A stretch of DNA of 64,000 nt. Source: a phage. Position 1 is the first letter of the stretch. The number at the start of each line of letters is the position of its first letter. Below, in pieces: positions 1 to 64,000 of the stretch. The notes under the pieces were generated by a model. The model searched no databases, was not told the DNA's origin, and saw nothing but the letters and a program-made list of their open reading frames with translations. The translations under genes and the position numbers were made by a program. Location of the stretch: sequence record PZ583742.1. One strand, written 5' to 3'.

Positions 1-372
1 AAGTTATATGACTCATTAACTCCAGAGCAACAAAAATATGCAAAAGACCTGGGAGCTGCGTTAACTCGTGAGATTGAACAAATAGACCCTGCAACGCACT
101 GGATGGCGGAAGCAGCAACATTGGAAGAAGCAATTAAGCGAAATGAATGGATTGTGGATACCAAGATTGGCGCTGATGGTTGCTCTGTTGAGGTGTCAGC
201 TGTAGTTAAAGGTACTCATGGTGAAAAATCATGGGGTTGGCATAATGAGGTAAACAAATATATTGTTCTCTCAACGTCAAAAACTTATGGTCAAAAGGTT
301 CCTGTATCCAAAGCTATTATTAAGCAAGCTCAATGGGAAGCCAATGAAATCTGCCTCGCAAAAATGAAATAA
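1..372 (+). CDS. hypothetical protein, probably 5'-truncated at window edge
   Basis: Frame is open from nt 1 to stop at 372; first in-frame ATG at 103 has no RBS, so gene likely begins upstream. Confidence 0.4.
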   Translation, partial: KLYDSLTPEQQKYAKDLGAALTREIEQIDPATHWMAEAATLEEAIKRNEWIVDTKIGADGCSVEVSAVVKGTHGEKSWGWHNEVNKYIVLSTSKTYGQKVPVSKAIIKQAQWEANEICLAKMK

Positions 373-375
373 AAT

Positions 376-405
376 GTTTACATACCTCTGGGAACATGAT
401 AGTAT
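376..405 (+). promoter_or_regulatory. early promoter-like element (GTTTAC -35, TAGTAT -10) overlapping an inverted repeat
   Basis: GTTTAC at 376-381, TAGTAT about 18 nt downstream; 8-bp inverted repeat gggaacat/atgttccc flanks the -10. Confidence 0.45.
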
Positions 406-447
406 GTTCCCTGGATAATAAAACTTTAACCATCTGAAGGAAATACC

Positions 448-1041
448 ATGAATACTTTAAAGAAAATTGTTGAATTCATCCGCTCCAAACTGGGTACTGC
501 AATGGCAAAAAACCTGTCTATTGAAGACCAATATACTCAAGCGGCTTCTACCCTAATTGACAAGATTACTGAGCTCCAGACTGCCCATGTTAAGTCTGTT
601 AATGAAGAAAAACGCATCCGCGAGTTAGCGAATGAAAAAGACCAGCTTGCTTCTTCTAAAGAACGTGAAATTCGTAAACTGATTGCTGATGGTGCTGATG
701 TTCAAGTTCATGCTAAACTAGGTCTCCTGTATCGTCGCACTGCTAAACAACTTCGTAAGAAGGCAGATGATTATGTTGAAATGCGTAATGAAATTAAATT
801 GAAAGTTAAAGAGCTGGATGACTCTCGTCAGGAACTAGCTGTTAAACTGGAATACATCCGCGAAACCCGTAAGGTGTCTGCACTGGGTATTGCAACCGCA
901 GATGATGTTGTTGAAATCGCTGCATTGACTAAGATTGATATTGAAGACACTCTGATGCGTGTTGAAACCTTCAAAGGTCCACAGGTTGGTGTGGATACCA
1001 CATCCGCTGACATTGAAGAATACATCAATTCACTTAAGTAA
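448..1041 (+). CDS. coiled-coil protein (long amphipathic helices, PspA/IM30-like in character)
   Basis: 197 aa ORF, charged heptad-rich sequence; preceded by early-promoter-like GTTTAC..TAGTAT and RBS GAAGGAAA. Confidence 0.5.
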
Positions 1042-1083
1042 GATAAAGGGGGCTTTGCCCCCTAATTGGGAGAGGAGAATATT

Positions 1084-1638
1084 ATGAGCTTATATAATGA
1101 CCTTATATCAAATGTAGAATGGTTTGGCGGTAGTGGTCTTGCTACTGAAACTAATACAGTTCTTTATAGAATCCGTGGTGACTTGGGTTATTCCAATGAT
1201 TTCTTAAGAAGAACAACAAGTCGCGGCGATACTACCAAATTGCCTTTTATTTTTGCTTTAGCTGAAGACCTTTCTTTCGCAGATGCCTTGGAAATTATTG
1301 ATGTAAATCTGGGTATTCAACGAGTGGAATTCGGTGGGCTGAGTTATTCCGTGTATGCGTTAAATGACCCAGATGATTATAGGCAACTTATTAATGCGAA
1401 CGATGATGACCATTTGGTGTGTTATTTGATGTTGGAAAATGGTGACCACTTTGGAATGGTTGACCGCCGACCAACTTATACTGATATTAAAAATTATGAT
1501 AAAGATGAGCTTCTTGATTTGGCGGCTGAGTATACATTAGAGAGTCGTAAACGGAAACGGAAGCTTAATCGTTTTATTGCTGAATGTCGTGAATACGCTA
1601 AAGGGGTTCAAAATGCGAACGTTATATCTGCCAAGTAA
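1084..1638 (+). CDS. hypothetical protein
   Basis: ORF with RBS GGAGAGGAG 6 nt before ATG 1084; C-terminal FIAEC motif shared with neighbouring genes. Confidence 0.5.
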   Translation: MSLYNDLISNVEWFGGSGLATETNTVLYRIRGDLGYSNDFLRRTTSRGDTTKLPFIFALAEDLSFADALEIIDVNLGIQRVEFGGLSYSVYALNDPDDYRQLINANDDDHLVCYLMLENGDHFGMVDRRPTYTDIKNYDKDELLDLAAEYTLESRKRKRKLNRFIAECREYAKGVQNANVISAK

Positions 1639-1972
1639 ACCAGAAAAATTTGTATACGCAGACAAGATTGATAAAGACCTTATGCCTGCATTTGCAGGCC
1701 TGGTACTGTGTATCGTTGGAATTATAATGATGGTGGTTTGTGGGGATATGAATATTGTTAGTGTTAACATTGCATGGACACTAACAATTTTATCTCCTTT
1801 TATTACAGTCCTGATTATGCTATTGATAAATGTGTGGCATCAAAATCATAAGAATAAAGGATATCGCGGGCGAGTTAAAAAGTGGGAACAAAAATGTGTT
1901 TCCCTGCAAGAAGAGCACAAAATTAAATGTGCTGAAGAATTTATTAAGGAGGTTCGTAATGGAACGGCCTAG
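1613..1972 (+). CDS. small membrane protein
   Basis: ATG 1613 after AAAGGGG; hydrophobic core LVLCIVGIIMMVV..ILSPFITVLIMLLI; C-terminal EEFIKEV tail. Confidence 0.45.
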   Translation: MRTLYLPSKPEKFVYADKIDKDLMPAFAGLVLCIVGIIMMVVCGDMNIVSVNIAWTLTILSPFITVLIMLLINVWHQNHKNKGYRGRVKKWEQKCVSLQEEHKIKCAEEFIKEVRNGTA

Positions 1973-2312
1973 TCTTGCATCACATGTTTATCAATTGGCT
2001 GAATATGATATTGGTGCCAATTTATTATTAGGGATTGTCACCGCCATGCTTGGTGGTTTGGTTGGTCTGGTAATGACCACGGTTATGGCTGCAATCGAGG
2101 GAGTCATGCCTATTGAGATGGGTTTCTTTATGATAATCGCTCCGGCCGTTGTGTCTTATTTTATCCCGGTTGTGTATGATATCTGTCACACAAATGCCGT
2201 GAATGCTCCCAGCCGTAAGAGATATGCTTTGGCAATGGCTGAGTATAATAAGTTCCTAGACAAAACAAAACGTAATGACCTTGAAACCTTTATTAAGGAA
2301 TGTAAATCATGA
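1959..2312 (+). CDS. small membrane protein
   Basis: ATG 1959 after TAAGGAGG; two hydrophobic segments; C-terminal ETFIKEC tail. Confidence 0.45.
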   Translation: MERPSLASHVYQLAEYDIGANLLLGIVTAMLGGLVGLVMTTVMAAIEGVMPIEMGFFMIIAPAVVSYFIPVVYDICHTNAVNAPSRKRYALAMAEYNKFLDKTKRNDLETFIKECKS

Positions 2313-2599
2313 ATAAAATTGAAATTGCTATCCCCAAGTATTATGATGAGAAATCTGCAGAAAAAGCCATCTATTCTCTTCTAAATAAGACCTCTGAAAT
2401 TGAAAAACACTGTGAAGAAATCGCAGATGAATATGGCATCGAATTCAGCACTGGTGATTACGGCAGCGGCCGTACATATCACCCAGTCGGTTATGAATGT
2501 TCCGAATGGTTCGCTCACCATATTGAAAACAACGGCGGGCAAGTTGAAAACGGCATTGTTACTGTTGGTGCCTGGGTTTCATCTTCTGAGGTGTGCTAA
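2309..2599 (+). CDS. small protein, tandem paralogue family member 1 (C-terminal WVSSSEVC)
   Basis: ORF overlapping upstream stop (ATGA); conserved C-terminal G-W-V-S-S-S-x-C tail. Confidence 0.5.
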   Translation: MNKIEIAIPKYYDEKSAEKAIYSLLNKTSEIEKHCEEIADEYGIEFSTGDYGSGRTYHPVGYECSEWFAHHIENNGGQVENGIVTVGAWVSSSEVC

Positions 2600-2600
2600 T

Positions 2601-2882
2601 ATGATGAATGATTACCGTAAAAATAAAGAACTGGCTAACGCAGTAAATGATATCCATAAAGCTATTCGTCGTGCTGAGGAAATTGCAAACAAATATGAGA
2701 CTCATTTTAATATATACCCTGCTCGCGGTATGGGCGGTGACTATTATTCTCCTGGCGCCCTGAAAGCCGACCTTGCTCATTGGGAAGAACATGGCCATCC
2801 TGAATGGGCTATTGTTAATACTCATGACTATACAACTGACCTGGAAAAAGGCGGTTGGGTGTCCTCCTCTTCTGAATGTTAA
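2601..2882 (+). CDS. small protein, tandem paralogue family member 2 (C-terminal WVSSSSEC)
   Basis: ATG 2601 immediately after stop of previous gene; same C-terminal motif. Confidence 0.5.
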   Translation: MMNDYRKNKELANAVNDIHKAIRRAEEIANKYETHFNIYPARGMGGDYYSPGALKADLAHWEEHGHPEWAIVNTHDYTTDLEKGGWVSSSSEC

Positions 2883-2890
2883 GGAATTAT

Positions 2891-3088
2891 ATGTCTCGTG
2901 AATTAGATTGTGCAATCCGTACTGCCGCAGCAGCTATTGAAAACGTTATCCAGATTTGCAAAGAAGAACGCGAAGAAGCTGATATCTATATCGATGGTGT
3001 TCGTGACCTAGACCGACATATTACGCTTTATAATGGTTGTATTACTATTAGTGGTACCTCTTGGGTGTCCTCCTCTTACGAATGCTAA
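2891..3088 (+). CDS. small protein, tandem paralogue family member 3 (C-terminal WVSSSYEC)
   Basis: ATG 2891 preceded by AAGGAA; same C-terminal motif. Confidence 0.45.
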   Translation: MSRELDCAIRTAAAAIENVIQICKEEREEADIYIDGVRDLDRHITLYNGCITISGTSWVSSSYEC

Positions 3089-3097
3089 GGTTATAAA

Positions 3098-3316
3098 ATG
3101 ACTGCTAAAACTGTTAAAGAAATTGAAAAACAAATCCGTGCACTAATCTGTGAAGGTCTGACTGCGGCGGATGAAACCGGCGAACACTTCCACGCTGGCG
3201 GCGAAGAATATATTCCAGCTTCTAGTCCGGAATATAACGATTATGAATGGGTTCGTGACGAATATTGTATTCCAGAAGGTGAAGGTTTCTGGTTTAACTC
3301 CTCTATGTCTTGCTAA
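3098..3316 (+). CDS. small protein, tandem paralogue family member 4 (C-terminal WFNSSMSC)
   Basis: ORF with AAGG RBS; related C-terminal motif. Confidence 0.45.
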   Translation: MTAKTVKEIEKQIRALICEGLTAADETGEHFHAGGEEYIPASSPEYNDYEWVRDEYCIPEGEGFWFNSSMSC

Positions 3317-3325
3317 GGTGATAAA

Positions 3326-3559
3326 ATGACTACTACTGTTGAACATGGTGAATTAGAAAAAGCTGCCCTTGAACTGGCTGCATTGTATAAGAAAGTAAAA
3401 GATATGGCTAACGCTCAAGATTTCGGTATTGAGCTTGACGAATATGATGGCGAGGTTCGTCTCGAAGACTGGTTGTACAGCTCTTGCTACGGTGAAGACG
3501 CTGGTCGCACCTTTGTTGCTCAACCTGACGGTAAAATCTGGTACCCGAGTAGCTGCTAA
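3326..3559 (+). CDS. small protein, tandem paralogue family member 5 (C-terminal WYPSSC)
   Basis: ORF with AAGG RBS; related C-terminal motif. Confidence 0.45.
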   Translation: MTTTVEHGELEKAALELAALYKKVKDMANAQDFGIELDEYDGEVRLEDWLYSSCYGEDAGRTFVAQPDGKIWYPSSC

Positions 3560-3603
3560 AATTATCACAAGGATGTGATAGGAAAACTTATGTGCAGAAA
3601 TTT

Positions 3604-3635
3604 AGTGTACAAGTCTAAAGAAACGGAGTATCATT
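3604..3635 (+). promoter_or_regulatory. early promoter-like element TGTACA-N17-TATCAT
   Basis: One of at least 10 copies of the recurring motif (a)GTGTACA-N16/17-(T/C)AT(A/C/G)AT upstream of gene starts. Confidence 0.45.
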
Positions 3636-3662
3636 ATCTCGTCAACTAATGAGGAAAATATT

Positions 3663-3830
3663 ATGTATAATGTTCTTATTGTTTTTGTCACTCACCCGCA
3701 AGGTGGAGTAAGACAGAATACTTCTCAAGTGGTTCAATTTTCTTCACTAGAGGCCGCCAATCTTGCTGCTTCACGAATTGAAGCGAAAAAATCGGCACTT
3801 GGAAAATATGAAGTAACTCGTCTTTACTAA
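3663..3830 (+). CDS. small hypothetical protein (55 aa)
   Basis: Short ORF flanked by repeated RBS module AATGAGGAAAATATTATG; below ORF-track size cutoff. Confidence 0.3.
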   Translation: MYNVLIVFVTHPQGGVRQNTSQVVQFSSLEAANLAASRIEAKKSALGKYEVTRLY

Positions 3831-3843
3831 TGAGGAAAATATT

Positions 3844-4803
3844 ATGATGTTAGTTATTGGTTCTCGTGCATTACATAACGCTGGTCTGATTGAAAGTCAG
3901 AAAATTGAAAACTCTGATTGGGACTTCATCGCTGACCAGGTCTCATGGAACCACTTTAAAGCACGTATGTTCGGTGCTCATGTTCCTGTGGATAACCCTG
4001 ATGTCCAAGCTTTTAAATGTATGTACAATGGCAAAGAAACCTATTTTGAAGCTTATATTGTCCGTGCCCTGACCAACGTACGAGAAATTACTGGCGAGCT
4101 TCAAGACGAAGATTTCACCTCAAGTTATCGTCTCCTGAAATATGCTGAAAATCATATTAAAAAAGATCGTCTTACAGGTTTTTACTGGGCGACTCCTGAT
4201 ATTTGTCTGGCAATTAAATTGTCTCATCGTTACCTGAAGAACAATCCATTCTTCTTGAAGACCATGAGTCATATTAATTACCTTCGCAATAAGGGTGTTG
4301 TTCTTAATGATGAACTACAAAAAATCATGCTGCAACGTCAGGCAGAAACACTGTCATACAGTCACCCTAAACTAGACGTGGGCAAGAAAACTTTCTTTAA
4401 TGATACAATCTATACCCTTGACCATGACTCCATCCACGAGGCTGTGGCGCTTGCTGATAAGCCTGCATATAAGTTCTATATGAAGGATGATTCAGAAGTC
4501 ATGACCTCGCGTGAAAAATTTGAAGCGCTCCCTGATGTTATTAAACTGGCAGGGGTTTATGAAGAAGCATGTGTGCTCGCTCTGGAGCGTTCGCAGGTTC
4601 CTAATGAGTTCAATATCTCTCCATCTGTGAGCTTCCATATTGCGCTGGAAAAAGTCTGCACCTCCATTACTTCTGGATGGTTCCGTGCCTTCGCATATGA
4701 AAATTACGGCAAAATTATAAGTATGTATAATGCTTTAGGTCATGACGATTATATTAAACGTTTTAAGGCTAACCAACATTTAATTCGTCCTTTCACAAAA
4801 TAA
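3844..4803 (+). CDS. hypothetical protein (319 aa), no T4 counterpart recognised
   Basis: Long ORF with RBS TGAGGAAAA before ATG. Confidence 0.55.
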   Translation: MMLVIGSRALHNAGLIESQKIENSDWDFIADQVSWNHFKARMFGAHVPVDNPDVQAFKCMYNGKETYFEAYIVRALTNVREITGELQDEDFTSSYRLLKYAENHIKKDRLTGFYWATPDICLAIKLSHRYLKNNPFFLKTMSHINYLRNKGVVLNDELQKIMLQRQAETLSYSHPKLDVGKKTFFNDTIYTLDHDSIHEAVALADKPAYKFYMKDDSEVMTSREKFEALPDVIKLAGVYEEACVLALERSQVPNEFNISPSVSFHIALEKVCTSITSGWFRAFAYENYGKIISMYNALGHDDYIKRFKANQHLIRPFTK

Positions 4804-4862
4804 GTGTGTACATCCAAATGAGGCTATGACATAATGGTCCCACAATCAATGAGGAAAATATC

Positions 4863-5549
4863 ATGAATAGTTCTAAAGTGTTTAATAGCCGAGCTCGTGC
4901 CGTAAGTGGTTTTGCTCACGATGTTCAAAACGATCAAATCAAAAATGAACCGATGTTCTTTAACTGTGATTTGAGTTTTGCTTGGGATAAAGGCGGCCCA
5001 ATCACTCGTAGTTTTATTGCCAATCTTCCGATTGATTGGACTAATGAAAATGTCGTATTCGATTCTCGTGTACATATGTTAATGCCTGGTTGGTATCCTG
5101 CTATCCCTGGGTATCACCATGATGATGTACCGCGCCCGGATATTCCGGTTGGTCAACACTTTATTACTGCAGGGCAACCTGATTATGATAATCCTCGTTA
5201 CCATTCTGAACATATTCTCGGTCTTGTTAACGCTGATGTGTGTCCTACTTATTTTGCAACCGGAACTGCCCAATTTAGTCAGATTCCTGAAGGCGAACTT
5301 ATCTATCGCCAGTGGCATAAAGAAGTTCTGGAAAAAATTGAGTCCAATGAATTAACCAAGTGGGATGCTCCTGACCGCACGTTGCTCCAGTTTGATTGGC
5401 AGACATGGCATACAGGTTCTCGTGCAGTAAGTAACGGTTGGCGCTGGTTTGGTCGTGTGTCTCGTAATACCGACCGTGTTAAAAAGATTACAAATGAAAT
5501 CCGCGTTAATGCTCAAGTATATCTGGAATTCCCTATGGAGGGCTGGTAA
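4863..5549 (+). CDS. hypothetical protein (228 aa)
   Basis: Long ORF with RBS TGAGGAAAA; no recognised motif. Confidence 0.55.
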   Translation: MNSSKVFNSRARAVSGFAHDVQNDQIKNEPMFFNCDLSFAWDKGGPITRSFIANLPIDWTNENVVFDSRVHMLMPGWYPAIPGYHHDDVPRPDIPVGQHFITAGQPDYDNPRYHSEHILGLVNADVCPTYFATGTAQFSQIPEGELIYRQWHKEVLEKIESNELTKWDAPDRTLLQFDWQTWHTGSRAVSNGWRWFGRVSRNTDRVKKITNEIRVNAQVYLEFPMEGW

Positions 5550-6136
5550 TGGCCCTTTATGAACCCGGGTGCATGGGTGTTGATGTAAACTTCATCCGCC
5601 GGGCAGAAAATGCGGGTATAATTGTATCAAGAGACGAATTTATGATTACCAAAAAATATTGGGCGAACCTTGATGATGGTGATGAAGGAATCAAGGTGGA
5701 AAATGTTGATTGGTCGCGATGCAATCGTCATGTGAAAGAGCTTTTAATTAAGGAATATAAAATGGGATACATCATTAATGGGCATCAACCAGAACCACTC
5801 AAAGAACAGACACCCGACCCATTAATTTCTTATAGCAAGAAATATGGATTTCGTACCTGGAGTGATGAATTTGATAAATTAATTTGTTCCAGGTTTTATG
5901 CCTGGGCTGGAATCTTATTTTTACCATTCCTGTGGTTTTTCCTGACAGGTAAAAATGAAGCACCTGTAGCTGTAATGGGCGCGTGCTTTTCTACTGCTCT
6001 TGCTGGACTTATTGCATCATTTTTATGGACTATGGTTATTGAAGTGCCTTTTCGTATTTCTAAAGTTAAAAAGGTGTACGACGATATCACTAAGAAAAAT
6101 ACATTGAACTCTTTTATTGAGGAATGCCGTAAATGA
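5549..6136 (+). CDS. membrane protein
   Basis: ATG overlaps upstream stop (TAATG); C-terminal hydrophobic segments; C-terminal SFIEEC tail. Confidence 0.5.
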   Translation: MALYEPGCMGVDVNFIRRAENAGIIVSRDEFMITKKYWANLDDGDEGIKVENVDWSRCNRHVKELLIKEYKMGYIINGHQPEPLKEQTPDPLISYSKKYGFRTWSDEFDKLICSRFYAWAGILFLPFLWFFLTGKNEAPVAVMGACFSTALAGLIASFLWTMVIEVPFRISKVKKVYDDITKKNTLNSFIEECRK

Positions 6137-6369
6137 GTATTGCGATTTATATTAAATCTGAGTCATGTGATTCTTATCTGTATTCCTATGATACAGGCAC
6201 ATCAGAAGAGAAAATCAAAGAAGATTTAGAAAGTGATTTGGATATGTTCCGACCGATTTCTGAATACAGAATTCAAACTTCTGATAGTGAAAGCCCTTCA
6301 TTGGAAAATAGACTTGAATTTTTAATGAGTGATATTTTTAACCAATCATGGAAACGTGACGATGAGTAA
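6133..6369 (+). CDS. small acidic protein
   Basis: ORF overlapping upstream stop; RBS GAGGAA. Confidence 0.4.
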   Translation: MSIAIYIKSESCDSYLYSYDTGTSEEKIKEDLESDLDMFRPISEYRIQTSDSESPSLENRLEFLMSDIFNQSWKRDDE

Positions 6370-6820
6370 GAAAAACAAGGTGAAAGAATTATCGGCTGGC
6401 ATTATTTTCATGACTGAAGATAAAGAGTTATTCATGGGTCGTGTGACCGGTTCTCGTAAACCAGGTATGCCAGCACACAAATGGGACATCCCTAAGGGTC
6501 ATGTGGAAGCTGGTGAATCCCCAATTGAAGCGGCTATTCGTGAAACCGAAGAAGAAACTGGGTTTACCCAATACGACCCGGCATTCTTAAAAGACCTCGG
6601 TGAGTTCCGTTATTCAGATAACAAAAACCTTCACCTGTTTTTGTATACGGTTCCTGTCGAGCATGAGCAATTCAGACACAGTAAATGCTCTGCCTATCAT
6701 ACCTTCCCGGATGGCAGTTCGGTCCCAGAGTTTGATGCATTTGCTCTGATTAAACCGAGCCAATGGCAGTACGTGATGGGCAAATCGATGTACAAGGTAA
6801 TGACTCAAATTTTCGGATAA
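6362..6820 (+). CDS. nudE: Nudix hydrolase
   Basis: Nudix box G-x5-E-x7-RETEEETG (GHVEAGESPIEAAIRETEEETG); position immediately upstream of lysozyme gene as in T4. Confidence 0.8.
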   Translation: MSKKNKVKELSAGIIFMTEDKELFMGRVTGSRKPGMPAHKWDIPKGHVEAGESPIEAAIRETEEETGFTQYDPAFLKDLGEFRYSDNKNLHLFLYTVPVEHEQFRHSKCSAYHTFPDGSSVPEFDAFALIKPSQWQYVMGKSMYKVMTQIFG

Positions 6821-6846
6821 TAAATACTCCTATATAAGGGGGTATT

Positions 6847-7341
6847 ATGAATATATTCGAAATGTTACGTATAGATGAAGGTTGTAAGTTGGATTTGTAT
6901 AAAGATACTGAAGGCTATTGGACCATTGGTATCGGGCAACTGATAACTAAGAACCCATCGAAAGATGTTGCTCGCGCCGAGCTCGACAAGCTTATGGGTC
7001 GCGTCTGTAATGGTCGCATAACCCAGCACGAAGCTGAAACATTGTTTAATCGTTCGGTCGAAAAAGCTAAAGCCGGAATCTTGAGGCATCCTGTCTTAAA
7101 ACCTGTTTATGATGTACTGGATGAAGTTCGTCGTTGTGCGCTCATTAATATGGTATTCCAGATGGGTGTTGCCGGGGTAGCTGGTTTTCCTAAGGGTATG
7201 CGACTGCTGAAGGCTAAATCATGGGAAGCTGCTGCTAAGGAACTGGCTGACTCAAGATGGTATAAAGTCCAGACTCCGAATAGGGCAAAACGAGTTATCG
7301 AAACTTTCCGTACTGGAACTTTTGACGCATACAAAAGGTAA
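6847..7341 (+). CDS. e: T4-type lysozyme (endolysin)
   Basis: [51 protein letters not shown] matches T4 lysozyme along its length. Confidence 0.95.
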
Positions 7342-7344
7342 AAT

Positions 7345-7614
7345 ATGAAAACGTATCAAGAATTTTTGGCTGAATCTGTATTAAATGAATCAGATGAAAG
7401 CCGCATGGCATTTTTAGCTAAGAAAGAAGGCTTTGAGTTTACTTCTATTAAAAAAGTTAATGGAACTTCATTTAAAGTTGGTGATTGGACCTTTGGTAAC
7501 AAAGGAAGTGGCCAGTGGCAAATTGTAGATAAATCTGGTAAAGAAGTGGATTATTTGTTTAATCAGAAATTGGGTGATATCGCTAAACTTATGGGTCAAT
7601 ACTCTAAGAAATGA
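7345..7614 (+). CDS. internal protein (IP) with capsid-targeting sequence
   Basis: N-terminus MKTYQEFLAE matches T4 internal-protein capsid-targeting sequence with L-x-E protease site; sits between e and denV where T4 has ipIII/ipII. Confidence 0.65.
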   Translation: MKTYQEFLAESVLNESDESRMAFLAKKEGFEFTSIKKVNGTSFKVGDWTFGNKGSGQWQIVDKSGKEVDYLFNQKLGDIAKLMGQYSKK

Positions 7615-7645
7615 TGTACATCTCCAAATGATAGGGTTATAATGA
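7613..7645 (+). promoter_or_regulatory. early promoter-like element TGTACA-N17-TATAAT with hairpin around -10, upstream of denV
   Basis: TGTACA 7615-7620, TATAAT 7638-7643; inverted repeat tagggt/acccta brackets the -10. Confidence 0.5.
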
Positions 7646-7669
7646 CCCTATCAACTATGGAGAACAAAC

Positions 7670-8086
7670 ATGACACGTATTAACTTAACCCTGGTATCTG
7701 AACTTGCTGACCAACACCTTATGGCTGAATATCGTGAGCTTCCTCGCGTGTTTGGTGCGGTTCGCAAACATGTACAAAATGGTAAAAAGGTTTCTGACTT
7801 TAAAATCCCATCATCTTTTCTTTTAGGGACTGGTCATGTCACCTTCTTTTATGATAAACTTTTGTTCCTTAAAAACCGCCATCAAGAACTTATTGCGGAA
7901 TGTTTAAAGCGAGGGTTTAACATAAAAGATATTTCTACCCAAGATTTAAATGATATTCCTGATGAATGGAAGAATGATTATCAACCATCAATCTGGTCAA
8001 TTGAAATCAGTCAAGCCAGACTGAATGAGAAAATTTCTCAAAAGCCTACCTGGTACAAATACTATGGGAAAGCAGTGTACGCTTAA
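7670..8086 (+). CDS. denV: endonuclease V (pyrimidine dimer DNA glycosylase)
   Basis: [45 protein letters not shown] matches T4 DenV. Confidence 0.95.
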
Positions 8087-8135
8087 CTAAAAAAGGTTGT
8101 ATACTGATTTTATCAACCAAACAATAGAATATAAA

Positions 8136-8435
8136 ATGTTAACTTATAAAGAATTTATCACAGAAGCTAAAGCTCCTAAAGCATTTCAAATCGGAGTCCA
8201 AGGTAATTTAGACCAACAATATGTTGATGCTATTGTAGCAAGCCTCGGTAAACAGGGCGTGCAAGTGGATTCGGTTGATTTTACTAAAGGCAATACTTTT
8301 AATATTGTTACATCTAAAGGTTCTTTAGCTAAAGTTAAAAAGGCCTTTGGCGTAGCACAAGCATATGAAATTGACCATTCTGAATTAGAAAATAAAGGTC
8401 GCCAGAACACAATTAAAGGTTCTGGTTCTTTCTAA
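8136..8435 (+). CDS. internal-protein-like protein with capsid-targeting-like N-terminus
   Basis: From ATG 8136 the N-terminus is MLTYKEFITEA (CTS-like, I-T-E cleavage motif); the ORF-track start at 8097 is TTG. Confidence 0.5.
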   Translation: MLTYKEFITEAKAPKAFQIGVQGNLDQQYVDAIVASLGKQGVQVDSVDFTKGNTFNIVTSKGSLAKVKKAFGVAQAYEIDHSELENKGRQNTIKGSGSF

Positions 8436-8599
8436 TAAAGGCAAGCCGACCCTCTCCTCATGAACGTCGCGTCCTCTGAGTGATGGACCTTTCCCTACCT
8501 GTAATAAGGTCGAGCCCAAGTGCGGTAAAGGGTTTACATACGGATACATGGACGAATTATGTGCCAAGGAATGGCCCCACCACTTAAAAAGAGACAATT

Positions 8600-9145
8600 A
8601 TGAAAACGTTTTTAACCGGTAGTTACCTATCCCTGATGAATGCTTTTGCAAACCATTCTGATGCTAGAGTAGAACACATTTGTAATAGTGGGTTTTATGT
8701 ACCCGATTCACAAACCTTGTTTAAAGAATGCTGCACCTTAAAACTTGATGGTGGGCGCCAATCTGGTAAAACTAAAGCAGTATCCATTTTTGCTACGGAA
8801 TGGTTAGCTGATGGCGGCTCTATTGTTATTTTGTCTAATAACACGGCATATGCTAATGTTTCGGCTACTGCAATCCGAAAGGAATATTTTAATAACCACA
8901 CAGAAAGTATTAAGCACCGTTTGTACACTGATTCTGTTCGTAGTTTTATTGGTAACACTGCATGCAAATTCCGTGGATTATCACTTTCACGGGTTCTGTA
9001 TATAATTGATGAGCCTGTTAAAACACCTGATATGGATAAGATTTATGATGCCCACATAAAGGTTGTGCATTATTGCTGTCGTGCATCATGTGAAGAAACC
9101 AATCAAACCACACGTCCTCTGTTCTTTGTGATAGGAATGCAATGA
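8600..9145 (+). CDS. hypothetical protein with P-loop-like motif
   Basis: Walker A-like GGRQSGKT and Walker B-like VLYIIDE. Confidence 0.4.
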   Translation: MKTFLTGSYLSLMNAFANHSDARVEHICNSGFYVPDSQTLFKECCTLKLDGGRQSGKTKAVSIFATEWLADGGSIVILSNNTAYANVSATAIRKEYFNNHTESIKHRLYTDSVRSFIGNTACKFRGLSLSRVLYIIDEPVKTPDMDKIYDAHIKVVHYCCRASCEETNQTTRPLFFVIGMQ

Positions 9146-9438
9146 TGACTGATGAAGAACTTTTTGAGTTCTGTTATTTCTCACGTAAGGTCCGAAGAGA
9201 GGACCTTACTACAAATTTCGAATATGCTTATTTCTATCCATTAGAATATGTATTCATGACAGGGCCCTTTAAGGGCTCTCGTTTTAGATGTCATGCACCA
9301 AGCATCCGATTAATGAAACAGGTTCCTTACTTTACTCTGGAATTTATTTCTGGACCGTGTAAGGGTATTATCACTCGCAGTCTCTTAACTTATGACCAAG
9401 AGATTCATATGATTTCTGACTGGAAGAAATATGTCTAA
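9142..9438 (+). CDS. hypothetical protein
   Basis: ORF overlapping upstream stop in the denV-regB interval (T4 vs.3-vs.8 position). Confidence 0.4.
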   Translation: MMTDEELFEFCYFSRKVRREDLTTNFEYAYFYPLEYVFMTGPFKGSRFRCHAPSIRLMKQVPYFTLEFISGPCKGIITRSLLTYDQEIHMISDWKKYV

Positions 9439-9645
9439 ATTGACAATTGAGGGCTCTGATGAAGCTCTGAAGATGTTTGTTGACTGGTTCCACGAACAGG
9501 GCGAACAAGGCTTTATAGAATGTTGGGATGGTGGGCAATGGAACGGTAAAGAAATTGTTTATCCGAGCACATATATCTCTGTTCGTGGTGGATATGATGG
9601 CCTTCGTTTGGTAGAATATGATACTGCATCTGATGAGGAAGTAAA

Positions 9646-9649
<4 letters not shown>
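9431..9649 (+). CDS. hypothetical protein
   Basis: ORF with overlapping start/stop. Confidence 0.4.
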
Positions 9650-10229
<580 letters not shown>

Positions 10230-10285
10230 TGTACAAGCAGGTTGAAATGAGTTATGATTATCCCATCAAACAAAAGGAGATAATC

Positions 10286-10744
10286 ATGACTACTATCGAT
10301 TCAAGTGTTTACATTCGCCGCAATAAACTTCGTCGCATTTTTGAAACGGAGTTCCTCAAAATTAATAATGCTATCAACAAGGCTTGTAAAGAAGCAGGCC
10401 TTGAGGCATTCTTCATTAAGTACAGTCCGCACCTGTTGGACCGTGCAATCCAACGTGAAATTGATGAACAATATGTTTTTGACTTGTTTGGAAAAATCAC
10501 ACCACATGTAAAAGAAATCGTTGAATTCCTGGAGATGAAACCGCTCCCGGAAGTTGAAGCACAAATTGACCCGAATGTGAACTATCGTCCACTTCGTCTG
10601 GAAATCACAGACAAGAACCTATGGTTAGGAATGACAGTTAACCCAGCTCTTCCTGGGAAGTCTCCGACCATGTGTTGTCGTATGGCGTTTGTTAACTCTA
10701 ATCGTCTGGAAGGAAAAATTAGCACAAAAGTGATTTATATCTAA
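10286..10744 (+). CDS. regB: RegB endoribonuclease
   Basis: YIRRNKLRR.FE.EF..HLLDRAIQREIDE.YVF..RP.RLEITD.NLWLG matches T4 RegB; RBS AAAAGGAGA. Confidence 0.85.
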   Translation: MTTIDSSVYIRRNKLRRIFETEFLKINNAINKACKEAGLEAFFIKYSPHLLDRAIQREIDEQYVFDLFGKITPHVKEIVEFLEMKPLPEVEAQIDPNVNYRPLRLEITDKNLWLGMTVNPALPGKSPTMCCRMAFVNSNRLEGKISTKVIYI

Positions 10745-10754
10745 TGGGGAATTC

Positions 10755-11297
10755 ATGAAAAAAGTAATCGCCACCTTACTATTGACAGTTAGTATGTCTG
10801 CCCATAGCGTAGAGCCTACTTTCAGTAATGAACAAATGGGGAACCTCCAATATGCTTATGCGTTTGGAGAACAGTTCCAGAAAAATGGTAAGTACAAAGA
10901 AAATCCGCACCAACATAATGGTTTGGGATATATCATGGCTGGTTTAGCCTGGCAGGAAAGTTCTGCTGGGATTAATACTGGATTAAATAAAGATAAGCAT
11001 CATGCATATGGTATATTCCAAAATTATCTTCCAACCGTGCGCGAACGCGTGAAACAGGTTGGGTGGACAATGACAGATAAAGAAATAATCAAGATGATAA
11101 GCAAGAGAGAGAACAGCGCACGCTGGGCTTATATTGAGCTTTCATACTGGTTGAATATTCATAAGGGGGATATAAGGAAAACACTATCATCATATAACGC
11201 AGGGTGGAATGTGAAAGCTGGTAATACGTATGCTTCACAGGTCCTAGAAAAAGCTAACTACTTAAAATCACGAGGCCTATTAAAAACGGTGGATTAA
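10755..11297 (+). CDS. secreted lytic transglycosylase-like protein (vs.1-like)
   Basis: Signal peptide MKKVIATLLLTVSMSAHS; SLT-like motifs AWQESS and YGIFQ, YNAG; position next to regB as T4 vs.1. Confidence 0.7.
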   Translation: MKKVIATLLLTVSMSAHSVEPTFSNEQMGNLQYAYAFGEQFQKNGKYKENPHQHNGLGYIMAGLAWQESSAGINTGLNKDKHHAYGIFQNYLPTVRERVKQVGWTMTDKEIIKMISKRENSARWAYIELSYWLNIHKGDIRKTLSSYNAGWNVKAGNTYASQVLEKANYLKSRGLLKTVD

Positions 11298-11299
11298 AA

Positions 11300-11659
11300 A
11301 TGGTAAGAGTTATCACTTTAGCCATAGGGTTAGTATTCAGCATGGGAGGAATAGCTTCAGTACAGAGCGATGACAACAACAGCATCATAGAATATGCAAC
11401 GAGGACGGCTAAAGATTATTGCGCAGCAAGCAATGTGGATTGTGTAATCCAGTTCAGTGCCAAGCTCACCGCAGCCTATAAAGATGGCCAAAATGATGTT
11501 GAACATACGCTTTTGAAAAAGAATGTATTATCCAACAAATATGAAAAGAAATTATTTGAAATGGATTGCATTCTATCAAGTGCAAAATATAAGGCGGCCT
11601 GCACCAGTATGGTTGACAGGTTAGTGGATTCATATAATAGAGGATTGAACTCTAAATGA
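11300..11659 (+). CDS. secreted hypothetical protein
   Basis: N-terminal signal-like hydrophobic segment; ORF abuts upstream stop. Confidence 0.4.
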   Translation: MVRVITLAIGLVFSMGGIASVQSDDNNSIIEYATRTAKDYCAASNVDCVIQFSAKLTAAYKDGQNDVEHTLLKKNVLSNKYEKKLFEMDCILSSAKYKAACTSMVDRLVDSYNRGLNSK

Positions 11660-12129
11660 TTACCCAGTATATTAAGGGCGATATCGTCGCCCTCTTTCTT
11701 AGTGGTAAAAACATTGCACATGGTTGCAATTGCTTCCATACAATGGGTTCAGGCGTAGCTGGTCAGTTGGCGAAGGCTTATCCAAGGATTTTAGAAATAG
11801 ACAAAACCTCAACCGACTATGGTTACAGAGGAAAACTCGGTGATATGTCTATTGTTTTTAAACATAAACCTACTGGGTTTGGTATGTGCTATAATTTGTA
11901 CACCCAATATGAACCGGGCCCTAATCTTGATTATGGCGCTTTAGTAAATTGTATGATAGAATTAAATCTACAGGCAGAAATCCTTTTGTTTAAACCGGTA
12001 ATTTATATTCCTCGTATTGGTTGTGGTATTGCTGGCGGCGATTGGGATAAGGTTTCTAAATTAATCGACATGTTTACTCCTGATATTGATTTAATAGTGG
12101 TGGATTATGAGCCAAGCCCGAATTCTTAA
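11656..12129 (+). CDS. macro-domain protein (ADP-ribose binding/processing)
   Basis: Macro-domain-like N-terminal pattern IKGDIV..HGCNCFHTMGSGVAGQL and G-rich loop CGIAGGDW. Confidence 0.6.
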   Translation: MITQYIKGDIVALFLSGKNIAHGCNCFHTMGSGVAGQLAKAYPRILEIDKTSTDYGYRGKLGDMSIVFKHKPTGFGMCYNLYTQYEPGPNLDYGALVNCMIELNLQAEILLFKPVIYIPRIGCGIAGGDWDKVSKLIDMFTPDIDLIVVDYEPSPNS

Positions 12130-12313
12130 AACGGCCAAATGTGAAAAATGTGAATGGCCAGTAATCGCAGCTTTATGCAATGATGAAATGAATTGCGAAT
12201 ATGATTACTGGTGGTACTGTTCTAATAAAGGATGTTCTAATCATAAGGGTGAAGGTTTTCATTCTGGTTATTGCGAACATCCTAAATTTGTGCGATATGG
12301 TGAACCGAAATGA
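12107..12313 (+). CDS. Cys-rich small protein
   Basis: Multiple CxxC-like pairs (CEKCEW, CSNKGC, CEH). Confidence 0.4.
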   Translation: MSQARILKTAKCEKCEWPVIAALCNDEMNCEYDYWWYCSNKGCSNHKGEGFHSGYCEHPKFVRYGEPK

Positions 12314-12495
12314 GTTTAAGCATTAGTCAGAAAAGTAGATTATTTGAGCTTATCCATGAGCTTTTGGATGAGCATACGGAAGCAAACGCCTTTTATGATG
12401 AATATGGTCCGATAGATGCCGAACATCAGGAAGAATTTGCTAATCGATTTGATGCGAAAGAAAACGAATTAATAGCTTATGTGAATACGCTTTAA
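12310..12495 (+). CDS. hypothetical protein
   Basis: ORF overlapping upstream stop. Confidence 0.4.
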   Translation: MSLSISQKSRLFELIHELLDEHTEANAFYDEYGPIDAEHQEEFANRFDAKENELIAYVNTL

Positions 12496-12504
12496 GAAGG
12501 TGAT

Positions 12505-13077
12505 ATGGCGAGTTTAATTTATCATTACGCAGCAATGAATGCAGGCAAAACAGCTTCATTGCTGACTGCAGCTTATTCCTATAAAGAGCGTGGAATGAGT
12601 GTGCTTTTGCTAAAACCTGTTATTGATAATCGGGACTCGGAATCTGAAATCAAATCACGTATTGGTATTAGCCAGGAAGCAAACCTGGTAACGGCCGACA
12701 TGAACCTGTTTGAATTCTATAAATGGGCCGAGTCTCAAAAGGATATCCATTGTGTCCTGGTCGATGAAGCTCAATTTTTGTTACCAGAGCAAATTGACCA
12801 GTTAGCTCAAGTGGTTGATAATTACAATATCCCCGTTATGTGTTACGGGTTAAGAACAGATTTTCGGGGTCAATTATTTCCCGGTTCAGCCAGACTTCTG
12901 GCTATTTCGGATAAACTGGTTGAATTAAAGGGCGTCTGTCATTGCGGCCGGAAAGCAACCATGACCGCGCGAGTAATCGACGGTGCTGCTGTAAAGGACG
13001 GCGAGCAAGTGTTAGTCGGTGGGAATGAATCGTACGTATCTTTATGCAGGAAACATTGGCTCGAATTAACAAGCTGA
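12505..13077 (+). CDS. tk: thymidine kinase
   Basis: P-loop NAGKTASLL, VDEAQF, C-terminal zinc motif CHCGRKA..C; typical TK1-family layout. Confidence 0.9.
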   Translation: MASLIYHYAAMNAGKTASLLTAAYSYKERGMSVLLLKPVIDNRDSESEIKSRIGISQEANLVTADMNLFEFYKWAESQKDIHCVLVDEAQFLLPEQIDQLAQVVDNYNIPVMCYGLRTDFRGQLFPGSARLLAISDKLVELKGVCHCGRKATMTARVIDGAAVKDGEQVLVGGNESYVSLCRKHWLELTS

Positions 13078-13084
13078 GGTTCGC

Positions 13085-13360
13085 ATGATATACAAGGTTT
13101 GGACGTATATCTCTATTTTTGTTATTGCTGGGATTGCATTTATCCCCACACAAACAGATAGCGAGAGATATGAAAGGGAAATTGAAATAGTAGCAAGTAC
13201 GTACCATTCTGTTAATAAAGAATGCCCGAATAAAAATGGAATAAATTTACAAAAATCACATTATATGCTGACTGTTACTAGTCCAGTGCAAAGAATATGG
13301 GTTGATAGACATTTTTCTGATTTATTTGCAATGTATTGTTTCAAATTTAAAAGATTATAA
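13085..13360 (+). CDS. small membrane protein
   Basis: N-terminal TM segment ISIFVIAGIAFIP. Confidence 0.4.
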   Translation: MIYKVWTYISIFVIAGIAFIPTQTDSERYEREIEIVASTYHSVNKECPNKNGINLQKSHYMLTVTSPVQRIWVDRHFSDLFAMYCFKFKRL

Positions 13361-13363
13361 ATA
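13356..13363 (+). promoter_or_regulatory. T4-type late promoter TATAAATA upstream of rI
   Basis: Exact TATAAATA 72 nt upstream of rI ATG. Confidence 0.55.
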
Positions 13364-13434
13364 CAGTTACTAACTAGTATTCCGCTATGTTAAGGCTGCA
13401 AAGCGTAATCATGACCAACAATAAGGAGTCCTTT

Positions 13435-13728
13435 ATGGACCTTATTCGAGGACTTTCTCTAAGTCTATTACTAATGGGCTGTTTAGGCCCAAATATGTCC
13501 TCTGCTACAGATGGTAAATTTACCCAGTATGCAGATAGTGCGATGCAAATCTATTCGCAATTCAAAGAACCCAGCGTCGAGCAGTCCGAACAATTTTGGG
13601 CTTTTATTAAAACTGAATGGAACAATAAGAGTCAATGTGTAAATGAAATCACATGTCAAATTGATGGCCGTGCTGCTGCAGTCGAATACGCTAAATTAAT
13701 GAAGGTAAAATTGGAAGATGAAATTTGA
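13435..13728 (+). CDS. rI: lysis-inhibition regulator RI (antiholin)
   Basis: 97 aa; C-terminal half SVEQSEQFWAFIKTEW..C..AVEYAKLMKVKLEDE resembles T4 RI; exact late promoter TATAAATA at 13356-13363; RBS AAGGAG. Confidence 0.7.
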   Translation: MDLIRGLSLSLLLMGCLGPNMSSATDGKFTQYADSAMQIYSQFKEPSVEQSEQFWAFIKTEWNNKSQCVNEITCQIDGRAAAVEYAKLMKVKLEDEI

Positions 13729-14101
13729 TGATTTCGTAACGGGTCGTGGGTCTGAGGTGGATTCATATATTGGGTGGTTGTTAGTCTCTTTGGCTTATTT
13801 TAAATCCGCCCATCTTGAAACCAAAAGTTACGCCCGCCATAAAGCTTATGATTTCTACTTCACAGAAATCCAAGGTCCACTCGACCAGTTCAGTGAGCAA
13901 TGGTTAGGTTACAGCGGGAAACAATACAAAGCTGCATTACCGTCCGCCTCGGACTTGCCGAAAGATACAATTTTGTTTTTAGATGAAATGATTAAAAGCT
14001 CGGAAAGAGTCTATAAAGTTGTACCTAAGGCTATTCAATCGACTCTGGACGATATCGTTGGAGTTTTCTTTCAGACTAAGTATCTGTTAACACTAGAGTA
14101 A
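13718..14101 (+). CDS. hypothetical protein
   Basis: ORF overlapping rI stop; followed by terminator hairpin. Confidence 0.45.
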   Translation: MKFDDFVTGRGSEVDSYIGWLLVSLAYFKSAHLETKSYARHKAYDFYFTEIQGPLDQFSEQWLGYSGKQYKAALPSASDLPKDTILFLDEMIKSSERVYKVVPKAIQSTLDDIVGVFFQTKYLLTLE

Positions 14102-14107
14102 TTCAAA

Positions 14108-14134
14108 AGGTCTGCCTTCGGGTGGACCTTTTTT
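14108..14134 (+). terminator. rho-independent terminator (UUCG tetraloop hairpin plus T-run)
   Basis: aggtctgcc-ttcg-ggtggacct followed by TTTTTT. Confidence 0.6.
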
Positions 14135-14135
14135 C

Positions 14136-14205
14136 ATTTAGGGGGTTTACATCCTTATAAAAAGGGTGTACTATTATCCCATCAACTACTGAGGAGAATA
14201 CAATG
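14136..14205 (+). repeat. promoter plus RBS-hairpin cassette, copy 1 (PeSL-like)
   Basis: catttagggggtttacatccttataaaaagggtgtactattatcccatcaactactgaggagaatacaatg; about 85% identical to 47341-47412. Confidence 0.6.
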
Positions 14206-14406
14206 AGAATTAAAAATATCAAGATTGATGCAGTTAATACTGGTGATGAGGTTGTTATCTATCTTAATGATTATGCAATCTTTATGGACAGTGCCACTGA
14301 TGAAGAAGTGGTTGAACTCTTGCAGAAAGCTCCATTTGAACTGTGCGAAGAAGATGCTACTCATCTTTCATCAGCAATTTTCTCATTATCATATGTGGTG
14401 GAATAA
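14203..14406 (+). CDS. hypothetical protein
   Basis: First gene after terminator/promoter/RBS cassette; RBS GAGGAGAA. Confidence 0.45.
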   Translation: MRIKNIKIDAVNTGDEVVIYLNDYAIFMDSATDEEVVELLQKAPFELCEEDATHLSSAIFSLSYVVE

Positions 14407-14600
14407 TGATTACTTTAGAACAAGCAAAGAGAATCTCTGCATTAGTTGCAGCAATTCGTGAAGCAGATGATGAAATGGCAGCTTATGCTTGGGCAGCCCC
14501 ATCTGTATCTGGCGGTAAAGAATTAGAAGCAAAAGTTGGCAATGCTCTGGAAGCATTGGATATGTTCCTTGACGAAATTATTGATTACAGGACTGCATAA
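14406..14600 (+). CDS. hypothetical protein
   Basis: ATG overlaps upstream stop (TAATG). Confidence 0.4.
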   Translation: MITLEQAKRISALVAAIREADDEMAAYAWAAPSVSGGKELEAKVGNALEALDMFLDEIIDYRTA

Positions 14601-14782
14601 TGTTAACTACTGAACAGATTGAGAAAATTATCAAACTCGCTTGGCACATTGAAAATGCATCCAATGACCTGGCTGTTGAATATTGTGAAGGTTATTCATA
14701 TTCTGGAATAGAACAGTGTAAGCGTGATTTGAATAGTTCTAAAGAAGAATTAATTGCTTATCTGAATGGGTTGAAAGAATAA
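14600..14782 (+). CDS. hypothetical protein
   Basis: ATG overlaps upstream stop. Confidence 0.4.
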   Translation: MLTTEQIEKIIKLAWHIENASNDLAVEYCEGYSYSGIEQCKRDLNSSKEELIAYLNGLKE

Positions 14783-15039
14783 TGGCTGTTGGATTTGCAA
14801 AAGATGGTGCTGAACAGTTAGAGATGGAAGCGGTTGTACAGGCCGCTATCACCCATGCGAGAGCACAGGTTGCAGTTGAAAGGGAGTCTGCTGAATTCTG
14901 TTTTGACTGCGACGAAAAAATTCCTGAAGCGCGGAGACAAGCGATTAAAGGTGTGATATATTGTGTTGGTTGTCAATCAATGCATGATGAAATTTTTAAA
15001 CGTGAACCAAGAAATTGTTGGCACAGGAGCATGAGATGA
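14782..15039 (+). CDS. DksA/TraR-type C4 zinc-finger protein
   Basis: CFDCDEKIPEARRQAIKGVIYCVGCQ: CxxC-x17-CxxC with IPxxR, characteristic of TraR/DksA family. Confidence 0.5.
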   Translation: MAVGFAKDGAEQLEMEAVVQAAITHARAQVAVERESAEFCFDCDEKIPEARRQAIKGVIYCVGCQSMHDEIFKREPRNCWHRSMR

Positions 15040-15130
15040 TTTATTACTTAGAACCCTGGGCTTGGTCGACAATGATTATAGGTCCTATTTTAATCGGTTT
15101 ATTCTTTTCGTGGTTAGTGAGGAAAATGTA

Positions 15131-15346
15131 ATGTTATATGACCCAAGCGGCAATTCTGAAAATGGTGTGATTGTTCTGGAGCCTGAGCATCCAGTTGGTG
15201 ACGTATACCGCCCAGTTGAAGTATGCGAATGTAATTTTGTTAAAGGTAATACCGGTGGGATTTCCATTGAGCAAGATGATGATGTTATTTACCTGGATGC
15301 AAGCCAAGTAGAAGCACTTTATAGTATTTTAAAACATAACCGTTGA
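15131..15346 (+). CDS. hypothetical protein
   Basis: ATG 15131 after GAGGAAAA. Confidence 0.4.
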   Translation: MLYDPSGNSENGVIVLEPEHPVGDVYRPVEVCECNFVKGNTGGISIEQDDDVIYLDASQVEALYSILKHNR

Positions 15347-15356
15347 GGAACAGAAA

Positions 15357-15917
15357 ATGATTATTGAAACAACTGAATTGTTTGGCGAACTGACCGCTGA
15401 AGTAGTTAATAATGCAATTGAGCTTTGTCAAGAAGACGATAAAATCGTACTGACTATCCAAGATATTAAACCACTTTATGATTTAAAGGTTTTGGATAAA
15501 GACGAATATCTTAGTGGTAGTTTTAGTGGTGTATTTGATATTAACGATGATGTATGTGCTCGCATTTATAAGCACGATGGTGGGTTTAATATTGAAACAG
15601 ATGAAAAATGTCTGAGCATTAGCGATTCTGATAAATTCTTTGATTGTATTTTCAAACTGTTCCAGGAAGAATGTAAGCCAGAAGTTGAATGGAAAGTCCC
15701 AGGTCAAGATGCAGTGATTCGCTCTAGTGAAACCTTTGACGGTGACGAAGAGGAATTGAATTATAATACTGAACTGACTGTTGTTCAGCATGATGGTCGT
15801 GACCAACTATGTATTACCCAAGTACACGATGGTTTTAATGAAGTGGTATTTACTAAGGACGAGCTAAAAGTTTTAGTCTCTTATCTGAACTCTGTTATCC
15901 CAACTATGAACTCTTAA
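15357..15917 (+). CDS. acidic hypothetical protein
   Basis: 186 aa ORF with RBS GAGGAA. Confidence 0.45.
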   Translation: MIIETTELFGELTAEVVNNAIELCQEDDKIVLTIQDIKPLYDLKVLDKDEYLSGSFSGVFDINDDVCARIYKHDGGFNIETDEKCLSISDSDKFFDCIFKLFQEECKPEVEWKVPGQDAVIRSSETFDGDEEELNYNTELTVVQHDGRDQLCITQVHDGFNEVVFTKDELKVLVSYLNSVIPTMNS

Positions 15918-15927
15918 GGAAAATATT

Positions 15928-16380
15928 ATGATTATCAATGCAAACTCTTGGCACGTTAAATTACACGACCGTTTTTATGACCGTCATTCTCGACCACACT
16001 CTTTGTGTGCTTACTTCTGGAAAATGGTTTGGGCTTGTTTTGCTTGTGCTGTTGTTGCAGGTAGTATGCTTTTTGGATTAACTGTTGCAGGAGCTGGTGT
16101 ATTAGAGCATTTCTTTGTATTAAGTACTCCTGTTCTGTTGAGTCTAGGGTTTGTTTTAGGGTTGATTGCAATAGCTCTTATTATTGCGCTATCCATTGGT
16201 TTGGCATTAGGTGCGATGAATTTGCACGCATGGTATGATTTACGTAAAGAAGAAAAGGAATGGCAACGTATTCTAGCCAAACGTGAAGGAAAGGAAACTA
16301 AAGAAAACATCGTTATTCAATACATTAAAGCTCGTAAATCTAAGATGTGTCCTGTAATCCACTTCGAGGGCAAAAAATGA
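15928..16380 (+). CDS. membrane protein (2-3 TM helices, charged C-terminal tail)
   Basis: Hydrophobic segments ACFACAVVAGSMLFGLTVAGAGVL and LSLGFVLGLIAIALIIALSIGLALGA; stop overlaps start of downstream nucleotidyltransferase (ATGA). Confidence 0.5.
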   Translation: MIINANSWHVKLHDRFYDRHSRPHSLCAYFWKMVWACFACAVVAGSMLFGLTVAGAGVLEHFFVLSTPVLLSLGFVLGLIAIALIIALSIGLALGAMNLHAWYDLRKEEKEWQRILAKREGKETKENIVIQYIKARKSKMCPVIHFEGKK

Positions 16381-17387
16381 GAACAGTTATGAAAGGCTAC
16401 TTCGGTAGCCATCTTTATGGAACAAGCACTCCGGAATCTGATGTTGATTTTAAAGAAATCTTTGTTCCTCATCCGCGAGATATCCTGCTCGGAACCGCGA
16501 TGAACCATACAAACCTGAACACGAATAACACGGCTACCAAAAATACAAAAGACGATATTGACCATGAACTTTATAGCCTGAAATATTTCTTTAAACTGGC
16601 AGCCGAAGGCGAAACCGTTGCTCTGGACATGATTCACACCCCGGCTAACCTGGTTGTCAAATCCGATTTACCAGATGTATGGAAGTTTATTCAAGACAAC
16701 CGTTCGCGGTTCTATACAACTAACATGAAAGCCTATTTGGGGTACGTCCGTAAGCAAGCTTCCAAATATGGTGTTAAAGGTTCTCGATTGGCTGCACTGC
16801 GTGGTGTACTGGCAATTGTTAACCAGATTCCTGAACAGTGGGTCGATTATCAAGAAGGAATCCCTGATAGACTTCGTCGTACTAAGGTAGAAGATATCAA
16901 ACACAGACTCCCTGAAAACGAGTTCTGTGAATGGGTATTCCATAACCATGAGAAAACAGGTCCACAAACGTTCTATACTGTTCTCGGACGTAAGTACCAA
17001 ACTACTCTGTCATTAATCGAGCTCAAGCAATCTCTGAATAAACTCGACGCCGAATATGGTGAACGTGCTCGTAAAGCAGAAGCTAACGAAGGTATTGATT
17101 GGAAAGCACTGAGCCATGCTTATCGTGCAGGGTATCAATTGATGGAAATCTACCAAACAGGTGACTTGGTATTCCCATTGCGTGAAGCCTCTATCATTAA
17201 GCTGATTAAAGCTGGTGAATTACCATTTAAAGAAGTTCAAGAACTTCTTGAAGATACTGTCGATTTAGTTGAAGTTCTGGCCATCCAGGCTGCTAAGAAT
17301 GGTATGCCTGATAAGGTAGACATGAAGTTCTGGGACAAGTTTGTTGAAGAGGTATACCTTGACAACCACAATTCCTATTATCGTTAA
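16377..17387 (+). CDS. putative nucleotidyltransferase (Pol-beta superfamily fold)
   Basis: N-terminal GS-x10-DVD signature (GYFGSHLYGTSTPESDVDF) plus downstream DDIDHE; 336 aa. Confidence 0.5.
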   Translation: MRTVMKGYFGSHLYGTSTPESDVDFKEIFVPHPRDILLGTAMNHTNLNTNNTATKNTKDDIDHELYSLKYFFKLAAEGETVALDMIHTPANLVVKSDLPDVWKFIQDNRSRFYTTNMKAYLGYVRKQASKYGVKGSRLAALRGVLAIVNQIPEQWVDYQEGIPDRLRRTKVEDIKHRLPENEFCEWVFHNHEKTGPQTFYTVLGRKYQTTLSLIELKQSLNKLDAEYGERARKAEANEGIDWKALSHAYRAGYQLMEIYQTGDLVFPLREASIIKLIKAGELPFKEVQELLEDTVDLVEVLAIQAAKNGMPDKVDMKFWDKFVEEVYLDNHNSYYR

Positions 17388-17394
17388 TGAAGAA

Positions 17395-17583
17395 ATGAAG
17401 GTCTTCTTATCATACGGAAGACCTAATAAAGGTCGGCGCTGGTATCTCGAAGCAGTCTGTCGGGAAACTGGCAGACGAATCAACAATAAGTACATATGTA
17501 AACCAACTCCCAAACAAACTCGCAGGTTTGTTAACTGGGCTATCAATACTATAAGATTCCATAATTTTTGGAGTGCAATCTAA
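17395..17583 (+). CDS. small basic protein
   Basis: 62 aa ORF rich in R/K; followed by terminator. Confidence 0.35.
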   Translation: MKVFLSYGRPNKGRRWYLEAVCRETGRRINNKYICKPTPKQTRRFVNWAINTIRFHNFWSAI

Positions 17584-17603
17584 GGGCCGGATGGCCCTTT
17601 TTT
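17584..17603 (+). terminator. rho-independent terminator between convergent + genes and minus-strand collagen-like gene
   Basis: gggcc-ggat-ggccc followed by TTTTTT. Confidence 0.6.
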
Positions 17604-17605
17604 GT

Positions 17606-18352
17606 TTATGAAGTCACTGTTTGTTCGGCTACTAACAATGCGGAGGTTATTGTAAAGTTGCCGCCATTTGGCATAACAGTTATAGCTGTACCATTGGTTG
17701 CCATTGCCTCATCTTTATCAATGCTAAAGAACGTTGTAAAAGACAAAATATCTGTAGCATTTTCCGGACGATTCTGTATATAAGTGTTTCCGTTGGTTCC
17801 AACGAAATTTAATGTTATACTTCGAGCTTGCGAGGCTCCTGCAAAATTACCAATAAGGTTGAGTTTAAACATTAGGCTTCTGTCTTGGTTATATGGCCAC
17901 AACTTATCATCAGTGGTTCTAAAAAACGGAGATAGAGTCCCTGCAGTCGGTGGAATCCCCTTTAAAACACTAATTATGTTTGAAGTCGTACCATTAGTTA
18001 ATAGAACGTTTATACCACTCCAAAACACCTCGGATTTTTCCCTCTTTCCTGCTGTATCAGTTAAAAAATCATCAACAGTTCCTGTATTTCCCAAGTCAAG
18101 CCATATCTGATAAGAAGATTTTCCATCCCCACCCGGTTCTCCTTTTGGTCCGGGTACACCCGGTTCTCCTTTGGGACCAGGCGGACCCGGTATCTGAGTT
18201 TCCGAGCTGGACATAGTTTGGAAAAAACGCTCTTTGCTATCTGTAGGGGTATTCGGCAACACCATAGTAGAACCAAACAAATACCAATTATCAGCCAAGG
18301 CAGCCTGGACTTTTTCATTGAGTTCATCAACAGTTCTTCCGGATAAAATCAT
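17606..18352 (-). CDS. collagen-like repeat protein with tail-fibre-type motif and beta-rich C-terminal domain
   Basis: Minus-strand 248 aa ORF with RBS AAAGGAG 8 nt before ATG; seven G-X-Y triplets (GPPGPKGEPGVPGPKGEPGGDG) followed by KSSYQIWLDLGNTGTVDDFL, then N/T/S/G-rich C-terminal domain. Confidence 0.7.
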   Translation of the reverse strand: MILSGRTVDELNEKVQAALADNWYLFGSTMVLPNTPTDSKERFFQTMSSSETQIPGPPGPKGEPGVPGPKGEPGGDGKSSYQIWLDLGNTGTVDDFLTDTAGKREKSEVFWSGINVLLTNGTTSNIISVLKGIPPTAGTLSPFFRTTDDKLWPYNQDRSLMFKLNLIGNFAGASQARSITLNFVGTNGNTYIQNRPENATDILSFTTFFSIDKDEAMATNGTAITVMPNGGNFTITSALLVAEQTVTS

Positions 18353-18397
18353 AAACTTTCTCCTTTATGGTTTTATTAAGTATTTTTATTTAGTATA

Positions 18398-18429
18398 TGT
18401 GTACAACCAGATGGTCATGATGCATAATG
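18398..18429 (+). promoter_or_regulatory. early promoter-like element TGTACA-N17-CATAAT
   Basis: TGTACA 18400-18405, CATAAT 18423-18428; lies in the divergent region between minus-strand collagen-like gene and + strand genes. Confidence 0.45.
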
Positions 18430-18469
18430 ATTCCATACTGAGTTACCAAATAAACAAACGGAGAATAAA

Positions 18470-18676
18470 ATGTTAGAATTAATCAAAGCTGCTGGTGAAA
18501 AAGGTCTGATGGTTAACACTCGTGACCCTGAACAACGTCAAGCATTTGGTGAGTTAAAAGCCAAAGGTCTGGTTAAAGCATCCCTTGGTATTGGTAATGC
18601 TTTGCGTGTGACTTTGACCCCTGCAGGTAAAGCAATGTTCTTCCCTAAACCATTACCAAAACGTCGTCGCAAGTGA
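18470..18676 (+). CDS. small basic protein
   Basis: ORF downstream of TGTACA-N17-CATAAT promoter; RBS GGAGAA. Confidence 0.45.
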   Translation: MLELIKAAGEKGLMVNTRDPEQRQAFGELKAKGLVKASLGIGNALRVTLTPAGKAMFFPKPLPKRRRK

Positions 18677-18682
18677 GGAATT

Positions 18683-18985
18683 ATGAAAAAGTATGAACTT
18701 GACATGATTGAGGCATGTCTGAAATCTGCTGACCATTTTAAGTTGAAAATGCACAAGTTAAGAGGAATGGTCAAAACCCCAGAAGAGAAGAAGCGATATG
18801 CTCTGAAGGAGAAATGTAAAGCTCTTATCATGATGGATAAGTTGCAAATAGTCGCCGCAGAAGCTCACAGGGCACGTAAAGCTGAGGCCCTTGGTGTTTA
18901 TATGGCAGAGCAGCTCCATCGCGCCCAGCAAGCCGTTAAGAGCGTCTGGTTCAGTGGTGAAAATACTGAAAGAACTTTTAATTAA
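18683..18985 (+). CDS. hypothetical protein
   Basis: ORF with RBS GAGGAA. Confidence 0.45.
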   Translation: MKKYELDMIEACLKSADHFKLKMHKLRGMVKTPEEKKRYALKEKCKALIMMDKLQIVAAEAHRARKAEALGVYMAEQLHRAQQAVKSVWFSGENTERTFN

Positions 18986-18986
18986 A

Positions 18987-19018
18987 TGTGTACATGGTAT
19001 GGGGATAGACGTATAATG
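18987..19018 (+). promoter_or_regulatory. early promoter-like element TGTACA-N17-TATAAT
   Basis: TGTACA 18989-18994, TATAAT 19012-19017. Confidence 0.5.
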
Positions 19019-19053
19019 TTCCCATACTGAGTTACCAAATACTGGAGAATAAA

Positions 19054-19578
19054 ATGGAAGCCAAATCAATCTTTAATCTGATTAATTACAATAATGGTAA
19101 TTTTAAATCAGAAGCACAAAGCAAGTTCTTTAATGATGTTGCTTGTGCTGGTGAGATTACAGTATCAGGTGGTCAAACTTATAAAAACACCTGGAACTGG
19201 ATTGTGACTGTTGATTCAGTTGGTATTGTTGATGTGTATAAAAACACCAATAAAAACCGCTCCTTGTTCTGGTCAAGAGAGACTAATGCTGAGTATCAGG
19301 CGACAAGAGCAAAGAAAAATATGCCTACTGAATCTGATGTACAAAACATCAAATCAGATATCCAATATTATGATGGTCTGATTGCTGAACAACAAGTGGT
19401 GCTTGATAAGTTCAATGAAATCAAAGCATGTAAAGAGATTCCTGAATTCATGCGGGAATCAGTTAATGAACAATACAATCTCACTTCAGAGCGTATTGAA
19501 ACCTATACCAAACAAAGAGCAGAGCGCCAGGTACTCCTTCAGAAGTTTGAAGAGCGTTTAAAGACGGTTCTCGCATAA
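19054..19578 (+). CDS. hypothetical protein with C-terminal helical region
   Basis: ORF downstream of TGTACA-N17-TATAAT promoter; RBS TGGAGAA. Confidence 0.5.
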   Translation: MEAKSIFNLINYNNGNFKSEAQSKFFNDVACAGEITVSGGQTYKNTWNWIVTVDSVGIVDVYKNTNKNRSLFWSRETNAEYQATRAKKNMPTESDVQNIKSDIQYYDGLIAEQQVVLDKFNEIKACKEIPEFMRESVNEQYNLTSERIETYTKQRAERQVLLQKFEERLKTVLA

Positions 19579-19641
19579 ACGCTTTATACCAAGGATGGTA
19601 TAATGGTTCTGACCTTTGATTAATCTATTGAGGAAATTATT

Positions 19642-20490
19642 ATGTCACAAGCAATTAATGAAATTCGTTCTGAAGTTAAAAAAGTTGTTAAATTTAACAG
19701 TATTCCAAGCACTAAAGATGTGGTTTTAAATGTTTTATATATGATGTGGAATAAGTTCAATGTTTGTACTAATTCCGCTGAATTCACTAAAATCTTTGAA
19801 AAGACCACTGGTCTTCTTACATTAGAAGACCGAGTCATGAAATCTCTTCATCGTTCAGGTATGTTGTCTCGTGCTAATGCCAAAATTCTACTTAAAAATT
19901 ATAATAAAGGCTATGACCTTTATGGTCGTGCGATTAGCACCATGACGTTTGATGAAGTGGTTAAAGACCTTTGGAAAAACCAGCGCCGTTTATTGGCATT
20001 AGGCGCTCGTTTAGCAAGCGGTCAAGATAAACAAATGACCTTTAAAACCAATAATTCTTTAGATTATAAACTATTTAATGTTATTAAAGGTCAAAAAGAA
20101 GGTGAATACAGTATTTCTTCTTTTAGTGGATGTCAATATGATAATTGGAAATTCCATCTTCGTTTGGCATTGTCTGTACTGGAATGTCACGGCATTCTTA
20201 CCTTTTATGATGTTAAAACTGGAGGCGTCCAGCGTATTAAACTATGTCAAATTAAAGACCAAGTTGAAGTCGAGAGCCCCATTGAACAAGCTCCTAAAAT
20301 GGAACCTGTTCCAGTGCGAAGCAATGAAAAATATTCAGAGCAAATTGAGCTTTTCACTAAACAGATTGAAGAGCTTAACATCACCATCCAGCAGCAAGAT
20401 GATGAAATTTTCCGTCTGTCAGGACTGAATAGCGCAGCGAAAGCCGAACGTCAGAAACTGATGAACGTTATTGAATTGCTTAAGGATTAA
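19642..20490 (+). CDS. hypothetical protein (282 aa) with C-terminal coiled coil
   Basis: ORF with RBS GAGGAAA; C-terminal 50 aa heptad-like. Confidence 0.5.
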   Translation: MSQAINEIRSEVKKVVKFNSIPSTKDVVLNVLYMMWNKFNVCTNSAEFTKIFEKTTGLLTLEDRVMKSLHRSGMLSRANAKILLKNYNKGYDLYGRAISTMTFDEVVKDLWKNQRRLLALGARLASGQDKQMTFKTNNSLDYKLFNVIKGQKEGEYSISSFSGCQYDNWKFHLRLALSVLECHGILTFYDVKTGGVQRIKLCQIKDQVEVESPIEQAPKMEPVPVRSNEKYSEQIELFTKQIEELNITIQQQDDEIFRLSGLNSAAKAERQKLMNVIELLKD

Positions 20491-20574
20491 TTATGGAATG
20501 GCTTGCTGTTCTTGGTTATGCAATCGTTGCCACAGGTATTCTGTGGCTGATATTCTCAAATATTGTAGGTTAAT

Positions 20575-20790
20575 ATGGAAATTGTAGGTTTTATTCTCCT
20601 TTACTTTGTGCTAGGATTCATGACGACCATTATCATTCATAAATCGGGTGATTGGAATCCAATCGAAATTGAATCAAGCTATGATGCAGTATTCATTACA
20701 CTAGTATGGCCTCTGCTTTGGTTTGTTTTGGCAATTATGATGGTGTGTTGGCCTATTGCTAAATTCTATGAAAAATTATTTGGACTATGA
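20575..20790 (+). CDS. small membrane protein
   Basis: Two hydrophobic segments. Confidence 0.4.
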   Translation: MEIVGFILLYFVLGFMTTIIIHKSGDWNPIEIESSYDAVFITLVWPLLWFVLAIMMVCWPIAKFYEKLFGL

Positions 20791-20791
20791 T

Positions 20792-21691
20792 ATGAAAATT
20801 AAAACACGTAAAGAATACGCTAGTAGTTATGAACCACATGACGGTCGTGTGACTCGTCTTATCGCAATGAATTCTTTGGTTAACTTTGGCAAAATCAAAT
20901 CAGGTTCTGCTACCCAGGGGTATGGTCAACGTATTGTAAGAATTAACTCTCTGAATGATTACTGCCGTCGCCCAGCGTTTTTGTTTGGTGCCACGGTTCG
21001 TAAGAGTATCAAGGAAATTCTGGCCGGCGGATTTCGTATTCGCAAAGCTCCGGTTAACATCAAGAACTATAATTTTAACTCTGACAACTTGATTATCAAT
21101 ATTAAGAATGATGGTGTACAGATTAAGTTCAAACCAACTACCAAGGGCGATGTTGCTCTTTGTCATAACTTTAAAGAGGTTATGGGTATTGCGCTGTTTT
21201 ATATGCGCCATGCTGTTGAATCGTACACGTTTGATGAAGATACAAATTATATCCACCAAACGGAAAAATTCCTCAAAACTATAGCCATTGATATTAAATT
21301 GACTAAAGAATATCTTTTATCTTATGCTCCTTATCAAGAGAAAAATGAACCAGAAGATAAAAAGGAACCAGAAATGGAACGTATCCCTACCGCATCATAT
21401 GGCCCAGCATTTGCAGGTCAGTTTAAATCTTACGACCAGACTAAAATTTCACCACTGGAAGTTAAAAATATGTATCAATGGAAAATCCAGCCAAACAGCT
21501 CTCTTGAAATCTTTAACCCACCAATGAAGCCTATTGAGAGCTATCATGCTGATGCTATCCGGGAATCAGTTAACCGCTTAAATGGTCTGATTGAAGATGA
21601 GAAAAAGGGTATCCAGGATGTTCTGAATCGCATCAAGAATATGGAAAAACAACGCAATAAATTGCAAGCGGCAATCAAAGCATTAAAATAA
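20792..21691 (+). CDS. hypothetical protein (300 aa) with C-terminal coiled coil
   Basis: ATG 20792 overlapping upstream stop; ORF-track frame. Confidence 0.5.
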   Translation: MKIKTRKEYASSYEPHDGRVTRLIAMNSLVNFGKIKSGSATQGYGQRIVRINSLNDYCRRPAFLFGATVRKSIKEILAGGFRIRKAPVNIKNYNFNSDNLIINIKNDGVQIKFKPTTKGDVALCHNFKEVMGIALFYMRHAVESYTFDEDTNYIHQTEKFLKTIAIDIKLTKEYLLSYAPYQEKNEPEDKKEPEMERIPTASYGPAFAGQFKSYDQTKISPLEVKNMYQWKIQPNSSLEIFNPPMKPIESYHADAIRESVNRLNGLIEDEKKGIQDVLNRIKNMEKQRNKLQAAIKALK

Positions 21692-21749
21692 TGTTTACTT
21701 CCAGGGATGGAGGGAGTATAATGAATTCCTACTTTATGAGGAGAACACT

Positions 21750-22742
21750 ATGACACGTAACGAATATATCCGGGCCTTTAACACCACTATCGATGCAAAA
21801 GTAAAACCATTAACAGGTGAATCGGCTATCCTTTCGATTATCAATTCCTGGTTAAATCAGATTGATTCGACTATTGTTGCATCTGGTCGCTTTGAAAAAG
21901 ACATCGCGACTATTGCGAGTCGTGCAGGTAAAGATGATATCAAGAAAACTTTTAAAGGTTCCCGAGTCCTGGCATACCTGGTTAATAAAGACCTTCTTAA
22001 TAAGTTTGGCGTTGAATCCAGACATGGTAAAGGTACAATTGGATATCATTGGTTTGGTGATGTTGAAAAATACTACCTTGATAAACAAGGCTATACTGTT
22101 TCTGAATTCGCAAATTGCTGGGCTCGTGAATTCAGAGATAACAAAATGTCTATCATCAAATCAGCGACAAAATTGATGGGTAGCGATTATCGCACTATCT
22201 CCCATTTGGCTGAGCACATGATAAATGTTAAAGAGTCTGGTGAAAACCAGGTAATTATTACAGTTAAGTATGAATTCTTTACGCCGGTAGCTACTCCAGA
22301 AAATGTCAAAAAGTATCTTGATGTCGCGAGCACGCTTACTTCACAGATGCAGTGTGCCCTTAATTATATGCGTACTGTTGAAAAAATTAAAGTAGACCCT
22401 ATCACCAGTACTCATGGTTGGAAAGGTTGGAAAATTGTGGTGACATTGCGTGAAGTTAAATGCGCAAAACAACCAACTGATGCAGAAATTTATAAAAAGA
22501 AAAGTGAGGAAATTATGAATGCTCCGCATGAAGTTACCACCCTTGAAGACCTGATTGATAATCTGAATAATGAGCCAGTGAAACAAAAAGCGCCTGAAAT
22601 TGTTGCCCTGGAAACAGCGTATAATGAAGCTCTTGCTATTAATAAAAAGGCAACTGAAGACTATACCAAAGCCAAGCGACTTTGGGAAGAATCAACTAAT
22701 CGTCTGGATAAACTGGAACAGGCTCTGGAGCTGCTGAAATGA
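21750..22742 (+). CDS. hypothetical protein (330 aa) with C-terminal coiled coil
   Basis: ORF with RBS GAGGAGAA. Confidence 0.5.
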   Translation: MTRNEYIRAFNTTIDAKVKPLTGESAILSIINSWLNQIDSTIVASGRFEKDIATIASRAGKDDIKKTFKGSRVLAYLVNKDLLNKFGVESRHGKGTIGYHWFGDVEKYYLDKQGYTVSEFANCWAREFRDNKMSIIKSATKLMGSDYRTISHLAEHMINVKESGENQVIITVKYEFFTPVATPENVKKYLDVASTLTSQMQCALNYMRTVEKIKVDPITSTHGWKGWKIVVTLREVKCAKQPTDAEIYKKKSEEIMNAPHEVTTLEDLIDNLNNEPVKQKAPEIVALETAYNEALAINKKATEDYTKAKRLWEESTNRLDKLEQALELLK

Positions 22743-23077
22743 AACAACGTTTAGCTGAAGATATTGCAGAAACTGCATTTCCAGAATGGACCCCCGACGC
22801 GGGGCTTAATAAAGGTCTTTTAAAATTTATTGAAAACGCCGAAGGCGAAGACCTTGTGCAATTGGGGAAGATTCATGGGTTTGATGATTATAGTCATGTT
22901 CCTGATTGGGATACGGTAATGGCTATAGTTCGTCGCCGTGAACGTGCTTCTAAACGTGTTCCTAACTGTCCAGAATGTGGAACTGAACAGGTCCAGTTGG
23001 TCCATTGGCAGACTAGTAATCTTCGTTATAAATGCAGACATTGTAAACATAAATTTGAGCGAGAAGAAAATGATTAA
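22739..23077 (+). CDS. zinc-ribbon protein
   Basis: C-terminal CPECG..x17..CRHCKH four-Cys motif. Confidence 0.45.
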   Translation: MKQRLAEDIAETAFPEWTPDAGLNKGLLKFIENAEGEDLVQLGKIHGFDDYSHVPDWDTVMAIVRRRERASKRVPNCPECGTEQVQLVHWQTSNLRYKCRHCKHKFEREEND

Positions 23078-23249
23078 TTTAGATGAATTAAAAAGGCTTA
23101 AAGAAAAGTGTGCTCTTGGTATCGATGACTTTGCAAAACAAATTTGTGAAGTCCAGCCCATGCCAGATAATTTAGTGTCAGACATCCTGGAAGCACTTGA
23201 TGGTAAATCACTTGTAATCAGTCCGCGAGACGAAAATGGCAAAGCGTAA
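23070..23249 (+). CDS. hypothetical protein
   Basis: ATG 23070 overlapping upstream stop. Confidence 0.35.
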
Positions 23250-23481
23250 AGAATATGTTGAGACCGCCGAAAGAGTGGTCCGTGAATTAACTCTGGCCTA
23301 TTATAAAGAACACGGTAAATTTCCGGATAGTTATTCGGTATTGAAATCCGCTTTAACTCGTTCGTATAATAATATCCTTACTGAAGTGCATGATATCAGA
23401 AATGCACACCTTAAAGAAACCGGGACAGAGCTAGACCGCTCTGAAGTATTCAAACAAGTATTAGGAATTCAAGATGTTTAA
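23236..23481 (+). CDS. hypothetical protein
   Basis: ORF overlapping neighbours. Confidence 0.4.
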
Positions 23482-23737
23482 AGTATATGGTTACGATTCA
23501 AACATTCATCGTTGCGTTTTCTGTGACAATGCAAAACGTTTACTTGACGTTAAAAAACAACCTTACGAGTTCATCAATGTTATGCCGGAAAAAGGTGTAT
23601 TTGATGATGAGAAGATTGCTCAACTCCTGGCTGCGCTTGGTCGCGAATCTCAAATTGGTTTGACCATGCCACAGGTATTTGCCCCAGACGGAAGTCATAT
23701 TGGTGGCTTCGACCAACTGCGAGAATATTTTAAATGA
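23474..23737 (+). CDS. nrdC: glutaredoxin/thioredoxin (NrdC)
   Basis: [47 protein letters not shown] is near-identical to T4 NrdC; CxxC active site. Confidence 0.92.
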
Positions 23738-23901
23738 TTGAATTATCGTTGGGTGTTTTGTATCTTATCATCGGTATTGGTTATGCTAAGACCCTAGCTA
23801 AATTAGATGATTTCGGTGCAGGTGACTTTTGTTGGTGGCTGACGTCTATGATTTGTTGGCCTTTATTTCTGGTTGGTGCTTCATTCTGGAACTTTAAATG
23901 A
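23734..23901 (+). CDS. small membrane protein (55 aa)
   Basis: ATG overlaps nrdC stop (ATGA); hydrophobic; below ORF-track size cutoff. Confidence 0.35.
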   Translation: MIELSLGVLYLIIGIGYAKTLAKLDDFGAGDFCWWLTSMICWPLFLVGASFWNFK

Positions 23902-23923
23902 TTGACGAATTTATGGTGGAATT

Positions 23924-24232
23924 ATGAGTGAATTAGACGGACAAACAATTTATCTGGGTGACGGTAAAGAAGACGACCTGGAATATAAACTATACGAATA
24001 CATGGTCGCCCTGGCGAAAGCAGAAGGTATTGACTTTGCTGTGGCTAACCCGTATGGTGAGAACACTGTTGTAATTGGTGGCACTGCTTATGAAGTCCAA
24101 TGGCAATACGTTGGGCTTGAATCTGAAGTATATGAAGAAGATAAGCATGGCGATTGGCATCCGGTTGGTCCTTGGTACTGGGATGACGGCGAGCCCGATT
24201 TTGAAGTAAGTTGTTATTGGTGTGACCGTTAA
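23924..24232 (+). CDS. hypothetical protein
   Basis: ORF-track ORF. Confidence 0.45.
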   Translation: MSELDGQTIYLGDGKEDDLEYKLYEYMVALAKAEGIDFAVANPYGENTVVIGGTAYEVQWQYVGLESEVYEEDKHGDWHPVGPWYWDDGEPDFEVSCYWCDR

Positions 24233-24348
24233 GCCATGGTATACCGCTCGATGGGAAACTGTCGAGCCAGAGGAACCTGTTTACAACGATTCCGAAATAG
24301 ATTATAATGAACCTTCAAACAATGATTTAATTGATATGGAGTTTGGAT

Positions 24349-24522
24349 ATGAGTACCAAAATTGAAGTTGGCCGTCATAAAGGCCGTCTGATTGAGCATT
24401 CGCTTTACGAATTGTCGGATTCTCGTAAGTTACCCGATGAAGAATCTGCTTTAATTTTTGCTGCAGCTGACTACATTCATTGGCTTGAAGCTCAACTCCG
24501 CTTTTCTGATGAGGCCTTTTAA
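24349..24522 (+). CDS. hypothetical protein
   Basis: ATG 24349 in ORF-track frame. Confidence 0.35.
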   Translation: MSTKIEVGRHKGRLIEHSLYELSDSRKLPDEESALIFAAADYIHWLEAQLRFSDEAF

Positions 24523-24794
24523 TGTTTTTAGAAATTGTTAATATTCATGCTGCTGCTCAATCAGGTTTTATGAAAGAGCTTCAAGACGCAGGATTTAAAA
24601 ATGGCGATGTTATCCAGGCGTTAAGACAACGTTTTGACCCTGATGTTGAATGTAATGTTTGGGACGTTGTTGAAACAGATGAATACCTTTTTGATACCAT
24701 AGAAATTGAAGGGTCATGGGCCTGTATCACTGAGTATATGATAATTGATAATGGTAACGTTGACTGCCATTATCCTTGTTTTAGGATTGTTTAA
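24522..24794 (+). CDS. hypothetical protein
   Basis: ORF overlapping upstream stop. Confidence 0.4.
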   Translation: MFLEIVNIHAAAQSGFMKELQDAGFKNGDVIQALRQRFDPDVECNVWDVVETDEYLFDTIEIEGSWACITEYMIIDNGNVDCHYPCFRIV

Positions 24795-24970
24795 TGAAAA
24801 CTGCATTAGTCTATACCGAAAAGTTAAACGGTGGCAAGGTCTGGAAACTCCTTATCAAAGGAAGTCCTACTGACCAGTTTATGGCCACCTGTGTGGGATT
24901 GTATACTCGTCCTACCAAAAAGATGATTCGTCAATTTAAACGGTTACACCGTTCGTTCTATGGGGTCTGA
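24794..24970 (+). CDS. small hypothetical protein (58 aa)
   Basis: ATG overlaps upstream stop; below ORF-track size cutoff. Confidence 0.3.
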   Translation: MKTALVYTEKLNGGKVWKLLIKGSPTDQFMATCVGLYTRPTKKMIRQFKRLHRSFYGV

Positions 24971-25062
24971 TATGGATGCTCTTATTACGGTATTTTGGGC
25001 CGGAGTTGCTTTATTCGGATTGTTGTTAGTGCTAAGTTGCACTGCTAAACTATTAGGATATT

Positions 25063-25096
25063 AATAAATACCCTTATCTAATAATGGTAAGGGTTT
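25063..25096 (+). promoter_or_regulatory. RBS-sequestering hairpin with late-promoter-like AATAAATA upstream of gene 49
   Basis: Inverted repeat accctta (25070-25076) / taagggt (25088-25094) pairs the AAGGG RBS of gene 49; AATAAATA (7/8 of TATAAATA) at 25063-25070. Confidence 0.45.
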
Positions 25097-25099
25097 ATT

Positions 25100-25573
25100 A
25101 TGTTGTTGACTGGCAAATTATACAAAGAAGAAAAACAAAAACTTTATGATGCACAAGCTGGTAAGTGTCCAATTTGCCACCGTGATTTGGACTCTGATGT
25201 TCAGGCTAACCATCTTGACCATGACCACGAATTGAACGGACCAAAAGCCGGTAAGGTTCGCGGGTTACTATGCAATCTGTGCAATGGAACAGAAGGACAA
25301 ATGAAGCATAAGTTCAGCCGTTCGGGTCTAAAAAGTCGCGATGTTGACTACCTGGAATGGTTAGAGAGTTTGCTTGTCTATCTGAAATCTGATTATACCG
25401 AAAACAATATCCACCCTAATTTTGTAACAGACAAAGCCAAAGAGTTTGGTCGTCTGGGGAAAGAAGAAATGATTCGGGAAATGCTTTTGAATGGTATGAC
25501 TTATAATGAATCTGACACCAAAACACAATTAATGGCTTCATTTAAGAAGCAGCTTAGAAAGAGTTTAAAATGA
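25100..25573 (+). CDS. 49: endonuclease VII (Holliday junction resolvase)
   Basis: MLLTGKLYKEEKQK..GKCPICHRDL..HLDHDHELNGPKAGKVRGLLCNLCN..KKQLRKSLK is near-identical to T4 gp49. Confidence 0.95.
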   Translation: MLLTGKLYKEEKQKLYDAQAGKCPICHRDLDSDVQANHLDHDHELNGPKAGKVRGLLCNLCNGTEGQMKHKFSRSGLKSRDVDYLEWLESLLVYLKSDYTENNIHPNFVTDKAKEFGRLGKEEMIREMLLNGMTYNESDTKTQLMASFKKQLRKSLK

Positions 25574-27387
25574 CAATTGAAAACGAAATTGAAGGATTGA
25601 TTCATAAAACTAATAAAGACCTTTTAAACGAGAATGCTAATAAAGATTCTCGTGTTTTTCCAACTCAACGGGACCTTATGGCTGGTATTGTATCTAAACA
25701 CATTGCCAAAAATATGGTCGCGTCTTTTATTATGAAAGCACATGAAAGCGGAATTATTCATTTCCATGATATTGATTATTCCCCTGCTCTTCCATTTACT
25801 AATTGTTGTTTAGTAGATTTAAAAGGAATGCTTGAGAACGGGTTTAAGCTCGGTAACGCACAGATTGAAACTCCTAAATCAATCAGTGTTGCTACTGCAA
25901 TTATGGCACAAATTACTGCGCAGGTTGCTTCCCATCAATATGGCGGAACGACTTTTGCGAATGTGGATAAAGTACTTTCTCCTTATGTTAAACGTACCTA
26001 TGCGAAACATATTGAAGATGCAGAAAAATGGCAAATCACTGATGCATTGAATTATGCCCAATCTAAAACAGAAAAAGACGTATATGATGCATTCCAAGCT
26101 TATGAATATGAAGTAAATACTCTCTTTAGTTCAAACGGACAAACGCCTTTTGTGACAATTACATTTGGCACGGGAACTGACTGGACCGAACGAATGATTC
26201 AGAAAGCAATTCTGAAAAATCGTATTAAAGGTCTTGGTCGTGATGGGATAACTCCTATTTTCCCTAAACTTGTTATGTTTGTTGAAGAAGGTGTTAATCT
26301 TTATAAAGACGACCCGAACTATGATATTAAGCAGCTTGCTTTAGAGTGTGCAAGCAAAAGAATGTATCCTGACATCATTTCGGCTAAGAACAATAAAGCT
26401 ATCACCGGTTCATCTATTCCTGTTTCTCCAATGGGTTGCCGTAGTTTCTTGAGCGTATGGAAAGATTCGACTGGTAATGAAATTCTTGATGGACGTAATA
26501 ATCTTGGTGTTGTAACACTGAATCTTCCTCGCATTGCATTAGATTCTTATATTGGAACACAATTCAATGAACAGAAATTTGATGAATTATTCAATGAGCG
26601 AATGGATTTATGTTTTGAAGCTTTGATGTGTAGAATTAGTTCCTTAAAAGGAGTTAAAGCGACTGTTGCTCCTATTCTTTACCAAGAAGGTGCATTTGGG
26701 GTTCGTCTTAAACCTGATGACGATATAATTGAGTTATTTAAAAATGGCAGAAGTTCAGTGTCTTTAGGATACATCGGTATTCACGAATTGAATATTCTTG
26801 TCGGTCGTGATATTGGACAGGAAATTTTGACTAAAATGAATGCTCGTCTTAAGCAGTGGACCGAAAGAACCGGATTTGCTTTTAGCTTGTATTCTACTCC
26901 TGCTGAAAACCTGTGTTATCGCTTCTGTAAACTCGATGCCGAAAAATATGGAAGTGTAAAAGATGTTACCGATAAAGGCTGGTACACTAACAGTTTCCAC
27001 GTTTCAGTAGAAGAAAATATTACCCCGTTTGAAAAGATTTCTCGTGAAGCCCCATATCATTTCATTGCGACAGGTGGTCACATTTCTTATGTTGAACTTC
27101 CTGATATGAAAAATAACCTAAAAGGTCTTGAGGCTGCATGGGATTATGCTGCACAACATTTAGATTATTTTGGTGTTAATATGCCAGTAGATAAATGTTT
27201 TACGTGTGGAAGTACTCATGAAATGACTCCTACTGAAAACGGATTTGTTTGTTCCATTTGTGGAGAAACTGACCCTAAAAAGATGAACACAATAAGAAGA
27301 ACATGTGGCTATTTGGGAAATCCGAACGAACGCGGGTTTAATCTTGGCAAAAATAAAGAAATCATGCATAGGGTTAAACATCAATGA
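25570..27387 (+). CDS. nrdD: anaerobic ribonucleoside-triphosphate reductase (class III)
   Basis: 605 aa; C-terminal zinc site CFTCGS..CSICG and glycyl-radical motif RRTCGYLG; uninterrupted (no intron). Confidence 0.92.
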   Translation: MTIENEIEGLIHKTNKDLLNENANKDSRVFPTQRDLMAGIVSKHIAKNMVASFIMKAHESGIIHFHDIDYSPALPFTNCCLVDLKGMLENGFKLGNAQIETPKSISVATAIMAQITAQVASHQYGGTTFANVDKVLSPYVKRTYAKHIEDAEKWQITDALNYAQSKTEKDVYDAFQAYEYEVNTLFSSNGQTPFVTITFGTGTDWTERMIQKAILKNRIKGLGRDGITPIFPKLVMFVEEGVNLYKDDPNYDIKQLALECASKRMYPDIISAKNNKAITGSSIPVSPMGCRSFLSVWKDSTGNEILDGRNNLGVVTLNLPRIALDSYIGTQFNEQKFDELFNERMDLCFEALMCRISSLKGVKATVAPILYQEGAFGVRLKPDDDIIELFKNGRSSVSLGYIGIHELNILVGRDIGQEILTKMNARLKQWTERTGFAFSLYSTPAENLCYRFCKLDAEKYGSVKDVTDKGWYTNSFHVSVEENITPFEKISREAPYHFIATGGHISYVELPDMKNNLKGLEAAWDYAAQHLDYFGVNMPVDKCFTCGSTHEMTPTENGFVCSICGETDPKKMNTIRRTCGYLGNPNERGFNLGKNKEIMHRVKHQ

Positions 27388-27854
27388 ATTATGATAGAAT
27401 TTATCCTTGCGATTTTGTGAATGGCCCTGGTTGTAGGGTCGTTCTTTTCGTTACAGGTTGTTTGCATAAATGCGAAGGGTGTTATAATAAATCAACATGG
27501 AATGCTAGAAATGGCGTTCCATTCACTGGTGAAACACTAGAACAATTAATTGAATGTTTGAATAATGATTATATAGAAGGATTAACTATAACTGGAGGAG
27601 ACCCTCTCTATCCTGATAACCGAGATGTTATTCACTCTGTGGTTCAAACTATTAAAAATCTTTATCCCAATAAAAGCATTTGGATGTGGACAGGATATAA
27701 GTTTGAAGATATTAAACAACTAGAAATGCTTAAATATGTTGATGTTATTATTGATGGGAAGTATGAGAAAAATCTTCCGACCAAAAAACTGTGGCGAGGG
27801 TCAGATAATCAGCGACTTTGGTCAAATACCGATGGGGTGTGGAAACATGATTAA
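27384..27854 (+). CDS. nrdG: anaerobic RNR activating enzyme (radical SAM)
   Basis: N-terminal CDFVNGPGCRVVLFVTGCLHKCEGCYN radical-SAM cysteine cluster; start overlaps nrdD stop. Confidence 0.9.
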   Translation: MNYDRIYPCDFVNGPGCRVVLFVTGCLHKCEGCYNKSTWNARNGVPFTGETLEQLIECLNNDYIEGLTITGGDPLYPDNRDVIHSVVQTIKNLYPNKSIWMWTGYKFEDIKQLEMLKYVDVIIDGKYEKNLPTKKLWRGSDNQRLWSNTDGVWKHD

Positions 27855-27968
27855 ATTGAATTACATTATGGGTACTATAAATGATATGATTTTTCATTTT
27901 GGTCCAGAATTTTATTCGCAGTATAGTTTAGTGCTTATCAATGCTTGGTTAATCAATTAAGGGTAAAT

Positions 27969-28184
27969 ATGGATAAATTTAGAAATGCTGCAGCAGATAT
28001 TCTGGCAAACATAACGCTTGTGTTGTTCATCGTTTGTCTGCTTATTCTGGCTATCCCGTTTGGTTTGCTGTTTGTTATCATCGGTTGGTTAAGCACCAAT
28101 CCTGGCCTCGAAAGCTCTGAATTCAACAAACGAATCCAGGCTATCCATAGTACCATTGCAAAAATGATGAAGGTGAAAGAATGA
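27969..28184 (+). CDS. small membrane protein
   Basis: ATG 27969; TM segment LVLFIVCLLILAIPFGLLFVIIGWL. Confidence 0.4.
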   Translation: MDKFRNAAADILANITLVLFIVCLLILAIPFGLLFVIIGWLSTNPGLESSEFNKRIQAIHSTIAKMMKVKE

Positions 28185-28480
28185 AACGTTTTGAAGAATA
28201 TGTAACTACTAATTGGACCGCATGGGACAAGTTCGGTGATGAATGGTACTTCCATGACTGCGACCTGAACCCGGAATTCTTTGTCGGTAAGGAAGAAGAC
28301 CTTAAAGACATCTATGCTCTATCAGAGATTCATGGAATCAAACCGACGGTTTATTTCTCTTTCGATGACACGGGTTTCCTGGTACAGGTTTATGTCCCGT
28401 ACGCAACTGCCAGCGATGAAGAAGTTATTAAAACCTGGAACTACCAAGGAGTGATTTCCTGTGGGCCAAAACTCGACTAA
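28181..28480 (+). CDS. hypothetical protein
   Basis: ORF overlapping upstream stop. Confidence 0.4.
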   Translation: MKRFEEYVTTNWTAWDKFGDEWYFHDCDLNPEFFVGKEEDLKDIYALSEIHGIKPTVYFSFDDTGFLVQVYVPYATASDEEVIKTWNYQGVISCGPKLD

Positions 28481-28778
28481 GATTGAAATCTATGGTATCC
28501 CCGAAGAAGTCGGTCGATGCCCCGGTTGTATGCACGTCAGGAGCCTTCTGGGCTCCTTAAACCTTCCTTATACATTCTATTCAGTCCTTAACAAACAAGG
28601 CTCTGAAATCGCTTATGACAGGCCTTTAATCGTGTCTCTTGCTAAGCGTGCTGGATATCCTACCCTTAACATTCGTTACCCGGTGATTTTTGTCAATGAT
28701 GAAAAAATGACCAATATTCCTGCCTTTAAAACAAAACTGATATCCCTGGGGTATGACCAGGACTTAATTGAAGATTAA
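28461..28778 (+). CDS. glutaredoxin-like redoxin (NrdH-like)
   Basis: GTG start after AAGGAG; KIEIYGIPEEVGRCPGCMHV thioredoxin-fold N-terminus with CPGC motif. Confidence 0.5.
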   Translation: MGQNSTKIEIYGIPEEVGRCPGCMHVRSLLGSLNLPYTFYSVLNKQGSEIAYDRPLIVSLAKRAGYPTLNIRYPVIFVNDEKMTNIPAFKTKLISLGYDQDLIED

Positions 28779-28846
28779 AAAAGGGGTGTACAAGCTCCTT
28801 TGAATGATGTATCATTATCCCATCAACCACTGATGAGGAAAACATA

Positions 28847-29029
28847 ATGACTATTAACGGTAAAGAAATTAAAGTTAACCAGTATTATTCGGTAAATGGC
28901 CATGTGGTCCAAGTAACTCAATTATCAAGTCTGGATGTATGGTATCGCATTTTGGGTTGGCCTGATGCACCCTTGATGGTATGTGACCGTGGTGTATTTT
29001 GTGCAGTGGCAAAGGAAGGTAAAAAATGA
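28847..29029 (+). CDS. hypothetical protein
   Basis: Downstream of promoter/RBS-hairpin module; RBS GAGGAAAA. Confidence 0.4.
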   Translation: MTINGKEIKVNQYYSVNGHVVQVTQLSSLDVWYRILGWPDAPLMVCDRGVFCAVAKEGKK

Positions 29030-29280
29030 GCCTGAAATTACATTCAATGAAAAATGTCGCCACCCTTAATCTTGATGATGAACGTTTGATTTTTATCACC
29101 GTCACTGATAAGAATATTGAAATTGCAAATGGTCCTAAGACTTATTGTTGCCCAGTGAAGAATTGGAAACATGTAACCTTTTTGACCCTGGGTGACCGTC
29201 TGAAAGACCTTAAGTTGGATTTGGATGTCAAAGATATCCAGTACATTAAAAATCTTATTGGATACAAACTGCTGAGGTAA
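29026..29280 (+). CDS. hypothetical protein
   Basis: ORF overlapping upstream stop. Confidence 0.4.
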   Translation: MSLKLHSMKNVATLNLDDERLIFITVTDKNIEIANGPKTYCCPVKNWKHVTFLTLGDRLKDLKLDLDVKDIQYIKNLIGYKLLR

Positions 29281-29282
29281 CT

Positions 29283-29576
29283 ATGGGTAAAACTATTCGT
29301 CGCAAAGAATTGTCTGTAAAAGATTTTTATTATTCAGGGCGTCGTCAGGCACCTGATGGGGTAAGTCAGGAACAAGTTGAAGAAAATATCTTCCGTTCAG
29401 ACAAATGGAAGCGTATGCGTGGTGTTGATTCAGAAGTCAAGAATGAGATGAATCGTCAACTGCGTAAAGAAGTTCGTCAGTTGAAAAAAGATGTATACGT
29501 TGAGGATGATTTTGATTATAATACTTCTCATCGTGTTGCAAAACGTAAATCAAACGAGTGTTATCGTTACAGCTGA
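29283..29576 (+). CDS. basic hypothetical protein
   Basis: ORF-track ORF. Confidence 0.4.
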   Translation: MGKTIRRKELSVKDFYYSGRRQAPDGVSQEQVEENIFRSDKWKRMRGVDSEVKNEMNRQLRKEVRQLKKDVYVEDDFDYNTSHRVAKRKSNECYRYS

Positions 29577-29583
29577 GGAAAAT

Positions 29584-29781
29584 ATGAATCCTGAATCTAA
29601 ATTATCACAGCGAATTGCTGAATCTCGCCGTCAGTTCTTTGAAAATATGATAGCTCAAGGTATTGATGACGAAGTTTTTCTAAACTGGTTTTGGAATCAC
29701 AAATATTCAAGTTGCTCGGGTGCTTTGTTAATTTCCGCCGCAATGATGTATGAAGGTTGGAAAGGCGCTAAAGCGCAGTAA
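29584..29781 (+). CDS. hypothetical protein
   Basis: ATG 29584 after GAGGAAAA. Confidence 0.4.
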   Translation: MNPESKLSQRIAESRRQFFENMIAQGIDDEVFLNWFWNHKYSSCSGALLISAAMMYEGWKGAKAQ

Positions 29782-29853
29782 AAACCAACGGGGTCATGGT
29801 ATAATGACCCCAGGATAATAAAATTTTAATTTAATGAGACTGAGGAATATATC

Positions 29854-30180
29854 ATGACTGCATCTATCACTAACATCATCGCTAATTTCGCATTTGCTAA
29901 AGTCAACACTCTGATGAAATCTGGTTTCGTTACCCCTGAGATTCTGGACCAGTGGGAAGGCGATGTACAGAAGTTGATTATTGCAGAAGGTCAGACAATG
30001 GGTAAAGCGCGTATTCGTGAAAGCCTTGTCCAGTATATCCTGAATGAATTCGATGTAGTAGCGTTTGGTCTGCCGCTTCCACGTGAAAACAAAGAAGTTT
30101 CTGACAAAGCCATCAAGCGTATGAAGTCCCAACGCAAGAAAGGTTTTGTTGACCTGAAAATTGTTAAGGGTGCGAAATGA
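29854..30180 (+). CDS. hypothetical protein
   Basis: ORF downstream of hairpin-embedded TATAAT promoter; RBS GAGGAA. Confidence 0.45.
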   Translation: MTASITNIIANFAFAKVNTLMKSGFVTPEILDQWEGDVQKLIIAEGQTMGKARIRESLVQYILNEFDVVAFGLPLPRENKEVSDKAIKRMKSQRKKGFVDLKIVKGAK

Positions 30181-30425
30181 TTAATTTACCAGAAGGTGTA
30201 GCAGCCATAATTGTCTTTAAAGGTTTATTCGGTTTCCAACGTACAACTATAATGGTTAAAAGCGAAACTATTATAAAAGCTGCAACAAGCCTTGATGTAA
30301 TCAATCGTGATTTCAGAATATTTCCTATAAGCTCTGAGACCACTTATATGGAAATGCCTGAGCCGAAAACAGCATGGAATGAAGGCATGACATTAAATGA
30401 ATTTGAGGATTATCTTAATGATTAA
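30177..30425 (+). CDS. hypothetical protein
   Basis: ORF overlapping upstream stop. Confidence 0.4.
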   Translation: MINLPEGVAAIIVFKGLFGFQRTTIMVKSETIIKAATSLDVINRDFRIFPISSETTYMEMPEPKTAWNEGMTLNEFEDYLND

Positions 30426-30684
30426 AATAAAACTCTCTAATTACGATAAAAACTTGGAAATGATTACTATGAAAGAAGAACTCCTGAATGATGTTCGCTT
30501 TACTGGTTATGCGGTTCAATTTAATGATGTTGGGGTCCTCCAGATTGAAGGTGACCACTTTATTATTGAATATGAATTCCACCAGTATTGGTTGTATGCT
30601 AAAGATGAAGTTGGTGGGATTGATTATGTTGACCAGTTTGATAAGCTTGACGATGTTTTAGAAGCTGCCCAATTGGTGCACTGA
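30418..30684 (+). CDS. hypothetical protein
   Basis: ATG 30418 overlapping upstream stop. Confidence 0.4.
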   Translation: MIKIKLSNYDKNLEMITMKEELLNDVRFTGYAVQFNDVGVLQIEGDHFIIEYEFHQYWLYAKDEVGGIDYVDQFDKLDDVLEAAQLVH

Positions 30685-30950
30685 TGCACATCAATCATAC
30701 AATGATATCCATCCAGGACCTGGGAACGTTTTGGGTGGATGAATTCATGAAAATAACATTCTTCCCACACGCTGAAGGGTATGGCTCTTGGGAGTCCCAT
30801 ATCAGTATGTTGAATGAAGGACAATACCGCAACGAGCATGACCGTCTGATGGAATTCATTAGTGATGCCGAGGTTATCCCTTATATTGACATCCATGAAT
30901 TTAAGGCAATTATGGAGAAGGTCTTCCAGGCTTACTGTTTACTTCGCTAA
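30684..30950 (+). CDS. hypothetical protein
   Basis: ORF overlapping upstream stop. Confidence 0.4.
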   Translation: MHINHTMISIQDLGTFWVDEFMKITFFPHAEGYGSWESHISMLNEGQYRNEHDRLMEFISDAEVIPYIDIHEFKAIMEKVFQAYCLLR

Positions 30951-30976
30951 TGCTTTGTATTAAGGATGATATAATA
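30948..30976 (+). promoter_or_regulatory. middle-promoter-like element (MotA-box-like TGCTTTG plus TATAAT) upstream of gene 55
   Basis: aaTGCTTTg 30949-30957 followed 12-13 nt later by TATAAT 30970-30975. Confidence 0.4.
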
Positions 30977-30998
30977 TTCATATACTAAGTGAGGCGAT

Positions 30999-31556
30999 AT
31001 GAACGAAATTAAATTAACCAAGAATAACTATGTAAATAATAAAGAGCTTTTGAAAGCTATTTCGGAGTGGAAACAGAAGCTGAATGCGAACACCGACCCG
31101 AACAAAATTATTCGCCAGAACGATGTTATTGGTCTGGCGATTATGCTTATAGCCGAAGGTCTTAGCAAACGTTTCAACTTCTCCGGATATACCCAATCCT
31201 GGAAGCAAGAAATGATAGCGGATGGAATTGAGGCCGCAATAAAAGGTCTTCACAACTTCGACGAAACAAAATACGATAATCCACATGCTTACATAACAAT
31301 GGCTTGCTTCAATGCTTTCGTTCAGCGTATCAAAAAAGAACGTAAAGAAATGGCAAAGAAATATAGCTACTTCGTCCATAACGTATATGATTCACGTGAC
31401 GACGATATGGTGGCTCTGGCTGATGAAACATTTATCCAGGACATCTATGACAAAATGACACAGTACGAATCCTCTTTAGTTAAAGCGCCAGGGTCTGATA
31501 AGAGCGCCAAAGATAAAGAAGGTGATTTGGATTTTTTATATGGAACATCAATTTGA
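30999..31556 (+). CDS. 55: late-transcription sigma factor gp55
   Basis: [101 protein letters not shown] is near-identical to T4 gp55. Confidence 0.95.
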
Positions 31557-31773
31557 TATTACCGATTTTTTAGATAAAATCGAGGAAGACTTTACTGCGC
31601 TCCCATATTTCATTAAACTTTATCTGCGAGACATAAAAGGTCTTCCAATTGATATCGACCCTTTAAACGTCCGGAATCTGGAATTTACTTCACCGGATAA
31701 TAACGTTGATTACCGTTATCATGTGGATAATGCTAATCTATATTTTACAATTGAGTTAACTCCCAAGGATTAA
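31540..31773 (+). CDS. hypothetical protein
   Basis: ATG 31540 overlapping end of gene 55. Confidence 0.35.
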
Positions 31774-31774
31774 T

Positions 31775-32086
31775 ATGCAAGCTCCAGATATTTCTCAACT
31801 GACCGATAAGCAGATTGAAGAAGCACAGGAACGTCTCGAAGAAGCGAACGCACTCGAAGCAACCAGTCAAGCAGCGAAGATTCTGAAAAAGAATGCTCGT
31901 GAAATTGCACGACTGAATAAGCATGCTCAAGGCGCAGTGCTGGAAAACAATTTTGAAGCATACAAATATGCTTTAGTTAAACTGCGTGGGATTTACCGCC
32001 AACCCGTTACGGAAGACCTGATTAAGTTGATGTGGGATTCTACTCGCAAACAAATTTGGGAAATCGTAAATGGCATTAGTAAATAA
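31775..32086 (+). CDS. hypothetical protein
   Basis: ORF-track ORF, helical/charged. Confidence 0.4.
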   Translation: MQAPDISQLTDKQIEEAQERLEEANALEATSQAAKILKKNAREIARLNKHAQGAVLENNFEAYKYALVKLRGIYRQPVTEDLIKLMWDSTRKQIWEIVNGISK

Positions 32087-32270
32087 ACCCTTTAAACGGC
32101 TTCTTATTGGAGCCGCTTTCAGACTTCGCTCATATGGTAATATCTGTATCAAACAGACCGAAACCGAATACAAAATGATGGGCCAATATTCTGATGGTAT
32201 TTTTAAGATTGAGCCTGTAGCCAAGGTTTGGGTCGATTCTCATCAACTTAAGAAATGGTGGCAACGATGA
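32070..32270 (+). CDS. hypothetical protein
   Basis: ORF-track ORF. Confidence 0.35.
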   Translation: MALVNKPFKRLLIGAAFRLRSYGNICIKQTETEYKMMGQYSDGIFKIEPVAKVWVDSHQLKKWWQR

Positions 32271-32328
32271 TAACATGGACAGGTGGCTAATGAACGACGA
32301 ACATCCAGATTTTTAAGAGGCTATATGA

Positions 32329-32502
32329 ATGACGAATTCGACGGATTTTGATAAGATTAAATCTGACAAAAATGAGATGATACTTCAATTTGAAGCCGCT
32401 CGCATTAAAGCAGAAAATGAAGGTACTATTACCTATAAGCCTATCAAGTTCAGGTCTTCTCATGAACCTCTGTATGGTGTATTAATTGAAAAGGAAGCCT
32501 AG
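32329..32502 (+). CDS. small hypothetical protein (57 aa)
   Basis: ORF ending inside terminator hairpin; below ORF-track size cutoff. Confidence 0.3.
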   Translation: MTNSTDFDKIKSDKNEMILQFEAARIKAENEGTITYKPIKFRSSHEPLYGVLIEKEA

Positions 32503-32515
32503 TGCTTCCTTTTTT
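32492..32515 (+). terminator. rho-independent terminator
   Basis: aggaagc-ctagt-gcttcct followed by TTTTT. Confidence 0.6.
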
Positions 32516-32539
32516 GCTTTATATTCGGGATGATAAAAT
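32513..32539 (+). promoter_or_regulatory. middle-promoter-like element (MotA box TTTGCTTTA plus TAAAAT) upstream of gene 47
   Basis: TTTGCTTTA 32513-32521, -10 TAAAAT 32534-32539; directly after terminator hairpin. Confidence 0.45.
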
Positions 32540-32559
32540 GAACCAACTGAGGAGAGTAT

Positions 32560-32703
32560 ATGGAATTATTTTTAGGATATGTCGTGCTATTCATGGCATT
32601 CTACACATTCACAAGAGCTTGTTGGATAGGATTCTTTTCTACTCCTGACGGGTTCATTTCAGTAATTTTATTTTGCATTGCGATAACGGTGCTTGGCTTA
32701 TGA
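32560..32703 (+). CDS. small membrane peptide (47 aa)
   Basis: RBS GGAGAG; hydrophobic; overlaps gene 47 start. Confidence 0.3.
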   Translation: MELFLGYVVLFMAFYTFTRACWIGFFSTPDGFISVILFCIAITVLGL

Positions 32704-33719
32704 AAATTTTAAATTTAGGTGATTGGCACTTAGGTGTCAAAGCTGACGACCCATGGGCTCAAAACATTCAACGCGATGGTATTTTACAGGCGATTGCATA
32801 TTCCAAAGCGAATGGGATTAAAGTCTGGATTCAATATGGGGATATTTTTGACGTCCGTAAGGCCGTAACGCATAAGACGATGGAATTCAGCCGTGAGATT
32901 ATGGAACTCCTTCGTGAAGCAGGAATTACTATGCACACGATAGTCGGGAACCATGACATGAATCTGAAGAATAAGATTCATCCTAATGCTATCACTGAAC
33001 TCCTGAATAAGTATGACCATGTTAAAATCTACGATAAGCCAACGACTGTTGATTTTGACGGTTGTCAGATTGATATGATTCCATGGATGTGTGACGAGAA
33101 CGCAACTGACATTCACCAACATATCAAAACTTCTGGGGCTGAATATTGCATCGGTCACTGGGAATTAACCGGGTTTTATTTCTATAAAGGATTGAAATCC
33201 CACGGACTTGAGCCTGATTTCCTTAAGAAGTACAAGCAAGTTTGGTCTGGTCACTTCCACACAATTTCAGAAGCTGCAAACGTTAAGTACATCGGGACAC
33301 CATGGACATTAACAGCAGGTGACGAGAACGACCCACGCGGGTTCTGGGAATTTGATACCGAAACCGAAGAGATGAAATTTATTCCGAATGAAACCACCTG
33401 GCATCGGAAGATTTTCTATCCAAACGAAACTATTAACTACGACGACTTCAAAGACTTATCAGTCCGTGTTATTGTAGAAAAAGTCGATAAAGACCTGACC
33501 AAGTTCGAATCTGAATTAGAAAAGCGTGTGCATGAATTGCGTGTTGTCAATAAGGTTGATAACAGTGTTGACACATCAGACTCTGATGAAGAGTTAGACA
33601 TAAAACGCTTAACAGATATGATGGCAGAATATATCGATGCATTACCTGACGCTAATGAGAAAGAATCAAAAGCTCTCAAAGCATTGGCCAATAAATTATA
33701 TCTTGAGGTGCAACCGTGA
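32700..33719 (+). CDS. 47: recombination endonuclease subunit gp47 (Mre11-like)
   Basis: MKILNLGDWHLGVKADDPW..IQYGDIFD..IVGNHD..GHFH phosphoesterase motifs; adjacent to gene 46 as in T4. Confidence 0.9.
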   Translation: MKILNLGDWHLGVKADDPWAQNIQRDGILQAIAYSKANGIKVWIQYGDIFDVRKAVTHKTMEFSREIMELLREAGITMHTIVGNHDMNLKNKIHPNAITELLNKYDHVKIYDKPTTVDFDGCQIDMIPWMCDENATDIHQHIKTSGAEYCIGHWELTGFYFYKGLKSHGLEPDFLKKYKQVWSGHFHTISEAANVKYIGTPWTLTAGDENDPRGFWEFDTETEEMKFIPNETTWHRKIFYPNETINYDDFKDLSVRVIVEKVDKDLTKFESELEKRVHELRVVNKVDNSVDTSDSDEELDIKRLTDMMAEYIDALPDANEKESKALKALANKLYLEVQP

Positions 33720-33979
33720 GACTTTATGATTTTAATGAAGCGGGTCTTGAACATATCCGCGAATGTGCTGTGGTTGACGACGATAATCAACCGAATACTA
33801 TTAAGTATTGGTTTGAAGCTATCACTGACCGGGAAACTGGTCAACTTATCAAAGTCTATGTAGTCACCGATTGGGCCGTGGAATTTAGCTTTAATGTAAT
33901 GGAAGATGATACTCCAGAGACATTAATTCATATGGCTGAATCATGCATCAAGGATGCTTATTATGATGAAGACTTTTGA
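33716..33979 (+). CDS. hypothetical protein
   Basis: ORF overlapping gene 47 stop. Confidence 0.4.
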   Translation: MRLYDFNEAGLEHIRECAVVDDDNQPNTIKYWFEAITDRETGQLIKVYVVTDWAVEFSFNVMEDDTPETLIHMAESCIKDAYYDEDF

Positions 33980-34172
33980 ATTTAATCTTGATGATGAATT
34001 TGTAGCAAATATTGATTATACCGAAGAAGATTCTAGATATGTCGGAATAATTTATATCACATCAAAAACGGCGCAGGGAGTGGTTTGCATGGCTGAATTT
34101 GATGAATGCTTTTTAGATTATGATGATATGATAGAATGGTCTAAAAGATACATTAAAAGGAATCTTTTGTGA
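33963..34172 (+). CDS. hypothetical protein
   Basis: ATG 33963 in ORF-track frame. Confidence 0.4.
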   Translation: MMKTFEFNLDDEFVANIDYTEEDSRYVGIIYITSKTAQGVVCMAEFDECFLDYDDMIEWSKRYIKRNLL

Positions 34173-35851
34173 AGACTTTTAAGCTTAAGAAAGTTATCTA
34201 TAAAAATATTATGTCGGTTGGTGCTCAACCGATTACTGTTGAACTGGATAAAGTCCAAAAAACTCTGGTCACCGGCAAGAATGGTGCGGGTAAATCTACG
34301 TTCCTTGAAGCGGTTACCTTTGCTATGTTCGGTAAGCCTTTCCGTGATGTAAAGAAAGGCCAGTTGATTAACTCGAGCAACAAAAAAGATATGCTCGTTG
34401 AATTGTGGATGGAATATGATGGAAAAGAATACTATATCAAACGCGGGCAAAAACCCAATGTTTTTGAAATCTCTTGTGGCGGTAAACGTCTTGATGAATC
34501 TGCCAGCAGTAAAGACTTCCAAGCGGAATTTGAACAGCTCATCGGAATGTCCTATGCAAGCTTCAAACAGATTGTCGTACTCGGCACAGCTGGATATACC
34601 CCTTTTATGGGCCTATCCACTCCTGCAAGAAGAAAACTTGTCGAAGACCTTTTAGAGGTTTCTGTACTGGCCGATATGGATAAGCTGAACAAATCTCTTA
34701 TCCGCGAAGTCAATAGTCAAATCCAGGTGATGGATGTGCAGCATGACGGGATTGTTCAACAGATTAAAATCTATCAGGACAACGAAGACCGTCAAAGAAA
34801 ATTATCAGGTGATAATCTGTTGCGGCTGCAAACGATGTATGATGAACTTGCCACAGAAGCACGTGGAATCAAGACAACTATCGAAGAAGCAACAACAAGA
34901 CTGACCGAGATAATCTTGGGAGAAGACCCTGAGCATGAACTCACGAAGCTAAAGCAGGAATCATTTCTGATTAAGTCGAAGATAGACGATTACCGAAAGG
35001 TTGTTGGTCTGTACGAGAAAGGTGGTTGTTGTCAGACTTGTGCCAGTCAGTTGCATCCAGGAGACCCTATTGTCGCCAGGATTGAGTCAAAGATTGAAGA
35101 ATGTAATGCATCAGCTGATAAGCATAAAGCTCGCCAGAATGCTGTTCAAGAGCAATTTGATACGTATTCTGCTGCAAGACAAAACCAGCGTACAATAGCC
35201 CAAGACATTCAAACTAAGAAACAAACCTTAATCCAGACTGTTGAAAAGGCTAAAAAGGTTAAAGCATTAATCGAGCAAGCTAAGTCAGAATTCATTGACC
35301 ATGCAGCAGACATTAAAATGCTTCAAGACCAGCTTGATAAAATAGTCAAACAGAAATCTGACCTTGTGATGGAAAAATATCAACGTGGCATCCTAACGGA
35401 TATGTTGAAAGATTCCGGTATCAAAGGCGCGATTATTAAGAAATATATTCCTATCTTTAATAAGCAGATAAACGCTTACCTTAAAGTTATGGAAGCTGAT
35501 TATAGCTTTACGTTAGATGAAGAGTTCAACGAAACTATTAAATCTCGTGGACGTGAAGACTTCAGCTATGCATCATTTAGCCAGGGTGAAAAAGCTCGTA
35601 TCGATATTGCATTGCTGTTTACATGGCGTGATATTGCTGCGAAAGTATCTGGTGTTAATATTAACACCTTGATTCTGGATGAAGTTTTTGACTCGGCCAC
35701 TGATGTAGAGGGTGTTAAAGCAATTGCTACCATCCTGAACAAATTGGAAGACACCAACATCTTTATTATCAGTCACCGAGACCATGACCCGGAAGCATAC
35801 GGGCAACATCTCCAGATGAAAAAAGTTGGTCGATTCACTGTTATGGAATAA
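34169..35851 (+). CDS. 46: recombination endonuclease subunit gp46 (Rad50/SbcC-like ATPase)
   Basis: GTG start; KNIMSVG..GKNGAGKSTFLEA..FGKPFRDVKKGQLINS; zinc-hook CCQTCAS; SFSQGEKARIDIALLFTWRD and LILDEVFD; near-identical to T4 gp46. Confidence 0.95.
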   Translation: MKTFKLKKVIYKNIMSVGAQPITVELDKVQKTLVTGKNGAGKSTFLEAVTFAMFGKPFRDVKKGQLINSSNKKDMLVELWMEYDGKEYYIKRGQKPNVFEISCGGKRLDESASSKDFQAEFEQLIGMSYASFKQIVVLGTAGYTPFMGLSTPARRKLVEDLLEVSVLADMDKLNKSLIREVNSQIQVMDVQHDGIVQQIKIYQDNEDRQRKLSGDNLLRLQTMYDELATEARGIKTTIEEATTRLTEIILGEDPEHELTKLKQESFLIKSKIDDYRKVVGLYEKGGCCQTCASQLHPGDPIVARIESKIEECNASADKHKARQNAVQEQFDTYSAARQNQRTIAQDIQTKKQTLIQTVEKAKKVKALIEQAKSEFIDHAADIKMLQDQLDKIVKQKSDLVMEKYQRGILTDMLKDSGIKGAIIKKYIPIFNKQINAYLKVMEADYSFTLDEEFNETIKSRGREDFSYASFSQGEKARIDIALLFTWRDIAAKVSGVNINTLILDEVFDSATDVEGVKAIATILNKLEDTNIFIISHRDHDPEAYGQHLQMKKVGRFTVME

Positions 35852-35885
35852 TGCTTTAAACAAGGATGTTATAATAGAGGCTATT

Positions 35886-36077
35886 ATGGCTGACTTCTTA
35901 ACCGGGCAGCATTTACTGGCTGTCCCTGAAATTAAACGGTATGTGTTAGTTAATACCTTTTCGAAAGATGAACACCTTGTTACTGAACGTGACTTACAAA
36001 ACGCTTTCGGTGAAGAATATGTTAAAATAATCGCGAACAGACACAATGCCTGGTTTGCATATGAATACTTTGATTAA
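35886..36077 (+). CDS. small protein (45.2-like by position)
   Basis: 63 aa ORF between 46 and rpbA as T4 45.2. Confidence 0.45.
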   Translation: MADFLTGQHLLAVPEIKRYVLVNTFSKDEHLVTERDLQNAFGEEYVKIIANRHNAWFAYEYFD

Positions 36078-36101
36078 TTGATAATGAATAGAGAGAATAT
36101 T

Positions 36102-36509
36102 ATGAACAACGTAACTGCTAAAGATATCCAAGTTAAAACCATCCGCACCGACGCTAACCCACACAACCAAAACCGCATCCGCAAATCCTGGGTCCTGGCA
36201 TGTGATGAAGCATCTGCTGCCCGTCTGCAGTCTCTGCCGCAAGAAATTAAATTCATGCTGTACGGTGTGATTGATACTGATGTATCTGATAAGTGGATTG
36301 AACTGATGCGTAATCACTACAACGATTCACTGGCTGCTGGTGCTAAACTGGTTATCGACCGTGACGGTTCCGAACGTCTCGAAGATGATTACTGTGTTGA
36401 CTTCGACGACCACCTGGTCCAAGCTGGTTCTATTATTGCTGCGCAACTTCCAGAGTATATTGAATCTCTTCCGGAAGCTATCCGCAAACAAATGGCAGTT
36501 GTTGCGTGA
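36102..36509 (+). CDS. rpbA: RNA polymerase-binding protein RpbA
   Basis: 135 aa ORF between 46/45.2 and 45 as in T4; RBS AGAGAGAA. Confidence 0.6.
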   Translation: MNNVTAKDIQVKTIRTDANPHNQNRIRKSWVLACDEASAARLQSLPQEIKFMLYGVIDTDVSDKWIELMRNHYNDSLAAGAKLVIDRDGSERLEDDYCVDFDDHLVQAGSIIAAQLPEYIESLPEAIRKQMAVVA

Positions 36510-37393
36510 ATTTGATTTATAAAATAACCTTTATAACAAGGGAACAAAATAATGAATTCCCTTGTTATTATATTGGTTCAAAGGTTGATACGACATTTAA
36601 TGGCCAAAATATTCTCGATAAAAATAATAAAATTTATACAGGTTCTCCGAATTCAAAATATACTACGCTGTATAATGAATTAATTGATAGCGGTGACTAT
36701 ATTGTTACTATCATTGGGGAAACAAAACAGGACCCAAGGAAAATAGAAAATATTTTTCAAATGTCAGTTAAAGCTGTAACCAATGAGAAATACTTTAATA
36801 AAACGTATGCACACGACAAAAGCCGCTATGATGCTCCTGGATATGCTCCATACCGAAACTTGAAAACGGGTAAAGTTGTTAAATTACATCCATCTGAACT
36901 TACATCTGATTATGTTGGTGTTCGTAAAGATTGTTCAATTTCAGATAAGCACATTCAAGCAATTAAAGACTTCCAAAAAGAATATTGGACTGACGAAGCT
37001 CGACAAGCAAGGTCTGTTGAAGTCAAAAATCGTTATAAAGATGTTGAGTATGCTTTAAAATTCAAAGCTATAATGAATACATCTGAAGTATATGAAAAAT
37101 ATTTAAAATCAATTACTGAATATTGGAATAATTCAGATAATAGAATAAAGGCTTCAAAACGAGCAACCGAACGAAATGCCAACCCTGAATTTAAAGAAAA
37201 ATTTAGGAAATCTAAAGCAAGAGGAACCTGGTTACAGTATGAAGATGAACTTAAAGCATTGTGGAATGCTTTAGGCCAACCAGGGTATATTAAGTTTAGA
37301 AAACACGCCATTGAACATGGGTTTAATGATGAAAACTATCAGGGTGCAATCCGGTCCTGGTCAAATTATTATGTTAATAGGAAAATGAAATGA
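36506..37393 (+). CDS. GIY-YIG-like homing endonuclease (Seg-like), start uncertain
   Basis: From GTG 36506 the N-terminus is NLIYKITFITREQNNEFPCYYIGSK (GIY..YIG-like); basic C-terminal half; inserted between rpbA and 45, which are adjacent in T4; first in-frame ATG is far downstream. Confidence 0.5.
   Translation: MNLIYKITFITREQNNEFPCYYIGSKVDTTFNGQNILDKNNKIYTGSPNSKYTTLYNELIDSGDYIVTIIGETKQDPRKIENIFQMSVKAVTNEKYFNKTYAHDKSRYDAPGYAPYRNLKTGKVVKLHPSELTSDYVGVRKDCSISDKHIQAIKDFQKEYWTDEARQARSVEVKNRYKDVEYALKFKAIMNTSEVYEKYLKSITEYWNNSDNRIKASKRATERNANPEFKEKFRKSKARGTWLQYEDELKALWNALGQPGYIKFRKHAIEHGFNDENYQGAIRSWSNYYVNRKMK
36535..36566 (+). promoter_or_regulatory. perfect 10-bp inverted repeat (hairpin) inside the 5' end of the Seg-like ORF
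   Basis: aacaagggaa (36535-36544) / ttcccttgtt (36557-36566), 12-nt loop. Confidence 0.5.
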
Positions 37394-38085
37394 AATTTAG
37401 TCGTGACACCATCGCAGTTTTGAAAAACTTCACCTCCATCTACTCTGGCATTATGCTTAAACCAGGCAATACCATCCTAACTCGTTCTGTAACTGGAGCG
37501 TCATATGGTGAATCTGAAATCAATGATACAATCGACTTTGAAGCGGCAATTTATGACCTGAACGGCTTCTTAAGTATCCTGGGCCTGGTAACTGACCAAG
37601 CTGAAGTATCTCTGTCTGAAGATGCATCGAATATCATTATCAAAGACCAACGTTCAACGATTCACTGGCCTGCAGCTGACCCGAGCACTATCGTGTTCCC
37701 TGCTAAGAAGATTCCTTTCCCGGTAGCTAAGGTTATCTTCGACCTGAAAGGCAGTGACCTGCAGCAGCTTCTGCGTGTGGCTGGTGGTTTGTCTCTGGAC
37801 ACTTTTGCAATCACCAACAAAGACGGTAAGATTGTTATCCATGGTTATAACCAGCTCGAAGATAAAGAATTAGCGCGTCCATTGTATTCCCTGGTGTGTG
37901 GCGATTACGAAGGCGATGCAGCGTTTAAATTTATCATTAACAAACTGAATATGAAAATGATTCCGGCTGATTACCGTGTTATGCTTTGGGCGAAAGATGA
38001 TAAATTTGCTACGAAGTTTGAAGGCACACAAGCAAGCTATGTGATTGCAATGGAACAAGGCTCTAGCCACGAATTCCAAGATTAA
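37390..38085 (+). CDS. 45: sliding clamp gp45
   Basis: MKFSRDTIAVLKNFTSIYSGIMLK..IHWPAADPSTIVFPAKKIPFPVA..DLQQLLRV..MLWAK matches T4 gp45. Confidence 0.93.
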   Translation: MKFSRDTIAVLKNFTSIYSGIMLKPGNTILTRSVTGASYGESEINDTIDFEAAIYDLNGFLSILGLVTDQAEVSLSEDASNIIIKDQRSTIHWPAADPSTIVFPAKKIPFPVAKVIFDLKGSDLQQLLRVAGGLSLDTFAITNKDGKIVIHGYNQLEDKELARPLYSLVCGDYEGDAAFKFIINKLNMKMIPADYRVMLWAKDDKFATKFEGTQASYVIAMEQGSSHEFQD

Positions 38086-38090
38086 TAAAT

Positions 38091-38104
38091 GGGGCTTCGG
38101 CCCC
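38091..38104 (+). other. UUCG-tetraloop hairpin between genes 45 and 44 (no T-run; possible RNA processing/stability element)
   Basis: ggggc-ttcg-gcccc without following U-tract. Confidence 0.4.
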
Positions 38105-38143
38105 ATGGAGTACAAAGTAGAAACTAATATGAGGAAAATAATA

Positions 38144-39121
38144 ATGGCAACAGTAATTAACGGTTTGACAGTCAATGAATCCGACTTCATGTGGGAACAA
38201 AAATATCGCCCAGGTACATTATCAGAGTGTATTCTCCCGGCCCATGATAAAGAAACATTAGAGGCGATTGTTAAAAAAGGTTTGATTCCTAACTTGATTC
38301 TGGTCAGTAGTTCCCCTGGTACTGGTAAGACAACAGTTGCAAAAGCTATGTGTGCAGATACGAATTCTGATATGCTGTTTGTTAACGGCTCCGATTGCCG
38401 AATTGACTTTGTGCGTAATGAATTGACTCGCTTTGCATCATCCAAATCAATCGAAGGTCGCCGCAAGGTAATCGTTATCGATGAGTTCGACCGTGCAGGT
38501 CTGGCTGAATCACAACGGCACCTCCGTAGCTTTATGGAAGCTTATTCGAGTAACTGTTCAATCATTATGACCGCGAACAATATCGATGGTATCATCACTC
38601 CGTTGCAGTCTCGTTGTCGCGTCATTAAATTCGGTGAAGCAACTCCGGCTGACCAGACTACCATGATGAAAGAGATGATTCATCGTGCAGTCGCGGTATG
38701 TAAAAACGAAGGCGTTGAAATCGAAGACCTGAAAGTTGTTGCTGCTCTGGTTAAGCATAACTTCCCGGACCTGCGTAAGACAATTAACGAGCTTGACCGT
38801 TACTCTGCAAAGGGTGTTATCGATTCTGGTATTCTGAGTATCGTGACAAACAATCGCACACCAATTGATGATGTGATTGATGCCCTTAAGGACCGTAACT
38901 TTAAAGTTCTCCGTGGCTTGGCTCCTAAGCATGCAAATGATTATTCAAGCTTCATTGCAAAGCTGGCTGATGAAATGTATGGCAAACTGACTGGTGCAAG
39001 TATCATCCGCATGTATGAGATTGTAGGTGAGAATAATCAGTATCATGGCATTGCGGCCAATACCGAAGTACACTTGACTTATCTGTTTGCTCAACTGGCT
39101 GGGGAAATGAAATGGCTGTAA
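38144..39121 (+). CDS. 44: clamp loader large subunit gp44 (AAA+ ATPase)
   Basis: EQKYRPGTLSECILPA..SPGTGKTTVAKA..VIVIDEFDR..SRCRVIKFG..YEIVGENNQYHGIAANTE matches T4 gp44. Confidence 0.93.
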   Translation: MATVINGLTVNESDFMWEQKYRPGTLSECILPAHDKETLEAIVKKGLIPNLILVSSSPGTGKTTVAKAMCADTNSDMLFVNGSDCRIDFVRNELTRFASSKSIEGRRKVIVIDEFDRAGLAESQRHLRSFMEAYSSNCSIIMTANNIDGIITPLQSRCRVIKFGEATPADQTTMMKEMIHRAVAVCKNEGVEIEDLKVVAALVKHNFPDLRKTINELDRYSAKGVIDSGILSIVTNNRTPIDDVIDALKDRNFKVLRGLAPKHANDYSSFIAKLADEMYGKLTGASIIRMYEIVGENNQYHGIAANTEVHLTYLFAQLAGEMKWL

Positions 39122-39690
39122 GTCTCTTTGATGATGACGTTCAATTAAACGAACATGAGGTTGCGTGGAAATCACGCGACTTTAACAAAATTCAGGAATT
39201 GTCCGATTCATACAAAGAGAAAGCAGAAAATGAATTGTTCGCGATTCTTAACGACATAACCGTTAGCAAAAAACCACGGAACCTTATTCAATCAGAAAAC
39301 TACAATAAATTCTGGCTGGATAACGCATTGAGTCAACATGTTGATTGCATCATGCAGGTGAACGTGATGAACTTAATCGGTTCCGGGTTAACAGACCAGC
39401 AGCATTATAATTATTTGTTGCATGCAGTTCCACAAGGCAAGCGTTATGGCAAATGGGCCAAGGCTGAACCGGATGTAGTCAACGTCCAGCTTGTGTTAAA
39501 GCTTTTGATGAAATATTATACAATTAATGCAGATGATGCTTTGATGTATATGGAAACATTGAAAGTCAAAGGTAGTCTTAAAGATGTTTTGAAAAAGACA
39601 AAAGGTCTGGTAACGGATGAATTCTTAAAGACCGTTACCAGTAATGTGAAAGAACAAAAAGAAATTAAAAAACAAATATTGGAATGGTAA
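39112..39690 (+). CDS. 62: clamp loader small subunit gp62
   Basis: 192 aa ORF overlapping gene 44 stop, position between 44 and regA as in T4. Confidence 0.75.
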   Translation: MAVSLFDDDVQLNEHEVAWKSRDFNKIQELSDSYKEKAENELFAILNDITVSKKPRNLIQSENYNKFWLDNALSQHVDCIMQVNVMNLIGSGLTDQQHYNYLLHAVPQGKRYGKWAKAEPDVVNVQLVLKLLMKYYTINADDALMYMETLKVKGSLKDVLKKTKGLVTDEFLKTVTSNVKEQKEIKKQILEW

Positions 39691-39691
39691 A

Positions 39692-40060
39692 ATGATTGAA
39701 ATTACATTAAAGCAACCTGAAGACTTCCTGAAAGTTAAAGAAACTCTGACCCGTATGGGCATCGCAAATAATAAAGACCGTGTACTGTACCAGAGCTGCC
39801 ACATCCTCCAAAAGCAAGGTCGTTACTATATTGTTCACTTCAAAGAAATGCTGCGCATGGATGGTCGTCAGGTGGATATTGACGGCGAAGACTATCAGCG
39901 CCGTGATTCCATTGCTCAACTGCTCGAAGACTGGGGCTTAATTGCTATCAAAGAAGAAGAGCATAATGAATTGTTCGCAGTAACAAACAACTTCCGTGTT
40001 ATCTCATTCAAACAAAAAGACGACTGGAAGCTCGTAGCCAAATATACAATTGGTAATTGA
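39692..40060 (+). CDS. regA: translational repressor RegA
   Basis: MIEITLKQPEDFLKVKETLTRMGIANNKDR.LYQSCHILQK.G.YYIVHFKEML matches T4 RegA. Confidence 0.92.
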   Translation: MIEITLKQPEDFLKVKETLTRMGIANNKDRVLYQSCHILQKQGRYYIVHFKEMLRMDGRQVDIDGEDYQRRDSIAQLLEDWGLIAIKEEEHNELFAVTNNFRVISFKQKDDWKLVAKYTIGN

Positions 40061-40277
40061 TATGAAGCATGAAATTGAAACATGTGAACGCCTTAAAGAA
40101 GTATACGGACTTTCCCCAACTCAAACTATTTTTGACCTTTCCGAAGAACTTCAAATAGAATTTCAAAAGGAACTCAATAAATTATTGCATCCTGGTCAGA
40201 GAGTCTTCCAGGCTATGGTTAGAACTAAAGATGAAAATGGTAATCCGACTATCGAACGTCGTACAATAGAAATTTAA
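40050..40277 (+). CDS. small hypothetical protein
   Basis: 75 aa ORF between regA and 43; followed by UUCG-loop terminator. Confidence 0.4.
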   Translation: MVIDMKHEIETCERLKEVYGLSPTQTIFDLSEELQIEFQKELNKLLHPGQRVFQAMVRTKDENGNPTIERRTIEI

Positions 40278-40282
40278 AGCAA

Positions 40283-40301
40283 AGGGACTTCGGTCCCTTT
40301 T
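40283..40301 (+). terminator. rho-independent terminator upstream of gene 43
   Basis: agggac-ttcg-gtccct followed by TTTT. Confidence 0.6.
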
Positions 40302-40362
40302 GTAGTATAATAGCGTCAAGTCATAAAACAAAAGTCAATCACTCGACTATAAAGGAAACCAA

Positions 40363-43077
40363 ATGCAAGAATTTTATTTAACTATCGAACAAATCGGTGA
40401 CAATCTGCTTGAACGATACATTGACAAGAACGGTCATGAACGTGTTCGTGAAATCCCTTATGCTCCATGCTTGTTTATGCACGCCCGGGAAGGCCAGGCT
40501 GCAAAGTATACAGACATCTATAATAAAGGTTGTGTGAAAAAAGAATTCGATTCCATGCGTGATGCATCCCAGTGGATGAAGCGAATGAATGACATGGGCC
40601 TCGAAGTTATGGGTATGGATGACTTTAAACTCGCATACTTGTCCGACCGTTACCCACACGAAATCAAATATGATTCAAGTAAAATCCGTGTTGCTAACTT
40701 CGATATCGAGGTGACATCTCCTGATGGGTTCCCTGAACCGTCTGAAGCACGTCACCCTATTGATGCCCTGACGCACTATGATTCGGTAGACGATAAATTC
40801 TATGTCTTTGACCTTTTGGGCTCACCATACGCCACTGTGGAGCAATGGTCTATTGATATTGCTGCTAAGCTGCAGGAAGACGGTGGTGATGAAGTCCCTG
40901 AAGAAATCCTGGAAAAAATTGTTTATATGGCTTTCGATTCAGAAGAAGAAATGCTCCAGCAGTATTTGGTATTCTGGAACGAGAAAACTCCGGTTATGTT
41001 AACCGGTTGGAACATCGAGAAGTTTGATATTCCATATATCTACAACCGTCTTAAAAATGTATTTGGTGAAGCTACGGCAAAACGTCTGAGCCCACATCGT
41101 CGTACAAAAGTTAAGGTCATTAACAACGGCTTTGGTGAAGAACAAGAAATCATTCAGATTCTGGGTATCTCTGTTCTGGATTATCTGGACCTGTATAAAA
41201 AGTTCAGCTTCACAAACCAACCGTCTTATTCGTTGGATTATGTTGCGGAATCTGAACTGGGTGTTGGTAAACTCCCGTATGATGGTCCGATTTCTAAACT
41301 GCGTGAATCAAATCACCAGCGGTATATTTCTTATAACATCATCGACGTTTATCGTGTTGTGCAGATTGACCGTAAGCGGCAGTTTATTAACCTGAGTCAG
41401 TCAATGGGTTATTACGCAAAAATGCAGATTCAGTCTGTATTCAGCCCAATCAAAACTTGGGATGCGATTATCTTTAACAGCCTGAAGACTCAAAACAAAG
41501 TCATTCCGGAAACCAAATCGCATGTTCGTCAATCGTTCCCTGGTGCATTTGTTAAGGAACCTATTCCGAACGCGTACAAATATGTGATGAGCTGTGACTT
41601 AACATCTCTGTATCCAAGCATCATCCGACAGATTAATATCAGTCCAGAAACGATTGCCGGTTCATTTGCCCCAGCGCCGATGTATGAATACATCGCAGGA
41701 ACTGCTGACCGTCCATCTGATACATTTAGTTGTGCTCCAAATGGTATGATGTATTTTAAAGATGTTGCGGGTATTATTCCGACAGAAGTCACCAAGGTGT
41801 TTAATCAGCGTAAAGAGCACAAAGGCTATATGCTTGCGGCTCAACGTAATGGTGAACTGATTAAGGAAGCTCTGCGTAATCCAGGAACTGGCACAACCGA
41901 ACCAGAAGTTGATTATCGTCATGACTTTGATGACAATATGAAAACGGCCCTGCATGGTCTGAATCAAACAGTCCTGAATGGTATGTTGTACAAAGCGCAG
42001 ATGGAAGAAGTTGCAGGCATGACCGCACAGATTAACCGTAAACTGCTTATCAACAGTTGTTATGGCGCTCTGGGCAATATCTGGTTCCGTTACTTTGACC
42101 TGCGAAATGCAACCGCGATTACATCTTTCGGACAACTTGCATTGCAGTGGATTGAGCGTAAAGTTAACGAATACTTCGATAGTGTCTGTGGGACAAGCGG
42201 CGAAACTTATGTGTTCTATGGCGATACTGACTCCATTTATATCCAGTGCGATAACCTGATTAAAAAGGTTGGTGGCGAATCTAAATTCCGTGATACAAAC
42301 CACCTGGTTGACTTCATGGACAAGTTTGCGAAAGACCGTCTGGAACCGGCAATCGATAAAGCTTTCCGTGAGCTGGCTGAATACATGAACAACAAACAGC
42401 ACCTTATGTTTATGGACCGTGAAGCGATTGCATGTCCTCCGCTGGGTTCTAAGGGTGTGGGTGGATTCTGGACGGCGAAGAAGCGTTATGCACTGAACGT
42501 GTACGATATGGAAGGCACACGATATGCTGTTCCGAAATTGAAAATCATGGGTCTGGAAACTCAAAAGTCGAGTACTCCAAAGGCATGTCAGAAAGCTCTG
42601 AAAGAATGTATCCGCCGTATGCTGCAAGAAGGTGAAGAATCTCTGCAGACATACTTCAAGGAATTCAATAAGGAATTTAATGAGCTTAACTACATGACCA
42701 TCGCAGGTGTATCATCGGTTAACAACATCCAGAAATATAATGAAGGCGGTTTCCCTGGATTTAAGTGCCCGGCTCATATCAAAGGTGTGCTTGCATATAT
42801 GCGTGCAACTAAAGGTCTGAAGACTGTTCCACAAATCATGGAAGGGGAAAAGGTGTATGTACTTCCTCTTAAAGTCGGTAACCCGTTTGGTGAAACCGTG
42901 ATTGCATGGCCATCTGGGATTGAACTCCCGATTGAAATCCGTGACCAGGTTCTGCAGTGGATGGACTACAACATACTGTTCCAGAAGACTTTTGTTAAGC
43001 CATTAACAGGTTTCTCTGAAGCTGCAAAGGTTGATTACGAAAAGAAAGCAACTCTTTTTGATATGTTTGACTTTTAA
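40363..43077 (+). CDS. 43: DNA polymerase gp43 (family B)
   Basis: 904 aa; N-terminal EFY..IE..G.N..ERYID.NG.ER.RE; exo motifs VANFDIEVT, YNIIDV; polymerase motifs SLYPSII, KLLINSCYGALG, YGDTDS. Confidence 0.97.
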   Translation: MQEFYLTIEQIGDNLLERYIDKNGHERVREIPYAPCLFMHAREGQAAKYTDIYNKGCVKKEFDSMRDASQWMKRMNDMGLEVMGMDDFKLAYLSDRYPHEIKYDSSKIRVANFDIEVTSPDGFPEPSEARHPIDALTHYDSVDDKFYVFDLLGSPYATVEQWSIDIAAKLQEDGGDEVPEEILEKIVYMAFDSEEEMLQQYLVFWNEKTPVMLTGWNIEKFDIPYIYNRLKNVFGEATAKRLSPHRRTKVKVINNGFGEEQEIIQILGISVLDYLDLYKKFSFTNQPSYSLDYVAESELGVGKLPYDGPISKLRESNHQRYISYNIIDVYRVVQIDRKRQFINLSQSMGYYAKMQIQSVFSPIKTWDAIIFNSLKTQNKVIPETKSHVRQSFPGAFVKEPIPNAYKYVMSCDLTSLYPSIIRQINISPETIAGSFAPAPMYEYIAGTADRPSDTFSCAPNGMMYFKDVAGIIPTEVTKVFNQRKEHKGYMLAAQRNGELIKEALRNPGTGTTEPEVDYRHDFDDNMKTALHGLNQTVLNGMLYKAQMEEVAGMTAQINRKLLINSCYGALGNIWFRYFDLRNATAITSFGQLALQWIERKVNEYFDSVCGTSGETYVFYGDTDSIYIQCDNLIKKVGGESKFRDTNHLVDFMDKFAKDRLEPAIDKAFRELAEYMNNKQHLMFMDREAIACPPLGSKGVGGFWTAKKRYALNVYDMEGTRYAVPKLKIMGLETQKSSTPKACQKALKECIRRMLQEGEESLQTYFKEFNKEFNELNYMTIAGVSSVNNIQKYNEGGFPGFKCPAHIKGVLAYMRATKGLKTVPQIMEGEKVYVLPLKVGNPFGETVIAWPSGIELPIEIRDQVLQWMDYNILFQKTFVKPLTGFSEAAKVDYEKKATLFDMFDF

Positions 43078-43146
43078 GTGTTTACAACGGCAATGGATTG
43101 CCGTATGATTACCTCATCAACTGATGAATAACTTAAGGATATTAAA

Positions 43147-43389
43147 ATGGAAACATTAATTGCGGGTACTGTTGTTCTTGGTGCGGGTTCTTTCTTCCTG
43201 GCTGCACTGGCATATTTTCTGCCGTGGATTATCGCGCTGCTGCGTGGTACCAAAAGTAATTGTGGAATCTTCTTTGTTAACCTCCTGTTAGGTTGGACAA
43301 TGGTCGGATGGTTTATTGCATTTATCTGGGCACTCGTTGCTGAACGTAAATCAAACGCACAAGTAATTATCATCAAGGAAGCAAAATGA
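43147..43389 (+). CDS. imm: Imm-like small membrane protein
   Basis: 80 aa, two TM helices; immediately downstream of gene 43 as T4 imm. Confidence 0.5.
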   Translation: METLIAGTVVLGAGSFFLAALAYFLPWIIALLRGTKSNCGIFFVNLLLGWTMVGWFIAFIWALVAERKSNAQVIIIKEAK

Positions 43390-43529
43390 AGATAATTACA
43401 ATTATTGTACTGATTGCATTTTTTAGTATGTCAATCTATTGGGCAATAATGACTCCGCATATGATTCCAACTTTAATTTTGGGTTGGGTATTTTTGGGGC
43501 TCCAAGCCCGCTATGAATGTTTTAATTGA
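43386..43529 (+). CDS. small membrane peptide (47 aa)
   Basis: ATG overlaps upstream stop; hydrophobic. Confidence 0.3.
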   Translation: MKIITIIVLIAFFSMSIYWAIMTPHMIPTLILGWVFLGLQARYECFN

Positions 43530-43539
43530 GGAAAATACA

Positions 43540-44043
43540 ATGAAAAAGTTAGCTATCGCAGCTGTTATGCTGCTATCTGGTTGTGCTTACCAGGGTGATG
43601 TTGTTAATGCCAACGAGATTGGTAAAGCGCGAATTGCTGCAGACCGTCAGGTGCATAATGGTTCCTTTGATTTCAAAGGCGGTACTGGACTTATCTACAA
43701 ACGCGACAACAATCAATGTGGAAACAACTGCGCGAAATATGCTCAACAAGAAATTGAGTACAAACGCGAGCAAGCTGCGAAGCATGACGAAATCATTGCC
43801 AAGCTGGAAGCAGAAACTAAGCGACAAAATGACCTGGATACTGTTAACCAGATTTCACAGGTCTGCATGTCATATATCAATATGCAGATAAACATCATGC
43901 GCGCAGAAGCTTATCAGGCAGCGGAGACGGGTTCTCCAAAAGCTAATGAGTACCGCGATATGTATCAGCGTTCTGCTCAAAACCGTCTGAGCTATATTAA
44001 TAAATGTGTGGCTAAAGAGAAAGCACGCCAAGGTATTAACTGA
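43540..44043 (+). CDS. lipoprotein with coiled-coil region
   Basis: ATG 43540 after GAGGAAAA; signal peptide plus lipobox MKKLAIAAVMLLSGC; occupies the T4 42/beta-gt slot. Confidence 0.6.
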   Translation: MKKLAIAAVMLLSGCAYQGDVVNANEIGKARIAADRQVHNGSFDFKGGTGLIYKRDNNQCGNNCAKYAQQEIEYKREQAAKHDEIIAKLEAETKRQNDLDTVNQISQVCMSYINMQINIMRAEAYQAAETGSPKANEYRDMYQRSAQNRLSYINKCVAKEKARQGIN

Positions 44044-44150
44044 TGTTATTATTACTTCTGATTGTTGTAACAGTAATTGGTTTGTTGCTATTAGAAAAGC
44101 GTAATAAGCATTTGAATGAAGAAAACTGGAAACGTGGTAACGTTTACTAA
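44043..44150 (+). CDS. small membrane peptide (35 aa)
   Basis: ATG overlaps lipoprotein stop (TGATG); hydrophobic N-terminus. Confidence 0.25.
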   Translation: MLLLLLIVVTVIGLLLLEKRNKHLNEENWKRGNVY

Positions 44151-44177
44151 ATTGCTCTGAACTGCGAGAAGAATATT

Positions 44178-44306
44178 ATGATTGGTATGTTATTGATTAG
44201 CCTATGGCTGTTGTCTGCATTTGGTATTGGGTTTATGTACTGGTGGGACAAACGTCAGACCCGGAAGATTGTTGAACGTGCAATTAATCGTGGATTCAAT
44301 CGTTAA
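44178..44306 (+). CDS. small membrane peptide (42 aa)
   Basis: ATG 44178; TM segment LLISLWLLSAFGIGFMYWW. Confidence 0.3.
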   Translation: MIGMLLISLWLLSAFGIGFMYWWDKRQTRKIVERAINRGFNR

Positions 44307-44385
44307 TTGCTCTAAAAATACAGTGATATAATTATCCTATCTTAAACCTGTGAGAAAAATATAATGGTGCCTATGGAAAAAATGA

Positions 44386-45564
44386 ATGTCTATTGCAGAT
44401 TTGAAATCCCGTTTGATTAAAGCTTCTACATCCAAAATGACCGCGACTCTTACCAAGTCCAAGTTTTTTAATGATAAAGATGTAGTTCGTACAAAAATCC
44501 CGATGCTGAACATTGCAATCAGCGGTGCACTAGATGGTGGTATGCAGTCAGGTTTGACTATTTTTGCTGGTCCGTCAAAACACTTTAAATCCAATATGGG
44601 TTTAACGATGGTCTCTGCATATATGAACAAATACCCCGATGCAATCTGTTTGTTCTATGATTCAGAATTTGGTATCACAGAAGCCTATCTTCGTGCAATG
44701 AAAGTTGACCCGGAACGTGTTATCCACACACCAATCCAGTCGGTTGAACAATTGAAAGTTGATATGGTTAACCAGCTTGAAGCAATTGAGCGTGGTGAAA
44801 AAGTCATTATCTTTATTGACTCAATCGGTAACATGGCATCGAAAAAAGAAACAGAAGATGCGATGAACGAAAAAGTCGTTGGCGATATGACTCGTGCTAA
44901 ATCCCTGAAATCTCTGTTCCGTATTGTTACCCCGTATTTTAGTATCAAGGATATTCCTTGTGTCGCGGTTAACCATACAATCGAGACGATTGAGATGTAT
45001 AGCAAAACCGTTATGACCGGTGGCACAGGTGTTATGTATTCCGCGGACACCGTATTCATTATCGGCAAACGTCAGATTAAAGAAACTGGTAAAGAACTTG
45101 AAGGCTTCCAATTTGTTCTGAACGCCGAAAAATCTCGTATGGTCAAAGAGAAAAGTAAATTCTTCATTGATGTAAAATTCGATGGCGGTATTGACCCGTA
45201 TTCTGGCCTGCTTGATATGGCAATGGAAATCGGATTTGTGGTGAAACCAAAAGTTGGTTGGTATAACCGTGAATATCTTGATGTTGAGACCGGTGAAATG
45301 GTCCGCGAAGAAAAATCATGGCGCGCAAAAGATACTAACTGCACCGAATTCTGGGGCCCATTGTTCAAACACGAACCTTTCCGTGACGCAATCAAACGCC
45401 ATTACCAACTGGGTGCAATCGATAGCAATGCTGTTGTTGATGCCGAAGTTGATGCGCTTATTGCCTCCAAGGTTGAAAAATACACTGCTCCTGAAGGTAA
45501 GACAAAACCGTCTGCTGCAGATATTGAAAACGATTTAGATATGATGGAAGACCTTGATGAATGA
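44386..45564 (+). CDS. uvsX: recombinase UvsX (RecA-like)
   Basis: DLKSRLIKASTSK.TA.LT.SKFFN.KDVVRTKIPM.NIA.SG..GGMQSGL..AGPSK.FKSN.GLTMVS.YM..YPDA.CLFYDSEFGIT is near-identical to T4 UvsX. Confidence 0.96.
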   Translation: MSIADLKSRLIKASTSKMTATLTKSKFFNDKDVVRTKIPMLNIAISGALDGGMQSGLTIFAGPSKHFKSNMGLTMVSAYMNKYPDAICLFYDSEFGITEAYLRAMKVDPERVIHTPIQSVEQLKVDMVNQLEAIERGEKVIIFIDSIGNMASKKETEDAMNEKVVGDMTRAKSLKSLFRIVTPYFSIKDIPCVAVNHTIETIEMYSKTVMTGGTGVMYSADTVFIIGKRQIKETGKELEGFQFVLNAEKSRMVKEKSKFFIDVKFDGGIDPYSGLLDMAMEIGFVVKPKVGWYNREYLDVETGEMVREEKSWRAKDTNCTEFWGPLFKHEPFRDAIKRHYQLGAIDSNAVVDAEVDALIASKVEKYTAPEGKTKPSAADIENDLDMMEDLDE

Positions 45565-45898
45565 TATCGATTTATCTGATTTAGATAATTTCGAGAAAGA
45601 TGCGGAGGGAGCTAAGGCTCCTTCTGTACCTTACTACGAAAAAAGTTTGGAGATTATCCGGCAATCCATGGGAACTGTACGACAGGAAATTCTGTTATCA
45701 CTCCCTGATGGGTCCAGTCACATTGTGTACGTAACCGGAATTAAAATTGAACCATCTGGAAAAGTTTCAGTTGATTTCGGCACCCCTTCTGAAGACCGCA
45801 AAGCGGAGCTTGCAGTGCATGTAGAAAAGTGTGTTACAATGCAAATACAAGATGAAATTGATAAGATTAAAATGAAAAAGAGGTGGTGGAAGTGGTAG
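45554..45898 (+). CDS. 40: gp40-like protein
   Basis: 114 aa ORF between uvsX and 41 as T4 gene 40; overlaps both neighbours. Confidence 0.55.
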   Translation: MMNDIDLSDLDNFEKDAEGAKAPSVPYYEKSLEIIRQSMGTVRQEILLSLPDGSSHIVYVTGIKIEPSGKVSVDFGTPSEDRKAELAVHVEKCVTMQIQDEIDKIKMKKRWWKW

Positions 45899-47322
45899 AA
45901 ACTATTTTATCCCAGCTACTCTTTAACAAGGAATATTTTGTTAAAGTCTGGCCATATCTGAATAATACATATTTTGAAAAGGGTCCTGCAAAGACCCTTT
46001 TTAATACGATTAACGAACACGTAAAAGAATATCAAGCGGTACCAACTAAGACTGCACTTGATATCGCGCTCGACAGTTCTGACCTTTCTGAAGTCGAATA
46101 TGAAGGCACAAAGAAACTCTTAGGAGTCCTGGCCGATACTCCAGAAGACCAGGAATGGTTGGTTAAAGAAACCGAGAAGTATGTACAGAAGTCTGCGATG
46201 TTCAATGCCACATCCAGGATTATCGAAATCCAGAGTAATGCCGAACTTCCGAAAGATAAACGTGATAAACGAATCCCGGATATTGGTGCTATCACCGACA
46301 TCATGCGCGATGCATTGTCTATCTGTTTTGACTCTGCTCTGGGCCATGACTGGTTAAACGATTACGAAGCTCGATTCCAGACTTATCTGAACAAATCGAA
46401 GAAGGTTCCGTTCCGTATTAACATCCTGAATAAAATCACAAAGGGTGGGGTTGAGTACGGTACAGAGAACGTTTTACTGGCTGGGACAAACGTCGGCAAA
46501 TCCCTTGGACTTTGTTCGTTAGCGGCTGACTATCTTCAGACTGGTCATAACGTGCTTTATATAAGCATGGAAATGGCTGAAGAAGTATGTGCCAAACGTA
46601 TTGATGCCAACTTGCTGGATGTATCTCTGGATGATATTGATGAAGGTCATGTGTCATGGGCAGAATACAAAAGTAAGATGGAAAAATGGCGCGCAGCCGG
46701 GACTCTTGGGACTCTGAAGATAAAACAATATCCAACTGGTGGTGCTCATGCGGATACCTTCCGTGCATTATTGAATGAATACAAACTGAAACAAGGGTTT
46801 GTGCCGGATGTGATTATTGTTGACTACCTGGCAATCTGTGCAAGCTCAAGATTGAAAACGTTTACCGAAAACAGTTACGGCCTGATTAAAATGGTTGCAG
46901 AAGAACTTCGTGGCCTGGCGGTCGAGAAAAATGTGGTCCTGTGGACTGCAGCACAGACAACCAGGGGCGCGAACGTTGCAGCTGAGATTGATATGGCTGA
47001 CATTGCAGAATCCTTTGGTATTGCTCACACGGCCGATTTTATGTTGGGTGTTGTTGAGACTGAAGAATTCGCTCAAATGGGTCTGCAGTTAATCAAACAG
47101 CTTAAGTCTCGTTATGGTGATAAGAACTACTATAATAAATTCAAGATGGGTGTTAAGAAAGGTAATCAGCGCTGGTATGAGGTTGATGATGATTCGGCTC
47201 CTAAACAAGGCCCTACGGTTAAAGAAGCCACTGGTGAGATGAATCGCCAGGCTGAAATGAATAGACAAACCAGGGTCAACAGGAGCGACCTGGACGACCT
47301 TGCTGCTCAAATGAAATTCTAA
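45892..47322 (+). CDS. 41: replicative DNA helicase gp41 (DnaB-like)
   Basis: From GTG 45892 the N-terminus is MVETILSQLLFNKEYFVKVWPYL (T4 MVEIILSHLIFDQAYFSKVWPYM); Walker A GTNVGKSLG; HNVLYISMEMAEEVCAKRIDAN; ORF-track start is 45883. Confidence 0.95.
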   Translation: MVETILSQLLFNKEYFVKVWPYLNNTYFEKGPAKTLFNTINEHVKEYQAVPTKTALDIALDSSDLSEVEYEGTKKLLGVLADTPEDQEWLVKETEKYVQKSAMFNATSRIIEIQSNAELPKDKRDKRIPDIGAITDIMRDALSICFDSALGHDWLNDYEARFQTYLNKSKKVPFRINILNKITKGGVEYGTENVLLAGTNVGKSLGLCSLAADYLQTGHNVLYISMEMAEEVCAKRIDANLLDVSLDDIDEGHVSWAEYKSKMEKWRAAGTLGTLKIKQYPTGGAHADTFRALLNEYKLKQGFVPDVIIVDYLAICASSRLKTFTENSYGLIKMVAEELRGLAVEKNVVLWTAAQTTRGANVAAEIDMADIAESFGIAHTADFMLGVVETEEFAQMGLQLIKQLKSRYGDKNYYNKFKMGVKKGNQRWYEVDDDSAPKQGPTVKEATGEMNRQAEMNRQTRVNRSDLDDLAAQMKF

Positions 47323-47340
47323 AGACCTTCGGGTCTTTTT
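47323..47340 (+). terminator. rho-independent terminator after gene 41
   Basis: agacc-ttcg-ggtct followed by TTTTT. Confidence 0.6.
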
Positions 47341-47412
47341 CATTTAGAGGTTTACAACACCATAAAAGGGGTGTACCATTATCCCATCAACTACTGATGA
47401 GGATAATAAAAT
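47341..47412 (+). repeat. promoter plus RBS-hairpin cassette, copy 2 (PeSL-like)
   Basis: catttagaggtttacaacaccataaaaggggtgtaccattatcccatcaactactgatgaggataataaaatg. Confidence 0.6.
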
Positions 47413-47659
47413 GTTATTAGTTAATGTGCATTACCAGTTCAAATCTGAAGAAGCTCTCCAAAAGTATGCTGATATTTGTGAGCATAATAAAAGAACAGCT
47501 GCCATTGTTGGTCTGAAGCCTTTTAAAATTTTGGATTGCACCTTGAACAGAGCAAGGCGCTGGTGTAGTGTTGCCTGTCATGCTTCAGTTGAAGGGAATG
47601 ATTATTTTTTCATTACTTTCAATGCACAAGATTTTCATTTAATTAATGAATTAAAATAG
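47411..47659 (+). CDS. hypothetical protein
   Basis: First gene after terminator/promoter/RBS cassette. Confidence 0.45.
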   Translation: MLLVNVHYQFKSEEALQKYADICEHNKRTAAIVGLKPFKILDCTLNRARRWCSVACHASVEGNDYFFITFNAQDFHLINELK

Positions 47660-47689
47660 TGTACAAGCCCCTTGACTTAGGACATAATG
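47658..47689 (+). promoter_or_regulatory. early promoter-like element TGTACA-N17-CATAAT
   Basis: TGTACA 47660-47665, CATAAT 47683-47688. Confidence 0.45.
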
Positions 47690-47738
47690 ATTCCACACTG
47701 AGTTACACAATAAACCAACTGTTAAAAAGGAAAACCAT

Positions 47739-48041
47739 ATGTTTAATCAAACCGACATGAATCGTTACTATTTTGGACAATTCGCTCGCCGTGATGAAAA
47801 CTGTGCCGCTCTTATCGCATCAGGCATTCAAACTGGTAAATTAATAAAGCTCAAAAGCGATGTTCAACCTTCATCTGTTCGCAGCTCTCTTCGTGAGTAT
47901 CTGCTTGCAGGCGGTGAAGTGTACGTCATCGCCGAACCTTTTGTTAACGTGTGTGATGATTACACAATTAGTGTGACTGTTATGCACCCAACTACCGGGA
48001 AAATTCGTTGTCTGACTATGCGCAACTATGAGTTGGTGTAA
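47739..48041 (+). CDS. hypothetical protein
   Basis: Downstream of TGTACA-N17-CATAAT promoter; followed by terminator. Confidence 0.45.
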   Translation: MFNQTDMNRYYFGQFARRDENCAALIASGIQTGKLIKLKSDVQPSSVRSSLREYLLAGGEVYVIAEPFVNVCDDYTISVTVMHPTTGKIRCLTMRNYELV

Positions 48042-48050
48042 GTGAATAAA

Positions 48051-48070
48051 GGGGCTTACAGCCCCTTTTT
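48051..48070 (+). terminator. rho-independent terminator
   Basis: ggggc-ttaca-gcccc followed by TTTTT. Confidence 0.6.
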
Positions 48071-48109
48071 CTTATGTTATAATGACTCTATCAACTACTG
48101 GAGAATAAA

Positions 48110-48427
48110 ATGAAAACCATTGATTGCAAGGCAGAATACAAAGTTTATTATCATGGGTCAAGCTCTAATGCTGGAATCCAAAATATGCTTTGCCCTCCTG
48201 ATGCAACTGGTGTTCTGTCAGAAGTTGGACGTAAGAAAAACCTGAATCGTGTGTTCTTTACTGAAGATATCGGTTTGGCTAAGATTTATGCTGGACGTGC
48301 AGCTCGTTCAGTGGGAGGAGAACCTCGTCTTTATCGTGTAATTGCTCCGGTAGATGTGGTTTGTTTAAATGATACTAAAGGCGCCACGGTTTATCATGCT
48401 GAATGGGCCTTCTGCGAGGAAATCTAA
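48110..48427 (+). CDS. hypothetical protein
   Basis: RBS GGAGAA. Confidence 0.45.
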   Translation: MKTIDCKAEYKVYYHGSSSNAGIQNMLCPPDATGVLSEVGRKKNLNRVFFTEDIGLAKIYAGRAARSVGGEPRLYRVIAPVDVVCLNDTKGATVYHAEWAFCEEI

Positions 48428-48637
48428 ATGGAAGAGTTTGCTAAAGTAGTTTTTATCGGTTGGTTTGAAAATGATAGCATGTTTACCAAAGAAATCCGCA
48501 TGGATATATCAGACAAAGAGCATATCATGTGGGCGACCATGAGTTTTGCTGAAGTAAATAAAGCATTGGTAAAAGCCTTTGTCAACGATGTGAAAGTGTT
48601 TGAATGTGATTGGCGCAACAAGCCTGAGGAAATCTAA
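48428..48637 (+). CDS. hypothetical protein
   Basis: ORF abutting upstream stop; its last 19 nt (ggaaatctaaatg junction) repeat the end of the previous gene. Confidence 0.4.
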   Translation: MEEFAKVVFIGWFENDSMFTKEIRMDISDKEHIMWATMSFAEVNKALVKAFVNDVKVFECDWRNKPEEI

Positions 48638-48877
48638 ATGAATATTACCTTAATGAAACCAACTCCCGGTTCTTTTTGGAACAAATCTTTTGGTAAGCAT
48701 AATATGTTTATCCAACGCACTGTAAGCAACTGGGAACTAGTTCTTTCAGTCGGCCACAACGATTATGAACAAGAATACGTAGAGTTCTTCGATTTTCCTG
48801 TGAAGCCTACTAAGCGTCAGATTCGTCAGACAAAACGTAAATTCCGTAAAATTTATTTGGAAGACGCATTAAAATAG
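48638..48877 (+). CDS. hypothetical protein
   Basis: ORF abutting upstream stop. Confidence 0.4.
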   Translation: MNITLMKPTPGSFWNKSFGKHNMFIQRTVSNWELVLSVGHNDYEQEYVEFFDFPVKPTKRQIRQTKRKFRKIYLEDALK

Positions 48878-48934
48878 TGTACAACAAAGGGATAATGCAG
48901 TATATTATCCCTATCAACTACTGAGGAGATTGAA

Positions 48935-49228
48935 ATGAAAAAGTTATTAATCGCAGCAATTCTTACCGTAGCATCATGTGGTACAGCTCCAGTTACTGCT
49001 GGACTTGATAAAGACCTTTGTGAGTGGTCTATGACTGCGGACCAGACTGATGTTGAACATCAGATTTATGCCGATATCATGAATATTACTAAACGTGACC
49101 GCCCAGATATGGTTAAAGAAGTATCTGACCAATTGACTTCTGGTGACGTTATGCAGTATAACTATGTTCTGTATTGCGATGCTTCATTTGACAACAGCAA
49201 GATTGTTCAATGGGTTACAGGTGAATAA
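48935..49228 (+). CDS. lipoprotein
   Basis: Signal peptide plus lipobox MKKLLIAAILTVASCG; RBS GAGGAGA. Confidence 0.5.
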   Translation: MKKLLIAAILTVASCGTAPVTAGLDKDLCEWSMTADQTDVEHQIYADIMNITKRDRPDMVKEVSDQLTSGDVMQYNYVLYCDASFDNSKIVQWVTGE

Positions 49229-49229
49229 A

Positions 49230-49667
49230 ATGATTAACAGAAATTTAGTTATCAAAAAACTTCGTTGTAAAAATCCAAATGCACAAGCATACAGGGCGTT
49301 TTGGAGCGACGACCATCAATACCTGGGTTATTTTCTTGTTGATAGTGATGATAGAATTACGTTTGCTCATAAACTTCTTAACAAAGAATTAAACCATTGG
49401 AAAGAACTTATTGCGGTCAAGTCCAAATTATTTTCTTGCAATACAATGCACCAATTGGTTTATTTTTTCGCTGATGGTATTCCTGACAAGGTTGAGTTTG
49501 ACGGGTTTGAATTTAAAGACATCAACCCTGATAATGAATTGAATGACAGTATTGTTAATATGGGTATCCCTGGCAAGTACATCAAAAACAGTCTTTTGAA
49601 AATTCTGGAAACCCCTGTTTATTCAGTTGACGACCAGATTTTTAATGCTTTCATGAAGCGAGATTAA
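49230..49667 (+). CDS. hypothetical protein
   Basis: ATG 49230; C-terminal 13 residues identical to next gene (SVDDQIFNAFMKR). Confidence 0.45.
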   Translation: MINRNLVIKKLRCKNPNAQAYRAFWSDDHQYLGYFLVDSDDRITFAHKLLNKELNHWKELIAVKSKLFSCNTMHQLVYFFADGIPDKVEFDGFEFKDINPDNELNDSIVNMGIPGKYIKNSLLKILETPVYSVDDQIFNAFMKRD

Positions 49668-49671
49668 TATG
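49629..49671 (+). repeat. 43-bp direct repeat, copy A (gene 3' end plus next start)
   Basis: gacgaccagatttttaatgcTttcatgaagcgagAttaatatg; 41/43 identical to copy B. Confidence 0.8.
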
Positions 49672-50019
49672 AATGATTACAATTTTCTGAATTTTGAACT
49701 GGCGAGCAATAATGATGGTAATGCTCATTATGAATTCCGCGACCCTCGGTTTAATCAGGCGATTGGTTATATTATCGTTAAAGATGATATTATCATAAAG
49801 GCTCGCTCATTCCTGGTAATGAAAGGACCTTATGAAGATACTCGCGGTTATCCGTTTGATAAAAAGAATGTGCGTGATTGCGCCGCCTGGATAACGGGAA
49901 ATCCCAAAATTGGAGTCATGTTATCTGATGAAGCGAACGACATTTTGAATGGGGTAGGCAAAGCTCAAGAACAGTCTGTCGACGACCAGATTTTTAATGC
50001 CTTCATGAAGCGAGGTTAA
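49669..50019 (+). CDS. hypothetical protein flanked by 43-bp direct repeats
   Basis: ORF whose start and stop each sit inside a copy of a 43-bp direct repeat. Confidence 0.45.
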   Translation: MNDYNFLNFELASNNDGNAHYEFRDPRFNQAIGYIIVKDDIIIKARSFLVMKGPYEDTRGYPFDKKNVRDCAAWITGNPKIGVMLSDEANDILNGVGKAQEQSVDDQIFNAFMKRG

Positions 50020-50023
50020 TATG
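49981..50023 (+). repeat. 43-bp direct repeat, copy B
   Basis: gacgaccagatttttaatgcCttcatgaagcgagGttaatatg; 352 bp downstream of copy A. Confidence 0.8.
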
Positions 50024-50242
50024 TTTGTTTTGACCCAATTCTCTAAAGCAATATATAGTTACTCTTGTCAATGGGAAGTCTTTATTGACACTCCGTCTCC
50101 CAAGTACGGAGTTTTTGGACGAGTAACTACTCAAGCTTACGTTGCTCGACCAACTAAACGCCAGATTCGTAAACTTAAAAAGGCACATCGTCAACTGATT
50201 AAAAGAAGGGAACAATATGAGTGCAATGTGTACGGGCTCTAA
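50021..50242 (+). CDS. hypothetical protein
   Basis: ORF-track ORF. Confidence 0.4.
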   Translation: MFVLTQFSKAIYSYSCQWEVFIDTPSPKYGVFGRVTTQAYVARPTKRQIRKLKKAHRQLIKRREQYECNVYGL

Positions 50243-50408
50243 GATTTCTGTCTTCCAGATTTTTGAAGAATATGAAATCGTATCGCAAGACCAAGAAGCA
50301 ATCCATGTTATCGCTGATGATGGTGTTACCTGGATTATTCCGTTGTATCATGAAGACACTTATGAAGTGACTGATGCAAATGGTGATAAAGCTATCTTCG
50401 TTGTATAA
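50217..50408 (+). CDS. hypothetical protein
   Basis: ORF overlapping upstream end. Confidence 0.4.
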   Translation: MSAMCTGSKISVFQIFEEYEIVSQDQEAIHVIADDGVTWIIPLYHEDTYEVTDANGDKAIFVV

Positions 50409-50411
50409 ATA
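50404..50411 (+). promoter_or_regulatory. T4-type late promoter TATAAATA upstream of CTS-bearing small gene
   Basis: Exact TATAAATA 17 nt upstream of ATG 50428. Confidence 0.55.
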
Positions 50412-50427
50412 GCGGAAAGGGGGTGTT

Positions 50428-50595
50428 ATGAAAACATTCAAAGATTTTATCAACGAAAATATGGTTGCCGGTGATGCGGGTGGAAACCCAACTAATATCG
50501 CAACAGGTACCACTTCCGGGGCAGTTGTCAATAAAGGCCCTGAACAAATCCCATCAAAAAAGCGTAAGAACAAAGACGATAAACCTACAGTATAA
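50428..50595 (+). CDS. small internal-protein-like protein with capsid-targeting sequence (55 aa)
   Basis: N-terminus MKTFKDFINE (CTS-like, I-N-E protease site); exact late promoter TATAAATA at 50404-50411; RBS AAAGGGGG; below ORF-track size cutoff. Confidence 0.55.
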   Translation: MKTFKDFINENMVAGDAGGNPTNIATGTTSGAVVNKGPEQIPSKKRKNKDDKPTV

Positions 50596-50627
50596 TGGTC
50601 CTTCGGGGCCATTGAAATGAGGAAACT

Positions 50628-51656
50628 ATGTCATATATTGATAAAGAATTTGCAGTCAGAGCTTTATCGTATCAACCACGTTATAGAGAAGTCACCGGGA
50701 GCACATTTAAAGCAAACTGTCGTTGCAAGGTTTGTGGGGACTCCCAGAAAGATTCACACAAGGCTCGATTCTGGGCGTATACTAATCCGACTGATGGCGC
50801 GGTTTACGTGAAATGTTTTAACTGTGACTACTCCACGCATATAAGCAAATACATAAAAGAGTTTGAGCCGGATTTACACCGGGAATATATGGTTGAGAAG
50901 TATAAGGAGAATGCATTTGGGCGACAACGCACTGAAGTTGCAGAAGCTCCGAAAGAACCAGAAAAAACTCCGGTTATTGAGCAGCTTGCTTTTTGTGAAA
51001 GACTCGATACTTTACCAGAAGCACATCCGATAATTAAGTATGTAAAAAGTCGGTGTATTCCGAGCAATGTTTGGAACCGGTTATGGTTTACAAACAAATG
51101 GCCTGCATTAGTTAACTCCGTTAATCCTGGGACGTATAAGAATGAAACGAATGAACCACGCTTGGTTATTCCTATCTTCAACGGCAAAAAAGAAATCGAA
51201 TCTTTCCAAGGACGAGCTCTTCGCAAAGATGCACCACAAAAATATATCACAATCAAAGCTCACCCAGAAGCTTCCAAAGTCTATGGCGTAGACAAGATTG
51301 ATGAGCGTAAACGCGTATGGGTAATGGAAGGTCCAATTGATAGTTTGTTTATCCCTAACAGCATTGCGATAACCGGTGGAACATTAGCATTGGAAGCTGT
51401 TCCTTACCCAGAAACCAGAGTATGGGTGATGGATTCAGAAGCAAGACATCCTGATACGATTAAACGTATGAAGAAATTAGTCGATGCAGGAGAAGCTGTT
51501 ATGTTCTGGGACAACGCACCGTGGCATACGAAAGATATAAATGAAATGATTAAATCGGAAGGAGCAACGCCTGAGCAAATTGAAGCCTATATGAATGATA
51601 ATATTGCACAAGGTTTAATGGCAAAACTTCGATTATCCAAATATGCAAAAATATGA
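50628..51656 (+). CDS. 61: DNA primase gp61
   Basis: N-terminal zinc ribbon CRCKVCGDS..x..CFNCDYS; TOPRIM-like VWVMEGPIDSLF; size and neighbourhood as T4 gp61. Confidence 0.9.
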   Translation: MSYIDKEFAVRALSYQPRYREVTGSTFKANCRCKVCGDSQKDSHKARFWAYTNPTDGAVYVKCFNCDYSTHISKYIKEFEPDLHREYMVEKYKENAFGRQRTEVAEAPKEPEKTPVIEQLAFCERLDTLPEAHPIIKYVKSRCIPSNVWNRLWFTNKWPALVNSVNPGTYKNETNEPRLVIPIFNGKKEIESFQGRALRKDAPQKYITIKAHPEASKVYGVDKIDERKRVWVMEGPIDSLFIPNSIAITGGTLALEAVPYPETRVWVMDSEARHPDTIKRMKKLVDAGEAVMFWDNAPWHTKDINEMIKSEGATPEQIEAYMNDNIAQGLMAKLRLSKYAKI

Positions 51657-52420
51657 ATTATCTAAAATTATATAATAAATTAATAGACAAAGGCCTCGCA
51701 AGGGGCCTAAACAAAAAGAATATCCCATTTTATACGGAGTCCCATCATATACTACCAAGGTGTTTGGGTGGACCTGACACCGAAGATAATTTGGTATTGT
51801 TATCAGCAAGAGAACATTTTATTGCACATTTGTTACTTTTTAAAATTTATCGACTTTCTAAATTAATGTTTGCTATACACCGGATGTGCGGTGACAAATT
51901 TGATAGCGCAAAATATGAATGGATGCGAAAAGAACATAGTAAAGCCGTTAGTGAACATATGTCAAACTTATGGAGTCAATCCGAGTTTAAAGACAAAATG
52001 TTAATTGCTTTACACAAGCGACATAACGACCACCCTGTGTCTGATAAAACCAAAAGTAAAATAGCTAACTCATTAAAATTGTATTATCAAAATAATCCAG
52101 TTACTGATGAACAACGGCAAAAGAATCGCGATGCACAAATGAGAAGATTTAAAGAAAATCCGCAAACCGAAGAAACGAAAAAGTTGCGGCGAGAAGCATG
52201 CCGAAAGGCAACTGGAACACCGGTTTGTAGATGCGATGAATTTGGTAATATACTTGAAAAGTATAATTCGGGAGCTGAGGCAAAGGAATTATTACAATTG
52301 GCGGGCAATACTCAAAATATATACACAGCTTGTAAAAGAAATAAAAAGACAGGCCGAATGTATAGGTCAAACGGCCATTTTTGGAAGTATCAAGACGAGG
52401 AAGGGATTCCGGTAAAGTAA
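51653..52420 (+). CDS. HNH homing endonuclease (Mob-like)
   Basis: HNH motif ESHHILPRCLGGPDTEDNLVLLSAREHFIAH; start overlaps gene 61 stop (ATGA); basic repeat-containing C-terminal half. Confidence 0.75.
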   Translation: MNYLKLYNKLIDKGLARGLNKKNIPFYTESHHILPRCLGGPDTEDNLVLLSAREHFIAHLLLFKIYRLSKLMFAIHRMCGDKFDSAKYEWMRKEHSKAVSEHMSNLWSQSEFKDKMLIALHKRHNDHPVSDKTKSKIANSLKLYYQNNPVTDEQRQKNRDAQMRRFKENPQTEETKKLRREACRKATGTPVCRCDEFGNILEKYNSGAEAKELLQLAGNTQNIYTACKRNKKTGRMYRSNGHFWKYQDEEGIPVK

Positions 52421-52596
52421 CCGATGATGGAATGGATATGTTCCATTGTGACCTGGGGTAAGTGTACCCCTTGTGTTGCAGCGATAGGCACAACCAGTAA
52501 GTTCCACAGGAAAACATCAAGAGCTAAAAAGCCCATGATGAGCTTCTTGTCTTTCTTACTGGTTAATTTCCAAATCTGATAGAATAATGTTCCCAT
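52390..52596 (-). CDS. small membrane protein, minus strand (paralogue of 52605..52802)
   Basis: Minus-strand ORF with RBS AGGTGG 7 nt before ATG; TM segment similar to neighbour (FLWNLLVVPIAATQGVHLP vs LLWNFIVAPVAMAHGVILP). Confidence 0.5.
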   Translation of the reverse strand: MGTLFYQIWKLTSKKDKKLIMGFLALDVFLWNLLVVPIAATQGVHLPQVTMEHIHSIIGYFTGIPSSS

Positions 52597-52604
52597 AGTT
52601 CCAC

Positions 52605-52802
52605 CTATATAAGGCCGATTAATGCCAGTGAAACATCTACAACTGATTCGAGCGCGACGACTGGTAATATAACACCATGTGCCATTGCAACTGGAGCAAC
52701 AATGAAGTTCCAGAGTAGAACTAAACAGAGTACCGAAAGGACCAGAATCGTTCGCTTACGACTGCCTTTGATGGCTTGAATTAGACTAGATAGTTTTAGC
52801 AT
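52605..52802 (-). CDS. small membrane protein, minus strand
   Basis: Minus-strand ORF with RBS AAGAAAGGGGG before ATG; late-promoter-like CATAAATA upstream on minus strand. Confidence 0.5.
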   Translation of the reverse strand: MLKLSSLIQAIKGSRKRTILVLSVLCLVLLWNFIVAPVAMAHGVILPVVALESVVDVSLALIGLI

Positions 52803-52886
52803 ACATCCCCCTTTCTTGTATTTATGCTTTAAACCAATACGATATAATTAACATACAAACAACATGAATTGATAAGGAAAAATATA

Positions 52887-53405
52887 ATGGCTCATTTTAA
52901 TGAATGTTCTCAACTGATTGCTGGTGTTGATAAAGCTCAGGGCGCTTATGATAATGCAATTTTTGAAGGCACTGACCCACTGCAAGTTATGCTTGATATG
53001 CAGAAATCATTGCAGGTTCGTCTGGCTAAAGAAAAACCAGAATATAACGAACATCCTGATAACCTGGCGACTGCTGGTGAAGTTGTTACCTGGCTCCGCA
53101 ACCAGAAAGATTATATTGATGATGAATTCCGTGAACTGATTACTGCATTAGGTGGCATGTCCAATGGCGAGAAAGCTGCCTCGGCCGTATGGAAACCATG
53201 GAAAGCACAACATGGCGAAATGCAGCAAACCCTGATTAATGATTTATCTCCTGAAGACCAGCTCGAAATTAAATTTGAGATGATTGATATCCTGCACTTT
53301 GTCCTGAACATGTTCCACGGTCTTGGACTGACTGCAGAAGAAATCTTTAAATTGTATTATCTGAAAAATGCCGAAAACTTTGCTCGTCAAGACCGAGGTT
53401 ATTAA
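52887..53405 (+). CDS. 56: dCTPase/dUTPase gp56
   Basis: MAHFNEC..L..GVDKAQ; DPLQVMLDMQ; IDDEFRELI; SPEDQLEIKFE..D..HFVLNMF.GLG..AEEIFKLYYLKN.ENFARQDRGY is near-identical to T4 gp56. Confidence 0.93.
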   Translation: MAHFNECSQLIAGVDKAQGAYDNAIFEGTDPLQVMLDMQKSLQVRLAKEKPEYNEHPDNLATAGEVVTWLRNQKDYIDDEFRELITALGGMSNGEKAASAVWKPWKAQHGEMQQTLINDLSPEDQLEIKFEMIDILHFVLNMFHGLGLTAEEIFKLYYLKNAENFARQDRGY

Positions 53406-53686
53406 TGGCTCGATTAAATAAACGTCAGCTTAAGAAAGCTCGCAAGAAATATATTAACGATATAATTGAAAATGTTAATACCGAAATCTTCGTAGAACTC
53501 TTATCTAATCAACTAAAACATTTATCTAAACATGAAATTGATACGAATACTGAAAATGCTAAAAATGTAATTGAAACTCATAATGCTTTTGCTAATGCAA
53601 CAGCAGAATGGATGGCGAATCCTACTGCTGAAAATCTAGCTAAAATGACTGAAGCCAATAAAGCAGTTCAAGCCATCAAATTGTAA
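53405..53686 (+). CDS. hypothetical protein
   Basis: ORF abutting gene 56 stop. Confidence 0.4.
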   Translation: MARLNKRQLKKARKKYINDIIENVNTEIFVELLSNQLKHLSKHEIDTNTENAKNVIETHNAFANATAEWMANPTAENLAKMTEANKAVQAIKL

Positions 53687-53688
53687 GT

Positions 53689-53696
53689 TATAAATA
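53689..53696 (+). promoter_or_regulatory. T4-type late promoter TATAAATA upstream of soc
   Basis: Exact TATAAATA 32 nt upstream of soc ATG; soc is a late gene in T4. Confidence 0.6.
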
Positions 53697-53727
53697 CGCC
53701 TGTAATTAAACAACAAAGGAGTTAATT

Positions 53728-53961
53728 ATGGGTGGTTTCGTTAATATCAAAACCTTCACGCATCCAGCTGGTGAAGGTAAAGAAGTTAAAGGTGTTGAAG
53801 TATCTGTTCCGTTTGAAATCTATTCGAACGAGCACCGTATTGCTAATGCACACTATCAGACTTTTCCTTCCGAAAAGGCCGCTTATGTCACCGTAGCGTC
53901 TAGTGCAGCTGATTGGCGAACTAAGAACGCGGCGATGTTTACGCCTACCCCAGTAGTTTAA
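53728..53961 (+). CDS. soc: small outer capsid protein Soc
   Basis: VNIKTF; SGAHYQTFPSEKAAY-type core (ours ANAHYQTFPSEKAAYVTV) matches T4 Soc; exact late promoter TATAAATA at 53689-53696; RBS AAGGAG. Confidence 0.85.
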   Translation: MGGFVNIKTFTHPAGEGKEVKGVEVSVPFEIYSNEHRIANAHYQTFPSEKAAYVTVASSAADWRTKNAAMFTPTPVV

Positions 53962-53966
53962 TTATA

Positions 53967-53989
53967 GGGAACCTTCGGGTTCCCTTTTT
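53967..53989 (+). terminator. rho-independent terminator after soc
   Basis: gggaacc-ttcg-ggttccc followed by TTTTT. Confidence 0.65.
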
Positions 53990-54013
53990 GCTTTTAATAG
54001 AAGCGGTATAATT
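53987..54013 (+). promoter_or_regulatory. middle-promoter-like element (MotA-box-like TTGCTTTTA plus TATAAT)
   Basis: TTGCTTTTA 53988-53996, TATAAT 54007-54012; directly after terminator hairpin. Confidence 0.45.
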
Positions 54014-54037
54014 ATTTCAATTACAGAGGAGAATACT

Positions 54038-54235
54038 ATGTTAAACCGTTGGATTAAACCGAACAAAGTTTTAGATGAAGTTATTGCTCATGATGTCCAT
54101 TTTAAGTATGGATTGGGTGTGTTTGATGAGGTTATCGTACATTCATTCATGATGCATGACGATGACTCTTTAGAATTCAATATTGAAATCCGTTGTGATG
54201 ATGGTAAAGTTGAATTTAAACGAGGTTTCCTATGA
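54038..54235 (+). CDS. hypothetical protein
   Basis: Downstream of terminator plus MotA-box-like promoter; RBS AGAGGAGAA. Confidence 0.45.
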   Translation: MLNRWIKPNKVLDEVIAHDVHFKYGLGVFDEVIVHSFMMHDDDSLEFNIEIRCDDGKVEFKRGFL

Positions 54236-54570
54236 TTAGTTGGCTCAAGAATTTATTCAAGACTAAACCGGGTGAAGGTGTGGTTCCTGTTAGCCTACCA
54301 GATGTTAAACTAAGAGAATATGTTTACATGGGTGATGGTATGATGGAAGAAGTTCGTCGACGACCAGAAAAAGCCGGTAATGTCGGACCAGGCGCATTAC
54401 CATTGAATTCGAAACAGTTAAAAGAGCATCTGGATTCAAGACGTTCTACAAGCCATGTCGATATGACTCCGATTGTAGTCGCTGCTGCCGTCAGTTCGTG
54501 GACTGGTGATTCGTCTTATTCCTCCTATGATTCAGGAAGCTGCGATTCGTCTTCCAGCTCGTGTGATTAA
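54232..54570 (+). CDS. hypothetical protein with Ser-rich C-terminus
   Basis: ORF overlapping upstream stop. Confidence 0.4.
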   Translation: MISWLKNLFKTKPGEGVVPVSLPDVKLREYVYMGDGMMEEVRRRPEKAGNVGPGALPLNSKQLKEHLDSRRSTSHVDMTPIVVAAAVSSWTGDSSYSSYDSGSCDSSSSSCD

Positions 54571-54765
54571 ATGAGAATTACAAGTTGGCTTAAAGATTGG
54601 TTGGTTACCCCAGGGATTGATGATTCCTGGGTGGCCAGAGCCGAGGAAGAAATGCAGCGCGAAGCTGAAGAATGGGCTGCTACAGGGCTTAAAGCCATGC
54701 AGGAAAAGAAGACCGAACGAGCTGCGCTTAAACTGCTGCGTGATATCTACGGGGATAAATCATGA
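54571..54765 (+). CDS. hypothetical protein
   Basis: ORF abutting upstream stop. Confidence 0.4.
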
Positions 54766-54911
54766 CACAAGAAGAAGCCGAACGCCAGGCAAAAGAAGCA
54801 CTGGATTTGCTTTTGAAAATTGGCAGTAAAATGATGGAAGAAAATGAAAAGTACATCAAGGAAAATAAAGTTCCTGATGGTCCATTAGTTGGTAAGAGGA
54901 AATCATTATGA
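54762..54911 (+). CDS. small hypothetical protein (49 aa)
   Basis: ATG overlaps upstream stop; below ORF-track size cutoff. Confidence 0.3.
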
Positions 54912-55390
54912 AAGTATACGAATTAGAATTCTATGTCCGTGATTCGGCTGGGCAAACACGACCTTACTATGCAACAGCCTGTCTTATCTTTGCATATAAT
55001 GGCATGGATTCGGTTACTGAGTTGGAAACAAAATTAATGAACCTGACGATGCCAGAAAACGTTATGCTGAAGGTATTTCATAGAAAAAACGTTAATGTGG
55101 CTGAAGGGTGTCCATTTACTGTTTCCGAAGCTCTGCATATCAAAGGCTATCGCCACCCGGACCTTTATGGCGAAGATACCATTTTCTATAAAGATAGAGA
55201 TAAAATGGCCACTGAACGTCTTCAAGGTCGCACATATCTGATTTCCACTACCGACGACCTTGCTGAAGTTGAACGTCAGATTTGGAAGCACTTTGATATC
55301 GGCTTGCGCTTTACTTTAACAGAAGAAGCTATTCAAGATACTAAAATGCGTGCTCGTATGTATGGTTACGGTCCTATCGGTGGCTACTAA
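54908..55390 (+). CDS. hypothetical protein
   Basis: 160 aa ORF with RBS AGAGGAAA. Confidence 0.45.
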
Positions 55391-55569
55391 TGGATTTATT
55401 TGAACTTTTTGAAGAGCCTAAAGCTCCTACGGAAGCCCGTGTGGACCTAGTTGACGAACTTGATGCGATTATACAGAAGCATGGTTTTAGTCTCCCAATA
55501 GAAGTTCTGCGCGACCTGGCCTCATATTACGACGACCCACCTCCATGGGCACCATGGGTGAAACGATGA
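55390..55569 (+). CDS. small acidic protein (59 aa)
   Basis: ATG overlaps upstream stop; below ORF-track size cutoff. Confidence 0.3.
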   Translation: MDLFELFEEPKAPTEARVDLVDELDAIIQKHGFSLPIEVLRDLASYYDDPPPWAPWVKR

Positions 55570-55799
55570 ACTGGTTAACAAATATTCCCACATCGGCGCT
55601 GGATATCGACCGTAAACAGGCTCATAAGGAAATTGAGCAACAAAAAATTAATCGCTTACAAAGGCTTAAGACTGAATCCGAGACAATTAAAGTCAAACGC
55701 CCGACAGAATCGAAAAGTTCTTACTCATCATATCAATCTCCGATTGGCATGGCCGTAGACATTGCAGTCTTTGGCGTCCCACTTGGAGTATTTAAGTAG
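55566..55799 (+). CDS. hypothetical protein
   Basis: ATG 55566 overlaps upstream stop (ATGA). Confidence 0.4.
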   Translation: MNWLTNIPTSALDIDRKQAHKEIEQQKINRLQRLKTESETIKVKRPTESKSSYSSYQSPIGMAVDIAVFGVPLGVFK

Positions 55800-55855
55800 T
55801 TTACTTACTCCCCTCCTAATGACATAATGGCCTTTCTTACAACAGAGAGGCCATT

Positions 55856-56416
55856 ATGAACATCATCAAATCTGATACCGAACCCAACCAGTTAAAATTT
55901 AGTGAAATGGAGATAGCTTCATTATTTGAGTGTCGCACATCAAAGGTTGATAAGACCTTGCATTCAAACGTTAACTCAATCATCAAGTCAAGGTTATCTG
56001 TACCTGATACAGTCTTGTATCGTGGGGTTACCCAGCAAGAGATTGATTTGTTAGATGAAGCAAAAGAATCAATGCAACCTTTTGAATTTGGAAGGATAAC
56101 CTCCTTTACAGAAGACTATGGTATTGCCAGGGATTTTGCTGCAATGGAATATGTGTCAAGGACTATCATCAGATTGAATCATACAAAAGCTTTTTGTTAC
56201 CATGATGCGATGCGCAAAATCGCGCTTGACGTTCCACTGGAATTCTTCAATACTGCTTCTGGTTCCGAACAGGCAGCAACGTTAAGACGTGAAGAATACA
56301 TGGACATGATTGATTCTGAGCTTGAATGGTTTGTTCCAGTTGACCAGAAATTCGTGGTGGTTGATGCTGGATTTGTTGGTGATTATTATGTTCTTGACTG
56401 TGTACAAGAGCAATAA
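55856..56416 (+). CDS. ADP-ribosyltransferase-like protein (ModB-like by position)
   Basis: R-S-E pattern: LYRGV, SFTEDYGIARDFA, ELEWFVP; paralogue of next gene; sits between 56/soc and dda where T4 has modA/modB. Confidence 0.5.
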   Translation: MNIIKSDTEPNQLKFSEMEIASLFECRTSKVDKTLHSNVNSIIKSRLSVPDTVLYRGVTQQEIDLLDEAKESMQPFEFGRITSFTEDYGIARDFAAMEYVSRTIIRLNHTKAFCYHDAMRKIALDVPLEFFNTASGSEQAATLRREEYMDMIDSELEWFVPVDQKFVVVDAGFVGDYYVLDCVQEQ

Positions 56417-56460
56417 GACACGTTAAGATGTTCCTATCAACTACTGATGAGGATAATAAA

Positions 56461-57075
56461 ATGCTGTACACAAGTCACCAATTAGCAGAGTACATCAATG
56501 CAGTTAAATGTGAATATTTTCGTGAAAATACCCAGATTGAAATTGATGAAATTTACTCTGAGTTGGAACAGAGTACACTCTGGCAGTGTATGGAAAATAA
56601 GCCAGACACTATCCAGGAAACTTTGAACAAAATTATTCGTAAGAATTTGACTTCTGCTGTGCCTGGTAAGTTATATCGCGGGATTTCTAAGAAAACTTTG
56701 GCATATCTTGAAACCGTAGGATGTGTTGGTGCTACGATTGAGTTTGACCGTGTAATGAGTTTCTCCAAAGATTTCAGTGTTGCGCGTAACTTTGCTTCCT
56801 TTAGCTTCTATGGAACCAAAAATATTTTCTGTATTAATGATGCACCATTCGCATTTGATTATCAGGAAGCGATTTTTAAAATGATTTGTGCGGCACCTCC
56901 TGAAGAGTTCAACGGACTATATCCTGAAATAACTCGTTCTTCAAACTTGCAATTAGTAAATGATGAAGATGAGATGATGTTCCCTGCGGGAACTACGCTA
57001 CGCGTGGACTCTATTGAGAGCATTTATAGATGGGAAGACTATAAATTATGGAATCTTTCTGTTCTTTCTTACTGA
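56461..57075 (+). CDS. ADP-ribosyltransferase-like protein (ModA-like by position)
   Basis: LYRGIS, SFSKDFSVARNFA, EDEMMFPAG; paralogue of 55856..56416. Confidence 0.5.
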   Translation: MLYTSHQLAEYINAVKCEYFRENTQIEIDEIYSELEQSTLWQCMENKPDTIQETLNKIIRKNLTSAVPGKLYRGISKKTLAYLETVGCVGATIEFDRVMSFSKDFSVARNFASFSFYGTKNIFCINDAPFAFDYQEAIFKMICAAPPEEFNGLYPEITRSSNLQLVNDEDEMMFPAGTTLRVDSIESIYRWEDYKLWNLSVLSY

Positions 57076-57155
57076 AGTATTCTGGGTTAACAAAAGGCCA
57101 AAAACCTTAGAACCATTATACACAGTAAAAATAAAAGCGTTAAAGGTGAAAAAGT

Positions 57156-57186
57156 AGTGTACATAAAAGATGAATAGTGTATAATG
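57156..57186 (+). promoter_or_regulatory. early promoter-like element TGTACA-N16-TATAAT
   Basis: TGTACA 57158-57163, TATAAT 57180-57185. Confidence 0.5.
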
Positions 57187-57231
57187 ATTTCATACTGAGT
57201 TTTCAATCGTCCGTAAGATGAGAAAAATATC

Positions 57232-57978
57232 ATGACTTTATCAAAAACCAAAACGCTGAAAGTTAAACGTCGTCTGGAACACACTCAAGCTTCCGCTAAA
57301 CGTCGCGGTAAAGACTTTAACCTGGATTTTAATTATCTGGTTAACATTCTTGACCAAAAAGTTTGTGCTTATTCTGGTGAAGCATTTAACAACTCTATTG
57401 AAGGTGAGAAGTTATCATTAGAGCGTTTTAACAATGATATTGGTTATATCAAGGGTAATGTTATTCCTGTTAAAAAGAAATACAATACCATGCGTTCTGA
57501 TTGGTCCCTGGATGAGCTTAAACAACGTCGCGATGATGTTGCTGTAAAAATTGCTCGCCCGTCCGTCAAGAAGATTGAAAAGTTAAATCTGACAGCAGAG
57601 AAATGGGAACAGATTAAAAAGTCGTATACCCATATTAAGAACATCCAACACAAACGTGATAATCGCGTTAAGCATTATGCTCAAATGAGTAAATCAGAGC
57701 AGTCCAAAGAAAACCAATTAAAAATGATTGCTCTGAAGGCTCGCATTGATGGTTCCCGTGTTGCAGAAGGTCATGAGCTTACTAAATTGAATGTCCTGCT
57801 CAAAGGTAATGACTGGAAGGTTACCAAGAAATTAACTAATGCTGAAACGCTTTTTGATTGCTATGATAAAATCATTCAAGGTCTTGAGCGTTTTGAGAAG
57901 ATTGGTTTTATTGGTAAATTAAAACTGAAACGTGGTCTACCTTTGAACGCGTCAATTTTTAAACTGATTAGAGGTTAA
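57232..57978 (+). CDS. Srd-like protein (assigned by synteny and size only)
   Basis: 248 aa ORF between mod-like genes and dda; downstream of TGTACA-N16-TATAAT promoter. Confidence 0.35.
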   Translation: MTLSKTKTLKVKRRLEHTQASAKRRGKDFNLDFNYLVNILDQKVCAYSGEAFNNSIEGEKLSLERFNNDIGYIKGNVIPVKKKYNTMRSDWSLDELKQRRDDVAVKIARPSVKKIEKLNLTAEKWEQIKKSYTHIKNIQHKRDNRVKHYAQMSKSEQSKENQLKMIALKARIDGSRVAEGHELTKLNVLLKGNDWKVTKKLTNAETLFDCYDKIIQGLERFEKIGFIGKLKLKRGLPLNASIFKLIRG

Positions 57979-57982
57979 TGTG

Positions 57983-58279
57983 ATGTACTACGCATATGTG
58001 CTGGTTCACAAAGATAAAGATGGTTTTGAACGCCCATTGGAATACAATGGAAAGGTTACCTTATACACCACAAAAGCGGGTGCAGAATATGAACTTGCCA
58101 ACTATTCATATACCACAAACCGATATTTAAGTATGGGGCGTATTGAAACCATTTACATTCCTAGGAAGTGGTGGTTTGATAAGCGTGAAACAAAAACAGT
58201 TTTTCCTACTGAAGAACACGCACGAGAATTGAAACAGGTTTTATATACTTTATATGTTAAGCGAGTAAAATTGGCATGA
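57983..58279 (+). CDS. hypothetical protein
   Basis: ATG 57983 (GTG 57980 also possible). Confidence 0.4.
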   Translation: MYYAYVLVHKDKDGFERPLEYNGKVTLYTTKAGAEYELANYSYTTNRYLSMGRIETIYIPRKWWFDKRETKTVFPTEEHARELKQVLYTLYVKRVKLA

Positions 58280-59604
58280 TTAAATTTGAAGACTTGAACA
58301 CAGGACAAAAAGAAGCTTTTGATTATATCACCGAAGCTATTCAACGACGTTCAGGGGAATGTATTACTCTGAATGGTCCAGCTGGTACAGGTAAAACTAC
58401 TCTGACAAAATTTGTCATTGACCATCTGGTGCGTAATGGAGTTATGGGAATTGTGCTTGCCGCACCAACTCACCAGGCAAAAAAAGTTCTATCTAAATTG
58501 TCTGGTCAAACGGCGAATACAATCCATAGTATTCTGAAGATTAACCCGACCACATATGAAGACCAAAACGTTTTTGAACAGCGCGAAATGCCTGACATGT
58601 CAAAATGTAATGTTCTGGTTTGTGATGAAGCAAGTATGTATGACGGGTCTCTGTTTAAGATTATTCTTAACTCTGTTCCTGAATGGTGTACTATTCTTGG
58701 GATTGGTGATATGCACCAGCTGCAGCCAGTTGACCCAGGAAGCACACAACAAAAGATAAGCCCATTCTTTACGCATCCTAAGTTCAAACAGATTCATCTG
58801 ACTGAGGTTATGCGAAGCAATGCTCCTATCATTGAAGTAGCGACAGAAATTCGTAACGGGGGTTGGTTCCGCGACTGTATGTATGATGGTCATGGTGTAC
58901 AGGGTTTCACCTCACAAACCGCTTTAAAGGATTTCATGATAAACTATTTTGGTATTGTAAAAGATGCTGATATGTTGATGGAAAACAGGATGTATGCGTA
59001 CACGAATAAATCAGTTGAAAAACTGAACAATATTATTCGTCGCAAGCTCTATGAAACGGATAAAGCATTTTTACCGTATGAAGTCCTAGTTATGCAAGAG
59101 CCACACATGAAAGAGCTGGAATTTGAAGGCAAGAAATTCAGCGAAACCATTTTTAATAATGGTCAGTTGGTTCGCATCAAGGATTGCAAATACACTTCCA
59201 CAATTCTCCGTTGTAAAGGTGAATCACACCAGTTAGTGATTAATTACTGGGACCTGGAAGTTGAGTCAATTGATGAAGATGAAGAATATCAGGTTGACCG
59301 CATCAAAGTTTTACCTGAAGACCAGCAACCAAAATTCCAGGCATATCTGGCTAAAGTTGCTGACACATACAAACAGATGAAAGCCGCTGGTAAACGTCCA
59401 GAGTGGAAAGACTTCTGGAAAGCCCGCCGGACCTTCTTGAAAGTTCGTGCTCTTCCGGTTAGTACAATCCACAAGGCCCAGGGCGTTTCAGTAGACAAGG
59501 CATTCATCTATACTCCATGCATCCATATGGCCGAAGCTTCATTAGCGAGCCAGTTGGCTTATGTAGGAATCACACGAGCGAGGTACGACGCATATTATGT
59601 ATAA
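58276..59604 (+). CDS. dda: DNA helicase Dda (SF1B)
   Basis: GQK.AF; INGPAGTGKTTLTKF; ILAAPTH.AKK.LSKLSG..A.TIHSILKINP; TEV.RSNAPII; STIHKAQG.SVD.AFIYTPCIH matches T4 Dda. Confidence 0.95.
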   Translation: MIKFEDLNTGQKEAFDYITEAIQRRSGECITLNGPAGTGKTTLTKFVIDHLVRNGVMGIVLAAPTHQAKKVLSKLSGQTANTIHSILKINPTTYEDQNVFEQREMPDMSKCNVLVCDEASMYDGSLFKIILNSVPEWCTILGIGDMHQLQPVDPGSTQQKISPFFTHPKFKQIHLTEVMRSNAPIIEVATEIRNGGWFRDCMYDGHGVQGFTSQTALKDFMINYFGIVKDADMLMENRMYAYTNKSVEKLNNIIRRKLYETDKAFLPYEVLVMQEPHMKELEFEGKKFSETIFNNGQLVRIKDCKYTSTILRCKGESHQLVINYWDLEVESIDEDEEYQVDRIKVLPEDQQPKFQAYLAKVADTYKQMKAAGKRPEWKDFWKARRTFLKVRALPVSTIHKAQGVSVDKAFIYTPCIHMAEASLASQLAYVGITRARYDAYYV

Positions 59605-59836
59605 AGTACATAAAGAAGATTTAGATACTCTTATCTATGGTATTCAGGACGCGGTTGAATTTTTCGAAGATAATCCGACTATCGTCCAACAGGGTAATTA
59701 CGTTTTACTGGAACTGAGTCTTATTCAGAAACGTATGGCCGCGATTGAATATTTTAACAATGAAGAGCCAGGAATTTTTATCTCCGACTATGTTGCTGGT
59801 GAAATTCAGAAATTAAAAGAGATGTGCGATGATTGA
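59597..59836 (+). CDS. hypothetical protein (dda.1 position)
   Basis: ORF overlapping dda stop. Confidence 0.4.
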   Translation: MYKVHKEDLDTLIYGIQDAVEFFEDNPTIVQQGNYVLLELSLIQKRMAAIEYFNNEEPGIFISDYVAGEIQKLKEMCDD

Positions 59837-60548
59837 TGCTATTATTGACTTTGAAACTCTGGGAAACGGCTCGAAGGGAGCCGTTATTGACTTGGCCCTG
59901 ATTACATTCGAATCTGACCCTGCTATTGTGGAATCATTCGAAACCCTGGTTAATCGCGGCAAACGTATTAAGTTCAGTCTCGAATACCAAAAAGGAAAAC
60001 GTCTGTTTGACACAACAACCATGGGTTGGTGGAAAAAACAATCAGCAGAAGCACGTGTTAACCTGGCCCCTTCTGCACATGATGTTGATACTCTGACCGG
60101 TATCCAACAGGCGATTGACTATCTGAATGGCAATGGAATTAACAAATACGAAAGCCTTATGTGGTGCCGTGGAATGTCTTTTGACTTCCCGTTGTTTGTT
60201 GACCTTATCCGTGACCTGCAGCGCAATGAGGGTATCCCTGAGCGTGAATTGAATACCTATGACCTGGAGCCGGTTGTATTCTGGAACCAGCGAGATATCA
60301 GGACGGCAATCGAAGCCTTGTCACTCGTCCGTAAGATGTGTGAAACCCCATTACCGAAAGGGACTTTAGATGGATTTGTGGCGCACGATTCAGTGCATGA
60401 CTGCGCGAAAGATATTCTTATGCTGAAGTATGCCCAGCGCTATGCTCTTGGTTTAGATGAAGTTCCTTCCGAAGAAGATGCAGACCCGTTATCTTTACCA
60501 AAAAAAAACGATAAAAGTAGTGTACAAGGCCAATGGAAAGAGACATAA
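59829..60548 (+). CDS. dexA: exonuclease A (DnaQ-like 3'-5' exonuclease)
   Basis: MIDAIIDFETLG exo I motif; position after dda as in T4. Confidence 0.85.
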   Translation: MIDAIIDFETLGNGSKGAVIDLALITFESDPAIVESFETLVNRGKRIKFSLEYQKGKRLFDTTTMGWWKKQSAEARVNLAPSAHDVDTLTGIQQAIDYLNGNGINKYESLMWCRGMSFDFPLFVDLIRDLQRNEGIPERELNTYDLEPVVFWNQRDIRTAIEALSLVRKMCETPLPKGTLDGFVAHDSVHDCAKDILMLKYAQRYALGLDEVPSEEDADPLSLPKKNDKSSVQGQWKET

Positions 60549-60580
60549 TTATCTCATCAACTACTGATGAGGATAACAAA

Positions 60581-60838
60581 ATGATTACTTCTTTTGAAAT
60601 TGGCCAACAATATGAAATGTCCGCTCTTCAAGCTGCTGAAGCAGGTCTGACCGAAGCGTTTGAATGTGCATTTACAAATATTCGTGGTAAAATCTTTACT
60701 GTCAATAAAATTGCGGTATATGATAAAGAAACAGACATGAACAAAGGCATCTACTTGAACGTGTCAAACGCAAAAGGTCGTCGTGAAATTATGGTTGTAC
60801 AACCTAATCAACTGGCGATGTTCAATAAGGTTGCATAA
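60581..60838 (+). CDS. hypothetical protein
   Basis: Preceded by promoter/RBS-hairpin module embedded in dexA 3' end. Confidence 0.45.
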   Translation: MITSFEIGQQYEMSALQAAEAGLTEAFECAFTNIRGKIFTVNKIAVYDKETDMNKGIYLNVSNAKGRREIMVVQPNQLAMFNKVA

Positions 60839-61590
60839 TGAAACCAGAATTTATTGACTTTGATGTTGTAAGTATGTATGTTCGCCCAATTAAACCATTA
60901 AAACTTGAGAAACAAAATATGACTATTGAAATTAACAAAACTTATCAACTGATTGAACCTATTATTCAAAACGCAGCTATGGTTTCTGGGTATAATACTC
61001 TGACTGATGCTTTAGGTGAAGGTGAATTTATTGTTGAAACTTTTGTAAAAAGTAACTGGTTTGATAAAGCATATATTCTACATGCACGTCGCCTTGATAC
61101 AAATAAAGTAGAAAAAATTATGGTTTATGAAGCTGAGATTGAACTCTTCAAAGAAGTTGAAGAAACTCCTATCAAAGTTGACAAAACCTATCAACTTGTT
61201 GGATATGGTGATTTTGATAATACTAATGCATTGAATGCCGGTTGGCGGGTGCTGAAAGGTATTTTTGGATTTGCTCCATTTACCGTTAAAACAGTTAAGT
61301 ACCACAATCACCAAAGCATCTTTGAATTTACTGCGGTCAATGAATCAGGTGACAATCTTGAAGCTATCCTTTATCCACGTGAATCTGTACTGCTGGAAGA
61401 AGTTAGCGAACTGGGTGACCCTATTGACTTGCTGTGTAAACCAGTTCAAATCAAACGCCCATTTAACAGTTCCATTTGTGGTTGGGTAACAGACCAGTGG
61501 ATTGAAGAGAGTGTTGAACTCCTGAACGTTGTCCATGCTGGTGAATTTACTGTTGTACCACGTTCCATGGTTGTTGAAATTTTTAATTAA
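60838..61590 (+). CDS. hypothetical protein with internal repeats; paralogue of 61670..62230
   Basis: Internal repeats INKTYQLIEP / VDKTYQLVGYGDF; C-terminus VTDQWIEESVELLNVVHAGEFTVVPRSMVVE similar to next gene. Confidence 0.5.
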   Translation: MKPEFIDFDVVSMYVRPIKPLKLEKQNMTIEINKTYQLIEPIIQNAAMVSGYNTLTDALGEGEFIVETFVKSNWFDKAYILHARRLDTNKVEKIMVYEAEIELFKEVEETPIKVDKTYQLVGYGDFDNTNALNAGWRVLKGIFGFAPFTVKTVKYHNHQSIFEFTAVNESGDNLEAILYPRESVLLEEVSELGDPIDLLCKPVQIKRPFNSSICGWVTDQWIEESVELLNVVHAGEFTVVPRSMVVEIFN

Positions 61591-61597
61591 ATTTAAA

Positions 61598-61628
61598 GTG
61601 TACAAACTCTTGGGGTCAGAGTATAATG
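61598..61628 (+). promoter_or_regulatory. early promoter-like element TGTACA-N17-TATAAT with hairpin around -10
   Basis: TGTACA 61599-61604, TATAAT 61622-61627; inverted repeat ggggtca/tgacccc brackets the -10. Confidence 0.5.
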
Positions 61629-61669
61629 ACCCCACTGGAGAATAAACTTATTAACCAAGAGAGAAAATT

Positions 61670-62230
61670 ATGAAAGTTGAAGCTGGCGAAATCGTTCGCG
61701 TATCCAAAAAATCTCGTTCAAGAGCCGCTGGACGTTTTGTTGAGGTTGTCAGTATTCGTGCTGATATTTTTGTTGACCATCCTGATAATGAAGTAAAGGT
61801 GCGTATCATTCCCAAAAATGGTCAGACTGAAACTCAATTCGCTTATGTTCGTGCTAAATTCCTGGAATCAACTGCTATTACTGCCGCCAACCTCCCTGTG
61901 GTTGAAGAAGTTGAATCCCATGATGGATATGTGTGCGAAAGCAATGATATCCGTGGCGTAATTGCTCAAGACGTTGAAACCATTGACCAGTCTCATGTTG
62001 GGGTTGATTTTAAATGGAAATTGGGCAAAGGTGTCTTTTTTGTTTCACCTAAACCGTTTGAATATGTTGACGAACCTTTTGGTACTTATGAAACCACTAG
62101 CATGTCTGGTTACATCACAGACCAGTGGGTTGAAGAAGGCGTTAAGCTCTATAACATCGTGTTCCTTGGAACCTTTAAGGTGGTTCCTGAAAGCTTTATC
62201 GTTGAGTATGCTGATATTCATCGTGCCTAA
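61670..62230 (+). CDS. hypothetical protein, paralogue of 60838..61590
   Basis: C-terminus ITDQWVEEGVKLYNIVFLGTFKVVPESFIVE; downstream of TGTACA-N17-TATAAT promoter. Confidence 0.5.
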   Translation: MKVEAGEIVRVSKKSRSRAAGRFVEVVSIRADIFVDHPDNEVKVRIIPKNGQTETQFAYVRAKFLESTAITAANLPVVEEVESHDGYVCESNDIRGVIAQDVETIDQSHVGVDFKWKLGKGVFFVSPKPFEYVDEPFGTYETTSMSGYITDQWVEEGVKLYNIVFLGTFKVVPESFIVEYADIHRA

Positions 62231-62278
62231 ATTATAAAAATGATAGGGTAAAATTACCCTATCAATGAGGAGAATATT

Positions 62279-62509
62279 ATGTTTAATGAAAATTGTGTGA
62301 CCACTTCCCTGACTGCTGAAGAGTTCTGGGACACTGCTGAAAGTGATAAAGTGATTGTGAAGAAAAACATCAATGAATTTCTTTGTACCACTGACATCAT
62401 TTATGTGTACGCAGATAAAGATGCAGAACTACCTAGCTATGCGCTGTTCCGCGAAGAATCAGAAGATGGCACAGATTTTTGGAAGGAGACTTATCATGTT
62501 GAAATTTGA
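62279..62509 (+). CDS. hypothetical protein
   Basis: RBS GAGGAGAA. Confidence 0.4.
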   Translation: MFNENCVTTSLTAEEFWDTAESDKVIVKKNINEFLCTTDIIYVYADKDAELPSYALFREESEDGTDFWKETYHVEI

Positions 62510-62870
62510 AACTGATAAATGGTATTATTTTAAAGATAATGTTGCTGAAAGCAGATTTCGTTTGTTATGCTCTGATAATGATAATATAGCTGATGCTATA
62601 ATCAATGGTGAAGGATTTAGACCAGTCGGAATTGAAGGTGGTGATGTATATCGGATAGAATTTTCGACCGGTGGAATAGAGAGAATATTCATAAAGGAAG
62701 ATGAGCGTCGTTTCTTTGAAGAAGAAAAAGATGACGATACTGAAGATGAATGCGAAGACGCTGATGAAGCATTTGAACCAAGCGAATTCCCTTTGACTAA
62801 AATCACCATTTCTAATAACTCTGAAGCCTGGACCGTTTACCAGATGTTGAAAGCACACTTTAAGGAATAA
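62496..62870 (+). CDS. acidic hypothetical protein
   Basis: ATG 62496 after GGAAGGAGA. Confidence 0.4.
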   Translation: MLKFETDKWYYFKDNVAESRFRLLCSDNDNIADAIINGEGFRPVGIEGGDVYRIEFSTGGIERIFIKEDERRFFEEEKDDDTEDECEDADEAFEPSEFPLTKITISNNSEAWTVYQMLKAHFKE

Positions 62871-62871
62871 C

Positions 62872-63045
62872 ATGCCACTTTATGATTACAAATGTCAATC
62901 CAATGACTGCGCGAAAGAATACGAAAAAATCAAGAAAATCTCTGAAAGAGATAATGATGTTTGTCCTGATTGCCATCGGCTGGCTGTTCGGTTAGTCTCG
63001 GCTCCTAAACATGTTAATGGCGGTTTTTACGACCTTTTGAAGTGA
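62872..63045 (+). CDS. FmdB-like zinc-ribbon protein (57 aa)
   Basis: MPLYDYKCQSNDC..x..CPDCH: N-terminal MP.Y.Y.C..C plus second CxxC, typical of FmdB-family zinc ribbons; below ORF-track size cutoff. Confidence 0.45.
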   Translation: MPLYDYKCQSNDCAKEYEKIKKISERDNDVCPDCHRLAVRLVSAPKHVNGGFYDLLK

Positions 63046-63051
63046 GGATAT

Positions 63052-63312
63052 ATGAAATACATTAATCGTTCTATTGCAGCACTGGTACTGGCGGTTTCAT
63101 TGGCTAGTTGTACTGATGCAGATAATGCCATTCGTGTATTAGATGCAAACGGCTATGAACAAATCCAAATCACCGGTTATAACTGGTTGGGTTGCTCTGA
63201 AGATGATTTCCAACACACAGGCTTTACGGCCGTAGGGCCAACTGGTAAGAAAGTTAAAGGAACTGTTTGTTCTGGATTGCTGTTTAAGAATTCAACCATT
63301 CGATTTGAATAA
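63052..63312 (+). CDS. lipoprotein
   Basis: Signal peptide plus lipobox MKYINRSIAALVLAVSLASC; followed by UUCG-loop terminator. Confidence 0.5.
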   Translation: MKYINRSIAALVLAVSLASCTDADNAIRVLDANGYEQIQITGYNWLGCSEDDFQHTGFTAVGPTGKKVKGTVCSGLLFKNSTIRFE

Positions 63313-63329
63313 GGCCTTCGGGCCTTTTT
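63313..63329 (+). terminator. rho-independent terminator
   Basis: ggcc-ttcg-ggcc followed by TTTTT. Confidence 0.6.
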
Positions 63330-63354
63330 GCTTTAAAATATGTGACTTATAATA
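63327..63354 (+). promoter_or_regulatory. middle-promoter-like element (MotA box TTTGCTTTA plus TATAAT)
   Basis: TTTGCTTTA 63327-63335, TATAAT 63348-63353; directly after terminator hairpin. Confidence 0.45.
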
Positions 63355-63359
63355 CCTCC

Positions 63360-64000
63360 ATGAACTTAAAACAATTTATTGAAGAAAATCTTTTAACTAA
63401 GAACCCGAATCGTCTTAACGGTAATTTGTTCAAAAATGATTTAGAATTTGCCAAGAAATTCTGGGAAAAATATCCAGAAGAAGCAAATGTCTTTAGAACA
63501 GAAGCACTGCATTGTCAAGGAGGTAAAAGAGACCAACATCCGTACAATGAGGTCTGCTACCGTATTTTACATGATATAAAAGGAAAAGTCTTATGTAAGT
63601 GTGGTAAACCTGTTAACTATCATACATTTGCTACTGGCTACCATGAATTTTGTTCCGTTAAATGTCAGGGTGGTGGTATATTTGAAGAAGAGCGTATTTG
63701 TCCTGTTTGCGATACTAAGTATATGGCTACGAATAGGACTCAAAAATATTGTTCAGATTCCTGTGGTAAAGAAGCAAGAGATACTCAATCACTGGACTTG
63801 CCATATAGTCATTCCATAAAGATGAAAAAGCGCGACGTTTTGAAGTTAATTGAGGATACTCCGTATTGTGAAATTTGTAAAATAAAACTAACAAACAATT
63901 CGACTTCTTTATCAAAAAGCACTTGGTTCAATGTAGACCATTGCCACTCGACTGGTAAAGTCCGAGGTATTTTATGTTCAAAATGCAACATAGGCCTAGG
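63360..64000 (+). CDS. zinc-ribbon / endonuclease VII-like His-Me finger protein, 3'-truncated at window edge
   Basis: Frame is open from ATG 63360 to the window end (not in ORF track because no stop); several CxxC pairs; C-terminal VDHCHSTGKVRGILCSKCN parallels the gp49 HLDHDHELNGPKAGKVRGLLCNLCN motif. Confidence 0.55.
   Translation, partial: MNLKQFIEENLLTKNPNRLNGNLFKNDLEFAKKFWEKYPEEANVFRTEALHCQGGKRDQHPYNEVCYRILHDIKGKVLCKCGKPVNYHTFATGYHEFCSVKCQGGGIFEEERICPVCDTKYMATNRTQKYCSDSCGKEARDTQSLDLPYSHSIKMKKRDVLKLIEDTPYCEICKIKLTNNSTSLSKSTWFNVDHCHSTGKVRGILCSKCNIGL

Follow-up and report, generated by a model that had tools for sequence, protein, structure and literature searches.

The nrdC.11 ortholog of a T4-type phage, an RlaP-family nucleotidyltransferase with a probable role in RNA-end repair, and its occasional membrane-protein neighbour

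The window (the whole 64,000-nucleotide stretch of phage DNA, PZ583742.1) was found to be 99.9% identical to the Escherichia phage vB_EcoM_RZ, the annotation of which bears out the earlier placement of the locus inside the rI-nrdC interval. The layout that the initial annotation had read from the letters was confirmed in the sequence and its translations, including: (i) a gene for a 150-aa membrane protein that overlaps the gene for a 336-aa protein by ATGA; (ii) the GS-x10-DVD and DDIDHE motifs of the 336-aa protein; and (iii) a small basic ORF followed by a putative terminator after the gene pair. The features of the locus are as follows:

15928..16380, plus strand: gene for a small inner-membrane protein, 150 aa, PHROG 944 (ORF, hydropathy and PHROG match)
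16366..16380, plus strand: Shine-Dalgarno GAGGG and ATGA junction of the two genes (read from the sequence)
16377..17387, plus strand: nrdC.11 ortholog, encoding a 336-aa RlaP-family (PF10127) Pol-beta-type nucleotidyltransferase
16404..16448, plus strand: codons of the predicted catalytic motif G10-S11 ... D22-V23-D24 (invariant in 84 homologues)
16551..16568, plus strand: codons of D59-D60-I61-D62-H63-E64 (conservation; beta-strand from the model)
17395..17583, plus strand: very basic 62-aa ORF, Pfam DUF7279, PHROG 8921 (Pfam and PHROG matches)
17582..17599, no strand assigned: terminator-like GC-rich hairpin AAGGGCCGGATGGCCCTT, then a T-run TTTTTGTTT (consensus scan and sequence)

At the junction, GAGGG (16366-16370) is located 6 nt ahead of the enzyme ATG (16377-16379), which shares bases with the membrane-gene stop codon TGA (16378-16380) within ATGA (16377-16380). 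Scanning of positions 13500-17700 for T4 late (TATAAATA), MotA-box and strong early promoters revealed none that was convincing, and the gene pair appears to lie inside a longer transcription unit. The 62-aa ORF, which encodes 14 Lys/Arg versus 2 Asp/Glu residues as counted from its translation, matched DUF7279 at 32.4 bits (cut-off 24.5) and PHROG 8921 at an E-value of 6e-34, and is unannotated in the RefSeq record of vB_EcoM_RZ. The hairpin is positioned between the plus-strand unit and a convergent minus-strand gene (17606-18352) and probably works as a terminator, such that the DUF7279 ORF and the hairpin would close the plus-strand unit. Chance ORFs were ruled out, since each of the three genes is conserved in hundreds of phages: the enzyme was found in 1513 phage records, the membrane protein in 769, and the small basic ORF in 212. 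Gene neighbourhoods were surveyed at 80 bacterial or archaeal and 79 viral loci, based on crude ORF calls and metagenome-assembled contigs, with all figures being raw counts without a formal background control. By this survey, the DUF7279 ORF was detected 8-11 nt past the enzyme stop codon in 11 of the 79 viral loci, distant Klebsiella-type phages included.

The 336-aa protein was identified by sequence as the ortholog of T4 NrdC.11 (NP_049709; 80% identity over the full length), an already catalogued RlaP-family nucleotidyltransferase whose own function is a prediction. The T4 gene likewise follows mobD.1 in the rI-nrdC early region and encodes the same catalytic motifs, but its surroundings differ: T4 has the homing endonuclease gene mobD immediately ahead of nrdC.11 and lacks any gene of the membrane family, and its downstream neighbour is nrdC.10, in place of the DUF7279 ORF and the minus-strand gene with a tail-needle-knob domain that follow the enzyme gene in this phage. 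The vB_EcoM_RZ counterpart is annotated as a nucleotidyltransferase, and relatives call the gene nrdC.11. When scored with the RlaP profile PF10127, the protein reached 49.4 bits (gathering cut-off 23, E-value 6.4e-13), with the alignment covering residues 8-135 only and profile positions 25-143 of 249. All 120 among the homologues listed carried PF10127, and 3211 cluster representatives matched the enzyme at an E-value ≤0.001. As an accessory gene, nrdC.11 is ordinary and widely conserved among T4-type phages. The initial annotation had named a conserved T4 gene of unrelated function as an outcome that would count against its assignment; the gene is indeed conserved in T4-type phages, while no unrelated function is known for it.

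The N-terminus of the enzyme reads MRTVMKGYFGSHLYGTSTPESDVDF, in which G10-S11 is followed, after ten residues, by D22-V23-D24. G10, S11, D22 and D24 were found to be invariant in 84 diverse homologues of 34-52% identity (alignment A1), in which D60, D62 and D84 were at least 90% conserved; D62 was also invariant in a second alignment (A2). In homologues encoded beside RNA-repair genes all 16 key residues were kept, the exception being D60E at one locus (L143). An AlphaFold model (pLDDT 95, pTM 0.85) was composed of an N-terminal catalytic Pol-beta nucleotidyltransferase domain, a beta-rich middle (approximately residues 150-210), and a C-terminal helical bundle. The top structural matches were nucleotidyltransferases, with HEPN-like bundles matching the C-terminal domain. 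The third metal-binding carboxylate is likely D62 (or D60), at the start of the model strand 61-67. The assignment of the protein to the Pol-beta superfamily is upheld by an RlaP match above threshold together with the conserved GS, DxD and D60/D62 residues, and neither the loss of the aspartates nor the lack of a nucleotidyltransferase fold, each of which would have spoken against it, was observed. This degree of conservation also bears on whether the gene could be a currently functionless relic of a hyperplastic region, either in decay or already without catalytic activity. T4 mutants with deletions spanning nrdC.11-mobD.3 are viable (PMC9825161) and homing endonucleases have inserted often in the region, as might be expected of a remnant; however, the ORF is retained at full length in those 1513 records, whose phages span many host genera, its cluster representatives number in the thousands, and many non-catalytic residues are invariant along with the catalytic G10, S11, D22 and D24, which leaves the idea of a remnant scarcely credible.

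The enzyme was also compared with other nucleotidyltransferase families. The generic NTP_transf_2 was the only other such family listed (14.8 bits versus a cut-off of 21, residues 9-26), NCBIfam and PADLOC searches returned only sub-threshold matches to the 17-residue GS...D motif, and PDB sequence searches with the single protein or an 84-sequence profile gave no meaningful match. The comparison that had been suggested with CD-NTase/cGAS-DncV and CBASS-type enzymes was not supported, as these had no Pfam, NCBIfam or PADLOC signal and were absent among the structural matches listed; they and the class II CCA-adding enzymes share with NrdC.11 only the generic GS...DxD motif. A CD-NTase or cGAS-like signalling enzyme was rejected for want of family or fold support, and no CBASS-like effector partner with a nucleotide-sensing domain was found, the membrane protein having no recognised domain. 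The suggested CCA-adding and poly(A) polymerase relationship likewise failed, with no PolyA_pol head-domain match at an E-value up to 0.1, and a class II CCA-adding enzyme was rejected as having no family match. Cid1 did not hold up either, since it and TUT7 appeared only at TM-scores of 0.11-0.12 among the structural matches listed. The proposed MNT comparison was borne out at the level of fold and motif but not of family, with kanamycin nucleotidyltransferase/ANT(4') and MNT-HEPN type enzymes being about 10% identical to this enzyme and having no family-level sequence match to it; their acceptors are small molecules or proteins, and they have no link to RNA-repair genes.

The 150-aa protein encoded upstream matched PHROG 944 (E-value 7e-55) and no Pfam family above threshold. 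Hydropathy analysis revealed one long hydrophobic stretch (residues 25-102, strongest at about 33-100), with a basic N-terminus on one side of it and, on the other, a C-terminal tail that is highly charged and net basic. The family has conserved N-terminal motifs, M-x-I-N-x-N-S-W-H and L-C-x-Y-F-W, and the tail ends in Y-I-K-A-R-K-x-K-x-C-P-x-I-x-F; in an alignment of 23 sequences (A3), H9 and C141 were invariant, while W8, C27 and K139 were at least 90% conserved. Since His and Cys residues are conserved in the predicted cytoplasmic ends, the protein is unlikely to be only a passive anchor. Its AlphaFold model, built from a shallow alignment (A4), was poor (pLDDT 66, pTM 0.30; helices 26-62 and 67-119), and a Foldseek search of the PDB with this low-confidence model returned three matches, all with E-values >6 and none to HalA.

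The initial annotation had taken the membrane protein and the enzyme together as a minimal nucleotide-signalling module, with the ATGA coupling as its sign. Examination of the surveyed loci did not sustain this reading. The membrane gene abuts the enzyme gene in only 10 of the 79 viral loci, all from close relatives, and is absent from 43; at the other viral loci with a membrane gene upstream it is 349-2607 nt away, and a homing endonuclease or other genes intervene. The whole T4 genome has no gene of this family, though T4 keeps nrdC.11, and none was found at the bacterial and archaeal enzyme loci (0 of 80). An obligate membrane-enzyme operon was refuted by T4, by the insertions of homing endonucleases or other genes, and by the bacterial and archaeal loci. 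The ATGA junction itself recurs in close relatives (L008, L010-L012, L034 and L042) and the overlap is kept in Gaprivervirus-type and T2-type relatives, that is, within several genera; conservation on this scale favours a two-gene module. Counter to this, in Klebsiella phage PKO111 the gene upstream of the enzyme gene is an unrelated one for a soluble protein, and the two overlap by ATGA in the same way; this PKO111-type junction sequence recurs in Klebsiella-type loci. Overlaps were detected for 14 of the 31 neighbouring gene pairs in the region, 6 of them by 4 nt, so that overlaps of this length are commonplace in the genome and the ATGA overlap can be attributed to its tight gene packing rather than read as the sign of a module. 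Some local translational coupling of the two genes is perhaps present. The membrane gene belongs to the variable rI-nrdC early region as an accessory gene in its own right and is an occasional neighbour of nrdC.11, and the signalling-module look of the pair comes from compact gene packing in one phage group.

A precedent for pairing a nucleotidyltransferase with a membrane protein is Hailong, in which short DNA made by the nucleotidyltransferase HalB holds the membrane channel HalA shut (PMC13276650), and the two-gene arrangement at this locus is similar. The DxD of HalB (PDB 9dbh and 9dbj) is at nearly the same position, with D21/D23 (mutated in the D21A/D23A entry 9dbi) corresponding to D22/D24 here. 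The likeness is confined to the fold level, however, with 13% identity over 143 residues, no PDB sequence match and no significant PADLOC match; HalB, of about 217 aa, does not have the middle and C-terminal domains of this enzyme, and it makes DNA oligomers, whereas RlaP enzymes do not extend DNA. In contrast to what would be expected of a HalA counterpart, the membrane protein is not conserved with the enzyme, and its poor model resembles neither HalA nor any other solved structure. A nucleotide-signalling pair, or a Hailong counterpart or antagonist, would fit the conserved His and Cys of the membrane family, but with the enzyme clade keeping company with RNA-repair genes instead, such a two-gene module is considered very improbable. 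The same low standing applies to its specific form in Gaprivervirus, Mosigvirus, Dhakavirus and T2-type phages, in which the membrane protein would tether or gate NrdC.11, or both proteins would mimic or antagonise a Hailong-like defence, with the ATGA overlap setting their ratio. A lineage-specific partnership of the membrane protein and the enzyme may exist and is given little weight.

The neighbourhoods of the enzyme point elsewhere. At the 80 bacterial or archaeal loci, which encode full-length homologues 33-39% identical to the enzyme, an RNA-repair gene was counted within 6 kb at 22 (RtcB, Pnkp, Hen1, Ro60 or T4-type PNKP, confirmed by Pfam), and in several of these loci the Pnkp gene ends 11 nt or less from the enzyme start codon. 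The Pnkp at the bacterial and archaeal loci is of the kinase-phosphatase-ligase type. RtcB, Rnl1, Rnl2 or Pnkp was found nearby in 11 of the 79 viral loci, three of which (L079, L082 and L083) have the gene order Pnkp, Rnl1, enzyme. The NrdC.11 clade is tied to RNA-repair genes. In T4-type phages nrdC.11 stands alone, not beside pnkp or rnlA; similarly, no ligase gene adjoins the enzyme gene in the window, and the vB_EcoM_RZ genome encodes Pnkp, Rnl1 and Rnl2 away from nrdC.11. The initial annotation had offered tRNA or RNA 3'-end repair as an alternative, and with RNA-repair genes as the neighbours of the clade it is this alternative that is favoured.

The family name RlaP rests on a gene-neighbourhood link to RNA ligases and RNA-repair operons, and its biochemistry derives from the Pseudomonas fluorescens and P. 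aeruginosa enzymes only (Carruthers, Fatma and Huang 2025, bioRxiv 10.64898/2025.12.29.696909). According to that study, Pseudomonas RlaP (i) adds one or two NMPs onto an RNA 3'-OH, with a preference for Mn2+ and a cleaved-tRNA mimic; (ii) partly restores the aminoacylation of tRNA that is short of one nucleotide; (iii) labels many RNA species with little NTP specificity; and (iv) does not use DNA or E. coli proteins as substrates. PfRlaP is composed of a nucleotidyltransferase N-domain and a helical C-domain, the last helix of which packs back on the N-domain, and T4 NrdC.11 is placed in RlaP cluster 5 with its function given as unknown (bioRxiv 10.64898/2025.12.29.696909). The Pseudomonas enzymes and the enzyme of this phage belong to the same Pfam family (PF10127, above the gathering threshold) and have in common the N-terminal nucleotidyltransferase domain, three conserved Asp residues, a C-terminal helical domain (predicted by the model for this enzyme), and a clade-level link to repair operons with RtcB and a 5'-phosphate RNA ligase. 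They differ in that Pseudomonas RlaP is of sequence cluster 1 (1a) and the present clade is cluster 5, that the match of this enzyme to the Pfam model is partial, that the model points to about 60 additional, beta-rich residues (approximately 150-210) in this enzyme, and that in T4-type phages the gene is on its own. The separate cluster, partial Pfam match and suggested extra segment mean that the substrate or product of NrdC.11 could differ.

Such a difference would be accommodated if the enzyme were active on another acceptor, whether the tRNA 3'-CCA, mRNA or small RNAs to be tailed, a protein, or a small molecule. One example would be a HEPN RNase toxin of the host, AMPylated in the manner of MNT enzymes. 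Divergence of the NrdC.11 clade from the characterised RlaP enzymes over the C-terminal two-thirds is consistent with another acceptor, as are the broad RNA labelling by Pseudomonas RlaP and a weak, motif-only match to MntA (E-value 0.015). However, the MntA and PADLOC matches are confined to the 17-residue GS...D motif, no CCA-adding or poly(A) polymerase family matched the enzyme, E. coli proteins and DNA are not used by Pseudomonas RlaP, and the genes near the clade encode enzymes that heal and seal RNA ends rather than toxins or tRNA maturation functions. A different acceptor is therefore regarded as unlikely, though it is a more serious contender than a two-gene module.

After cutting tRNA, RloC-type anticodon nucleases go on to excise the wobble nucleotide, which defeats repair by T4 Pnkp and Rnl1, and no demonstrated phage answer to them was found in the literature consulted here. 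By analogy with Pseudomonas RlaP, we infer that the phage enzyme shares its activity, with broken tRNA as the target and Pnkp and Rnl1 as partners. In the mechanism we propose, two metal ions would be held by D22, D24 and D62 (or D60), and the enzyme would extend the 3'-OH of a broken RNA by one or two untemplated nucleotides, the likely target being the tRNA 5' half that is left once a host nuclease of the RloC type has cut and trimmed the anticodon loop. Phage Pnkp would first take off the 3' phosphate and, after the re-addition of the nucleotide, phage Rnl1 would close the anticodon loop, with a full-length tRNA as the outcome rather than a tRNA one nucleotide short. That the enzyme patches broken RNA ends together with phage Pnkp and Rnl1 is considered the most likely reading, at a probability of about 60%. 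Any role of nrdC.11 would be conditional, given the viability of the T4 deletions that span it.

A phage RlaP was previously predicted to put back nucleotides taken by RloC ahead of ligation (PMC7824862), and the RlaP family has already been named and assigned a predicted role, with the biochemistry of bacterial members measured. Because the idea of nucleotide restoration is already in print (PMC7824862; bioRxiv 10.64898/2025.12.29.696909), the window adds no new concept. Nonetheless, if NrdC.11 restores the wobble nucleotide, the classic story of tRNA repair in T4 would be complete.

The window shares 99.9% identity with Escherichia phage vB_EcoM_RZ (genus Gaprivervirus, Tevenvirinae), and its gene order on the (+) strand was found to be tk, rI, rI.-1, mobD.x genes, mobD.1, a membrane protein gene, the nucleotidyltransferase (enzyme) gene, and then the nrdC.9 to nrdC genes. 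The features around the enzyme gene are as follows.

15357-15917 (+), mobD.1 (Pfam T4_y05I)
15928-16380 (+), membrane protein gene, ORF of 150 aa
16377-17387 (+), enzyme gene, ORF of 336 aa, start ATG at 16377
17395-17583 (+), small, very basic ORF of 62 aa (DUF7279, PHROG 8921)
17582-17599, GC-rich hairpin and T-run following the small ORF, facing the convergent gene at 17606-18352 (-)
17606-18352 (-), collagen-like/tail-needle-knob gene, 248 aa (Pfam Phage_tail_NK)

The TGA stop of the membrane gene overlaps the enzyme ATG at 16377, which is preceded by a GAGGG Shine-Dalgarno sequence at a spacing of 6 nt. At the enzyme N-terminus (MRTVMKGYFGSHLYGTSTPESDVDF), G10-S11 is followed by ten residues and D22-x-D24, and DDIDHE occupies residues 59-64. 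The ORFs, overlap, GS-x10-DxD and DDIDHE motifs, small basic ORF, and terminator (here the GC-rich hairpin with its T-run) described in the initial annotation were all borne out by the sequence.

The enzyme gene is already known as nrdC.11 or RlaP: it carries the name nrdC.11 in Shigella phage SP18, and its product is 80% identical to T4 NrdC.11. The protein matched (i) Pfam RlaP (PF10127, 'RNA repair pathway DNA polymerase beta family') at 49.4 bits versus a cut-off of 23; and (ii) PHROG 388 'nucleotidyltransferase' at an E-value of 6e-131. Relatives were found in 1513 phage records, with hosts ranging from Escherichia to Aeromonas, Acinetobacter, Vibrio, and Rhodobacter, and 3211 cluster representatives matched at E 0.001 or better in an exhaustive search. 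Among 84 homologues of 34-52% identity, G10, S11, S21, D22, D24, Y131, H247, R250, and P267 were invariant, while D60, D62, D84, K130, R137, and the DWKA motif (241-244) were at least 90% conserved. An AlphaFold model built on this alignment was confident (pLDDT 95, pTM 0.85): the N-terminal domain is mixed alpha/beta, residues ~150-210 form a beta-rich segment, and the C-terminal part is a helical bundle. Foldseek matches of the model to the PDB were weak (E ~0.01), and the top ~20 were all nucleotidyltransferases. The nucleotidyltransferase assignment is supported by these family matches, the conserved GS/DxD residues, and the fold. Of the families named for comparison in the initial annotation, CD-NTase/cGAS, CCA-adding, and poly(A) polymerase were not found in Pfam, NCBIfam, PADLOC, or the structural matches listed; Cid1 and TUT7 appeared among the latter at TM-scores of 0.11-0.12 only. 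At 16395-16410 (+), 19 nt into the coding sequence of the enzyme, the codons for the catalytic GYFGS motif form a 6-bp perfect hairpin with a UUCG tetraloop (GGCUAC-UUCG-GUAGCC). Identical hairpin codons occur in two loci (L017 and L019), though the enzymes there are just 71% identical to that of the window; in a third (L028, 68% enzyme identity) the stem is kept with a UUUG loop, and in T4, T2, and Klebsiella phage PKO111 the hairpin is lost through synonymous changes. This hairpin may have an effect on translation or mRNA stability.

The pairing of the membrane gene with the enzyme was examined using a family HMM. The membrane gene was located within 4 kb of the enzyme in 36 of 79 viral loci and abutted it in only 10, all with an enzyme at least 68% identical to the window protein. 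At least one other gene separates the two in Klebsiella-, Enterobacter-, and Acinetobacter-type phages, and in PKO111 the enzyme ATGA overlap is with the gene of an unrelated soluble protein, a junction sequence that recurs in Klebsiella-type loci. No membrane-family member was detected across the entire 168,903 bp of T4 or in any of the 80 bacterial/archaeal loci. Of the 31 pairs of same-strand neighbors in the 14 kb around the two genes, 14 overlap, six by exactly 4 nt; the ATGA overlap therefore reflects the packing style of the genome and is no evidence of a two-protein system. The link of the membrane gene to the enzyme is loose, and the membrane-coupled nucleotide-signaling module proposed in the initial annotation is unsupported. 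Hailong is, to our knowledge, the only known system with a membrane-coupled nucleotidyltransferase layout; a Hailong-like module of these two genes is very improbable, as the enzyme resembles Hailong at the level of fold and nothing beyond. The membrane gene/nrdC.11 boundary (16377-16380) is a repeated homing-endonuclease insertion site: mobD takes the place of the membrane gene at the T4 junction (L003, 12430-13209), and a close Gaprivervirus-like relative (L009) has a 766-nt insert (3235-4000) between the two genes. In T2 (PV648363, ~1887-2501), the family HMM matched in two different reading frames and the annotated N-terminus is unlike those of other members, pointing to either a frameshift in this gene or a sequencing error.

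The membrane protein itself belongs to PHROG 944 and matched no Pfam family. It has one long hydrophobic stretch (residues 25-102, strongest at ~33-100), a basic N-terminus, and a highly charged, net basic C-terminal tail. Its AlphaFold model of two long helices was poor (pLDDT 66) and gave no usable fold match. Alignment of 23 sequences revealed N-terminal motifs M-x-I-N-x-N-S-W-H and L-C-x-Y-F-W and a C-terminal motif Y-I-K-A-R-K-x-K-x-C-P-x-I-x-F, with H9 and C141 invariant. H9, C27, and C141 are kept across these diverse members in predicted cytoplasmic terminal segments, a possible sign of a metal or redox site; no known family matches.

Downstream, the 62-aa ORF is a real gene: it matched PHROG 8921 at E 6e-34, passed the Pfam threshold for DUF7279, and is present in 212 phage records. 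Its charge suggests a putative nucleic-acid-binding role. The ORF directly follows nrdC.11 in 11 of the 79 viral loci, among them some of distant Klebsiella-type phages with a non-adjacent membrane gene, and is missing from the annotation of RefSeq NC_070780. In the 248-aa protein encoded beyond it, a collagen-like Gly-X-Y run (GPPGPKGEPGVPGPKGEPGGDG) occurs together with a tail-needle-knob domain of the Sf6 type at the C-terminus (E 2e-31). The gene of this protein is antisense to the early-gene cluster, at the place of nrdC.10 in T4, and converges with the enzyme's transcription unit on one hairpin.

RlaP from two Pseudomonas species was characterized in a December 2025 preprint (10.64898/2025.12.29.696909) and found to extend RNA 3'-OH ends by one or two NMP (or dNMP) and to prefer Mn2+ and, in a cleaved-tRNA mimic, the 5' half; DNA and protein were not substrates. 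After religation, a tRNA lacking one anticodon-loop nucleotide partly regained aminoacylation through this activity. The same study assigned 'T4NrdC.11' to RlaP cluster 5, a cluster without known function. An earlier comparative-genomics study (PMC7824862) described RlaP as the most prevalent end-restoring nucleotidyltransferase in jumbo phages, with a distribution that tracks RNA ligases, and predicted that it replaces, ahead of ligation, the nucleotides that RloC and similar nucleases have taken off. The characterized Pseudomonas enzymes fall in a different cluster from the NrdC.11 clade, and therefore the genes around close relatives of full length were examined. In the bacterial/archaeal sample (80 loci at 34-52% identity, with matches close to full length in nearly all), 22 had an RNA-repair gene within 6 kb: RtcB, the kinase-phosphatase-ligase Pnkp, Hen1, Ro60/TROVE, or T4-type PNKP, with representatives confirmed by Pfam. 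In five (L140, L141, L150, L152, and L161), the Pnkp gene ends no more than 11 nt from the enzyme start codon. RtcB, Rnl1, Rnl2, or Pnkp lay within 4 kb in 11 of 79 viral contigs, three of which (L079, L082, and L083) have the gene order Pnkp, Rnl1, enzyme. By chance, RNA-repair neighbors would be expected at ~1% of loci or fewer, an estimate based on the general rarity of such genes. The aligned repair-linked homologues kept the 16 key residues (D60E in L143) and most of the middle segment. These neighborhoods and the Pseudomonas RlaP activity support a probable role in RNA 3'-end repair, which the initial annotation had held as an alternative. Pnkp, Rnl1, and Rnl2 are encoded elsewhere in the vB_EcoM_RZ genome, and a heal, fill, and seal pathway would thus find its required partners there; the 3'-OH product of RlaP would fit a 5'-phosphate ligase such as Rnl1. 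NrdC.11 may enable T4-type phages to repair tRNAs that are both cut and trimmed by RloC-type nucleases, an idea already put forward by others.

Follow-up and report, generated by a model that had tools for sequence, protein, structure and literature searches.

A minus-strand gene for a small three-part fibre with anchor domain, collagen stalk and TNF-like knob in a T4-type phage

In P22-like phages, the needle knob sits on the tail. The knobs of Sf6 and HS1 form the C-terminal part of gp9 (PDB 3RWN, 4K6B), in a protein that also has a plug hairpin and a coiled-coil shaft. The presence of this domain in T4-like phages was already recorded in 2013, with homologues in RB43 and in the Aeromonas phages 31 and 44RR2.8t; the same study recorded the C-terminal knob, an N-terminal extension and a conserved Glu pocket, named the four residues of the Sf6 knob that contact L-glutamate, and stated the function in T4-like phages as unknown (Leavitt et al., 2013; PMC3741392).

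Related layouts have been described elsewhere. In gp84 (the NanS-p esterase) of the Stx podovirus phi24B, the N-terminal DUF1737 domain was identified by cryo-EM, in the one preprint on this role, as a capsid-hexon-binding domain that forms hexamers in that podovirus (bioRxiv 10.64898/2026.04.10.717836). Proteins of the BclA/C1q type (BxpB/ExsFA, C1q, PRD1 P5) bear a collagen helix capped by a C-terminal TNF/C1q-like trimer. In T4, Hoc occupies the hexamer centres of the capsid. Hoc, T5 pb10 and Bas63 Hex-Dec each join a small capsid-binding domain to a dispensable outward array associated with weak adhesion, and more than 10 kb separate the Hex-Dec gene from the structural module (PMC12609058).

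Here, we describe a gene that is real and under selection and that encodes a small fibre of three parts: an N-terminal anchor domain, a stalk of a few collagen triplets and a knob of TNF-like fold. Our preferred explanation, to which we assign a probability of about 45%, is that it specifies a late-made, trimeric, accessory and dispensable fibre, displayed on the exterior of the virion and anchored most likely on the capsid. The identity of the N-terminal domain, the late-promoter motif and the conserved synteny go beyond the earlier account (PMC3741392).

The gene, its neighbours and its relatives

The gene was found in a 64,000-nucleotide stretch of phage DNA (the window) from a Gaprivervirus (Straboviridae) genome with 99.8% identity to Escherichia phage vB_EcoM_RZ. 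It is a 248-aa coding sequence on the minus strand (17606..18352) with an ATG start and a stop codon. Its translation is exactly the one quoted in the first-pass annotation, including the seven G-X-Y triplets claimed there. The features of the locus are as follows, in window coordinates:

18203..18352, minus strand: N-terminal domain (aa 1-50), beta-alpha-beta-beta, a predicted divergent DUF1737 domain (PF08410) and proposed virion (capsid) anchor
18188..18202, minus strand: short Ser/Thr-rich linker (aa 51-55, ETQIP, after SSS), seen in the sequence and with lower pLDDT
18122..18187, minus strand: collagen-like stalk (aa 56-77), seven G-X-Y triplets and a final G
18050..18121, minus strand: small helical module (aa 78-101), KSSYQIWLDLGNTGTVDDFLTDTA, with AF2 helices at 80-86 and 93-101
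17609..18049, minus strand: Sf6-type knob (aa 102-248), predicted TNF/C1q-like jelly-roll, expected to be a trimer
18381..18388, minus strand: late-promoter-like element TAAAAATA, one mismatch to the T4 late-promoter element TATAAATA, 36 nt upstream of the ATG
18360..18365, minus strand: Shine-Dalgarno sequence AAGGAG, 7 nt before the ATG
17582..17605: GC-rich hairpin directly after the stop codon, with a T-run on the plus strand only
17588..18398: limits of the variable cassette (terminator, gene and promoter) from comparison with VR7 and VR20
52605..52802, opposite strand: second opposite-strand gene (65 aa), from the RZ RefSeq annotation placed by BLAST

This is the largest minus-strand gene of the window, as had been claimed. 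The accompanying count of only three minus-strand genes was approximately right, although RefSeq lists two genes on the opposite strand over this span in the near-identical RZ, the collagen-knob gene and the 65-aa gene. Four further minus-strand ORFs of 99-137 aa in the window had no PHROG match. The homologue in RZ is PP428_gp126, which carries the RefSeq name 'tail needle knob'. The gene is flanked by nrdC.11 on one side and the nrdC.9 cluster on the other, and is not in any tail module; its surroundings are non-structural accessory genes.

The ORF is uninterrupted at 248 aa in all four close relatives (RZ, P8, pEC-M719-6WT.2 and TH54), with no frameshift in any of these carriers, and dN/dS against five homologues is 0.13-0.24, also where dS is at least 0.5. 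Together, the intact ORF and these ratios mark a selected gene, neither a chance ORF nor a decayed fragment; the possibility of a degraded fragment, raised at first pass, is thus not borne out. A foreign origin judged by base composition was rejected, as the GC content of the gene (0.38-0.43) equals that of its flanks.

Full-length homologues lie in the same place and orientation beside nrdC.11 in Dhakavirus, Kanagawavirus, Pseudotevenvirus and uncultured T4-like contigs. The RB43 protein is one of them, with 46% identity over 100% of its length. The gene is therefore not an insert peculiar to one phage, as had been supposed, whereas the statement that T4 has no equivalent holds: T4 has a 114-bp gap between nrdC.11 and nrdC.10, without an opposite-strand gene. 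In VR7, 397 bp with an unrelated plus-strand ORF stand in place of the cassette, and in VR20, 42 bp replace 17388-18398. The gene is entirely missing from VR20, VR7 and UPEC07, which are very closely related phages and share the same set of tail genes. No remnants of the knob gene were found in VR7 or VR20 by tblastn, so that the choice between loss and gain rests on phylogenetic distribution only. Given the shared locus across T4-like genera, presence looks ancestral, and absence from T4, VR7 and VR20 looks like loss or replacement. Judged from these genome comparisons, the gene looks old at this locus and sporadically lost rather than recently inserted, a point not made before.

The patchy presence among close relatives and the sharp cassette boundaries could also be read as signs of a selfish or decaying cassette without function for the phage, and a similar knob gene is indeed an insertion in vB_SenM-2 relative to Det7. 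We consider this reading hardly credible, in view of the purifying selection and lack of frameshifts, the position conserved across genera, the invariant ligand-pocket residues described below, a base composition equal to the flanks and the finding of no nuclease or mobility gene attached to the collagen-knob gene.

Three domains of the predicted fibre

The C-terminal 145 aa are identified by profile matches and a structural model as an Sf6-type tail-needle knob. PF16532 (Phage_tail_NK; gathering score 27 bits) matches aa 99-244 with 109.1 bits (E=2.4e-31) and also matches all 15 full-length homologues, and phmmer against PDB 3RWN gives E=1.7e-30. Sequence identity to the Sf6/HS1 knobs is 37-38%. 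The AF2 model of the knob (pLDDT about 90) matches 3RWN in Foldseek with E=3e-16, a target-normalised TM of 0.88-0.90 and an rmsd of 2.0 A. The next fold matches are PRD1 P5, C1q-like proteins, EDA-A1 and the Bacillus exosporium proteins BxpB/ExsFA; those to the BclA/C1q-type proteins (E=1e-5 to 1e-4) are at fold level only, at 7-14% identity. The C1q/TNF-type fold and the beta-rich C-terminal domain in a collagen-containing protein, both predicted by the first-pass annotation, are thus supported by structure prediction and fold search, with the Sf6 knob as the closest match. That earlier reading recognised neither the knob as the catalogued PF16532 nor the DUF1737-like domain at the N-terminus.

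The Sf6 residues that contact L-glutamate (E146, K200, S248 and D250) align to E108, K163, S210 and D212, all four of which are invariant in 37 diverse homologues. Both the homology of the knob, which is C-terminal here as in Sf6 and HS1, and the collagen triplets lead us to expect a homotrimer. Beyond the knob, the resemblance to the needle ends. PDB and Pfam matches to P22-like needles are confined to aa 99-244; the N-terminal plug and coiled-coil shaft are absent, and a DUF1737-like domain, collagen and a helical module take their place. Unlike the hosts of the Sf6 and HS1 genes, this phage is a T4-type myovirus without a needle socket, and the gene lies outside the tail module.

The collagen-like run GPPGPKGEPGVPGPKGEPGGDG (aa 56-77) consists of seven uninterrupted, Pro-rich G-X-Y triplets and is directly followed by the motif KSSYQIWLDLGNTGTVDDFL. 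Being so short, the run scores 18.2 bits against the collagen family PF01391, where the Pfam threshold is 27.2; longer runs in homologues exceed it (best E=2.9e-15). The number of triplets ranges from 0 to more than 20 among homologues, the RB43 and Miller proteins having none against the seven found here. In the helical module, G77, S79, Y81, W84, G91 and F96 are invariant, and the module occurs in four to five tandem copies in three homologues (P0013/14/16). The arrangement of a predicted collagen helix below a TNF/C1q-like cap is shared with the BclA/C1q-type proteins, but the stalk here is much shorter and the anchor different.

The N-terminal domain is the most informative part of the protein for its location. 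Profile and fold comparisons identify the first 50 aa as a divergent DUF1737 domain, which is a new identification. Its own score against PF08410 is 17.5 bits (E=0.0037), under the gathering threshold of 24 bits. Across the family, 14 of the 15 N-domains match PF08410 at E<=1 (best E=2.4e-6), and no other family recurs. One family member, P0247, exceeds the threshold with 26.2 bits. In hhalign, the N-domains match the phi24B-type DUF1737 with 89% and E=2e-6, and a joint alignment of the two is collinear. A profile built from the N-domains only, run against 1.84e9 proteins, retrieved nine small proteins (E=1.7e-4 to 8e-4), all of which exceed the PF08410 threshold (25.6-47.3 bits). One further protein from this search, P0252 (1355 aa), was discarded as a spurious partial match to a Listeria-Bacteroides repeat protein.

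Structural models agree with this assignment. The AF2 secondary structure of the N-domain (E2-5, H8-20, E24-32, E42-48) is beta-alpha-beta-beta, and the model has the DUF1737 fold, a helix on a three-stranded antiparallel sheet. A fold search of BFVD returned six neighbours named DUF1737 (TM 0.69-0.85). Against the PDB, Foldseek with the N-domain model found nothing below E=0.4, in a library without the phi24B models, and a sequence search with the N-domain profile gave only coiled-coil noise (E>1). The collagen-repeat protein ORF196w of VR7, encoded beside hoc, was considered as a further carrier of the DUF1737 anchor and does not share it.

The likeness to phi24B gp84 extends over the N-terminal ~50-57 aa (a helix and three strands, related by profile and fold), the Ser-rich linker, an outward payload and a gene away from the main structural module. 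Identity between the two domains is only about 17-20%, however, and gp84 carries an esterase and a lectin-like domain instead of collagen and a knob, binds as a hexamer, is proteolytically processed and decorates a T=9 isometric capsid rather than a prolate T4-type one. A collagen/knob protein should be a trimer, unlike the hexameric DUF1737 of gp84. The Tyr42 'tooth' of gp84 is not conserved: the beta2-beta3 loop (LPNTPTDSKER) offers no aromatic counterpart. An aromatic Y or F does occur in this loop in RB43-type homologues (SYHN), fHe-Yen9-01 (IYDS) and PEi20 (QFDS), and this loop varies across DUF1737 proteins as a whole.

Expression signals

The strand of the gene is that used by T4-type late genes and is opposite to all surrounding early genes. 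Late genes of this type have the TATAAATA element some 25-40 nt ahead of their start codon. Exact TATAAATA is absent from the minus strand of the whole window, as had been claimed, and occurs only three times in 128 kb (both window strands). The promoter class of the gene had been called unclear. For its own copy some of that uncertainty stands, since TAAAAATA at -36 has one mismatch; it is identical upstream of the ATG in RZ, P8, pEC-M719-6WT.2 and TH54. Homologues are clearer, with TATAAATA or CATAAATA 29-65 nt upstream: exact TATAAATA in MN04 (-30), PEi20 (-33) and L016/17 (-65), and CATAAATA at -29/-30 in RB43, Miller and L018/19. Among the late genes of RZ, gp24, gp26, gp51 and uvsW have TATAAATA at -25 to -36. 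The 65-aa opposite-strand gene of the window has CATAAATA upstream. These motifs suggest that the gene is transcribed late, with TAAAAATA as the candidate promoter element.

The motif could instead be coincidental, and the gene an early or middle one with a role in host interaction or superinfection exclusion. Its location in the nrdC early region, among plus-strand early neighbours, and the lack of exact TATAAATA in front of its own copy would fit such a role. We regard it as very improbable: the gene runs against every surrounding early gene, no sigma-70-type promoter was found in front of it on its own strand, TATAAATA or CATAAATA stands at late-gene spacing in homologues from five further lineages, and the one other opposite-strand gene of the window shares the CATAAATA signal. 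Of the candidate roles first put forward, that of a virion decoration or adhesin fits the evidence best, and that of a host-interaction protein is disfavoured.

A shared terminator had been proposed downstream. A hairpin does lie at 17582-17599, with folding energies of -14.3 kcal/mol for the plus strand and -12.7 for the minus strand; among relatives its stem is conserved and its loop variable. The proposal is half supported, since a T/U run follows the hairpin on the plus strand only. The hairpin thus serves as terminator of the convergent plus-strand operon and is at best weak for the minus-strand gene.

Location and role of the fibre

Two knob homologues bear on the presence of such proteins in particles. 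The gp119 protein of the Vi01-like phage Sajous1, a knob-only homologue, is represented by 16 spectra from CsCl-purified virions, and the homologue in LIMEstone1 is annotated as 'unknown structural protein'. A search of the available literature for virion proteomics or transcripts from carriers of full-length homologues (fHe-Yen9-01, P8, Carvaje and RB43) found nothing usable.

The N-domain is common to T4-like myoviruses and Carvaje-like siphoviruses, and in the latter the gene is co-oriented with TerL and abuts it in the head-morphogenesis region. These two groups of phages have heads in common, but not tails. Across phage groups, the knob is paired with differing N-termini. The N-domain itself is joined in P0250 to a payload matching the 'virion structural protein, head and packaging' PHROG, and in P0245 to repeats matching tail PHROGs ('tail assembly/tail protein').

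In the capsid-anchored fibre that we favour, the N-terminal 50 residues would attach the protein to the particle, with capsid hexamers as the most likely site by analogy with DUF1737 in phi24B. The seven-triplet collagen helix and the helical SAYQxW module would form a stalk of a few nanometres, a length that relatives vary freely. The knob would trimerise, probably with L-glutamate at the subunit interfaces, and as the distal exposed head it may contact a ligand, either on the surface of the host or in the environment. Such contact might give weak, reversible adhesion, much as is thought for Hoc. We propose this likeness in arrangement for Hoc, pb10 and Hex-Dec alike; these three are, however, monomeric, carry Ig-like domains and bind the capsid through domains of unrelated fold. 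RZ also encodes a Hoc-like protein, which counts against capsid docking.

The RefSeq label points to a different place, the tail, where a small trimeric fibre on the baseplate, tail tip or neck could act in adsorption or in triggering DNA delivery, like the Sf6/HS1 needle tip. The knob is homologous to that tip, and P22 delivers its DNA at a different rate when the needle tip is changed (PMC3741392). The phi812 central spike (9eul) also bears a knob of related fold. Tail-fibre PHROGs are matched by the collagen and SAYQxW segments, and the P0245 payload matches tail PHROGs as well. We nevertheless judge a tail position to be rather doubtful. The P22/Sf6 plug and coiled-coil shaft are replaced by a DUF1737-like N-terminus. 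T4-type tails have a gp5/gp5.4 spike and no needle. Moreover, VR20, VR7 and UPEC07 have the same tail genes and do without this gene, one N-domain serves myoviruses and siphoviruses despite their different tails, and the sole structural datum for DUF1737 is a capsid location.

A late protein that stays outside the particle is also unlikely. It might be a soluble trimer released at lysis, or act in the cell envelope, for example by binding debris or receptors and so keeping progeny free, or by conditioning the environment, with DUF1737 as an oligomerisation module only. Most DUF1737 proteins consist of a single domain with no assigned role, and some are found in giant viruses and bacteria; since giant viruses lack HK97-type capsids, the domain may serve more generally in oligomerisation or docking. 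NanS-p/gp84 was itself long held to be a released enzyme, and the present gene lies within a cluster of non-structural accessory genes. On the other side, the 248-aa protein sequence has no signal peptide or membrane segment, its anchor-stalk-knob layout is typical of displayed fibres, knob-only homologues have been recovered from purified virions, and the Carvaje gene abuts TerL in the same orientation.

A position on the head would mean that the label 'tail needle knob', now spreading to hundreds of genomes of large phages, puts the fibre in the wrong place. It would also mean that a surface adhesin has gone unrecognised in T4-like phages, among them candidates for therapy and food safety such as P8 of Yersinia, with possible effects on how long they are held in mucus or on cell debris, on their immunogenicity and on their apparent host range. 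Capsid anchoring by DUF1737 would be generalised from one Stx podovirus to myoviruses and siphoviruses, and the domain would offer a compact docking tag of roughly 50 aa for phage display. If it is an ordinary accessory fibre, the gain is a corrected domain annotation (DUF1737-like, collagen and PF16532).

A more far-reaching form of the capsid-anchored reading is possible, and we hold it only tentatively: the protein could be a third head decoration of the T4 family besides Hoc and Soc, a trimer docked on gp23 capsomers through DUF1737 and encoded by a late cassette that moves among T4-like myoviruses and Carvaje-like siphoviruses. The cassette would then be a self-contained unit of late promoter, gene and terminator, and its product would present a TNF-like knob that binds glutamate, on a stalk whose length can be adjusted. 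DUF1737 might serve as a universal capsid adaptor with swappable payloads (esterase, knob or repeat arrays). There would perhaps be two trimers per hexamer, or competition with Hoc.

The knob gene and its probable promoters

The phage is T4-like and belongs to the genus Gaprivervirus, and the 3.3 kb around the minus-strand gene considered here (the knob gene) share 99.8% identity with Escherichia phage vB_EcoM_RZ (RZ). The features on which the argument rests are as follows.

17606..18352, minus strand: knob gene open reading frame (ORF), ATG start, 248 aa
aa 56-77 of the knob protein: collagen-like run of seven uninterrupted G-X-Y triplets
18381-18388, minus strand: TAAAAATA, at -36, with one mismatch to the T4 late-promoter element

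The ORF lies exactly where the first-pass annotation had placed it, and both the seven triplets and the KSSYQIWLDLGNTGTVDDFL motif ascribed to its product are found. It is preceded by a ribosome-binding site, AAGGAG, and its base composition equals that of its flanks. The full 248 aa are kept in four close relatives, and dN/dS is 0.13-0.24 (the homologues compared span 97% identity in DNA to 55% in protein), which argues against the degraded fragment considered earlier; the gene is real and under selection. It had been described as the largest of three minus-strand genes; it is indeed the larger, although the RZ RefSeq annotation has two across the span rather than three. T4 has no equivalent, as had been noted: its gap between nrdC.11 and nrdC.10 measures only 114 bp and holds nothing.

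The exact T4 late-promoter element, TATAAATA, is absent from the minus strand, and this earlier observation holds for the whole 64-kb window. Ahead of homologues, the exact element occurs at -30 (Dhakavirus MN04), -33 (Kanagawavirus PEi20) and -65 (uncultured contigs L016/L017), and its variant CATAAATA at -29/-30 (Pseudotevenvirus RB43 and Miller, uncultured contigs L018/L019). Three exact matches among six short upstream regions are far above chance, since the octamer occurs only three times on both strands of the window. The spacing is that seen in the RZ late region, where gp24, gp26, gp51 and uvsW have TATAAATA at -25 to -36. The 70 nt upstream of the knob gene are unchanged in four relatives, and no sigma-70-like site was found upstream of it on the minus strand. 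From these sequence signatures we conclude that the family probably uses T4-type late promoters, the one-mismatch TAAAAATA being a candidate in the window's clade. Set beside the intact reading frame and the late-type elements, an early function, or decay of the gene, retains little probability.

Just one further opposite-strand gene in the window is well supported: 52605-52802 (minus strand; RZ gp058) encodes a 65-aa hydrophobic protein matching phrog_2024 (E=2.5e-26) and has CATAAATA, the same variant as the RB43 and Miller knob genes, about 24 nt ahead of its ATG. The exact TATAAATA copies, at 13356, 50404 and 53689, are all on the early (+) strand, and the latter two, at least, stand 25-35 nt ahead of an ATG with a good ribosome-binding site, which suggests that some 'early-strand' genes may also be transcribed late.

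Distribution and history of the locus

The same three or four modules recur in full-length homologues from Dhakavirus MN04 and C6 (about 83-85%), Yersinia phage fHe-Yen9-01 (56%), Kanagawavirus PEi20 (55%) and Pseudotevenvirus RB43 and Miller (46-47%), as well as from T4-likes of Cronobacter and Klebsiella and from uncultured contigs. In RB43, Miller, PEi20, MN04 and two metagenomic lineages the knob gene stands alone on the opposite strand and converges on the nrdC.11/RlaP nucleotidyltransferase gene, sometimes separated from it by one to three small ORFs. With this shared place in several T4-like genera, the gene is not a recent insert, contrary to the earlier reading of it as an insert. Within Gaprivervirus it is present in only about eight genomes out of more than thirty. 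VR7 has 397 bp with an unrelated + strand ORF in place of window 17588-18398 (terminator, gene and promoter), and VR20 has 42 bp in place of 17388-18398; the right-hand junction is the same in both, and no knob-gene remnants were found in either. The simplest history is that of an old gene at a fixed position, now and then lost or replaced.

A hairpin at 17582-17599 can fold on both strands, as a terminator shared between the convergent genes would, but because it is followed by a U-run on the + strand only, it serves primarily to terminate the convergent + operon. Its stem, GGGCC/GGCCC, is the same in all relatives compared at the locus (L011-L013) and its 4-nt loop varies (ATCC, AGAT, GTAT), a pattern expected for a structure under selection. 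The 3′ end of nrdC.11 is overlapped by a small, very basic + strand ORF of 62-80 aa (17341-17583, probable true start 17395; phrog_8921, E=9e-40), which stops at the hairpin; this ORF is annotated in Yersinia phage vB_YenM_P8 (ORF110) and VR7 (ORF100c), unannotated in the RZ RefSeq record and missing from VR20.

Only 27 nt separate the start of the knob gene from the start codon of a divergent C-5 cytosine methyltransferase gene in RB43 and Miller (Miller 2973-3001); CATAAATA overlaps that codon (CAT, ATG on the opposite strand), and the late promoter spans the neighbour's translation start. P8, isolated on Yersinia enterocolitica, has the knob gene, and the relative published as its closest, the E. 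coli phage UPEC07 (98.7% identity over 94%), is without it, an anecdotal natural comparison for a host-range effect.

A known knob and a DUF1737-like N-terminal domain

[quoted passage not shown] The C1q/TNF-type fold raised earlier was examined on an AlphaFold model (mean pLDDT 81; knob about 90 or higher), which superposes on 3RWN (TM 0.88-0.90, rmsd 2.0 Å) and has as remoter neighbours the TNF/C1q-type jelly-rolls phi812 spike knob, BxpB/ExsFA, PRD1 P5, C1q-like and EDA-A1. Conservation of four residues contacting bound L-glutamate has been reported (Leavitt et al., 2013, PMC3741392); they correspond to E108, K163, S210 and D212 and are invariant across 37 diverse homologues. Since Pfam and RefSeq catalogue the knob (the RZ protein is already named 'tail needle knob') and the glutamate residues have been published, this C-terminal part of the finding is known, and the gene family is likewise annotated. 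New relative to the literature found are the DUF1737-like anchor, the conserved synteny beside nrdC.11 and the signature of a late promoter.

The N-terminal domain (N-domain, aa 1-50), a predicted strand-helix-strand-strand, is conserved throughout the full-length homologues. Four separate lines of evidence tie it to DUF1737. PF08410 (DUF1737) is matched by 14 of 15 isolated N-domains (best E 2.4e-6), with no second Pfam family recurring. With hhalign, the N-domains match a cleaned phi24B-type DUF1737 alignment at 89% probability (E=2e-6, 42 columns), and the single sequence of gp84, the NanS-p esterase of Stx phage phi24B, at 69%. Reciprocally, an exhaustive search of 1.84 billion representatives with an N-domain-only profile retrieved, outside its own family, nine proteins of 51-100 aa (library-wide E=1.7e-4 to 8e-4), all of which exceed the Pfam DUF1737 threshold (25.6-47.3 bits), as do two tandem-DUF1737 proteins and one knob-family member. 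A Foldseek search of BFVD with the N-domain model returned, after its own family, six 'DUF1737 domain-containing protein' entries (TM 0.69-0.85), the sole recurring name among its fold neighbours. Aligned jointly, the sequences are collinear and share invariant L11, G27 and Q45. We regard homology between N-domain and DUF1737 as established, although the window's copy alone (17.5 bits) falls under the 24-bit Pfam threshold.

Anchors, stalks and payloads

Cryo-EM and proteomics have mapped DUF1737 of phi24B to residues 2-57 of gp84, where it forms a hexameric ring in the central pore of capsid hexamers and is followed by a Ser-rich linker and then the payload (bioRxiv 10.64898/2026.04.10.717836, April 2026). 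The knob protein shares this layout with a different payload. It belongs with modular decoration or fibre proteins: made late, it would be trimerised by knob and collagen, dock on the particle through three DUF1737 domains, most likely at capsid hexamers, and display a TNF-like knob, loaded with glutamate, at the end of a freely length-evolving stalk, as a dispensable adhesin. We give such a capsid-anchored fibre a tentative probability of roughly 45%. The figure reflects several weak points: the window protein would be a trimer whereas phi24B DUF1737 is hexameric (a mismatch with precedents, such as the Sf6 needle in its hub); the Tyr42 'tooth' of gp84 is absent from the knob protein's clade; RZ encodes a Hoc-like protein, expected at hexamer centres; giant viruses also have DUF1737; and the capsid-anchor role comes from a single preprint.

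A tail- or neck-attached fibre would suit the propagated label, and in P22-likes the knob does sit on the needle, on an N-terminus unrelated to the window's N-domain. Knobs of Ackermannviridae and 147-kb phages have short peptides or mini-collagens as N-termini, and N-domains carry other payloads (P0245, P0250); since both partners vary, the anchor rather than the knob would determine location. The N-domain is common to T4-like myoviruses and Carvaje-like siphoviruses, in which the gene adjoins the large terminase gene, upstream of the portal gene. These two groups have HK97-type heads in common, but not tails. We therefore regard tail or neck attachment as rather unlikely; the DUF1737-like anchor makes a head location probable, against the label. 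A late protein outside the virion is likewise unlikely. Knob-only homologues come from purified Ackermannviridae virions, and the LIMEstone1 homologue is annotated 'unknown structural protein'.

Among N-domain proteins, P0245 (520 aa) begins with two tandem N-domains, which are followed by about seven 'IxWR...W..L' repeats of 30 aa and then a C-terminal domain; P0250 joins a Carvaje-type N-domain to Thr/Ala/Val-rich repeats matching phrog_9732 and a 'virion structural protein', 'head and packaging' PHROG; and in P0251 and P0259 tandem DUF1737 domains stand alone. BFVD also holds DUF1737-fold proteins of Yasminevirus, Harvfovirus, Terrestrivirus, Edafosvirus and Hyperionvirus, giant viruses without HK97-type capsids, so DUF1737 cannot be exclusively an HK97-hexamer binder.

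The stalk ranges among homologues from 0 to more than 20 triplets and from one to five helical SAYQxW modules. In 380-aa homologues of uncultured T4-like phages (L018/L019 gene 6001-7140; P0013, P0014, P0016), the collagen run is replaced by four to five tandem 'GKSAYQxW..PGN.GK....F' helical modules set apart by G-T-N-G spacers. The label of one of these homologues assigns it to a Bacteroidales MAG, which is probably an artefact of binning. Within the genus, the hoc locus is hypervariable: VR7 (L010 7817-11175) and VR5 have ORF196w, a collagen-repeat protein of 427 aa (with no DUF1737 domain), together with two copies of gp24, a hoc of 367 aa and a further Hoc-like gene, whereas RZ (L020 5487-6335) has a single gp24 and a single Hoc-like gene, of 282 aa; the knob gene is present in RZ and missing from VR7.

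Follow-up and report, generated by a model that had tools for sequence, protein, structure and literature searches.

The window analysed here, a 64,000-nucleotide stretch of phage DNA (record PZ583742.1), comes from a T4-like phage and is 99% identical to Escherichia phage vB_EcoM_RZ. Four open reading frames follow one another on the plus strand at 19054..19578, 19642..20490, 20792..21691 and 21750..22742. An earlier note on this DNA held that none resembles a T4 protein; blastp combined with the T4 annotation instead identifies them as orthologues of T4 NrdC.8, NrdC.6, NrdC.5 and NrdC.4, respectively. Gene 1 (174 aa) is 67% identical to NrdC.8 over 175 columns (E 2e-88) and matches phrog_2274 (E 4e-98). 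Gene 2 (282 aa) is 51% identical to NrdC.6 over 237 columns (E 6e-72) and matches phrog_2257; near-identical database proteins of 280-283 aa, such as P0094, named NrdC.6 of phage VR7, carry a precomputed PF26899 label. Gene 3 (299 aa) shares 27% identity (E 4e-24) and the same genomic position with NrdC.5, and Pfam PF23882 (DUF7235) covers its residues 1-299 with an E-value of 1.4e-123 and 412.7 bits against a gathering threshold of 30. Its reading frame also contains an upstream ATG at 20768, which would give a product of 307 aa in place of the 299 aa read from the ATG at 20792. Gene 4 (330 aa) is 50% identical to NrdC.4 over 334 columns (E 2e-111), is detectably similar to T4 NrdC.3 (E 9e-5 over residues 2-211), and matches phrog_1435, with PF26897 precomputed on the 100%-identical cluster P0054. 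The window itself lacks an NrdC.3 copy.

Several smaller features accompany the four genes, all on the plus strand. Between genes 2 and 3 lie a 26-codon hydrophobic ORF (MEWLAVLGYAIVATGILWLIFSNIVG; 20494..20574), which is a CDS in vB_EcoM_RZ (L001 5094-5174), and a 71-aa small membrane-protein ORF (20575..20790; phrog_7899, E 2e-31) that is conserved in 10 loci. Downstream of gene 4, at 22739..23077, is the orthologue of NrdC.2, a zinc-ribbon protein with 64% identity to its T4 counterpart and weak Zn-ribbon Pfam matches. Promoter-like sites with 10 of 12 matches in a consensus scan precede gene 1 (TGTACA-17-TATAAT, 18989..19017) and gene 4 ((G)TTTACT-17-TATAAT, 21694..21722); both resemble the T4 early promoter type and may function as such. 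By reading the sequence we also noted a putative promoter upstream of gene 2 (CGCTTTA, 12 nt, TATAAT; 19580..19604), which we take to be a possible MotA-type middle promoter from its likeness to the T4 MotA-box consensus. With such gene-proximal sites, the array would probably be transcribed early or in the middle phase.

Many GenBank records label these ORFs as thioredoxin or ribonucleotide reductase. We rejected this assignment, as searches of Pfam and NCBIfam matched no thioredoxin, glutaredoxin or RNR domain to any of the four proteins. The "thioredoxin" labels derive from the locus name nrdC.x; they and the "reductase" labels are naming artefacts, and readings of transcriptome data have already been affected by them. 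PADLOC and NCBIfam returned no match for these genes.

To characterize the C-termini, we used a heptad test in which the last 49 residues, read in the best single register, were compared with 2000 shuffles. Hydrophobic residues occupied 11 of the 14 a and d positions in gene 2 (p=0.0055) and 12 of 14 in both gene 3 (p=0.0005) and gene 4 (p=0.001), and each of these C-termini consists of seven unbroken heptads. The tails of T4 NrdC.3-.6 likewise comprise seven consecutive heptads in one register. The test was not significant for neighbouring proteins (the NrdC.11,.9,.2 and.1 homologues and T4 NrdC.10). When it was extended to the 73 non-overlapping window ORFs of at least 100 aa, three had the feature, and these were the adjacent genes 2, 3 and 4, a result well beyond chance. 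The earlier note had proposed coiled-coil C-termini for all four genes. The heptad pattern that this implies was borne out for genes 2-4; gene 1 is marginal, with 8 of 14 a/d positions hydrophobic over the last 49 residues (p=0.27), p=0.08 over 42 residues, and an overall range of p 0.04-0.27.

Structure prediction, which had been suggested as a check, yielded a single terminal helix in genes 3 and 4, the two proteins modelled. The AlphaFold2 (AF2) model of gene 4 (overall pLDDT 83.4) has a confident alpha/beta head (residues 1-256), a low-confidence linker (257-281) and an uninterrupted terminal helix (282-329; nt 22593-22739; pLDDT 62-83). In the gene 3 model, numbered from the ATG at 20768, a head at about 10-185 is followed by a long disordered linker (188-254) and a terminal helix (256-306; nt 21533-21685; pLDDT 78-92); the N-terminal helical bundle seen in gene 4 is missing. 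Gene 2 has a corresponding layout, with a head at about residues 1-208, a short Pro-rich linker and a tail at about 233-282 (nt 20338-20487). The models are of monomers, in which a long isolated helix would be predicted regardless of how many chains actually associate.

Since monomer models cannot show pairing, the terminal helices might be something other than coiled coils, namely amphipathic segments with an incidental heptad pattern that fold back onto the head or contact membrane or nucleic acid. The moderate pLDDT of the gene 4 tail is in keeping with that idea, as is a PDB sequence profile search with the tail that returned generic helical matches only (SMC, FosW, prefoldin). Nonetheless, we consider it quite improbable. 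The same-register run of seven heptads recurs in the three paralogues and again in T4 NrdC.3-.6; beta-branched residues are found at a (I/L/V) and Leu at 49% of the d positions, Pro and Gly are almost absent, and both AF2 models show the helix standing clear of the head, from which a disordered linker separates it. Confinement of the feature to three of the window's 73 ORFs argues in the same direction.

The relationship among the proteins was examined with profiles of the NrdC.3-,.4-,.5- and.6-type families (F3, F4, F5 and F6) and of FX, the single-copy gene of divergent T4-like phages. Full-length hhalign comparisons gave 97.6% for F3-F4, 96.8% for F4-FX (276 columns), 97.5% for F5-FX (258 columns), 96.1% for F6-FX (240 columns), 95.4% for F3-FX and 86.6% for F4-F5, as against 1% or less for the negative controls NrdC.10 and NrdC.11. 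An HMM built from FX only, when run against the window's 330 ORFs, matched exactly genes 3, 4 and 2 (4e-10, 1e-7 and 1.8e-5). Nor do precomputed Pfam labels follow the group boundaries: PF26897 or PF23882 is assigned to FX members, and PF26897 to NrdC.3-type proteins. When 1.84 billion representatives were scanned exhaustively with HMMER, only 43 clusters were recovered, nearly all of 280-364 aa and matched over their full length.

Homology extends through the heads. The earlier note had assigned each protein a distinct N-terminal domain and pictured variable effector heads, but hhalign, Foldseek and HMM searches show that genes 2-4 carry one and the same head fold in diverged form. Head-only hhalign gave 97.7% for F3-F4, 96.0% for F4-FX, 93.6% for F6-FX, 74.5% for F4-F5 and 50.2% for F5-FX, and an HMM of the FX head detected gene 4 at 3e-8 and gene 2 at 1.5e-5. 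The gene 3 head has the weakest link by sequence; its order of secondary-structure elements matches that of gene 4, and the AF2 models of the two proteins have in common this order, the disordered linker and a terminal helix of 48-51 residues. Both models recover the same uncharacterised Straboviridae proteins in Foldseek searches; the gene 4 model matches JS10 NrdC.6 (E 9.3e-6), and the gene 3 model an NrdC.6-type protein of phage Sf25 (E 8e-4). Among solved structures the head fold has no significant counterpart (best E 9e-3 in the top 50 PDB hits of a Foldseek search with the gene 4 model). The head columns that the superfamily conserves are all hydrophobic or structural, in line with a non-enzymatic head.

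Tail homology is less direct. Pairwise comparison of C-terminal profiles, a further proposed check, was not significant between the window's own families (F4-F5 5%, F4-F6 0.3%, F5-F6 1.0%), and the relationship surfaces only through FX as an intermediate. Tail-only hhalign gave 96.9% for F5-FX, 90.2% for F3-FX, 56.8% for F3-F5 and 53.8% for F6-FX, all above reversed-sequence controls (scores of 49, 32, 24 and 24 versus a reversed-tail maximum of 16.8). F4-FX was marginal, at 13.1% and a score of 18.6 against the same maximum. We conclude that NrdC.6, NrdC.5, NrdC.4 and T4 NrdC.3 are full-length divergent paralogues of one family. As their heads are divergent copies of one fold, they arose by duplication in tandem and not by domain shuffling. 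The genes themselves were already known; what is modestly new is the joining of DUF7235, PF26897, PF26899 and the single-copy gene into one superfamily.

Gene 1 stands apart. Against the F3, F4, F5, F6 and FX profiles it scored at noise level, with hhalign values of 0.4% or less at full length and 0.6% or below for its head against the family heads, and searches of Pfam, NCBIfam and the PDB found no relative. Residues 145-173 are its only stretch above the 99th-percentile threshold of a sliding-window heptad scan, and its C-terminal half apparently forms two helical segments that are broken at the conserved Pro130. NrdC.8 is not related to the array that it adjoins; it is better conserved, and its C-terminal half is helical.

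These results bear on the proposal, made in the earlier note, that all four genes, gene 1 included, are accessory proteins with a common C-terminal module for docking to one partner or for oligomerisation; with effector heads taken as unrelated, this implies domain shuffling. All four do have helical C-terminal regions, the tail is the best conserved part within each orthologue group, and the tails of three groups are detectably homologous through FX. The homology of the genes 2-4 heads already largely refutes the proposal, and gene 1 has neither head nor tail similarity and only a marginal heptad signal. A shared docking partner is disfavoured because the tail columns conserved across the superfamily consist only of core a/d residues and a terminal A...LK, and exposed tail positions are about 17% identical across paralogues, as compared with 26% for the core. 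We therefore regard this explanation as very improbable. What survives of it, for genes 2-4 and not for gene 1, is a family with a shared C-terminal module and variable heads: between the window alleles and their orthologues, heads are 37-48% identical and tails 70-80%. The pattern of tail conservation appears to fit self-association better than a shared docking surface. Within each orthologue group, conservation at exposed tail positions almost equals that of the core, which is more than a simple zipper would account for, and paralogue-specific partners are possible.

The family has a constant place on the early strand, flanked by NrdC.10/.11 on one side and NrdC.2 on the other. Depending on the lineage it comprises 1, 3 or 4 copies, and a copy is occasionally frameshifted. 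NrdC.2 is its downstream neighbour in nearly all 26 related loci and provides a positional anchor; wherever it is recognisable, the last family gene abuts it directly. Divergent T4-like phages have a single copy, FX, immediately upstream of NrdC.2, and in some of them (L024, L025, L027) a small hydrophobic ORF precedes this gene as well. In Acinetobacter phage Acj61, two adjacent candidates lie between nrdC.10 and nrdC. Divergence within the array is pronounced. In loci L004 and L028, the flanks are 95-99% identical to the window, but identity falls to 49-50% in gene 3 and 47-48% in gene 4. Hypervariable heads, changing copy number and fast-diverging alleles together form what appears, at the sequence level, to be an arms-race signature.

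The same loci raise the question of whether the paralogues act jointly, as a hetero-oligomeric, multi-headed complex (NrdC.5 with NrdC.6, for example) that is perhaps linked to small membrane proteins and serves host takeover in a manner not specific to defence. The gene order F6-(TM)-F5-F4-(F3)-NrdC.2 is invariant and the genes are co-inherited in every multi-copy locus, small membrane ORFs are conserved beside the family even in single-copy phages, and an Arg buried at the same a position, in the penultimate heptad, is conserved in F5, F6 and FX tails. We nonetheless think it unlikely. One copy suffices in many phages, individual copies are lost by frameshift (NrdC.4 in L011), and the tails of the paralogues differ at e/g and outer positions. 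Differences of this kind usually bias coiled-coil chains towards pairing with their own type. Moreover, plasmid-borne T4 NrdC.5 alone rescued a phage with a large deletion (PMC9391042), and it can thus act without at least some of its neighbours.

That rescue is also the basis for a functional proposal. Srikant et al. (2022, eLife) described nrdC.5 as an uncharacterised early gene of T4, expression of which restores plating of the deletion mutant on MG1655 carrying ECOR17 dsr1; Dsr1 is a SIR2-domain defence protein, and T4 NrdC.5 was reported to overcome it (PMC9391042). Paralogy is what the present analysis establishes, and function is extrapolated from T4 NrdC.5, the one family member with experimental results. 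We propose, with a probability of roughly 0.6, that genes 2-4 are ancient tandem duplicates of a Straboviridae accessory gene, an expanded array whose early, non-essential products act in counter-defence or host range, with the tail serving for self-association and the head for target binding. Each protein is built of a globular alpha/beta head in which no catalytic-type residues are conserved, a disordered linker that contains proline and varies in length, and a terminal amphipathic helix of about 49 residues with seven unbroken heptads. To judge from a/d composition and general knowledge of coiled coils, this helix most likely pairs two chains in parallel, and the dimer would then display two heads on flexible tethers. 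By analogy with NrdC.5, the heads may bind host proteins, notably anti-phage defence proteins, and neutralise them, with each paralogue tuned to a different target or target variant; counter-defence roles for the other members are postulated on the same analogy. A broader version makes NrdC.3-.6/FX an expandable Straboviridae counter-defence platform, in which a dimerising zipper carries two fast-evolving heads and each paralogue would address one immune sensor (Dsr1 for NrdC.5, others for NrdC.3,.4 and.6), lineage-specific tandem duplication together with exchange of alleles would follow the defences encountered across the host range, and heterodimers formed through similar zippers might widen the range of targets. 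We offer this version tentatively, as possible but on the unlikely side.

T4 is the best studied lytic phage, and yet close to half of its genes have no assigned function. The present results place four of its consecutive ORFs (NrdC.3-.6), along with their relatives, in one family that includes the only known anti-Dsr1 factor, and they make three formerly orphan genes specific candidates for a part in counter-defence or host range. Divergence of the family also explains why therapeutic T4-like phages that are otherwise near-identical differ sharply in this block.

The closest known system is T4 itself. NrdC.5 resembles gene 3 in position, in its DUF7235 assignment, in the head-linker-coiled-coil layout and in the ending QR.KL..A...L; it differs in sequence (27% identity overall, 21% in the head), and anti-Dsr1 activity was reported for the T4 allele. 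T4 NrdC.4 and NrdC.3 (PF26897) and NrdC.6 (PF26899) have the same gene order and architecture as genes 4 and 2, respectively; PF26897 and PF26899 are currently listed as separate families of unknown function, whereas here they form one superfamily with DUF7235. With respect to the proposed role of NrdC.5, the nearest functional analogue appears to be DSAD1 of SPbeta-phage, an inhibitor of the SIR2 defence protein DSR2 that is reported to act on it directly (PMC11087589, PMC10973363). It too is a phage-encoded, non-enzymatic factor that acts against a SIR2-domain, NAD+-depleting defence; it differs in that its target is DSR2, not Dsr1, and it is not described as having a coiled-coil tail or tandem paralogues. 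The gene 4 model retrieved neither a DSAD1 nor a DSR2-complex chain among its top 50 hits in a Foldseek search of the PDB (best E 9e-3), and a PDB sequence profile search for DSAD1-like similarity yielded helical noise only. For the tails, the parallel leucine zippers of GCN4 and other bZIP proteins offer the best comparison: their heptads, too, run without a break, with Leu at d, with beta-branched residues at a, and with a single buried polar residue at an a position, which is Arg in the phage proteins. Leu at d, beta-branched a positions and a single buried polar a residue are typical of two-stranded parallel zippers, and the weak profile match of the tail to the FosW zipper peptide is consistent with such a structure. 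Unlike GCN4 and bZIP proteins, the phage tails have no basic DNA-binding region, and their zipper is placed at the extreme C-terminus, behind a disordered linker.

Over the 4.7 kb surrounding genes 1-4, identity is 99.1% with Escherichia phage vB_EcoM_RZ (Straboviridae, Tevenvirinae, Gaprivervirus) and 90-96% with many further T4-like phages. All four open reading frames proposed in the earlier note are present on the + strand, which carries the early genes, in the interval bounded by the NrdC.11 nucleotidyltransferase (16377-17387) and NrdC glutaredoxin (23474-23737). That note recognized no T4 counterpart for any of them, but each has a clear T4 orthologue: NrdC.8 for gene 1 (19054-19578; 67% identity, E 2e-88), NrdC.6 for gene 2 (19642-20490; 51% identity), NrdC.5 for gene 3 (20792-21691; 27% identity, E 4e-24, same position; Pfam DUF7235, E 1.4e-123), and NrdC.4 for gene 4 (21750-22742; 50% identity, E 2e-111). 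Which ATG opens gene 3 is ambiguous (20756-20792). The vB_EcoM_RZ annotation begins at ATG 20768 and predicts 307 aa, and the match to DUF7235 starts from profile position 9; translation from ATG 20792, however, yields MKIKTRKEY, which fits the N-terminal M(K)TR.EY motif of NrdC.3, NrdC.4 and NrdC.5. As to identity the genes are ordinary, being known from T4 ORFs, Pfam DUFs and a deposited phage at 99% identity. Homologues of NrdC.4,.5,.6 and.8 are named "thioredoxin" in many GenBank and UniRef records, and a 2026 DRT1 study, in which T4 nrdC.8 was downregulated, handled it as a nucleotide reductase (PMC13275509). Pfam and NCBIfam gave no thioredoxin, glutaredoxin or reductase domain match in any of genes 1-4, and the label is an artefact that arose from the locus name nrdC.x.

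Elements resembling T4 early promoters lie immediately 5′ of genes 1 and 4, and gene 2 is preceded by a MotA-box-like element; all three are consensus matches only. The NrdC.11 homologue, mechanically called from GTG 16347 (16347-17387), has a T4-congruent start at ATG 16377 (336 aa), 81% identity to T4 NrdC.11, and a RlaP/nucleotidyltransferase family match (PF10127, E 6e-13; phrog_388). NrdC.3 and NrdC.10 are absent from the window. The place of NrdC.10 is occupied by a 248-aa minus-strand ORF (17606-18352), opposite in orientation to all of its neighbours, which carries a collagen-like G-X-Y run (GPPGPKGEPGVPGPKGEPGGDG) and a C-terminal Sf6-type tail-needle-knob domain (PF16532, E 2.4e-31; phrog_1030, E 3e-66), with a strong stem-loop just beyond its 3′ end (17582-17599). 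A podovirus-type knob would not be expected among the early genes of a T4-like myovirus, and the vB_EcoM_RZ annotation calls this ORF only a "hypothetical protein".

The earlier note also described the N-terminal domains, or heads, as distinct. For genes 2-4 this did not hold, as profile, HMM and fold comparisons show their heads to be homologous. By BLAST, the N-terminal 210 residues of gene 4 match T4 NrdC.3 (E 9e-5). We then collected 26 T4-like loci anchored on NrdC.11 and mapped their genes. None of NrdC.3-.6 was BLAST-detectable in the more divergent phages among them, which carry immediately 5′ of NrdC.2 a single gene of 309-366 aa, here called FX, with C-terminal tails similar in kind (...QRAKLLHAMQELRK, ...QRGKLLRAIQALK, ...YDKLFAALSALK). 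Full-length profile-profile comparison of the protein families scored NrdC.3-NrdC.4 at 97.6%, NrdC.4-FX at 96.8% (276 columns), NrdC.5-FX at 97.5% (258 columns), NrdC.6-FX at 96.1% (240 columns), NrdC.3-FX at 95.4% and NrdC.4-NrdC.5 at 86.6%, with the negative controls NrdC.10 and NrdC.11 at ≤1%. When the last 55 residues were cut, the heads alone still gave 97.7% for NrdC.3-NrdC.4, 96.0% for NrdC.4-FX, 93.6% for NrdC.6-FX and 74.5% for NrdC.4-NrdC.5. Tails alone, aligned in register to the C-terminus, gave 96.9% for NrdC.5-FX, 90.2% for NrdC.3-FX, 56.8% for NrdC.3-NrdC.5 and 53.8% for NrdC.6-FX. Because coiled coils can match by composition alone, column-reversed tails were run as controls; the tail scores of 49.1, 31.9, 24.2 and 23.6 compare with a control maximum of 16.8, against which the NrdC.4-FX tail score of 18.6 is marginal.

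An HMM built from FX proteins only matched exactly three of 330 window ORFs, genes 3 (4e-10), 4 (1e-7) and 2 (2e-5). At the level of fold, the gene 4 model resembles JS10 NrdC.6 (Foldseek E 9e-6, 12% identity), and the gene 3 and gene 4 models retrieve the same FX-type proteins from Enterobacter, Erwinia and Pectobacterium phages; the order of their secondary-structure elements is identical, gene 3 lacking the N-terminal helical bundle of gene 4. Precomputed Pfam labels also span the groups, with some FX proteins assigned to PF26897 or PF23882 and NrdC.3-type proteins sharing PF26897 with NrdC.4. Genes 2-4 are thus divergent full-length paralogues. Gene 1 is unrelated to them: distant membership of NrdC.8 is excluded by full-length profile comparisons of ≤0.4% with any family and by a tail at the column-reversed control level in every comparison. 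A UvsY-like assignment of NrdC.8 was likewise rejected (Pfam E 0.16).

The C-terminal heptad region claimed for all four genes proved real and non-random in genes 2-4 and weak in gene 1. In the last 49 residues, read in the best single register and compared with 2000 shuffles, hydrophobic residues occupy 11/14 a/d positions in gene 2 (p 0.0055), 12/14 in gene 3 (p 0.0005), 12/14 in gene 4 (p 0.001) and 8/14 in gene 1 (p 0.27), for which a sliding-window test exceeded the 99th percentile at residues 145-173 alone. T4 NrdC.3,.4,.5 and.6 behave like genes 2-4, and the same shuffle test gave no heptad signal for NrdC.10,.11,.9,.2 or.1. AlphaFold2 with a 67-sequence alignment predicts for gene 4 a head with pLDDT of about 90 over most of residues 1-240, a linker modelled at low confidence (257-281) and a single helix (282-329); gene 3 is modelled as a head, a 67-residue disordered linker and a single helix (256-306, pLDDT 78-92). 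Among 73 non-overlapping window ORFs of ≥100 aa, such a C-terminus occurs in three, exactly genes 2, 3 and 4.

Every family tail comprises seven unbroken heptads, with mainly I/L/V at a and 49% Leu at d, and NrdC.5, NrdC.6 and FX types share a buried Arg, which falls in the penultimate heptad at one and the same a position. Parallel two-stranded zippers typically show such a pattern. That the helices, modelled as single, are not coiled coils at all is improbable given these heptads. Still less probable is the reading closest to the earlier note, a shared docking module on unrelated heads. Tails do match between some families, and the columns conserved across paralogues are limited to core positions and a terminal A...LK; identity between paralogues is 26% at the core, 19% at e/g and 17% at outer positions. 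These figures favour self-association over a docking surface common to the paralogues. Inside each orthologue group, outer positions are nearly as conserved as the core, which a plain zipper does not explain, making paralogue-specific interactions possible. An obligate hetero-complex, possibly acting with the neighbouring membrane proteins, we regard as unlikely, though less so than either of the preceding alternatives. Two small hydrophobic + strand ORFs lie between genes 2 and 3 (26 aa, 20494-20574; 71 aa, 20575-20790, phrog_7899). Small hydrophobic ORFs also directly precede the family gene in three divergent single-copy loci (L024, 15069-15508; L025, 16996-17202; L027, 16102-16311), and a trio of small membrane ORF, family gene and NrdC.2 zinc-ribbon protein is conserved between these phages and the window.

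When 1.84 billion cluster representatives were scanned exhaustively by HMMER with a superfamily profile, only 43 clusters were recovered, nearly all of 280-364 aa and matching end to end, with no spill-over into generic coiled-coil proteins. Roughly 550-750 orthologues per gene are on deposit. Divergent loci carry one copy, the window type three and Tequatrovirus four, always in the order NrdC.6-NrdC.5-NrdC.4-(NrdC.3)-NrdC.2, with occasional frameshifted copies. In Acinetobacter phage Acj61 (35452-37472), adjacent genes between nrdC and nrdC.10, Acj61p120 (330 aa) and Acj61p121 (304 aa), match the gene 4 model by Foldseek (E 1.4e-8 and 4.4e-8). The pair suggests tandem copies in Twarogvirinae too; we treat them as candidates because the case consists of Foldseek and a head-plus-coiled-coil architecture visible in both, profile comparison with the single sequences being non-significant (9.3% and 0.9%).

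DNA matches between paralogues are short, and the only one in register codes for the TR.EY motif that they share at the N-terminus. The duplications are therefore old, with no sign of recent duplication or an obvious recombination substrate. The genes are hypervariable within a conserved frame. In two related loci (L004, L028) NrdC.11 and NrdC on the flanks share 95-99% identity with the window, versus 49-50% for gene 3, 47-48% for gene 4, 71% for gene 2 and 77-78% for gene 1. Divergence is concentrated in head and linker: head and tail identities are 42% and 80% for gene 4 and 48% and 71% for gene 3 (both against L004), and 37% and 70% for gene 2 against T4. Elsewhere NrdC.4 is split into ORFs of 193 and 158 aa (L011, 15507-16539), the single FX gene is split (L019, 15947-16900), and NrdC.8 and NrdC.4 homologues appear internally shortened near the C-terminus (L014, 12411-12836 and 14746-15717). 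These damaged copies are consistent with dispensable accessory genes.

Pfam (DUFs only), PHROGs (unknown function), PADLOC, NCBIfam, and PDB sequence and fold searches offered no functional hint. One weak PADLOC match to Cmr5 (E 0.003) was taken as noise; NCBIfam had no significant match; PDB profile searches with the family and NrdC.8 returned only noise from designed helical repeats, SMC, FosW and viral fusion heptad repeats. Foldseek found no PDB match at E ≤0.001, and resemblances to TRAPP/Bet3 and H-NOX-like folds (TM ≤0.24) are too weak to count as evidence. Superfamily-conserved columns hold hydrophobic or structural residues, and the head has no conserved acidic, His, Cys or Ser residue; this suits a binding protein better than it does an enzyme.

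Genes 2-4 most likely encode early, non-essential proteins that act in counter-defence or host range and have expanded into an array. The tail would zip chains into what are probably dimers, the flexible linker would let fast-evolving heads reach and bind host targets, and paralogues and alleles would differ in those targets. In the open-access literature we found no description of paralogy among NrdC.3-.6 or of the NrdC.5 mechanism. What is modestly new here is the unification of NrdC.3,.4,.5,.6 and FX into one head-linker-zipper family, from which testable hypotheses follow on the function of several orphan T4 genes. Its sole experimental anchor is T4 NrdC.5, identified, with no mechanism given, as the factor that counters Dsr1, a SIR2-domain defence protein whose deletion from ECOR17 restored infection and whose plasmid-borne gene protected MG1655 (Srikant et al. 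2022, eLife; PMC9391042); the family thus includes a proven anti-Dsr1 factor.
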